DNA of 39,993 nt from Calcarisporiella thermophila CBS 279.70. Lineage: Eukaryota; Fungi; Calcarisporiellomycota. Below, one piece after another: positions 1-39,993 of the stretch (position 1 is its first letter; the number at the start of each line of letters is the position of its first letter). The DNA is taken from NCBI RefSeq assembly GCF_041956535.1, contig NW_027192205.1, positions 266,468 to 306,460 of the forward strand. The letters run 5' to 3'. The notes below the pieces were generated by a model, which saw only the letters and a list, made by a program, of their open reading frames with translations, made no database searches and was not told the DNA's origin. Both the position numbers and the translations under genes were made by a program.

Positions 1-687
1 TTTTTTTTGTTTTTTTTTGTTTTTTCCCCTTTTTCTTCCTCCTCTGCACAAATGGAGAGTGATCCTAATTTTCTTTAGGATTAAAGAAAGGTTAATTTTA
101 ATTTAATAATTGGATACAAAGTAGTTACCACTTCCACTCTCACTAGAATATTTTAAGGGATCCATTAAGCAGCTTTGATTTTTTTAACACTGGTGCGACA
201 CTTTGGAAGCACTTAAGATTTCATTTGAAGACTTAATAGATCTTAATGTAACAGGAAATTGGCTGCTCTGTTTCTTATTACTAACTGCTTGTAGGGTCCT
301 CTTTGTTTTTTAGCATATGACCATATTCACCCTTATATCACGACTCTTCTAATCTTCAATTAACCTGGGTAATATTATTCTTCCTTATTATATCCTCAGC
401 TGTCTGTGCCCTATCACATTTAGAAAATACACGCCGCACTTATCCTTAAGATGCTTCCGTTTCTTATTATTCATTAAATCAATGAATATTTGCACTTTTA
501 CAATCTCTTCTTTTTAGAAATATTAAAAATTATATACACAAAAGCATCGCTTTCCAACTAACCGACTGCTCTCATAAAAATAGGCTATCTTTAATTAGAA
601 AAAACACATTTAGAATTGTCCAACTTTCAATTTGATTTTTTTTCCTGGATTTTTCTAATTCCACAAGGCATTAAAGATATCAATGGC

Positions 688-3600
688 TCATTCGTCAGCT
701 CCAGTGATATCGCCATACTCGAACATATTAAGCCGATCACGTTTAGCCGCCTCCATCGCTTCCTCGAGGGATTTCAGAGTCGAGGGATAGCGGCGTGCAT
801 ATTTCACTCGCGAGTCCACTAGGGCAAGACCGTCGCGCACTATTTCCGCATTGATGCTCGCGTCAGCACTACGGCTTCGCGCAGGATCATAGAGGGTGAG
901 ATGCATAACGCCATGCTCGCGATAGTCAACATTAGCGACGAGTTGTTTGCCCTCAGTAAGATCTTGGAAACGATTGCGAGCTTCAATGCCATAGTCCTTC
1001 TACATATCATTCATCAAACAAACATTTTAGCCATTATTTCTAGAATAAGTATCCCATAGACTTATTACCTCCAAAGAAGGGGCTGAGACGAAAGAAAGTA
1101 CAGCTTCATGAGCCTGGTGTGGGAGCTGCGTAAATTGTTGCGGAATAGGTCTGATGCGAGAGAGGGGTAGTGTCTCAGAGTTTCCATAGTCAACATACAC
1201 CACCTCTGCTTTTCCTTCTGCGGAAAAGATTTTTCGAACTCGTGCGCGATACCACTGATCATCAGCGGTAAAACAGGCAGACACCACCTCTCCCTGCCGT
1301 GGTTTGAAATCAGCAGGTCTTACCGCTGTGCGGTGATGAAGCGAAAACTCGGACATGAGACGTTCAAGTTGACGGACGCTGTCATTAATGATCTGAACAT
1401 AGAATTTTCCGCCATCGACAATTTCCGAGATGACAACGTCAATATACTCAGTTCGCGGGGTGTCGCCATCTTGTTCAGTAGTTGCGGAGGAAGCAGCGGC
1501 AGCGGCAGCAGCAGCAGCAGCAGCTTCTTCTTCCTCATCATAATTGGCCCAGAGCTGTAGAGGACCATTAAGATTAGAAAATATTTATAAAAGAAATTCA
1601 AGATCGTTGGATAAACATACGTTCTTTTTCTCTGCTTTGGCTTTGCGTTCAGCGGAGTAGAGCTGATTCGTGTACGGCGATTGGCTTGCACTGAACTCAT
1701 GCACAGTTGCAAGCCCTTGCTCCAAGAGTAAGCATGCAGCATTATCTGCGCGATTGTTCAGCCAAAGAGTTCCGATGAAGCCACCTGTCTTGTCCACACC
1801 CTCAATCTCGACCTCAACCTCACGTTGCCATGCAAGCCGACTAACAAACTCAAGAGCTTCTGGTCCATAAGCTTCAGGTTTCTGCCCGGTAGTTTTGCCA
1901 CCTGCACGAGGGCAGCGAATCCCACCCAAAACAAAAGTGATCTCGCAAGATTCCTTTGGAATGTAAAGACGGTATCGAGAACCATTTGCAATGTGTTCGA
2001 CAATAGCATTTACACGTCCACTGCGTTGTAAGTGAGGTAAAAATTGTTTTGCTTTTGCAAGGCTCTATATAACTTTGTCAGTTAAATTATAGACAGACTT
2101 GACCTTGGGGAGTAGGATGATAATACCTCAGATGCATCAGAGATACGATAAACCGGTGCTTCCTTCTCTGGAGGCTGGTGCACACCCTTTTGATCCTTCT
2201 TTGCTCTAGTATTCAAAAATTAATCAAAGGTAATTTCCGACAGATAAAACACGCTAGCGATAGTTTACTTTTCCTCAGCAATCATTAATTCATCATAGCA
2301 GGATGCTCTATTTTCGTCATCTTTACGATGATAAATCAAATGAGCCAAGCCTCGTTCTAGGAGTGCAAGGGCAGGATTCCTGAATAGAAAATATGAAAAG
2401 GCCATTATTAATCTAATTAAATGAATTAGCAATGCAAGAGCAATCTCACTTACAAGGTTCCTACTTTGATGGTTGCACACTCGCGCTCTTCAAAGCCATC
2501 CGAGGGGGGTTTAACGTAGTCGATGGTGACATGGACATTCTTTCCGATAAGTTTCTTACGTAGAAACTCTTTTGCTTCAAAATCTCTTCCGTATTCCTTA
2601 GGACCCCTATTGAATCACAGTTAAATTTCAAAAACCTATTGAGCATCATGCACCTCTAGCACCTACTTTTCAAACTTTTGTTCTGGGCGTCTAGATGATT
2701 TATAATGGAAAATTTAGCAATCTGGATTCAGCTACAATACAAAATAACACATACTTGGGAGCACGAATGCTGGCCAGCTGCAAACGTCTCTCAAGCCCTG
2801 TTTTGGGATCACGCACGATAATAGTGTCTCCACTGACGACCTTTAGCACCTGTGTATCAAATTCGTCCAGACGAGCTTTGCCGACGAATTCACGCCATAA
2901 ACGAAGTTTTTTCTCTTTAGCTTGGCTATGAGAACAATAAAAATATAAATCAATAGAATGTAAATGGATTTAAGATATATTCAACACAAACTTTTCTGCG
3001 GCGCGCAATATGGAAGGGCCATCAGTGACCATTGTGATACTCCAGCTGACTACTTTAGCAAGACCAGATGCCACCAAACCTTCGGCAATGTTTCCAGCAG
3101 GATGACGGACAGTGCCGATAAAGTTTTGGCTATTTGAGGAGATACCCTCAAGCAAGATCTTCACATCGCGTTGGAGGAGACGTGATTCAGTGAAGAATTT
3201 TGCCTAAAAGAAAATCCATCTTCAGCCATCCCCGCATCTCGATTGGAACCCTAAAATTAGAATATAAGCTCACCTCTTCACCGAAAGGCTCGACGGCATC
3301 CTCTTGCCCAGGGACTCCTTGACGGCAGGTCGGGCATTTAATGCCAGAAAGCAAAAGGGTGATATACTGTTGAACATTATTAGGAAGCAATAAAAGAACA
3401 CGAAGTGTAGAACCATCGCGGACTTGTTCAATAATGGCTAGCATAAGATGATCATCCCGCGTTAATAAATTCGCTAAAGTCGATAAATACAACGCCATTA
3501 CCATCCAGAGGAGTCCCCTTGTATTTCGAGAGAAGTTCACGAGGATCATCATCCAGACTATAACGAACGACGCGATCACCCTAATGAAATAAAAAGACTC

Positions 3601-4163
3601 TCTGAATATTCTTGACTAAGAGTTGCCGCATAAGCAGAAGAGCTCAAACCTCGCTTTTATCCTCTGACCAGATCCCTTTTTTCTGCTTCTCAGCTTCGTT
3701 TTGTAATTGCGTTAAAACTTCAATGTCCTCCGGGTTCGACTCGTCGCGGCGAGGCTGAACGCGTGCCCAGCCCTCGCGCACAAGTATATGCGCGACACTA
3801 TCCTGACCAACAAAAACAGAGCCATATTCACGCCCAGGCGTGCCTACGGTATATTCCGGCCGGAACGAGACCTCCTTGCCCACTACAAGCTTACGCAAAA
3901 AGTTACGTGCTCTGAATGCAAAAGGCTAAATTGGAAGCAACAGAACAATAATTGTGAGTCCAAAGATTGTGAATTCTTTGTTTTAGCGACAATTTCCAGG
4001 CTATCACCTCATCGGGCTTCTCTTTATTTCCGAGACGTGGAGCACTGATGTTGCTAATGGCAAGCAACCGTTCGGCTGGAGGACCATTGGGGCGAGGGCG
4101 GCCACGGAGAATAAGTGTATCACCAGAGAGAGCTTGCTTAACGATGGCTTTGTTTAGGGCCAT
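688..4163 (-). CDS. SND1: Tudor staphylococcal nuclease (Tudor-SN/p100), multi-exon
   Basis: N-terminus [37 protein letters not shown]. Repeated SNase-domain segments ([31 protein letters not shown]...GPEALEF). Tudor domain ([19 protein letters not shown]...[10 protein letters not shown]). C-terminus [14 protein letters not shown]. The ORF pieces are joined by short GT-AG introns. Confidence 0.97.
1491..1533 (-). repeat. Coding trinucleotide microsatellite, (GAA/GAG) followed by (GCT/GCC)n, giving [15 protein letters not shown] in the SN4-Tudor linker
   Basis: The + strand reads agcagcggcagcggcagcagcagcagcagcagcttcttcttc. Confidence 0.8.
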
Positions 4164-5438
4164 TTTTGGAGTATAGTTTTAATATTATTGAATTAAAAAA
4201 GAAAATAGATTTAAGGCTCTATTGAATGAAATCTCTCCACTTCTTCGTTTTTGTCGAGAATCTTTATTCCTTATTTCTCGTGTTAACTTTTTATTGGATT
4301 AAGATGTGTACAGTCGCGTGTCTGCTGTGCCGCAGCTTAAAAGGGAGCCCGATTTCATGATTGTTAGATCACGAGTCGCAGCTTGGCCATTGAATGTAGC
4401 AAAGCGATCGATACTGCAGCACCCACAAAATATATTGAGTATTGGCACGAGTTTATTTGGAAAGTAATAAAAGCACATTTACCAGGAGCAACTATAAGAG
4501 CATCAGCTCCGATGTGGTGGTATTGCCTCGAAGGAACTCTCGAATCCCATGGCCGCAAGAAGGATAACGGGCCACCGCTAATATTCCAGAGCATTGAAAA
4601 AAGCGATGAAAAGTTCAGTCTGCATAGTTCTAGCAGAGTCATCCGAATGATAAATACAGATCAATTGCTCAGACAAGCACCTTGTCCTAGAGAAATTTTA
4701 CCCACACTGCTCCCGGCGCGATGCAAGTGCCGCGGATTGTGCCTCCTTCCGATTCAAAAACGGAAAGAACGGTTTGAGGTTTAGGGGCCAAGGAATGTGG
4801 GAAAAGGCTAAAGCGAGCAAGGCTTGCCAAAATATTCATATATAGAGTTTAGCAACCCGTATTAATAGCATGCCCACGTGTGCAGGGGAGCTCAAGAGCT
4901 TATAGCATTTGAAAAATGTGGATTGATGCATAGATAAATTTTTGAGCTCTTGTATGTATAAGACAGGAATAGGCGGGCAGTTTTCCTCATGAAAATCGAG
5001 ACGGTTGATCAGAGCTTGGTAAATTAATTAGCAGCTTGGGCTCGCTCCCGTTCTAATACGGTAACAGCGATCAACGCCAAGGGCCCTTGAGGATATTCTA
5101 GACTCTCTCATCATGTCTTCTCCGCTCTCTGTATATTGAACAGGCTACACATTTTGCATTATACTGATTCTCTTAAGCCGAGCGTTTCAGATTCATAAGC
5201 TCGATATTGCTGGGAGGATCGAAGACGATTTACCTATCGAATCCTGGTCCAATAGAAAGCGGTTTGGGATCAAGCCAACAAAAAAAAGTTCTTTCCCCGG
5301 AGAGTGGAGGTTGCTTTGCGGAACAGAGAAAATCGTATACTCGTTTAATTTTTCACCTTCATTTTCCTCCCCATTTATCGCTAGCGGAACATCGGTAATT
5401 TCAGTGGTTTCGACAGCTGGAATAAGAGGTAATGTGTC

Positions 5439-7351
5439 ATGGAGCGCGCACATACTCTAGATGGCCATACCTACGAAGTAAATTTCTTATACTCGCCCAT
5501 GTAGTCCCTTTTTGTTTATTTCACTTCTTTACTAACGTTGATGTGGTATTTTTCTTTTTCCTCTCTAATTTTTAGACTCGCGATTCGACTCCAAGTGGGC
5601 TCAAACAACGCTTTTTCTCTCTGCGCAGTAATCGGCGGAAGCATTCAGTTGATGATTCCGTAAGCTTCCACTCGACTACATCCTCCGCATCGTCCTCTAC
5701 ACGCACCACCTCTCCTACACAATATTCGCGCCCAGCCTCCATTTGCTCTCCTGCAGATCATCCAAGACCCTATGCACCCGTGGAATATCGCCCACCAGTT
5801 GATAAGATGCGTCAAAAGAGCCGTTCACGTACCCGTCCTCTATCTGGGATATTCGAGTGGGGACGTCGTTCAAAAGAAGCAAAAGAGCTTAAAGAAGGAT
5901 ACAAGAAATTTAATGTTTATAATAACATTATGAATTATTCTATACCTAAAGTTGAAAAGGTAATTCTTATGCAAAATCTTACACTTCTAAGGCCCTTATC
6001 TCTAGATGGTGTTTTTTTTTAGCCATATCGACTGGATCAGACGAATGTGGATGGGTTTTCCAACGATGAGAATGATCAACTGGGAGAGGAAGATAACCTG
6101 AGTCTGGAATATGAATTGAGGGATGGAATTTCTCCCGAGAAAGTTCTAAGCTCGGGTTATAAGGAAGCGAATATCTTGGAAGAAGAGGAAGAGGATGAAG
6201 ATCTTGCAGATTTTGAAAAAATGGCACCTCGCCAACACCGACGCCGAGTCCCCTCCTTTTTCGACCCGCCTTCTCACCCACCCTTCTCCCATCCCCCACC
6301 CCCTCCTGCAACGAACTCTAGCCGTCCCATTGAAAGGAGCAGTAGAGTTGACTATCATCCCAAGCATCGCCCCTATGAAGTTCAAAATGCAGAGGATACG
6401 ACTCGTATTCGACAACTAGAGTCACAAGTCGAACAACTTACCCTTCAGAATGTCAGACTTCAGCGCGATAGTCGCTTGCAGAAAATGAATGCTGACCGTG
6501 AAATCGAATCAACCCGAAAACAAGCAGAAGAAGACCTCCATAGTTTGCGGCTAGTCAATGTACGGTTACAGCGGGCGAATCGAATTCTATCGCAAGAGTT
6601 GGACGAAAATGTCCATGAAATACAACGATTGCGACAAGCAAATGCCGAAGCTGGGCTTGGAGCCGAGTACCAGTTCTTGGTGAAGCAGTTAACACTCATG
6701 CATCAACAGGTAGATTATTCTATTGCTTTGATTAGGATGATCTAAGTCTAACGCATTTCACTTTTTGCTCCCCTCTAAAGATGGTCAGTGAGAGAAGCAT
6801 GTTGAGCGAGATCAAAAAAGATGCAACCTCTATGGTGGCAAGAAGATACTCGGCCTTCTCTCAATCAACCTCCTCCATAGAGAGAGAAGGGGAGCGCTCT
6901 CTCGAGGAGGAACGGAATACAACGGTAATATAATTGCTTTAACATCATCCAAAGTTTGTTCGCAGTCCAATAACCTACTGCTTTCATTTAGATGGAAAGC
7001 TCGATCTCAAGTCTCCAAAAGGATCTCAAGGACGAGGCCGGTTCTCAAATGGAGACAAACTACTCGGAACTTGAAGACGGGTACAAATCTGCAACTAGAC
7101 AAAAGAACTCCTCAGCAGAGGACAGCTGTTCGAGCTATTCGTCGACAGCAGACCAACGGAAATGGAGTGAGGCGGTCGGAGAAGTCGAGGAATACAACTT
7201 CCCGATGCCACCACTTGAGCCTTCAAGCATAAATATGCCCAGTCGTTGGATGTTGAATAACGGTCCAATTGCATACCCATATCCAAAGAACCCATCGGAA
7301 GCGCACGATAGCGATTCGCAGCGGCGGGATTCACCTATTGTCACTGGCTGA
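5439..7351 (+). CDS. Uncharacterised protein with Ser/Pro-rich and acidic disordered regions and a central coiled coil, about 5 exons
   Basis: Predicted exons: 5439-5477 (MERAHTLDGHTYE|gtaaat), 5576-5959, 6023-6709, 6781-6924, 6992-7351, all joined in phase 0. Heptad-like region IRQLESQVEQLTLQNVRLQRDSRL...LRLVNVRLQRANRILSQEL. The start codon is uncertain. Confidence 0.75.
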
Positions 7352-8218
7352 ACTCCTTCACTATTCCCGCCCATATATACAACCTTTAATTTTTTTATAT
7401 TTTAAATGCACTCTACCTATTTCCCTCTTTTCTTGGCTCACCATTTGTATGTTGCCATTCATTTTCATTGACGTTTCTTTTCTGTAATTTAGCCATTCCC
7501 TTACCATATTAAATTTTCTTAATATTATAATTAATAATATGGTTTATTCAAGCTTTGGTTTACCATTTAGTATAGTGCGACTTTTTTGAACCTTAGCTTT
7601 AAGCTTATTCACCCTAAACTCAAACCCGGTGGTTCAAGGTGGTCCTTAGATTTTTGGAGCTAGTACGCGAAATAGCCTCAACAAGGGTTTGTTCCTAGAG
7701 ATGATTGTTTTATTAGATCTAGTTGATGGAGCCAAGCCCGATATCGAAACATTAAAATAACTTTTACTCCAGCACTCATTTAGATAAGAGTAAGGTACAA
7801 ACCCATTTTTAATCCTATCGATAAAAGAACGGCTTATCATTTTCTCCACCTATTGCACCTTCCAACAGGCTTCCTATTATGGGGGGGGATCCTAACCTTC
7901 TAAGAAGAAGCTATTAGTGACAATATTTGATTGTAGGCAATGGGTATTATTTTTGGTTTGGTTTATTTTATAAAGGTGTAAAAAAAAAAAATAAAATAAA
8001 CACGCGATTTAAAGTCGACAAGTATTATCGAAACTATCACAGGAAATGGTCAATTTACTATATGTTAAAATATATATGATATAAGGAACACAAAGGCAAG
8101 CAAATAGCTGTGCCGAAAGAGTATCAAAAATAAAAGGAATCAAGCAACTATATATAAAAATATATCTACATAGAAAAGCAAAAGCAAACAAACAAGATCG
8201 CAATTTTTTTATAGAAAT

Positions 8219-9427
8219 CTATCGGGATTCAGCTTCGTCCTCGGAACTCAAGTTCGGGGACTCGATGCCGCCCAGCTCGCGGTCCAAGATGTAGTTGATG
8301 GCATCCAAGACGTGGTCTAATACCTTGCTTGCGGGGCAATTAGGATCGTCTTCCCGGGCAATACCGGTCTTAACGAGGATACCGTGCCATCCACAGGCTC
8401 GCGCGCCGGCAATATCGGAAGCCGGATTATCACCAATGGCGTAGATGGTCTCGGGCTGGAAGTCGTAGACCCCGTTTTCCCGAAGGTGATTTCGCATGGC
8501 CTCTCGTGCATATTCATAGGTCACGGCGTGCGGCTTGCCAAACTGAGTGTACTCGAGCTTCCGGCCAGTCGTCCATTCAAAGAGAGCGTCGAGGGCAAGG
8601 CGGAAGGCCCCCTGCCCATAGCGCGGGAGAGGAAAGTCGGTGGACCAGATAATATCGGGGTTGGAGAAGTAGATCGGCACCTGTTGGGTGGGCTTGTCTG
8701 TATCTTGCGCCGTCCCGAGGAACCCGCCGCGCGAGGTTAACACATCCACGATGATTTGCATGTCGCATCCCCAGTCGCGGGAATCGTGGAAGCACAACAC
8801 CGCAGCAATGGGCCGGGTCATGAAGTCGAAACGAACGTGCTCGTTCTCAGTAGCTGCCTGCTTATACTCAGGGGAGAGTTTGCGATACGGCCACACGGTT
8901 TGGTTCCAGGCTATGATGTCGTCGGGAACGGCAACATGCTTGAACCCATATTCATGGGCCACCTTGCGGCAGGCGAGCCCTTCGCCTCCCACCACGAGAA
9001 CTAGCTCGTCCTTGTACTTCTCGACCAGGCTCTTCATGGGCGTGTGGGACTGGACAATCTGCGTCTCGGTGACGGGGACCCCCAGTTGCTTGGAGAGTTT
9101 TTTGCTGCGTTCGTGTTCATGTACTCCTCCACCGTTGGTAATGAAGACGTAGGGGAGGCGTGTCTTGTATTTGTTTTCTCCGTTGAGAATACGGAGCGCC
9201 CGCTTTGCCTCTGGAAGAATGGTGCCGCCGCGCAGCAACACCCCATCGATATCAAAGGCAATTGCTGTGCGAGTGAGCCAGTTGTTGTTCTGGTGTTGGG
9301 AGATGATGTGGGGCATGGCGTCTTTGTGAGTACTCCGCGTGTCATGCTGGTGATGACTGTAAGTGGCAGTATGTGAGGAGGATGAGGAGGAAGGCTGATT
9401 TTCGAAATAATTCAAGGCTGGAGACAT
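8219..9427 (-). CDS. HAD-superfamily subfamily IIA hydrolase, CECR5/HDHD5 (yeast YKR070W)-like
   Basis: Intronless 402-aa ORF. Motif I AFDIDGVL, motif II FITNGGG, FSNPDIIW, motif III FGKP, motif IV YAIGDNPASDIAGA, GILVKTG. Confidence 0.93.
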   Translation of the reverse strand: MSPALNYFENQPSSSSSSHTATYSHHQHDTRSTHKDAMPHIISQHQNNNWLTRTAIAFDIDGVLLRGGTILPEAKRALRILNGENKYKTRLPYVFITNGGGVHEHERSKKLSKQLGVPVTETQIVQSHTPMKSLVEKYKDELVLVVGGEGLACRKVAHEYGFKHVAVPDDIIAWNQTVWPYRKLSPEYKQAATENEHVRFDFMTRPIAAVLCFHDSRDWGCDMQIIVDVLTSRGGFLGTAQDTDKPTQQVPIYFSNPDIIWSTDFPLPRYGQGAFRLALDALFEWTTGRKLEYTQFGKPHAVTYEYAREAMRNHLRENGVYDFQPETIYAIGDNPASDIAGARACGWHGILVKTGIAREDDPNCPASKVLDHVLDAINYILDRELGGIESPNLSSEDEAESR

Positions 9428-9950
9428 GATGATGTGATATATCGAGTTTTAATATGTATATGTCTATGCAGAGGTATAGAGAACCAGCTTGTGATTAATT
9501 TGAGAGAAGATGTTGAGCTACCACTCCCATTCTCCGTCGTCCTTTATATATATATATGATGCAAGCCGGTTTGAGCGAGGGCTTTGATAAACCAAGTCCA
9601 CAAACGGAGATACGATAACAAGAAGAAGGGTACTTCGGAGATATAAAGATATGTCTTTACGGAACGAAATGATTTCGACCATGTACCCCTAATTTTCAAC
9701 CAATGCTATTGCACGGCCGGTAAATAGGCTAGTCCATGATATCATCCCGTTATGGTGCTTTTGGTGACTGTTTCATTGGCAGGGAGGGGTCACTAGAACG
9801 CAAAAGGTCAAGGTCCAATTACAATCAACCCAAATCAAATTCTTATCTCGGGCTTCGTCTTCATCAATGTCCTTCTTAAATGAAGCTGAGAATCGTCCAT
9901 TACGCTTCTCCCCTCCAATGAAACCGGACAATTCACTCGCACTTATTCTT

Positions 9951-10003
9951 TTTTGACGTCAAAAGTGCTCGATTTGGCCGCTGCGGTGGCTCGGTTGACG
10001 TCA
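9951..10003. promoter_or_regulatory. Two CRE (ATF/CREB, TGACGTCA) sites in the divergent HAD/AKR promoter
   Basis: Perfect palindrome TTTTGACGTCAAAA at 9951-9964 and a second TGACGTCA at 9996-10003. Function is inferred. Confidence 0.5.
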
Positions 10004-10539
10004 TCCTCGTGTAAATATTCTTTCTTATCTTTACCCCCTCCCATTATCACCTTCCAATCGTGGTGAGATCGATCATGGTCGGCCCTAATCTCTGCCTCTC
10101 TGCTTCCTAGGGGTCTCCGCATTACGGGTCACTTAGCTTTTTGGAAAGAATGCTGATGTTTAGCAATGGAGCAAACAAATAGCTTAATCTCTTATCACCT
10201 CATATCCTAACAAAGCTGCTCCTAAGGAATCGGACGCAATTACTGCCGGCGCAGCCGATATTCACTAGTTTGGAATCAGCTCGTGCCATTGGACCCAGAA
10301 TCCTAATGCCTGTCAGTTCTGCCGGCTTCTCTGTCCCTAATATTGATTCATTTTCTAGCAAGATATAAAAATCCCCCCGGCCATGATTTTTTGGTCTCGG
10401 CCCATACTCTTCTCTCCCTTCTTCCCTCTAATTTCTCCACCCCTACATTTACACACCAGCCCTCTCTACTTGCTTGTTCTTGGTAATTCTTTTAATTCTT
10501 TATTACTCCAATACACATATTCGAATATTAAAAAGACAA

Positions 10540-11469
10540 ATGGCTCTCAACCGCGTTTTCACACTCAACACCGGCCAGAAGCTACCTGCTCTTGGCCTTG
10601 GAACCTATCAGACCGAGTCTGCCGATGAGCGAGCTGCCATGAAAGATTCCATTATTCATGCGCTCAATATTGGTTACCGCCACATCGATTGCGCCCATTG
10701 TTATCATAATCAGACACTAATCGGGTCGGCCATTAAAGAATGTAATGTGCCGCGATCGGAGCTCTTCGTCACTTCGAAACTGTGGAATACCTTCCACCGC
10801 CCGGAGCTCGTCGAGAAAGGACTCGACAAAACGCTCAAGGAGCTGGGTCTGGATTACTTGGACTTGTACTTAATTCACTGGCCGGTGGCGTTCAAGCCTG
10901 GAGAGGAGGACTATCCTACTGATGAAAATGGCAAATACTTAGTCGAGGATGTAAACATTACTGCAACATGGAGGGCGATGGAGAGGCTGGTCGAAAGCGG
11001 AAAAGTCAAGGCCATCGGGGTCTCCAACTTTAACATTCCGAGGCTGAAGGCTCTCCTTGCCGAGGCAACCATTGTTCCCGCTGTGAACCAGATTGAGGCG
11101 CACCCGTACTTGCTGCAGGAGGAGCTCTTCAACTTCTGCAAAGAAAAAGGCATCCATATCATGGCGTTTTCACCTCTGGGTGGTCCCCGAACGCCCCGCA
11201 CCCTGGATGACCCAGTGATCCAGCGTATTGCCGAGAAGAACGGCAAAACTCCCGCGCAAACCATCCTCTCATGGGGCATCCAGCGCGGAACTTCCGTCAT
11301 CCCAAAGTCGAGCAATGCGAAGCGGGTGGAAGCGAACTTCCAAGATTATGTTCTTCCGAGCGAGGATTTCGAACAAATCACTCAGCTGGGGCGTGAACGT
11401 TTTGTACGCTTTTGTAGTTCGCTACAGATGTGGGGCGTGGATGTCTTCGAGGATGACCCAAAGCAATAA
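10540..11469 (+). CDS. NADP(H)-dependent aldo-keto reductase (AKR1/GCY1/YPR1-like)
   Basis: LNTGQKLPALGLGTY, GYRHIDCAHCY (catalytic D and Y), LFVTSKLW (K), LDLYLIHWP (H), KAIGVSNF, NQIEAHPYL, VIPKS. True ATG at 10540; the track's 10474 start is a TTG. TATA-like TATAAAAA near 10364. Confidence 0.96.
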   Translation: MALNRVFTLNTGQKLPALGLGTYQTESADERAAMKDSIIHALNIGYRHIDCAHCYHNQTLIGSAIKECNVPRSELFVTSKLWNTFHRPELVEKGLDKTLKELGLDYLDLYLIHWPVAFKPGEEDYPTDENGKYLVEDVNITATWRAMERLVESGKVKAIGVSNFNIPRLKALLAEATIVPAVNQIEAHPYLLQEELFNFCKEKGIHIMAFSPLGGPRTPRTLDDPVIQRIAEKNGKTPAQTILSWGIQRGTSVIPKSSNAKRVEANFQDYVLPSEDFEQITQLGRERFVRFCSSLQMWGVDVFEDDPKQ

Positions 11470-13525
11470 AATCCCGTTTGGTGAGCTGTTCATTACATAT
11501 TTATTGTTTATCTTTTCTTAGTTTCACCGCTTTTCCTTCCCTAAACCTTTCTTGTAACTATTGTCCTTTCCCCCGCCCCTTTCTTATCATCATCACCTTG
11601 GTTGTGCTCAGCTTCCGAAAACCAAGTGTTCCCAATAAACAATTCCATTTCTCATTGATCCTACTAGGTTGAATCTGGCAACTCATTTACAAATTGAGGG
11701 ATTTGTTCTATAAAAGACTAGGTAAATTGCATTGAATTAGTGGGCAGTTCTTTTATCCCAGCGTGTAGGGGCCCATTCTATGACATCTTTAAGGATGGAA
11801 TCGATTGAGCTTAGCTCAAATAAATAATTTACATCATCTTCTCTTATCACATTATCGTCCACTGTTCCAGAACGGTTTATCACCTAATATAGCATTTACT
11901 GTTACAGGTAAACCGGCGGATATCGACGCTTTAGCAATGGACTCCCACTTAGCTACTCCTCCGAAAAGATAAGAATTAGTGCATTCTTTTGTCGATTTTC
12001 AAAAGACAACTCATTTCTTCAAGCTATCATTCCCATGAAAGTTCAGTGAACTTTGACTAAGGATGAACACCCGGAGGGTACACATGACACCAATATAGCC
12101 AAAGAAGGACGGCGTATTCTTGGCCCAACGTGTTATTATTGAGAAAATGCATGTGCCTTCGTTAGCTTCAATCATTGTAAAGGACGAAATTTTGCATGAG
12201 TTTGATCTCCATTTCGAGGGCATATTCCTATCAACCCCCCTCCCCTTCCGTCCCCTCTTCGACCTCAACCAAAGTTGGCATTGTCGTTGGAAATAGTAAA
12301 ATCCATAACAAGTATCAATTTAGGCATATCCGCCTATTTATAATGCTAGTTGTTTGCGCTGATTTCTTCTTCTCTAGCTTGCAAGAGATGTTTTGTTCAT
12401 GCTCACTTGAACTGCAAGGTGGCTTGTCTTAGCGGTGGGGAGTGCATCTTCATGGCATTCTTGTTTTTGTTTTGCGACTGTGGATTTAGTTCCAAAAATA
12501 TTTATGAGACGCACCCTAATTTGGGAATAGCAGTCCAATATTCCCACTCCAAATTGAACATCAAATTGACTTGAGTTGCAGAGGTTATTGGTTAACTTCT
12601 TTGTGATGTAGATAGTAATTATAGGAGGATACCTCTCCTTTTAAATCAAAAAGGCGTCTTTGTCTCATTAATCATAATTACAGAGGCATTATGGGATCAA
12701 TTGACGAGTGCATATTAGTTGGAAATCGCAAAGCTTACTAAGGCGGATGATCATAAGCGTAGGATACATTTTCACTATTATTACGGAATACGTCGGGCCT
12801 ATGAATTCACCTCTGAATTGATTCCCATCTTCTTTTGAGTGTGTTAGGCCCATTCGTGGAAATATTGTTCGCGGCGAGAGTGAGAGAAAGCAAGTGTAGT
12901 TTGCTGTTCGTTCTGCGCATAACGGAACGAAATACTACTGGCGACTGGCAAATTTATTTTGTTTACTAGTTGTAAAGGACCAAACTGAATGGAGACTTCA
13001 CCGGTGAGGTTAGAAAATGTAGCCTTTTGCAAAATGATGGAAAATGAGTGGGAAAACATTCTCCCTCTCCTTGGAGCTGAAAGAAAGAGAGAGGATCTCT
13101 AGAGCACTTCCATCGGGCAATCGGCTAAGCCAGCCTTAAGCATGCGGTATGCGTGATAACTTGGATCGAGGTGTATTTTTAGGCGTGAGGTGACTAAGAA
13201 AAACCCACCGTATGGGAATGGCTTTCAAGCCATCTGCTCTATTTTTCCACCGCTGGGTAGGCTCTAATTTTTGGTCGGAAATAAGCCAGTCTCAATCGGA
13301 ATGTAAGGCGGACTAGGCTGACTCCTAAGTCGGAGCGTTCCATTCTGCATTACATCGCCTTCAGTTTTTCCCCACCATGTCACCTTCTAAAAATACAGCA
13401 TGTACAGCACAGACATCCGTCATACGACCTTAGGTTGAACGTGCATGCCGCATTTTGCAGGCATGGCGCATAGAGAAACTTGGAGGACTCAGTTTTTTAT
13501 AGTAACCTCAATCTTCACTCGAGAA

Positions 13526-13533
13526 TATAAATA
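13526..13533 (+). promoter_or_regulatory. TATA box upstream of the small secreted peptide gene
   Basis: TATAAATA about 100 nt upstream of ATG 13629, which sits in a ccaccATG context. Confidence 0.5.
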
Positions 13534-13628
13534 CGGGCGAGCCTCCTCGCCCAAGAGTGAGGTTTTCAAGATATTGAAACTCTTCTCGATAATTTCTTAC
13601 TGAGCTTACTGTCTTTCGCCTTTCCACC

Positions 13629-13913
13629 ATGAAGCTTACTCTTCTTCTCTCTGTTCTCCTCCTGGCCTCTCTCGTTGTTGCGGTGCCTCAAGACGACGAA
13701 TATCACGACTACAAACATAAAGACAAGAAAGGTGGCAAGAAGGGCACCTCGACGTGCAATGTCACCTGCCGCAAAGGTCTTTATCCTTATTGTAGCTGCT
13801 ACCAGACTTTCGACCAAGCAATGTCTGCCAAATCCGACAAGTCGAAGAAGACCTCGAGCTGCTCTGTCACTTGTGCACATGACCAGGCGCCCTATTGCTA
13901 TTGCTACTACTAA
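13629..13913 (+). CDS. Small secreted cysteine-rich protein (94 aa) with two 4-Cys repeats; putative peptide precursor
   Basis: Signal peptide MKLTLLLSVLLLASLVVA. Charged pro-region. Repeats TSTCNVTCRKGLYPYCSCY and TSSCSVTCAHDQAPYCYCY. Good Kozak context and a TATA box. Confidence 0.85.
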   Translation: MKLTLLLSVLLLASLVVAVPQDDEYHDYKHKDKKGGKKGTSTCNVTCRKGLYPYCSCYQTFDQAMSAKSDKSKKTSSCSVTCAHDQAPYCYCYY

Positions 13914-16248
13914 GAAAGAATGGTCGACGGCTATGAAATAACATCCTGATATGATCTACTTAAACCCCCCTACCCAATATCGATCCATGATAGCCAATGA
14001 CGGCTAAATGATATGTGCACACTCCGTATTATGTGTACTAGTATTTTGAAATTTGTTCGTTGTGTCTATGTGTAATAAACGACCATTATTTGGTAAACCG
14101 CGATGCATGCACTATTGAAGGAAACAACCGCTGGTTAGAGATGGCCCTTTCTATCCAGCCGCAGAGGCAAAGCCCGCCCTCTATTTCGGTACTTCTCAGA
14201 GATGCAAAGTGCCGTTGAATTGGTTCGAAACGCGGCATAATGCATAGCCACCCTACCACATTAGAAAAGGCCCCTATGTGAAAGGAGAATCAAGAGCAGA
14301 TACTATGCAAGTTAGTCGATGTTGAGTAGAAACCTAGCCAAAGCGGGGTTTGAGATGCCACCTATTTGATATTTCAGCATGATTCCTAATTCTGGAGAAA
14401 CGAGCGATCCTATTTATATCCGAATAAATAAAACACGCCTTGTATATTCCTTGTAGCGTTCCCCCCACGCGTATCACGTGTGTGAAATATAAATAGGCTG
14501 CTCGAGTTAAAAGCAAGTGGTCCTCCGAAACCCTTTTTGCAATTGAACCACCATCGCATGTTGGGGCACTCTACAGTGTAGGATGATGGTTTAACTCTTG
14601 AAATCGAGATATTTAAATCGTATTTTCTGAATCGAGGAAGGTTTCTGAAACCAACGCCCACTATTCGCTCATTATATGTCTGATTCCATAGGTGGGTAAT
14701 CAAAATTCACACCGGTGCGAGTAATGCGTTTACAATTTTGGCGGAGGAAGAGGTAGATCCACAAATATGTGGTTTAGGGAGGTGCACATTTCCGTACATA
14801 GTAAGCCGATATCCAGTTAATTACGCTCGGTCAAAGCATTTCATTCTATTTGAAATAGTGTATCAATAGTAAAAATTCAACGCACAGAGAAGCAAGAGTT
14901 GAAGAGAATTGGGATTATAGCAATTTAATTTAAGACCCCTTTCAAAGCAAGTGTGATAATCAGAATAGCTAATTAAACAGTCTTTTCAGCGGCGGTCAAA
15001 ATGAGATGCACAGGGACGAAGTAATACAAAATATTGAAAACTAAGTGGAATGAAAAGTATATGAATTTAATTGGAACTGTATTATAATGAGGTTGGCCCC
15101 ATAGATATAAAATCTTCATAGAGCATTATAAAACGCCTTTGGCAGTGGTATACTGCGCGGTTCGTGCCCCTCCATCCCAACAAGATGAAGTCCTACTATC
15201 AAGGTTAAAATGATGCAGGTTTATAAGCTATTTTCGCTTCGTCCATAGTCCGAAGTTTAATATAGTGAAGGCACATCTGAAAATCTCTGCTGATGGATCT
15301 ACTGGAAAATATTGTCTCATATAGCGGCGCTCGATACATGGGATTATTTTGACTCCTCCGACCACCTTTTTAAATTCTAATCGCAAGCCAGATGTATTGG
15401 CCCACCTCTGTAATTAAGAGGTAATACCATGGTTTAGATTGGAATGAGTTCAGAGGATCCTTAACTGATGATACTAAGTCTGTCGGGGCACTAAAGGAGG
15501 GCAGGGATTTTCGAGGAAAGAGTATAAACCACAGACAATGAGCTCCGAGCATGGGAATCTATTTCCACAAGGTCTGCACATCGGAATATTAAACATGGAT
15601 TTGCATTCATCCCAAGGGGAGTCCAATTGAGACTGAGGAGAAAACAACTCCAAAGAAGGTGTGAGCTCAAGGAAGGTGGGGAATCGATAGGGCCTCAAAT
15701 CAGTAGCAAATGGATATTGGAGTGTTTCAAAATTTTTTTTTGCTTTTAACAAGGCTCGATGTTTGTGATGCACTTATATGAGTCCACGTTCCCATCGCTG
15801 AAAAAAGAAGTATAGCGGGAAATGTGAAAAGAGCATAGAGGATTCCAACTTTAGGTGAAGGATTCTAGATGAAAGTCTCCGAGGGCTTGTTTGGCGTTTA
15901 AAAGTGAGACGAGCAATTCGAAGCAGAGTTCAATTTAGGCAGTTGGAATGGAATCCCCTGTCACTGAAGAAACTAAGATGGCAAGGAAATATCCTGACTC
16001 GTCATAAATAGCTAACGTTGGATGGAGGTCAATTACTCCTGTTTGGCATAGCAGCCATCCCATGGGAAACCTACACAGAGGAAACTTTAGCATGGGAAAA
16101 ACAGGCTTCTCAGCGAAGGCCAGAGAAGCATTCCTAAGACCATTATTTATAGGACTGGACAGCGGCCTCTCCAACTTCTTCTGAGTATCCATTCTCTGGA
16201 TTGTCCTCAACTCGAAACCGACCCGTCTGAATAAAATACTTCATCGAA

Positions 16249-16880
16249 ATGGCTTCTCTTCGCGACTCGCCTTGGGATTACGACCCTATGGACACTTGGG
16301 CCTTTGGTCGCTATGACCGTGGCACGGATCGCTTTGGAGACCGATTCCTGGGGGAGCGGATGGGATATGATCGTGGCGGCCCAGACTATGGAAGGCCGGG
16401 TTGGTCCTTCACTGGCTCAGGCAACTACGACGAAAGAGGTTTTCGAATTCCCCGACACGTGGGGAGCAGGGTGATGACGGCGAGAGAGGGGGATGTGGTG
16501 TGGAGGCCGGCTACCGATGTGACCGAGACAGACCAGGATCTGCTTATTGTATGCGATCTGCCCGGCGTCCCGAAAGAGCATGTCCAACTCAACATGCGAG
16601 ACGAGGATTTAGTGATCGAAGGCGAGACACCAGATAGGTACCCAGGGGCGACTAGTTGCGTGCGTGAACGCAACATCGGCAAGTTCCGCAAGCATGTTCA
16701 CCTGCCTGCAGGGGTCGATCGCAACAAGATCCGGGCCAACTGTGACAATGGGATATTGGAGATAAGGGTATATTGTATTTAATCCATGCGTGTTTACATT
16801 GGTACTACATACTCACGAACCCATATCACCAAAAATAGATTCCAAAGGGCTCCTACACGTCTCGCATCAACATCTCTTAA
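16249..16880 (+). CDS. Small heat-shock protein (HSP20/alpha-crystallin domain)
   Basis: WRPATDVTETDQDLLIVCDLPGVPKEHVQL...ERNIGKFRKHVHLP...IRANCDNGILEIR. Intron 16768-16838 restores the canonical continuation IPKGSYTSRINIS*, including a terminal IXI-like motif. Confidence 0.93.
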
Positions 16881-17768
16881 ATAAGACCACCGTGACTCCA
16901 AACTCACCAAAAACAAAAAAAATACATAGTACAAAAAATATGAAAAGTATCATTATTTTAAAAGTAATAATTTCGTTTCCACTCTTCGCTCCTTGATGTC
17001 TGTTTCCTAGTCCTAAAGCGGGAGATTACTAAAAATTACAGAAATAAAAGATTGGCTATCTAACAAAGGTTATAGTGTATTATGCTCTTAGTAAGTCCTG
17101 ATTTCGAATCAGCCACCATGAGGCTAAACTGTAGTCATTTCTTCCATGGAACATCCAAAGCGGCGGAACGGGCTCCCCCCTCCCCCTGTTTCCAGAAAAT
17201 AAAGCGACCAAGGGCGGGTGGGATCGAGTCACTCCGCGAACATTCTACCAGAAACACTTGGAAAAGCCACTCCATAACCCGGGTTGGGGCCGATGCCGCA
17301 GTTGGAGCTAGTTTCTGCAAGCAGTTTCTTGTGTAAAAATAGACAGGGTTTGAGGAGAGTAGGCCCCCCTGCTAGACGAGCGCGTCGACGTCATCACGCA
17401 TCCGTTTGCAGTCGATAGCAGGAGGATGGAAGGTTCCGCCAACAGCCACATTAAAGCTAAGTGGGAGGGAGAGAGGCGGGGGGCTCCTCTCGTACTCATT
17501 TCCGAAAGCGGCGAATGATTCGCAGGAAGAAGGCCAAGATCAACCTTCGGTGATTTCCTTGGCAGTCCTAGCCTCACCGGTATTGGGGGGCTGGTTGGGA
17601 AAAAGGGGGACAATTACGAGTTACGCGAACATCTTGCCATCGGAGGCTGCCATTGGCCAGGAATGGGTCCCAAGTGGCAGCTAATTATTTTCAAACCGTT
17701 ATCCTTCCATTCATACCCATCTTCCTTCGCCCAATCTTTTTCAATTCAACCAAGAGTGTCTGCTGAAA

Positions 17769-18585
17769 ATGAGAGTATCTTGGTGCGGCACCCTCCTGTT
17801 CCTGTCGGCGGCAGCTGCCCATGCCATCCCGCTTCTGGACACCCCCCCCTCTCATCCCGCTGAAAAATCGGTCGACAATCATCAGGTTGCCGCCTACTTA
17901 TCCACCCATTACCACGAACATCTCGAAACACTTGTGTCCAATGTGACGGAGAAGGTTTGCAGCGGCTTTCAAAATGCCGTCCACATAGACTCCAGACAGG
18001 TGTCGGATCCCCATCAAATTCGTATGCTCGTGGAAACAGAAGTGGACCCGGATATCTTTCGAATGCAAGTCGTTGGCGGAGTGGACAGTAAGTAGAGGAA
18101 GCTAAGGGGATGTCTCCCGTGATTGCTCTGGTGTTGATTAGGTCTTTCTTGGTTTCATAGCATACATCAAGGATGAGATCCCCGTCATTCTTGCTTCGTC
18201 CCCCCTCTACTCATCACCGCTCGCCAATTCTATAGCCCAGATTCTAACACGCTATTGCCCCTCTCCCACCAACGCCTCCTGCCTGAAGCAGCATGCCCCG
18301 TCCATCATGGACGATCTTGACGTTATTATCAACACCCACGTTTCCGGCATTCTCCTCAGTATCAGAGCAGCTGTGCCTCAGATGTGGAAAACCGTACAGC
18401 AGAGCGTAAACAGGGTGGTGGAGCAGCTGCAGTGGGACAAGACGATGCAGCATCGGGTCACCTTCTCTCCTCTTGGAGAGGTGGTGCTCCCGATGGGTGC
18501 AGAGCGTGATGAGCTGTTAAGTGTGAAGCACGATAGAGGAGAGGTTTTAAGGCGGTTTGTGCAGTTGATCGAACAGCAACTTTGA
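17769..18585 (+). CDS. Uncharacterised secreted, probably helical protein (about 247 aa), 2 exons
   Basis: Signal peptide MRVSWCGTLLFLSAAAAHA-IP. Intron 18088-18160 (gtaagt...tag) joins the two ORFs in frame (VDT YIKDEIPVILASSP). Confidence 0.8.
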
Positions 18586-19877
18586 ACACGACTTAGCTGT
18601 GGTTTACCCCCCTCCTCCCCCGTCATTCTATTTATTGAGCCCTTTCATATGTTGTAGGATCTTGTCTTTTCATTTTTATTGTCATTTGCAACCTGTACAT
18701 TTTATTTCAGATCTATTATGTTTATACACTCTGATCACTTCTCTATGCTTCTCTTCACGCATTTGCTTCCACCTCTTTCTATTCATCTTGCCCTCATTAT
18801 TATTATTTTGTTGTCAACGACGCACATCCCCCTTCCACAACACCCCCCCCCCCCAATGCACTTGCATAGGTCAAAATAGAAACAAATACAAAAATAAAAT
18901 GATATCAAATGAAAAATGGATCACCCCTCTCACGTTGCACCGGTCCCACCCCTTTTGCCACAAGCGTGGTATGGGTCTTGGATCCTGGTCCGAGCATCCC
19001 TACCACTGGGGATATACACTGCTGGAAAAGGGATGGAAAAACGCCTACTTAGCCATGCTGTCACAGAATCCACGATGCAAAGGCTCCTATTTGCTCCCTG
19101 TACCCGGACAAATTGCTAGTGGCCGGCCTTATGGACCTACTGGCATGCCCAAAGAAGCCACCAGTCCGGACTACGTAGTGCTACAGCAGGACTCTAACCA
19201 AGCATAGGCAAGTCGTGGTTTATCGAGATTTAAGATTGGGGGAGGGAGGAGGACATGAAAGCCATCTCCAGATCATATCACTTCTTTGTGAACGGAACAG
19301 AGCAATCGGCAATGATATCACAGCGGATATCCGGGGGGATAGCTAGTGGAGGCGCGTGCCAAGGGAAATGAGCGCGCCTCATAAATTATTCGATCGCTGC
19401 AATCTAAATGCAAAGCATTCATTACAAATTAACATGCTTCCGCATTTGCCGGTCCCCCGTTGGGCCATCGTGTCTTGAGAGGGCTCGACATGGAGGAGAA
19501 CGAGACGGGCGTGGCGGGAGCCAAGACGCCAGCCGCGCTCCTCCACCGGCTGGCTTGGCCCTTCGTCAGCTCTCGAAAAGGAAACCCATTAATGATTTCC
19601 CATCCAGAAAGGATCCTTTCATGCACCGTGAAACTCAACTTAGCAATACGGTCCCGTCCTTGGTGAGGTTTCGGGTTGCAGGTTTCTCCCTGCATCGATG
19701 CTGCCGCTGTAACCTTGGGTCACTTGCCGCGACGATTGCTTTGATTTGTATGGTTTCTGTCCAAGAACACGAGCCAGCATCCCTTATATTCTCCTCCTTC
19801 CTCTTTTGCGCTCTGCTCGCTGTCACCAGCTCCTCTTCGTTACTGACTCACGCTCATCCTCCCTAAGCTTCGCCACG

Positions 19878-21553
19878 ATGGGATTGTCGTAAGCATGCCT
19901 TCCCCCCTCCTCTCCTCCCCCATGCCCATTCCCCTTTGCTAACCTGATGCTCTACAGGGAAAAATTGCAGGCCAATCCGCTCTTTGCTTGGTACCGCCGC
20001 CCGCTCGTCCAAGTCTCTCTGCTTGGCTTTATCTTCTTCACTTGCCCTGGTTTGTTCAATGCCATCAATGGAATGGGTGCTGCGGGGCAGCTTGATGAAA
20101 ACACTTCCGTTGTTTCGACAATGAACGCCTGTCTCTATGCCTTCTTTGCAGTTATTGGTATGTTCCGCCGCCGATCTTAAATATCCCTCCCATGTTCATG
20201 GACTTATCCCGATTTCGCAACCGTAGGATTTGTTGCCGGGGGTATTAACAATCTGCTTGGGCCGCGTTTGACCATCTTTCTTTCCGGATGGGGCTACGTG
20301 TTCTACATCGGTGCCCTCTACGACTTCAATATGTGGGGAAACCCCGCCGTTCCGATTGCCGCCGGCGCTGTCCTGGGTATTGCCGCGGGCTGTATCTGGG
20401 CCGCGCAGGGAGCAATCATGATGAGCTACCCGGATGAAAGCAGCAAGGGCCGGTACATCGCGGTATTCTGGTCCATCTTCAACTGGGGCGCCGTGCTAGG
20501 CAACGTCATTGTGCTGGGGATGAATGCCAACTCCCAGGGCGGAGGCGGAGTGAGCACTGCAACTTACATCGCGTTCATGGTGCTAATGGGGCTGGGAAGC
20601 GTGATGGCGCTCGCCATGGTTCCTCCTCGGCTGGTCCAACGCAAAGACGGCTCGCGGGTCATGCTGGTGCAATATCCCGATTGGCGCACCGAGGCCGTCG
20701 CCATTGCCAAGCTTGTGCTCAACCGAGATCTCATGCTCCTCTTCCCCGCCTTCTTCTACAGCAACTTCTTTTACACATATCAGTTCGGCTTCAACGCCTA
20801 CTATTTCTCTGTGCGCACCCGCGCTCTCAACTCTCTCTTCTACTGGTTGATGCAGATACTCGCCTCCATTGGGTTCGGGTGGTTCCTCGACTGGACCCGG
20901 CTCTCCCGCCGCACTCGCGCATTCGCAGGCTTGGCGTTTGTCTTCACTGTGTTCTCGGTCGTGTGGGGTGGTGGGCTTGCCTTCCAGCTGACTTCGCCCT
21001 CGCCGCCTGAGAAGTCCCCGAACGTCGACTGGACCGACGGCCACCGTTTTGGGGGCCCTTTTGTGCTCTTCATGCTGTATGGAGCTTGCGATGCCTTTTT
21101 CCAGGTGTATTGCTACTGGATCATGGGTGCTCTCACCAATGATCCTCTCCGACTCTCCCGCTACGCTGGCTTCTATAAGGGCGTCCAGTCGGCCGGTGCC
21201 GCCGTGAGCTGGGGCATCGGTGAGTTGAGGCGCAGCGATCCTCTACCCAGTGGCCGGTCTTTCTAACTCTCCTCCATCCTCTACTTACGATAGGATCGGT
21301 GTCTTCTTTTCCTTTCTGGGGTGCGCTCGCTCTCAATTGGTCGCTACTTGTCGTTTCAACGCCGCTTGTTTTCATTGTGTGTCGTGGCATCAAGAATACA
21401 AATTATGGTACCCATTGTCTTGTCCTTATCCTTGGGAAAATTCCTTCACTTATTTTTTTTTTTTCGCTTACTTATAAAGGCACTGAAGATTTCGAAAAGA
21501 ACAATGCGACTCGGGGTGAGAAAGAGAAGATGGAATTGCCCAACCGCGAGTAG
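19878..21553 (+). CDS. UNC-93-like MFS transporter (DUF895 type), 5 exons
   Basis: QVSLLGFIFFTCPGLFNAINGMGAAG, GCIWAAQGAIMMSYP..KGRYIAVFWSIFNWG, FFYSNFFYTYQF, FSVRTRALN, RYAGFYKGVQSAGAAVSW. Introns approximately 19889-19957, 20158-20226, 21220-21293, 21408-21479. Confidence 0.92.
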
Positions 21554-22655
21554 AAAATATAACTTTATTCTCCCAACTGACAACGCGACATTCACGAATA
21601 TTACACTCAGTATTAATCCCATAGAGACACTGTTGGTTTCATCTTTTTTTTTCCTTCTTACTTGCATGTAATATCTTTGAGCACATCAGCGAGGACGCCT
21701 ACTTGTCCTAAACTCTCTATTTATTTGAAGTATAACTCCACGAAGGTGTTAGCGCATCTTTCCTGGGTGAAGCATTGGAAGAATGGTTATATTTAGGCAG
21801 GAAGAGATGTCATCAAGGCGTTGATCACTTGCCGCCCCCTTGAGCTTGATTTGATCCTGACTAATGCATTTGGATGTCAGCTAGAGGGTTTGTATGGAGG
21901 GTTCAGGGGGTTATTTCATTGCATGCTTCTGTAGACTTCGTTGGAGGAGACAAGCTGTTTAAATAGTTCCTGTGTATTATGACTCGATTCGTTACTAAAA
22001 ATCGGCGTTCTTTGCTTATGTCCCTTGCTTCTGTCTTCAAGTTTTGCCTTAGTATTCTATAATAAATGTGTAATGAATACGGTACATTTGCCACGCTTTA
22101 TACCCCCTTCAATAACCAAATCCGCTTTTCCAAAGAGGGGCTATATCGACACGCAGAAAAAGGGAGTGACAAAGATACAACACATTGAAATGAAATTCAA
22201 ATCCTAAGAATAGTGCGCTTGCATACGCTGTACATAGAGAGAGAAGACGTCGATAGACGCCTAGAGTATCCAATCTACACTGCGAATCATACAAAGCACT
22301 ACCGGGTAATTTAAAGAGATTCCACTAGCAGTCCCTGCTTTCATTCGGCTAATGAAAAGCGGAGAGGCCCTTGTGGAATTGGGCTAAGTAAACCGGTGTT
22401 CTTTGGTATTGTGGCGGGAGGGGACCCTCGGTGTAATACTCTGAGTCTAGCAAGTTATTCATCTCTCCAGAATTGGGATGAACCGTCCTCTCCTCCGGAG
22501 GATCGAACTTCCATATACACCATGAGTGCCTTGGAGTCTAACTATGACATAGGGTCAAACCCGTCCGATCCTCACGATGGCCTTCATCCGTTAGTTATGG
22601 TTAAAATTCATGCATATTAATTTAAATGGCCATCGGCCTAGGTGCCTAACGAAAT

Positions 22656-22682
22656 GGGCGTAGGCGTAGGGCGTAGGGCGTA
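22656..22682 (+). repeat. Short tandem repeat (G)GGCGTA x4
   Basis: gggcgta ggcgta gggcgta gggcgta. Confidence 0.7.
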
Positions 22683-22885
22683 CTCTGCACTATGCAGGCC
22701 AGCTGAAATCAAAAGCTTTCGAAGATGCATTGGGGGACTGCAGGTGCGTGCTCCAATGTGACTCTATTTCCATCCCAAATGACATTCAGCCGTATAAAAA
22801 CCCTTCCTACTCCCCTCTTCTCTTATATAAATAGATTGAACCAAAGTAGAGAAACCTTTATCCAGTTAAAATTTGAAACTGCATT

Positions 22886-23603
22886 ATGATACCTTCTCTA
22901 GGAAGCGGTAGGGTATTCCATAATACATCATCTATCCGAGCTATTGTTCAGAGAACTTTGATATCGGTCATTAGGGCCACCGTTCGCGAACCCCTCTATG
23001 TACCCCTCCGGTTCGATCCAGCAACCGATGGCTCAGCCCATGACCCAACAAGCTTCGCAACCAACCCCGCAGTCGCCACAGCGTCCCCCAAAACGAATAC
23101 CAGTCGCTTCCCCGCGAAGAAAAATTGCGTATCTGTCTCGAAATGGCATATTCAACAACCTGTTTAATGCGGGAATGGATCCCGCCCACGGCATCCATTT
23201 GGATACAGAACAGATTCCTGCGCAGTATCGGCGAAGACAGAAGAAGCGAAGAGAGGGTAAGTGGAGGCTTTTTGGCGGAGGCTTGCTTAGACCTTATAAT
23301 AGAGAGGCCGAAAAGGATGAAGAGTGGGAGGATTATGAGACTCAGCAAGGCACAAGCACGCAACACTATCAACAGGGTCCCACGATGACGCCTCAGGCGC
23401 CAGTCATGCCCGGGGTGATGCCGCCAGGAATGGCGGCTCCCCAACAGCCTCTGGCTGGACAACCCACGTGGGTGGCCCCACAGATGCCGGTAGCTGGAAT
23501 GGTTCCGCCGGGAGTGAATGGTATGATGAATCCAGGCGTCCCACCACAATACGCAACCATGACATTTGGGCAGCCCTTTCCTGGCCACGGTCACTTTGTA
23601 TAA
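22886..23603 (+). CDS. Uncharacterised Pro/Gln/Met-rich low-complexity protein, 2 exons
   Basis: Exon 22886-22907 (MIPSLGS G|gtaggg) splices at 22975 in frame into the 22998-23603 ORF. TATA-like elements lie near 22794 and 22826. Confidence 0.7.
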
Positions 23604-23945
23604 TAGGACCTATCAATCTTGTAGACACAAGGCTAGGGTCTTTTCGGCTCGCTCCATATTCACCACCACTCCTTAATTTTTTTTTCTTGGATGGAATAGT
23701 GATGCGAGCCGTTTACTCTTGGTGTTTATACAATTATTTGTTTATTTCTATTATAGTCCAGTTGGCTTATGTATAGTTCAAAGTATGCCAAAATAATAAA
23801 AAGTTAAGAAAGAATCCAACTGTTTCCATGGGGAAAGGATGCAGAGAAGAAGAAAATAGACATAGGTGGCCATGGTGTAATAGCTAGTATATGTACAAGA
23901 GGAAAAATTTTCATATGCCCATATAGTACAGAATTATATACTAGT

Positions 23946-24850
23946 TCAGTAATTCTTGTTGAAATTTTTTCGCAGAGCAAACTGCTCGGTGTAACGCTGT
24001 GCTTTGGTCTTGCGCTTGCGCTGCGGCGACCGCACGAAACAAATCGGCGCGATTTCATGCTTAAGAATAGTTTTGGGGTTGGAATCGAGGAAGTTATGCG
24101 TGCAGATGCCATTCACAATCATGGTCCATGAGCACTCGTGAGACTGGAGCATGGAGGGGTCACGAGTTAGCCATGAAGACAAGGGAAGAATGGATCAATG
24201 TGAGAGCATCATTACCTTTTCCAACAAAATTTTCTCTAGGGATCCGCACACCACATTCAGAGACAACATGAGACGAAAAGGAGAAGTCACCCCGAGCTCT
24301 TTCGTAAAAGTGGCCAGTTGCTCATAAACCTGCCTCACTGCTGATGGTGGGTGGCTGATATCTCTCTCGACATTTAGGACTATACCGCAAGAATCTATCT
24401 CAGCTTCATTCCGCTTAAATCGGCGAGAGCAATCAGAATCTTACCTCTCTTTTTCACAACACAAATAACTTCACATTCGTCACCCTCCCTCAACAAATTT
24501 CTAAAAGTCCACGATAATGCATAGAAATTCGTCCCGATGATAACCAGATACCGTCTCCCGTTCCTCTGCATTTCCTGTCCTCGGACCCCGAAAGTGAGGC
24601 GGCACGACATGGTCTTCGTGGTCTGAGAATGCTCCTCGCTGGTGACGACCAATCCCGCTTTCTCTTGCTCATTAGACTCATTGCCTGTTTCCGCGTCGGA
24701 GCCGAAATCAGATGGATGCGCATGTAAATTCCAAGCTGTATTCAGGCGCACCGTGTTGCGAGTGTCTTCATCGTCTTCCGTAGTGTCAGAATCTTCGCCA
24801 ACCGGGACGAGTTTGTCAGTAAAAGTGGGCTCTATTAACATCATAATCAT
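23946..24850 (-). CDS. Divergent universal stress protein (USP)-like protein, at least 3 exons
   Basis: Exons about 24850-24445, 24379-24216, 24143-23946. RRYLVII...ALSWTFRNLLREGDECEVICV resembles USP beta1-alpha1-beta2. MIVNG...ILKHEIAPICFVR resembles the USP C-terminal strands. The start is uncertain. Confidence 0.6.
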
Positions 24851-25107
24851 ATGAATTATTCTATTTATCGGTAGGAGCTGGTGTGCAATAAGGAAAAAAA
24901 AAGAACTCGTTCTTGCAGCGTTTTTTTTTATCACGATTTATTACGAAAGAGCTGCAGCACATGCTAATGCATTCAACATTTCTTTTCCCAGATCGCTGGG
25001 ATAAACTGAGCCACAGATTCTAATCCATTCTGAAACATCTTTATTACCCTAAAAAGTGGTGTCATTTTTTTTGACTTTCTCGGGATTTCTTGTTGATGAA
25101 TACAATC

Positions 25108-26139
<1,032 letters not shown>

Positions 26140-27110
26140 AAACACATGCTAGTCTATAAAGGCTTAATAACTAGCCCCTTCATTATAACAGGATAGAATA
26201 TTCCATGCCATGTGGCCTCTTTATGAGAGCGGTCTAGCTCTATGATTCTCCACTAACTGCCTGCTATTCCATTAAATGATTTTCTCTTAGAGCTCCAATT
26301 TGTATCCAATTTTAACGTGCCAAACATATCTCTTCACCATTTTACTTACAAACTGGTCGGTGTCTAGGCTCATGAATTTGAGCCGGGTCCTGCTGCGTGA
26401 TACTGGACCAGAAACAGATATAGCTCTGTGGGCTTATCCGAAGGTTTTCTTTTTAAGCAAACAACAAAGAAGCACGGTGAGGCTCTCAAGTGTCTGTGCC
26501 GGTCATGGCTGGGTGGAGTCCGCAGTCTGCTTGTAGCCTTACGATACCCGGAAAGCTTCAATTCCAAGTCAGAGGAACCCTTTCTTTCAGCGCATTCTCG
26601 ATTAATTTCTGAGCCCAAAAGAATTCGAAGTCGCTCCAACAAAAATTCAAATTTCAAATCTTTTTTCGAACATACTGAGAATTTCCATATTTTATATCCA
26701 TTTGCTATTTGTTACCAGGCTTCATTTAAGACCTAGATGATGAATTAAAATCGCATTATCTCGTTTGCCTTCTTTTCTTACATTCTCCCTATGATCCATC
26801 TTTTTCAGCACATCACTACCACCTCTCCGCTAACTCCATTAGAGTGGTAAGCACGGCTTTGAAGGACGCGCTCTTCATAGAATTCTTGATTGATTTCTCA
26901 CCTCTATTTCCTCTTCTTTCAATCAATTCACCTCAACCCCCTTTTTTCTTTCCCTGGATTCGGATAGATCCCATATTGAATTACTTTCCAATCATTCATT
27001 CGTTATATTAAAACTGCTATTGATCACATCCTTGTAAACATTTTATTTTTATCTTTCCGTGATTTCAACCTTTTGGTTGGAAAAGCACTAGCGAATTGAT
27101 TGATATAGAT

Positions 27111-30100
27111 ATGAATGGAACCTCACGAGCACTAAATGATAGAAATCGACGGGCCAAGGTACGTCTACGAGTGTTGGTTTAGAAGTAGGAGTTCGTGGTT
27201 GATTTGTCTGTTCCTTGTTATAGCTTTCCGCTGATTATCAAGAGCTTCTTGCCAAACTTTCCAGCCCAGATGTGTTTATGGTTGGCAATTATACCCTTGA
27301 TAAAACAATAGGTGAAGGTATGACTTATCATGTTGGCTCATAACACGCTCAGACATCTTACCTGACAATATGAAGGATCCTATGGCAAAGTGAAGCTCGG
27401 CTTGCATCGTTTAACCGGTCAAAAAGTGAGATTAGATCTCCCTACCCTGGATCATCGCTTATCTAATGTACCCCTTTTGTATACCAGGCTGCCATCAAAA
27501 AAATCTCAAAGCGTCATGCCCCACTCATCACTCGCGAAATCTTCCATCACCAACGTTTAGAACACCCAAATATTGTTCGCCTGTTAGAGATTCTCACTAC
27601 AGAAAATTATATTTATGTTGTGACCGAGTATTGCCCAAACGGAGAACTCTTCGACCATTTAATTGACAAGGGACGAGTGTCCGAGCGCACAGCACAGCGC
27701 TGGTTCCGGCAGCTTTGCAGCGCGGTGAAATATTGTCATGAGTTGAAGGTCGTGCACCGGTAACTAGGCTTCGTCGGCAATTTTTCTCTGCTACTCAGCG
27801 ATAACTTTGTTTCTCTTTTTTTTTTTCCTTTTTTTTCTTTCCTTAGTGACCTGAAACTGGAAAATATCTTGTTGGACGCAGATATGAACCTAAAGCTTGT
27901 GGACTTTAGCTTTAGTCGCGAGTGTGAGAGCCGACGAATGCTTGACACATTTTGTGGGAGCGTGGCCTACGCTGCTCCTGAAATGATAAAAGGACGGAAA
28001 TACTCTGGCCCAGGTGAATCCCCCCCGAAGTGCTTTGGATTCCTGGATGGCTATTAATCTCCTCCACTCATTTTGTTAGAGGCGGACATTTGGTCCCTTG
28101 GCGTGATTCTGTACACGTTATTATGTGGATATCTTCCTTTCGATGATGATGTGGAGGCCAACATTCACGCACAGATTCTTTCACTGGACTATGAGCTGCC
28201 AGAATTCTTAACCGAGGGTAAGCGAGCCTGCGAGTATAATTTGACCTGCTAAAAATAACCTTCTTGGCCGTATTTTATTTTGTTTTCCATATATATCAGA
28301 GAGCCGGGATCTCATCTCTCGTATCCTCAAAATTGAACCCAGTGAGCGCATCACCATGAATCAAATCATGGCTCACCCTTGGCTACAAATGAAGCTCTCG
28401 AGCAGAGTGCTGGGGGTCAATGGGGGCGATGATACTGAATCTTGCTGTAGCCGCCGAAACTCCACCTCCTCTAATCGATCACATACCCTCCGGCGAAGCT
28501 TGAGTAGCGATCGCATGAAGAAGCAACACGCACGATACCCTACCATTAGCCAACCCTCTCCTGCAGAGACAAACAGGGGGCTTTTTTCTCCCACGGATAC
28601 CATGACGTCGCCCCCATCCTCCGCCACATTTGCCGGTCTTGTTAATGGTGTGGGCGATATGCTAACGCCAACGGGAACGGGGCTCTCATGGCTGTATGAT
28701 GAAATCCCGCCCACGCCCATCTTTCCTGGTAACTTGAAAGAGCAACACTTGATTGCTTCGCTGGCAGCAGCAGGGCTGGATGTCGCGACAATCACACAGA
28801 GCGTGCGCTCGCGCACTTCAGACCCGGCTAGCGGGCTGTGGTATTTGCTGCTGGAAAAGGCGCAAAAGGATGATTCGAGCGACGAGAATGACCCATGCTG
28901 CCCACCCCCGCCCTCCAACGGTGCACCCCTATCCAAGCTGGACTTCAGGGAGGAAATGGAAGCGATGGGGCGAAGTGAGGCCGAGCAGACCTCGGTGGAG
29001 TACAGCGCGATCCCTCCAACCTTGTCGCACCGTTCGGCCCCTGCAACCCCCAATCCTAGCTTGCCCACCTCTCCAAACCCGCCGCTTACCCCACGCACCC
29101 TTAAGTTTACCTCTATGTTTAATAAGCTTCAGCAGTCCACGACCAAGGTTGGCTCCCCCACCTCACATCCACTGATGCATCGCAACAGTAAAGATGGTGG
29201 GCCACGGACCACCTCTGAGGTCGGGGTTGGTGCTGGGGCCAACCACTGGTTTACTTCTCTAAAATTCCTCTGGAGCCGTGTCGGGACCGATCGCCCGCGA
29301 TCGCTTGACATTGGTTCGCTTACTGGCAACCCGAAACGCGGTACCCCTGGAAGCGGAACCTCTAAGGTGAAACGAGCAGGCCATCGTCACCACCGCAGCT
29401 TGAGTGATAGCATGAAGGGCCTGCCCAAGGAGCAGATGCTGAGCTGGCTGTCCGACGGAGAGGAACAAAAGCAGCAGATCGGTGGCCTGAAAAATGCCCT
29501 TGCTTCGGAACAGCCGGGCGCTAATGCCCTAATTTCAGCCAAAGGCTCCCCGCCAAAACAGCAGGTGAATGAGGAGGCAAATAAGGGTCCCCATCCGCCC
29601 CCAATGTCACCGCTTCCTTCCTCTAGAACGATACCTTTATCGGCCGTTGAGTTGCGATCCCCTACCTCAACACCGCTCTATCATTCGTCCTCCTTTGGTG
29701 CCCGGAGGCGTAGTCTTCAGCTAGTTGACCATAACACCGCGAGTGAGAATGGAAGCCGTAGTTCTTCTACCGGTGCAGAGGCGAATGCTCCAGCGAGGAG
29801 CGCCGAGGAGAAGCAGGGTTTTTCACGAAACATTAAAGGCTTAACGCTAAATGGCCTTGCCACGCATAGTGCCAATGGAGGAGAGGGGGCAAAAAACATC
29901 CTCCATGGAATTCAGGTTCTTCGGAGGGCAGCCACACTGGACACCGCGGTTCGAGATGCATACCGGCGTGACACTCATCAGAAAGGGCAGGCACAAGGCC
30001 ACACGCTGGAGCTGATGTCTGAGAAAAATGACAGCCACCAGCCGAAAACACCCCCTGCCGCGATCACAAGCCATCGAACATTTGTGGAGGACAACACCAA

Positions 30101-30824
30101 GATGAGCGGCTTCAGGCCCCAGCTTCGGACGTCGAGTTCCGACTCGAATACTAGAGAATCGGATAAGACCCTCAGGCCTCACTCACACCCTCAAGTTGAG
30201 AAAAGAGCCGAAGCTCAAGCCAACTCCAAAATGGGGATGGCTATGACGGTGCAACGGGATAACACGGTGAGCAATAGCGAAGCGACCTCTCGCCCTTCCC
30301 CTACTCATAGTACCATCCCAGAGCCTTCATCGCCAGTCTCCTCGGCCTTAACGTCCCGGAATACCAAGTCCTCCAGCCCCTCTTCCAAAACTGCAACCTC
30401 GGTCGTTACAAATGCTATTGGCAATGTTTCCCCGCAGCGGCGAAGGGCTAACTCGCTGCAGCGGCGAGCCAATAGGAGCGCCAACCTGGATTCTATTGGA
30501 GAAGAATTGGAGAATAGTTCGCCGTCTCGTAATAATAACCAATTGCGCAACGCAACCAGAGAGCCTACCCAGAATCACCAGACACCCCGCCCCAATATGA
30601 CCAAAGTTAATGGAAGCGTGGAGAGATCCTCGTTTGGTCGACATCGTAGTGGATATTCATCCTCCCCCCTCAAACAATCGTATGCATACAGCCAGCACAA
30701 TGAGAGACGTGTTGAGGCCGGCAAGGGCTCCTTGGGGACACGGAGACGGGCGACAGTGAATGGTGGAATGGGAATCGGGCGGGTCATCCTAGAGGAGGAA
30801 GAAGAGGAGGAGGGGGAGGAGTAA
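27111..30824 (+). CDS. CAMK-group Ser/Thr kinase (MARK/AMPK-related, Ppk16-like) with a long disordered C-terminal tail
   Basis: Spliced kinase domain: [48 protein letters not shown] (DFG variant), [25 protein letters not shown]-like helix bundle [12 protein letters not shown]...GLWYLLLEK. Last exon about 28300-30824. Confidence 0.93.
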
Positions 30825-31351
30825 TCGTGCTTTCATTTTCTTCTTTTTTTAAATTTAGATTTTGTCTTGTTGTTCTACACTTGTAATTTTATTTATATAA
30901 TTATTCCTTTAGCTCATCCTCATTTATTTCAATGTGTATTTTTTTTTTTTCCTTTCGGCTTATTTCCTTTGTTATTAATTTGCCATTCTCTTGCGGTTCT
31001 CTGTCTAAACCCTCCCTTTTTTGCACTTGTTTTTGTTATCTTGGTTCTGGATTTCTAACATGAATCTCTGTCAGAATAAGATAGCCTCTATGTTAACTCT
31101 ACTCTACTCCATGACAGCTGCGTGAGCTTCCATCCCGCCGATGCGATTCCTGGACACATACTAGAGCATCTACCAACTTTATTAAGTCCCATTCCTCTTT
31201 GGAAACCATCTACTTTTATTTTAATAAACCAAATCTTCCCCGAGAAACATGTTGCCAAAAAAGAATTTGACCAGGAATAATTACTATGACCAATTTAATA
31301 CACTCAGACCAATCTTTGCCACTTTTCCAGTGTCTTCAATTTCCACTCACC

Positions 31352-32780
31352 ATGGACTATCTCAAGGTAAGCAAAGTAAAAGCGGCTTTTCATTTGGACG
31401 ATACATCCAATAAATACCATTCCTATATGCATGCCGCCTCCTGACCAGGATGTGTACTCCTTGTTGAAAGGGTGTACTCTTCTAGGTATCCCATTTCTCT
31501 TGTTCTCATTCAGCCGGGGCTGATGTAGCTAACGATGGATTATTTTCTTGTGGTTCGGTGACCATTGCATTAGTCTTGAAATCAACCAAGCTCTCCATCG
31601 ATTACTTGGTGGGTGGCCAGGTTGTTCGCCAGGGCTACTTTTCTTCTCTCTTCGCGTGTGCTGGACGCTCCTTTCTACGGCGTCGGAAAAATGCCACCGC
31701 GTTTGTGCTGAACCTCTACTTTTTCCTCGACACAAGACTCGCCTGGTTTATCTGGCCGAATTCTTGGACCCACTGGATAAAAGAACGGGACTTCCGAGGG
31801 CACTGGATTCAAAAGAGCGGAGAAAAAGCGGATATCGCCATCCTCTACGCACACGGTAGGGTGGCGGCCGTCCCGATTCTGAATAAAACTCCCCATATTA
31901 ATGTCTACATTGGTCTAGGGGGCGGGTTTATCTACGGCCATGACCTTATGTGGATGCCTTCCTTTGTTGCATGGATCCAACAGATCAAGAAGGAGACGGG
32001 GAAAAACGCGGCCATCCTTAGCCTAGAATACCGCAAGTGTTTTGGTGTAGGGAATCTTTCTTTGTTTTCTGTGCTAAGAGTCTATCCTTACTTTTTAGCG
32101 CTTGCTCCAAAACGAATCTACCCCACTCAGCAGTTGGAGTATTTGGCCGCCTACGACTATCTACTACACCAAAAGCAGATCCCAGCGGATAAACTCATAT
32201 TCGGTAAGGTTTCTGGTTATTCCCATTCCCACTACGCGTAGACTCATCCGTCTCTCCCCCGCCCCCCCGTCATCCCATGTCAATAATAGCCGGGGATGAC
32301 GCGGGAGGGAATCTTGCACTTTGCAGTGCCCTCAAACTCCACTTTAACCTCGAGCATGAACTTGAGAATGCGACTCCCTTGCCCGCGGCTCTCTTCCTCA
32401 TCTCCCCCTGGGTCAACATGGCCCATGTCTCCCGCTCGATGTACCAAAACTTCGGCTACGACTACCTCTATCCACCCAGCCTCAACCAGTGGCGCGACAC
32501 CTATCTTCCAAAAGGGTACTCCTATCTCGACACCGATGCTTCCCCACTCCACGCCGCCAGCTTCAAAGGGCTGCCCCCCACGCTCCTTGCTTTCGGCGGG
32601 CTGGAGGTGTTCCATGATGACTTGGTCATGCTTGCCAGGCGTCTGCGGGATTCCCGAGTGGGGGTTGACGTGTGGCTCGAGGAGAAGGGCATCCACGATT
32701 TTTGCCTCCTGATGCGGAGGGATGTGCACCGTGGGGCGGAAAAGTTGACCAAATTCATCAAGGAGTACGTGGGTTTGTAG
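31352..32780 (+). CDS. Alpha/beta hydrolase, HSL/abhydrolase_3 (Say1-like) family, with atypical GDDAG nucleophile motif
   Basis: After splicing: ILYAHGGGF, LSLEYPLAP, IFAGDDAGGNL, LISPWVNM, SPL, PPTLLAFGGLEVFHDD, GIHDF. Predicted short first exons MDYLK and DVYSLLKGCTLL. Confidence 0.88.
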
Positions 32781-32983
32781 GGATTTGAGCGTTTCTATAA
32801 GGGGGTTTGTTCAGACCACCGAAATTTTATTACAACTGTCCATACTTGTATCCTTAATAGCGATAGTGTCTGTCCCTGCTTTTGTGTTCATTGTATAATT
32901 ACCAAATGTCTCTTACTAATACTGTTAGCAGCTAAATAAAATGTATATAGAAATGAAAGTGGGCCGATGTACTGAGCTCGTGC

Positions 32984-33956
32984 CTATGACCAAGCGTAGT
33001 ACTCCTTTGGCAGCACACAGACGGGCGCCGTGAACACGGAATTTAACACGTCCTTGCTATCGAAATAAAGAGAGGAGTTGGCTTCTCTTCGTTTCACATC
33101 AAGCAAACTCTGCCCCCTCTTCCCATCTCCAATTACCTTTCTCCCCCTCGCACCTGCACCACCAGCCGAAACCAGCCGCCCATCCGTACCCCGAGCGACG
33201 GAAAACTGAACCGCAGGCACTCTCCATAAATGGACTTGGTCACCTCCGCCTTTGCTAATCGATCCCCCACGAGGAGATCGACATCTTTATCTGGTATCTT
33301 CTCGTAGATGGGATACCCGCTCACGTTGGCAGCATAGACATAGGCCATAAGCCCCTCGGCAGCCTTCTCCAAGCTACTTAGAAAAGGGGAGAAGAGCCCT
33401 GTTAGTTCCTAGGAGGGGACCAGACAATAGGATAGACGCAGGGTCTCTCCTCTCCCACTTTCCTCCCCGGTAAGCAGGAGACATTCGAAGTGAGGGTGAG
33501 ATCCTGTTAGGTTCTCTACTTTACTCTTTGACAAAATTCCCCTTGTCATCTATCGGCGAACAGAAGATAACCAGGGGCGACTGCAGCTTGTTTGTGTCCG
33601 ACACTTCGTCCTTTTCTTGGAGCGCGAGGCCAAAATTGGGTTGCTGGGCAATCTGAAGCCAGTAGCTTATCAGGATGAAGAGAGGTAAGCAAAGGTAAGA
33701 GAAAACCACCCGCCAGAGGGAGAGCTCAGCACACTGGGGGAGAAGACACTTACTAATAACCCATACTTCACAAGAGGAGACTCTGCATAATATCCCTGGG
33801 GGAGTAGTTGGTATTTGGCGGAAGTCGAGCAGGATATCAGAAAAAAATAGAGGTGGGTTGGAACCAGGGAGGAGGAGGGAGGGGTCATCAGGGCGCTATT
33901 ATAACTTTTCCACTGCATAGCGGCCGGGATTACGTCTCTACCGCTTGTTCATGCAT
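32984..33956 (-). CDS. Velvet-like domain protein A (about 164 aa, 5 exons), highly divergent
   Basis: Exons 33956-33942 (uncertain), 33795-33767, 33665-33525, 33373-33137, 33056-32984. YWLQIAQQP, LLVG, FSFPSLGVRMGGWFRLVVQV and VLNSVFTAPVCV match the velvet pattern YxLxxxQQP / FxFxDLSVRxEGxFRL / LAxVxSxPFxV. Confidence 0.72.
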
Positions 33957-34503
33957 GAAAACAGTGCCGTTCCGGATTAGGTTCTTGTAAGAGGATGACG
34001 AAAGCGGCCGTGAGAAATAGGGAGCCCTCGCCGAGAGATCCTCGAGGAGAGATCTAAACGAAAAGGTGCCGGCATCCGGGGGAGGAGGGACAAGACATGG
34101 AATGGGTCAGCGCTAAGATGGGAGCGGAGTCGAAAAAGAGGGTTACTCGCCATCTGCGAAGTTTATATTGCTGGGGAGTGCGCGTGATATCACTTTGGAT
34201 TTCTATTTTATTTCTGTTCTGTTTTCCCCTCGTAAAGGCTGTTCAGAGTTTTTTTGGGGACACTCGCATGCACATGTCAAACTGAACACAATAAAAGGAA
34301 AACAGCGGATGAAATGCAGGCATTAGACAATAAGAAGGAAACACCGGAATGACATGGAAAAGCATGGAAAGAACATGAAGAGACATGAAAAAGTAAACAC
34401 AACCAGTCCATCAATAAATAAAACAAAAGAATGAGATGAGATACAAGGCTGCTGTCGTTGCAATAAAGTTCAAGCACCCTCTGGAACTTCCTCCCACACC
34501 AAA

Positions 34504-35272
34504 TCACGGATGAACGTAGACGCTCTCCGTCCAAACGGTGGCGACGGGCTGGCCTGGTCTAAACCGAGAAAGATAAAAAAAGGGGGGGGGGCTAAGACGA
34601 TTTGCCAGAAAAAAACAACTAGGGAGAATAAAGCCCAAGCAAACGTCAAGCTACTAACACCTCTCTCCAATAGAGCCCTATTTGGAGCGTATAATAGCCG
34701 GCCTGCCGCATGCAAAGCTCCTCGAAGTAAAAATAGGCGCTCTCGCTATTATACACGTCGCGGAGCACCCTGGCGTTGGCGGAGCGAGTCCCAAGTATCT
34801 GGCTCTCATCCACCATCGAGCCATCGCTCCTGGTCGCAAACACATACGCGTACAACGGGGCCGTGTACGAGACTAGATTTCTGTGGGTTGGTTTGAAAAT
34901 AGGCTTCAGAGCCGTGCGGTTGGGCCACCAGCATCATCGACCAAACAATTCCACATGGCTTTACCTTGTAATGACTTCTCCGGCCTGATCGAGCGGGTGG
35001 CATTGGACAATCAGCGACTCTCTGAGCTTTGTAGTCGGTGTAGAGAGGAGAGTCCGTATCAGCCATCCCCCCACCATACTCTGGCTCTCAGCAAAACAGG
35101 GGACCCACCTTGTGCGTCTTGCTCCAGCCGTCATTGTTGTAAATAGCAGAGCCTCTAGTAGGCTGCTGAGAGATGGAGAGCACGTACCTAGACTCCCAGA
35201 GGGAACAGAATATATGAGTGGCAGCTCAAGTCCCAACTGAGGGTTGGAATTAGGCCTCATTCACCTTGACAT
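34504..35272 (-). CDS. Velvet-like domain protein B (141 aa, 5 exons), tandem paralogue of A
   Basis: Exons 35272-35265, 35187-35109, 35026-34965, 34880-34659, 34558-34504 give MSRYVLSISQQPTRGSAIYNNDGWSKTHKLRESLIVQCHPLDQAGEVITRNLVSYTAPLYAYVFATRSDGSMVDESQILGTRSANARVLRDVYNSESAYFYFEELCMRQAGYYTLQIGLYWREVPGQPVATVWTESVYVHP*. A further upstream exon is possible (acceptor near 35340). Confidence 0.78.
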
Positions 35273-35775
35273 TTCAAAATGATCCTTCAACAAGAGAAAT
35301 GGCGGGCACCGGGTGAAAAGCCTCTCTCTCCGAAGCACCTAGGAAAAAAAAAACAAAAAAAGTGAGGCTTTCACATTTAGGTTCCTGACACCGAGGTATT
35401 GACAAGAGTATAAAGACAATCTATCTCCTCATCGATGAACCCCACAGCCAATCAGATTACATTGTTTGTTTTATTTTCGCAGGATTATTCATATGCTTGC
35501 CCCCTGATCTTCTCACGGCGGATACATTAGAGAGTTTATTAGACACAGATATCTCAAAAGTACTTCAAGTGAATTAAAGCATTATCGTATTTACAACGGA
35601 ATAATAAGACAAACTACCATAGCTAGTAGGATAAATCGGCGTGCTCAAAAAAGGCGAAAACAAGACAAGATTGAGGCTAGGATTGAGAAGCGAGGAAGAG
35701 ATGAGGGCAGTGTGGGATAATAAAACACAGGGTGTAATAAAAAAAAACTAAAGGGTAAAAATCCAATGCAAAAGT

Positions 35776-37323
35776 TTATCCTCGAGTATATCGTCGCCGT
35801 CCGCTTTCTACAACGGGTGGCTGAGGCGTGCCGGGAGTATCCTTGGGCGTGCTCATCAACGGGAGCCTGCGCCTAGCCACTTCCACCACCACCTGTCGCT
35901 TCTCCAGATTCTCGCGGCAGCCATCGCCACAGAACCAAGGCTCATCGCCCTCCACGACTTCATCGGGAATCCTCCCTGAGGGGCAGCATGATTGGTGGAA
36001 TGCCCTTGGGCAGCCTTCGCACCTCACAAGCACATCGCCCTCCCAGGATTCGCGTTTATGGCAAGCGTAGCAGAAGAGTTGGAGCACGGGTCGCTCGCGG
36101 TCATGGATATTCTCGTGGGTAAATTCGGTCAGATCAAGCCGGGGGAGCTTGCAGACGAAGCCGTAGCCCTTGTAGTCGCATCCGTGTTTATTGCAGAGGG
36201 TCCGCTTTCCCCACGGCCCGGGGCGCCAATTGACCCCCTCCGTGGTTCCACAGTATCGGCACCAGTCTCGCTTCTCTCGTGTGAGCTCGGAGTAGAGGGT
36301 GTTGGGCAGTTTGGTAGGGCGCGGGGGAACTTTCCTACGGGAATCGACCCTGATCGGGACCGACTCCGGGCTCGAAGAAGGAGGATGGTTGTAAACGGGA
36401 AGAAGGGATGGAACTGTCCTGACCACATTTGCGTCCTCCTTTTCGGGCTGGCTTGCTTCAGCGTCTTCCGATTCCGCTTCTTCATCCTCGTCGTCCTCCT
36501 CCTCTTCTTCTGCATCAGCCTCCTGCTCACTCTCTGATTCTAAACTCTCCAGGTGAAGCTCGCCGACGCTGGCCGAACCTACCACACTGTTATTCGCAGC
36601 CCGTTGTTAGGATCAATGGATGCCAGGAGCTTTAGACGGGTTGATCGCTTACCTTAGGCCTTCATCTTCGCCCGGCACCGTCCAAGCGGTATCACTTGGA
36701 AGCAGGTGGGCATCGAACGTCAACTCATCCAAGTACTCTTCTTCCACCGATTTACCGAAAACCTCCGATTCCTCGCTCAGCTTTACTGGATTCAACGAGG
36801 CCTCCGCTTCACCATCCGTTCGCCGCCGTTTGCTCTCCGAGTCGGACCAGTCCTCCATCGACCTCTTCTCGGCCCGCACGGCGTTCTCCAAAAACTCGAA
36901 CATGTACATGTCGGGGGCCTCGTCGGGAGAGTAGGGCGGGGAGAGGGAAAGATTCTCCGTGCCACTCTCGCTGTTGTCCGTCTCCTCGGTGGCAAATGTG
37001 GCGGGAGTAAAGAACTCTCGATCGGCGCTCGGCGGAGGGGTGAAGAAGACGTCGTTCAGCAGGGTCTCTGTGTCGCGGAGGGGCTGGCAGGCAAATGTGA
37101 TGGTGGAGTTGGAGAGCGTGTGGTGGATGGGGGAGGAGCTGGGGAGCGAGAGGTGCGGGGGGAGCCCGAAATTCGGGACGTAGGCTTGTGAGCGCAATGG
37201 CGAGAATGCAGGTTGGGCAGGGTAGAAGGGGGAGACAAGGTGCGGCGGGTACATGGGGGAGCGGCCATGCTGGTCCCGGGAGGGCGCAGCATAAGCCGGT
37301 AACCAGTGGGTAGCAATGACCAT
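35776..37323 (-). CDS. GATA-like zinc finger plus PHD finger nuclear protein, 2 exons
   Basis: Intron 36652-36587 joins the two ORFs. CRYC-x18-CNKH with WRPGPWG (GATA-like). PHD CYAC...CEGCPRAFHQSC...WFCGDGC. Acidic tract and KRRR NLS-like motif. Confidence 0.88.
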
Positions 37324-38905
37324 GGCGAATCTTGCGCGCTAGACCAGGCGTGTGGGGGATGGCAGTGGGAGCGCAAGTGGGGGAAGTCGAGCTGGGGGGA
37401 GTTCAAGCGGGGGGATAGGCGGCGGGTTGCAAAATGAGAAATGGCCAGAGGCGGAACAAAAAATAAGAGCAGCAAGGCTAGCAGCGGGGCGGGAGGAAGA
37501 AGCAGGGAAAGCGAAAACACATATTTAAATAGAGGCGAGGCGAGCAAGATAGGAAAAAGAGGAAATAACTCGAACCGGAGATGCTTTTTTTGCTGTGTTT
37601 TACACTTTCATTTACATAAATTTGAGGGGTGGTACAAAGTTTAACGAGACTCGTTGGTGGAATCATATCTGACCTTGTGCGCGTCATTTATTTGCGAGAA
37701 TGAAAATGAAGCGGAATAAAACCTCTTTGGCCAAATACCCAGACCACCTTATTAATAAATTAGGCTTCCCCTCCCCCTGTGAAGTGGCCACTTTTTCCGG
37801 TCTCACCTTGGGCCGTCCCTCGCCCTCCTCCTCCTCCTCCTCCTCCTCTCCTCGCCCCCACTCCCCCGCCCTGCGCTGCGGCGCCCGCCCTCGTGGCCCA
37901 GAGCCACGGCTCCAGCCGCCCATGCCCGCAGCGAGGCCCTTGAGCGCCGGCAATTATCAACAGAGCAAAACAAAACAAAACACTTGAAACGTGCCCATTA
38001 TGGCTGGTTGCTCCCCTGCTAACACAGACCGCTATGAAAGGTGGGCTGTTTATTTGAGCGCCCTTTGAAAAGAGCTGATTTCCAACCAGCAGGAGCTGTT
38101 GTCCAACCATTTCATCATGCCATCCACCGTGGTACAGCCGTGTAAGAGGATCCTTTCATTTAGGATCCACACGCTCTGCTCTCGAATTGGCCTCATACAC
38201 TATTTACCCTGTATACACGACACGGCGACTGAATCACTGCTGAGTGCTGGCTGCTACCTCTGTTTCGACCCTACGCTAAACCGCTTTCTCCAGACGCTCC
38301 CTAACCCCTCGCCCCCACACTCCGAACCGCAGGATTTGATCTCGACCCCAAGCCTATCTTGAGATGAAACCAGCTTGTGACAGTGTGACTGCATCATTGG
38401 TGATGAGGGGCGGATGATTTGTTGTCAACAAACAATCCGGTCTCGAAAGCGCTGTAAACAGCAGCTTGCATTAACTCATCCTGACGCCTATGGCCGTGGG
38501 CCCGTATACTTTGCGGCGTGGTGACGGGGCAACAAAGCGGAGGAGGGCACTGACGTTGCCCTCGGAAGTTTGTGTTTGGCTGCTCAAGGGACTTGACATA
38601 CATTGCACGAGTACCACGGCTCTCCTGCCATGGGCTCCTAAGGTCCACGGAGGAGAAGCTTTTTGGAAAAAAAAGGGGGTAACCGAGCTGAATACACCAA
38701 ACATCCAAACCCAAAAAATAAATAAGCTAAAATACTGATCATCGGCCTCCAATGGAGAAAAGCGCTGCGCAAATCTCTGCTTGGCCAATCTCCATAGGGC
38801 CCAGCAGATAAGCTATCAGCACCCTTTATTCGTACAGCTTACTCTAATCATGTACAGCGCGCTCTATCCAGAGAGCGAAAAAAAAATACAGGATGATACA
38901 CCTTA

Positions 38906-39572
38906 TCACTCCCATTCCCACTCGCGCACCACATGCACGGGTTTCTTTCCCTTCGGCTTGGAGCGAACACTCTTATAGTACTGCCGGAGTTCGTCCTTGG
39001 TCATTAGTCTATTGTCCCACTTGGACCAGCGCAGGTGTTTATGGTTGTGGTTCCCCGCAGTTTCCGCAGAAGGAGGGGCAAATTTAGAAATTCGCGAGAC
39101 AGGTTTCCTTCGTTGAGAGAGATAAGAAAAAAAAGAGAGAATCAATACCAAGCGCTCGTGGGGCCCCTATGGGACCCATCCAGATCAAGGTCGCTCACTT
39201 TTTTGTATTTTTTGTACTCTCCTGCGCCCAAACCTCGACCCATACCTGTCGCCACCCTCGCTTTTTGTCGGCACGAGTCATACTTGCCGGGCGCGAAGTT
39301 GGTTCCCAAAACCGCTCCATACATAGATTCCACCAGAAAAAGTTAAGCTCTAGATCCACAATGCGACGCCATTGCCGCGAGACGGCAGATGCAAGGCATA
39401 ATGTCTGTGGGGGGAGATAGACGAGAATGCGGAGAGAGAGCTCCAAGGGGAGCTTGGAGAGGAAATCAATGGTATCGGCCCGGTTTTCGTTTGCATCGCA
39501 ATCAATGTCGGACAAATCGTCGCCATCCAACGGATGGCTGAGAGAGAGGGTGAGCTGTTTTCTGCGTGGCAT
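38906..39572 (-). CDS. Small F-box protein (about 190 aa), 2 exons
   Basis: DFLSKLPLELSLRILVYLPPQTLCLASAVSRQWRRIVD...WWNLC is an F-box. Intron 39198-39108 (gtgagc...aag) joins it to a basic C-terminal ORF. Confidence 0.82.
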
Positions 39573-39993
39573 TGTGGGTGATCGAGAAGAGGGGAAAACG
39601 AGGGATACACCGCGAATAAGGGCACGTTCCTTTTGCGCTCGTTAAAATTTTTCGTATCTAAATACCTCTGTGACTGCCCAAAGGTATATCGGGGGTGGTC
39701 AAGCAAGAAAATCAATTTCACGCATCGAGAAAGAAGTCACGCATGGACTAGAAGAGATTAAATCACTGCGCAAATCATTTATGCCTTACTAGCAAAGCCT
39801 TTTTAGTTGATTTCGGTATCCCTAAAGCAAATACGAGGAAACTTTATTCGACTTGAAGGCACTCCATCCGATCAACATGATATGTCCACACTACATGTCC
39901 CAGTTCCTCTCGGTACCTCTCTCTTGCCAAAATAGTTACACCTAATATGCAATCCCTTCTCCCTATCCTCTTACAAGCCAGTGCATGTGCCTT

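Follow-up and report, generated by a model that had tools for sequence, protein, structure and literature searches.

Two neighbouring genes of Calcarisporiella thermophila CBS 279.70, here called A and B, are members of the velvet family as judged by profile and predicted fold, and together with three further genes of the same genome they make up a previously undescribed variant of this well-known family. Velvet proteins control fungal development and secondary metabolism via combinatorial dimers. From their predicted sequences, A and B fail the three-motif definition of a complete velvet domain, as they contain only its core. The five short proteins are referred to below as minis. The gene models are public and three of the five minis already carry the Pfam Velvet mark; what is new is the five-gene core-only clade and its association in a cassette with a GATA/PHD gene. 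Genes A and B lie within a window of 39,993 nucleotides (the whole stretch of DNA that was analysed) on contig C15, and positions are those of the window unless a contig is named.

Gene models and velvet identity

Genes A and B are neighbouring spliced open reading frames on the minus strand, with 77-151-nt introns of the GT..AG type and no internal stop, which bears out the two adjacent genes described in the earlier note. Gene B is predicted to encode 141 aa in five exons with intron phases 2,0,2,2. Its first exon (35265..35272) consists of 8 nt only, bearing the ATG and leading into the split codon of Met-Ser-Arg; an 8-nt first exon is common to the paralogues on contigs C2, C5 and C27, as the public annotation also shows for two of them. 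Exon 2 (35109..35187) encodes beta1 and loop A, the degenerate DNA-binding region, exon 3 (34965..35026) encodes beta2, exon 4 (34659..34880) beta3-beta6 with velvet motif 2 and the conserved glycine of VelB G240, and exon 5 (34504..34558) the last beta-strand and the stop, without motif 3. The phase-0 intron before exon 3 is private to B and to the C2 paralogue, which also ends at the same residue as B.

The best predicted model of gene A encodes 153 aa with intron phases 2,2,2 and an uncertain 5' exon. The preferred exon 1 (33754..33764) starts with the ATG at 33764 and is followed, after the donor GTAAGT, by an 88-nt intron. Exon 2 (33525..33665, 141 nt) encodes beta1, an acidic loop A and beta2, exon 3 (33137..33373) beta3-beta6 with motif 2 and the conserved glycine, and exon 4 (32984..33056) the last beta-strand, a short tail and the stop, again without motif 3. 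Options with a single 5' exon range from 151 to 202 aa, among which 153 aa is preferred because of its donor quality, its intron size and the analogy with the four paralogues. None of them gives the 164 aa formerly proposed for A, while the 141 aa proposed for B was recovered. The predicted splicing of both genes relies on splice signals, paralogues and profile fit; introns 2-3 of A and 2-4 of B were also recovered independently, by spliced alignment with a profile built from canonical velvets alone. The public model of A (VTP21DRAFT_2711, 209 aa) starts at 33918, its first exon being longer and its intron 2 different, and that of B (VTP21DRAFT_2712, 148 aa) is devoid of exons 1 and 2. Both genes had thus been called previously, as uncharacterised proteins, from models that are partly wrong. 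The earlier description of the genes as hidden holds only in part, since both already have public models, each of which differs from the model put forward there.

The proteins align end to end with 46 of 138 positions identical (33%), as previously claimed, and their local score of 149 is far above that of 2000 shuffles (mean 27, maximum 52). The conserved motifs quoted formerly are all present in A and B.

Database searches were run exon by exon, the joined spliced models being used in local scripts only. Whole-protein searches and folds used the public models: the fold of gene A includes about nine extra residues owing to the intron 2 of its public model, and the C2 sister of gene B stood in for B in whole-protein folding. 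Exon 4 of gene B matched Pfam Velvet (PF11754) with 29.6 bits, over the cut-off of 25, and exon 3 of gene A with 16.6 bits (E 0.008), which alone is below it; the paralogues scored 26.9-77.1 bits. The top solved structures found with a profile from four mini exons were VelB, VosA and VeA. A word search with exon 4 of gene B found no match, the query being too short to reach full-length kin. For A, the AlphaFold model (residues 52-209 of the public protein) has a pLDDT of 90 and is best matched by VelB (Z 16.4, rmsd 2.4 over 144 residues). The model of B's sister (pLDDT 94) is best matched by VosA (Z 15.6), to whose residues 14-158 it aligns. Compared with these two crystal structures, as the earlier note had suggested, A and B's sister respectively display the Rel-like seven-stranded beta-sandwich. 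Below the velvets, NF-kB came next at Z 10-11, and NFAT, Runt and STAT were also matched. The folds partly depend on the sequence assignment, because the input alignments contained velvet sequences. Pfam, profile matches and models are concordant on the velvet identity first proposed from motifs, and the stand-alone minimal architecture is supported as well, the minis having 140-161 aa and no flanking regions.

Lost and retained parts of the velvet domain

All five minis stop 0-8 residues from the last beta-strand and thus lack motif 3, whose pattern PG..ST.LS..F..QG includes VelB L331. Loop B and the C-terminal helix and strand are absent, the L331 equivalent is missing in 5/5 minis and the G240 equivalent is retained in all. 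A hidden motif-3 exon near the minis was ruled out, since a motif-3 scan found none at any of the four mini loci; four controls scored 22-59 bits. The equivalent of VelB R71, an arginine in 14 of the 16 canonical paralogues of the genome, has been replaced by Leu in A and by Ser in B (L/S/S/Y/Y across the five minis). Depending on the register, the R80/R81 positions are T-N or N-K in A and T-H or H-K in B, the pair being gone in A and, in B, reduced to His/Lys; the R71/R80/R81 cluster is found in neither. Loop A contains two to three lysines or arginines in the minis versus four to seven in 15/16 canonical genes. The positions of the beta3 dimer face are hydrophobic (Met, Tyr, Tyr in A; Tyr, Tyr, Phe in B). 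The earlier note considered A and B as a pair and overlooked that motif 3 and the arginine cluster are lost, that the genome has three more paralogues and that the minis are linked to GATA/PHD genes.

The function of these parts is documented for VelB and VosA. R71, R80 and R81 are required for VelB function (PMC13389560). The VosA residues matching this cluster are needed for DNA binding, VosA without the basic residues of loop A still dimerises, and VosA residues 161-190 are unseen in the VosA-VelB crystal (PMC3876986). G240 is needed for every VelB pairing and L331 only partly for that with VosA; loss of the L331 region impairs the VelB-VeA and VelB-VelB pairings and VosA function (PMC12077163).

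Because the arginines are lost while the fold, the G240 equivalent and the hydrophobic beta3 face are kept, a role as partner or decoy appears the most likely one. We tentatively favour the reading, to which we give a little less than even confidence, that the minis are non-DNA-binding partners of full-length velvets. With the retained sheet as interface, they would bind some of the 16 full-length proteins and, once paired, would weaken or redirect the DNA binding of these proteins as decoy or modifier subunits. With its acidic loop A, A would be the clearer decoy case, B keeping a small basic patch. Several features argue against such a role. Of the VosA dimer-face residues F136 and F145, both are lost in A (Arg and Val, respectively) and only F136 is represented in B, as Tyr. 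The end of loop A has remained basic in B (K-x-H-K) and C5 (R-x-K-R). Furthermore, since loss of the L331 region impairs several velvet pairings (PMC12077163), the minis may be altogether unable to dimerise with canonical velvets.

The same basic ends of loop A would suit proteins that still bind specific DNA sequences through a changed loop A of new specificity, either as homo- or heterodimers of minis or as Runt-like monomers. The constant length of the loop (17 residues), its conserved Gly, Ala and Asp in 5/5 minis and the resemblance of the fold to the DNA-binding domains of Rel, Runt and STAT point in this direction. The R71 equivalent is however gone from all five minis, loop A is net acidic in A and C27, the whole-domain net charge is -1 to -3 and there is no activation tail, so that this second explanation, although the next to be considered, is unlikely.

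The mini family and its GATA/PHD neighbour

The 28-Mb assembly of C. thermophila contains 21 velvet loci, many of which lie in close pairs; 16 are complete and five are minis. The minis besides A and B are encoded on contigs C2, C5 and C27 (140, 155 and 161 aa, respectively). The five form one clade (support 100/99) in which B groups with C2 (100/97) and A with these two (99/92). Gene B is 51% identical to its C2 paralogue versus 33% to A; an AU test did not reject A and B as sisters (p 0.105). In a tree with limited references and a weak backbone, the minis are a long-branched clade of their own outside the VosA-like and VelB-like groups of the genome, which agrees with the previous placement outside VeA, VelB, VelC and VosA proper. 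Their deeper placement seems unsure because of the long branches. Velvet clades number 21 (PMC10845976), and a position outside the four classical ones is therefore not unusual in itself. Among the full-length paralogues, one VelB-like gene (C15:679645-680292), whose sister on C7 is a normal VelB-like gene, has motif 3 and a loop A without basic residues; its product is possibly a second kind of decoy.

The three phase-2 introns previously put forward as evidence for a duplication of the pair are indeed shared by A and B, but they are family-wide. The intron after beta2 is found in all 21 velvet genes, the intron preceding the last strand in 13/16 canonical genes and an acceptor at the start of beta1 in most canonical genes; the introns after beta2 and before the last strand also occur in Basidiobolus. 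They consequently indicate velvet ancestry and no special pair, and were rejected as proof of a pair-specific duplication. The coding span between the first two phase-2 introns, exactly 141 nt in A and B as had been reported, fails as duplication evidence too, since the same span occurs in the C2 and C5 minis and in two canonical genes. The A-B adjacency is still most simply explained by an old tandem duplication, given the topology (A,(B,C2)) and the lack of A in the C2 segmental copy.

Directly upstream of gene B, at 503 nt, is VTP21DRAFT_2713 (35776..37323, minus strand), a gene for a protein with a GATA-like zinc finger and a PHD finger, whose 5' end may lie further up. A paralogue of this gene is found directly upstream of the mini at all four mini loci, on the same strand and at a distance of 503-1385 nt, the other neighbours within about 5 kb being mostly dissimilar. 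The genome has seven GATA/PHD copies, three of them without a velvet inside the 10 kb examined, and not one of the 16 canonical velvets lies at the contig position of a copy. In the GATA/PHD tree, the C15 and C2 copies are sisters (100/97) and the four velvet-linked copies are grouped at 97/55, which is not firm; this tree agrees with that of the mini-velvets. The constant adjacency and the concordant trees suggest that the two genes were duplicated as a cassette. The core of the GATA/PHD family is about 60-75% conserved over Mucoromycota and Zoopagomycota and uncharacterised in all records seen. The numbers of velvet loci and of GATA/PHD copies hint at repeated segmental or whole-genome duplication in the lineage.

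The minis might be partners of the adjacent GATA/PHD protein, the velvet core serving as a subunit, either non-DNA-binding or co-binding, in a regulator that reads chromatin, and the two genes being kept as a functional module. Such a partnership would fit the invariable position of the GATA/PHD gene amid differing neighbours, the agreement of the gene trees and the absence of any canonical velvet so positioned. A single ancestral adjacency followed by segmental duplication nevertheless accounts for the linkage without function. There is no velvet neighbour at three of the seven copies or at four loci in foreign fungi (one paralogue each, a small sample), and the mini loci have no shared promoter motif above trivial ones. 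We regard this partnership as rather improbable.

An ancient GATA/PHD-velvet cluster was rejected as it is missing from the same small sample of four foreign loci, and a fusion of the two genes was rejected because every GATA/PHD gene has its own conserved end and stop and every mini starts with a separate ATG exon. Two other fungi have a KIF21A-like kinesin gene and a BMT5-like gene after the GATA/PHD gene, a conserved microsynteny that was not seen around the C. thermophila copies examined.

On the other side of the pair, an alpha/beta hydrolase gene (31558..32780, plus strand, start approximate) is convergent to gene A. A paralogue located after the C2 mini marks the segmental duplication between C15 and C2. 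The nucleophile elbow of the hydrolase in the window (32290-32315, plus strand) reads GDDAG instead of the normal GDSAG of the C2 paralogue, and the enzyme may thus be catalytically altered. Further features were observed in the surroundings. An 822-codon open frame at 28356-30824 (plus strand) has no Pfam match. Just past the right end of the window, all six frames are open over about 1250 codons at C15:306000-310300; over some 115 nt this region matches the end of the window in inverted orientation, and it is possibly a masked or repetitive element.

Trees and gene order can be accommodated in a simple locus history. One ancestral mini-velvet would have been placed behind a GATA/PHD gene and the resulting cassette duplicated. 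In one copy, a tandem duplication would have produced A and B, and a later segmental duplication would have given rise to the C2 locus, in which B and the hydrolase were kept and A was not. This history bears on the proposal of the earlier note that A and B form a dedicated heterodimer. Both genes are adjacent and co-oriented, both proteins have the G240 equivalent and the beta3 aromatics, and velvet proteins do heterodimerise. The adjacency however follows from the tandem origin, identity is limited to 33%, C2 as the sister of B has no adjoining A, C5 and C27 are single and nothing supports this pairing specifically; the proposal is accordingly judged improbable, even more so than the GATA/PHD partnership.

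The sequences carry signs of selection. Between B and C2, dN is 0.41 and dS 1.28; between C5 and C27, dN is 0.37 and dS is saturated. That dN is well below dS between sisters indicates purifying selection and argues against decay. That the minis are decaying remnants or unexpressed pseudogenes, as very long branches and the lack of a close relative among 1.84 billion proteins could suggest, is most improbable: all five frames are intact and have canonical splice sites, first and second codon positions are conserved while the third are close to saturation, and complete folds were predicted with confidence.

Relatives and significance of core-only velvets

C. thermophila is sister to the remaining Mucoromycotina (PMC10079182). 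In the exhaustive profile search of these 1.84 billion proteins, only the genome's own minis scored >160 bits, followed by two Basidiobolus proteins (59-63 bits), then by an agaricomycete group and ordinary velvets; the mini clade thus appears so far to be known from C. thermophila alone. The best outside matches, ORY07644.1 (170 aa) and ORX89783.1 (196 aa) of Basidiobolus meristosporus, resemble the minis in having no R71 equivalent and the same phase-2 introns. ORY07644.1 also ends early, its motif 3 being broken off by a stop, and is a genuine velvet and apparently a parallel case of truncation, whereas ORX89783.1 retains a degenerate motif 3. Both differ from the minis in that identity is only about 28-37% and no GATA/PHD neighbour was seen, and they are weakly grouped with the minis (91/76). 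Agaricomycete velvets with a degenerate loop A (Tulasnella, Heterobasidion, Lactarius), probably Bas-Velvet3 of PMC10845976, likewise have the R71 equivalent replaced and are near the minis in the tree, at a support under the starred level, but they differ in retaining motif 3 in a modified form and, for the most part, a long N-terminal region. The link of the minis to the Basidiobolus and agaricomycete proteins may be due to long-branch attraction. The same size and apparently the same core-only architecture are found in many velvet-like clusters of 125-170 aa in the ESM Atlas, which come mostly from Ascomycota and are called 'Velvet domain-containing' or hypothetical. They were the top matches by model features (0.92-0.94), and their TM of 0.60-0.70 is weaker than that of full velvet (0.83-0.88), the comparison being by features and structure alone. 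The core-only build is therefore probably not unique to C. thermophila.

With VosA and VelB of Aspergillus nidulans (PDB 4N6Q, 4N6R), the minis share the seven-stranded beta-sandwich, the scaffold of motif 1 (QQP...L.P), motif 2, the glycine G96/G240 and intron positions typical of the velvet family. Unlike them, they have no motif 3 or C-terminal helix (L171/L331 absent), a lost or reduced R71/R80/R81 cluster and no regions flanking their 140-161 aa. MicroProteins and Id-type dominant-negative partners are small relatives with a single domain, in which an interaction surface is retained and the contacts with DNA are lost. The minis are likened to them by analogy only. A literature search of incomplete coverage found no relevant paper on truncated, dominant-negative or core-only velvets. 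Both kingdom-wide velvet surveys retained complete domains only (PMC10845976, PMC12077163), which has left core-only velvets uncharted.

The reach of the present observations is limited to one little-studied species, similar short forms being apparently widespread in databases. Within it, the five minis are a natural deletion series, which asks if a velvet protein can fold and pair without motif 3 and the arginine cluster, and they raise the question of built-in velvet inhibitors in fungi. It is conceivable, although we consider it unlikely as a whole, that core-only velvets form a decoy class, multiplied here as a two-gene module with GATA/PHD to tune a large velvet network, and that the minis of C. 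thermophila and the short velvets of Ascomycota belong to one overlooked inhibitory layer. If true, this layer would be comparable for velvet proteins to what Id proteins are for bHLH factors.
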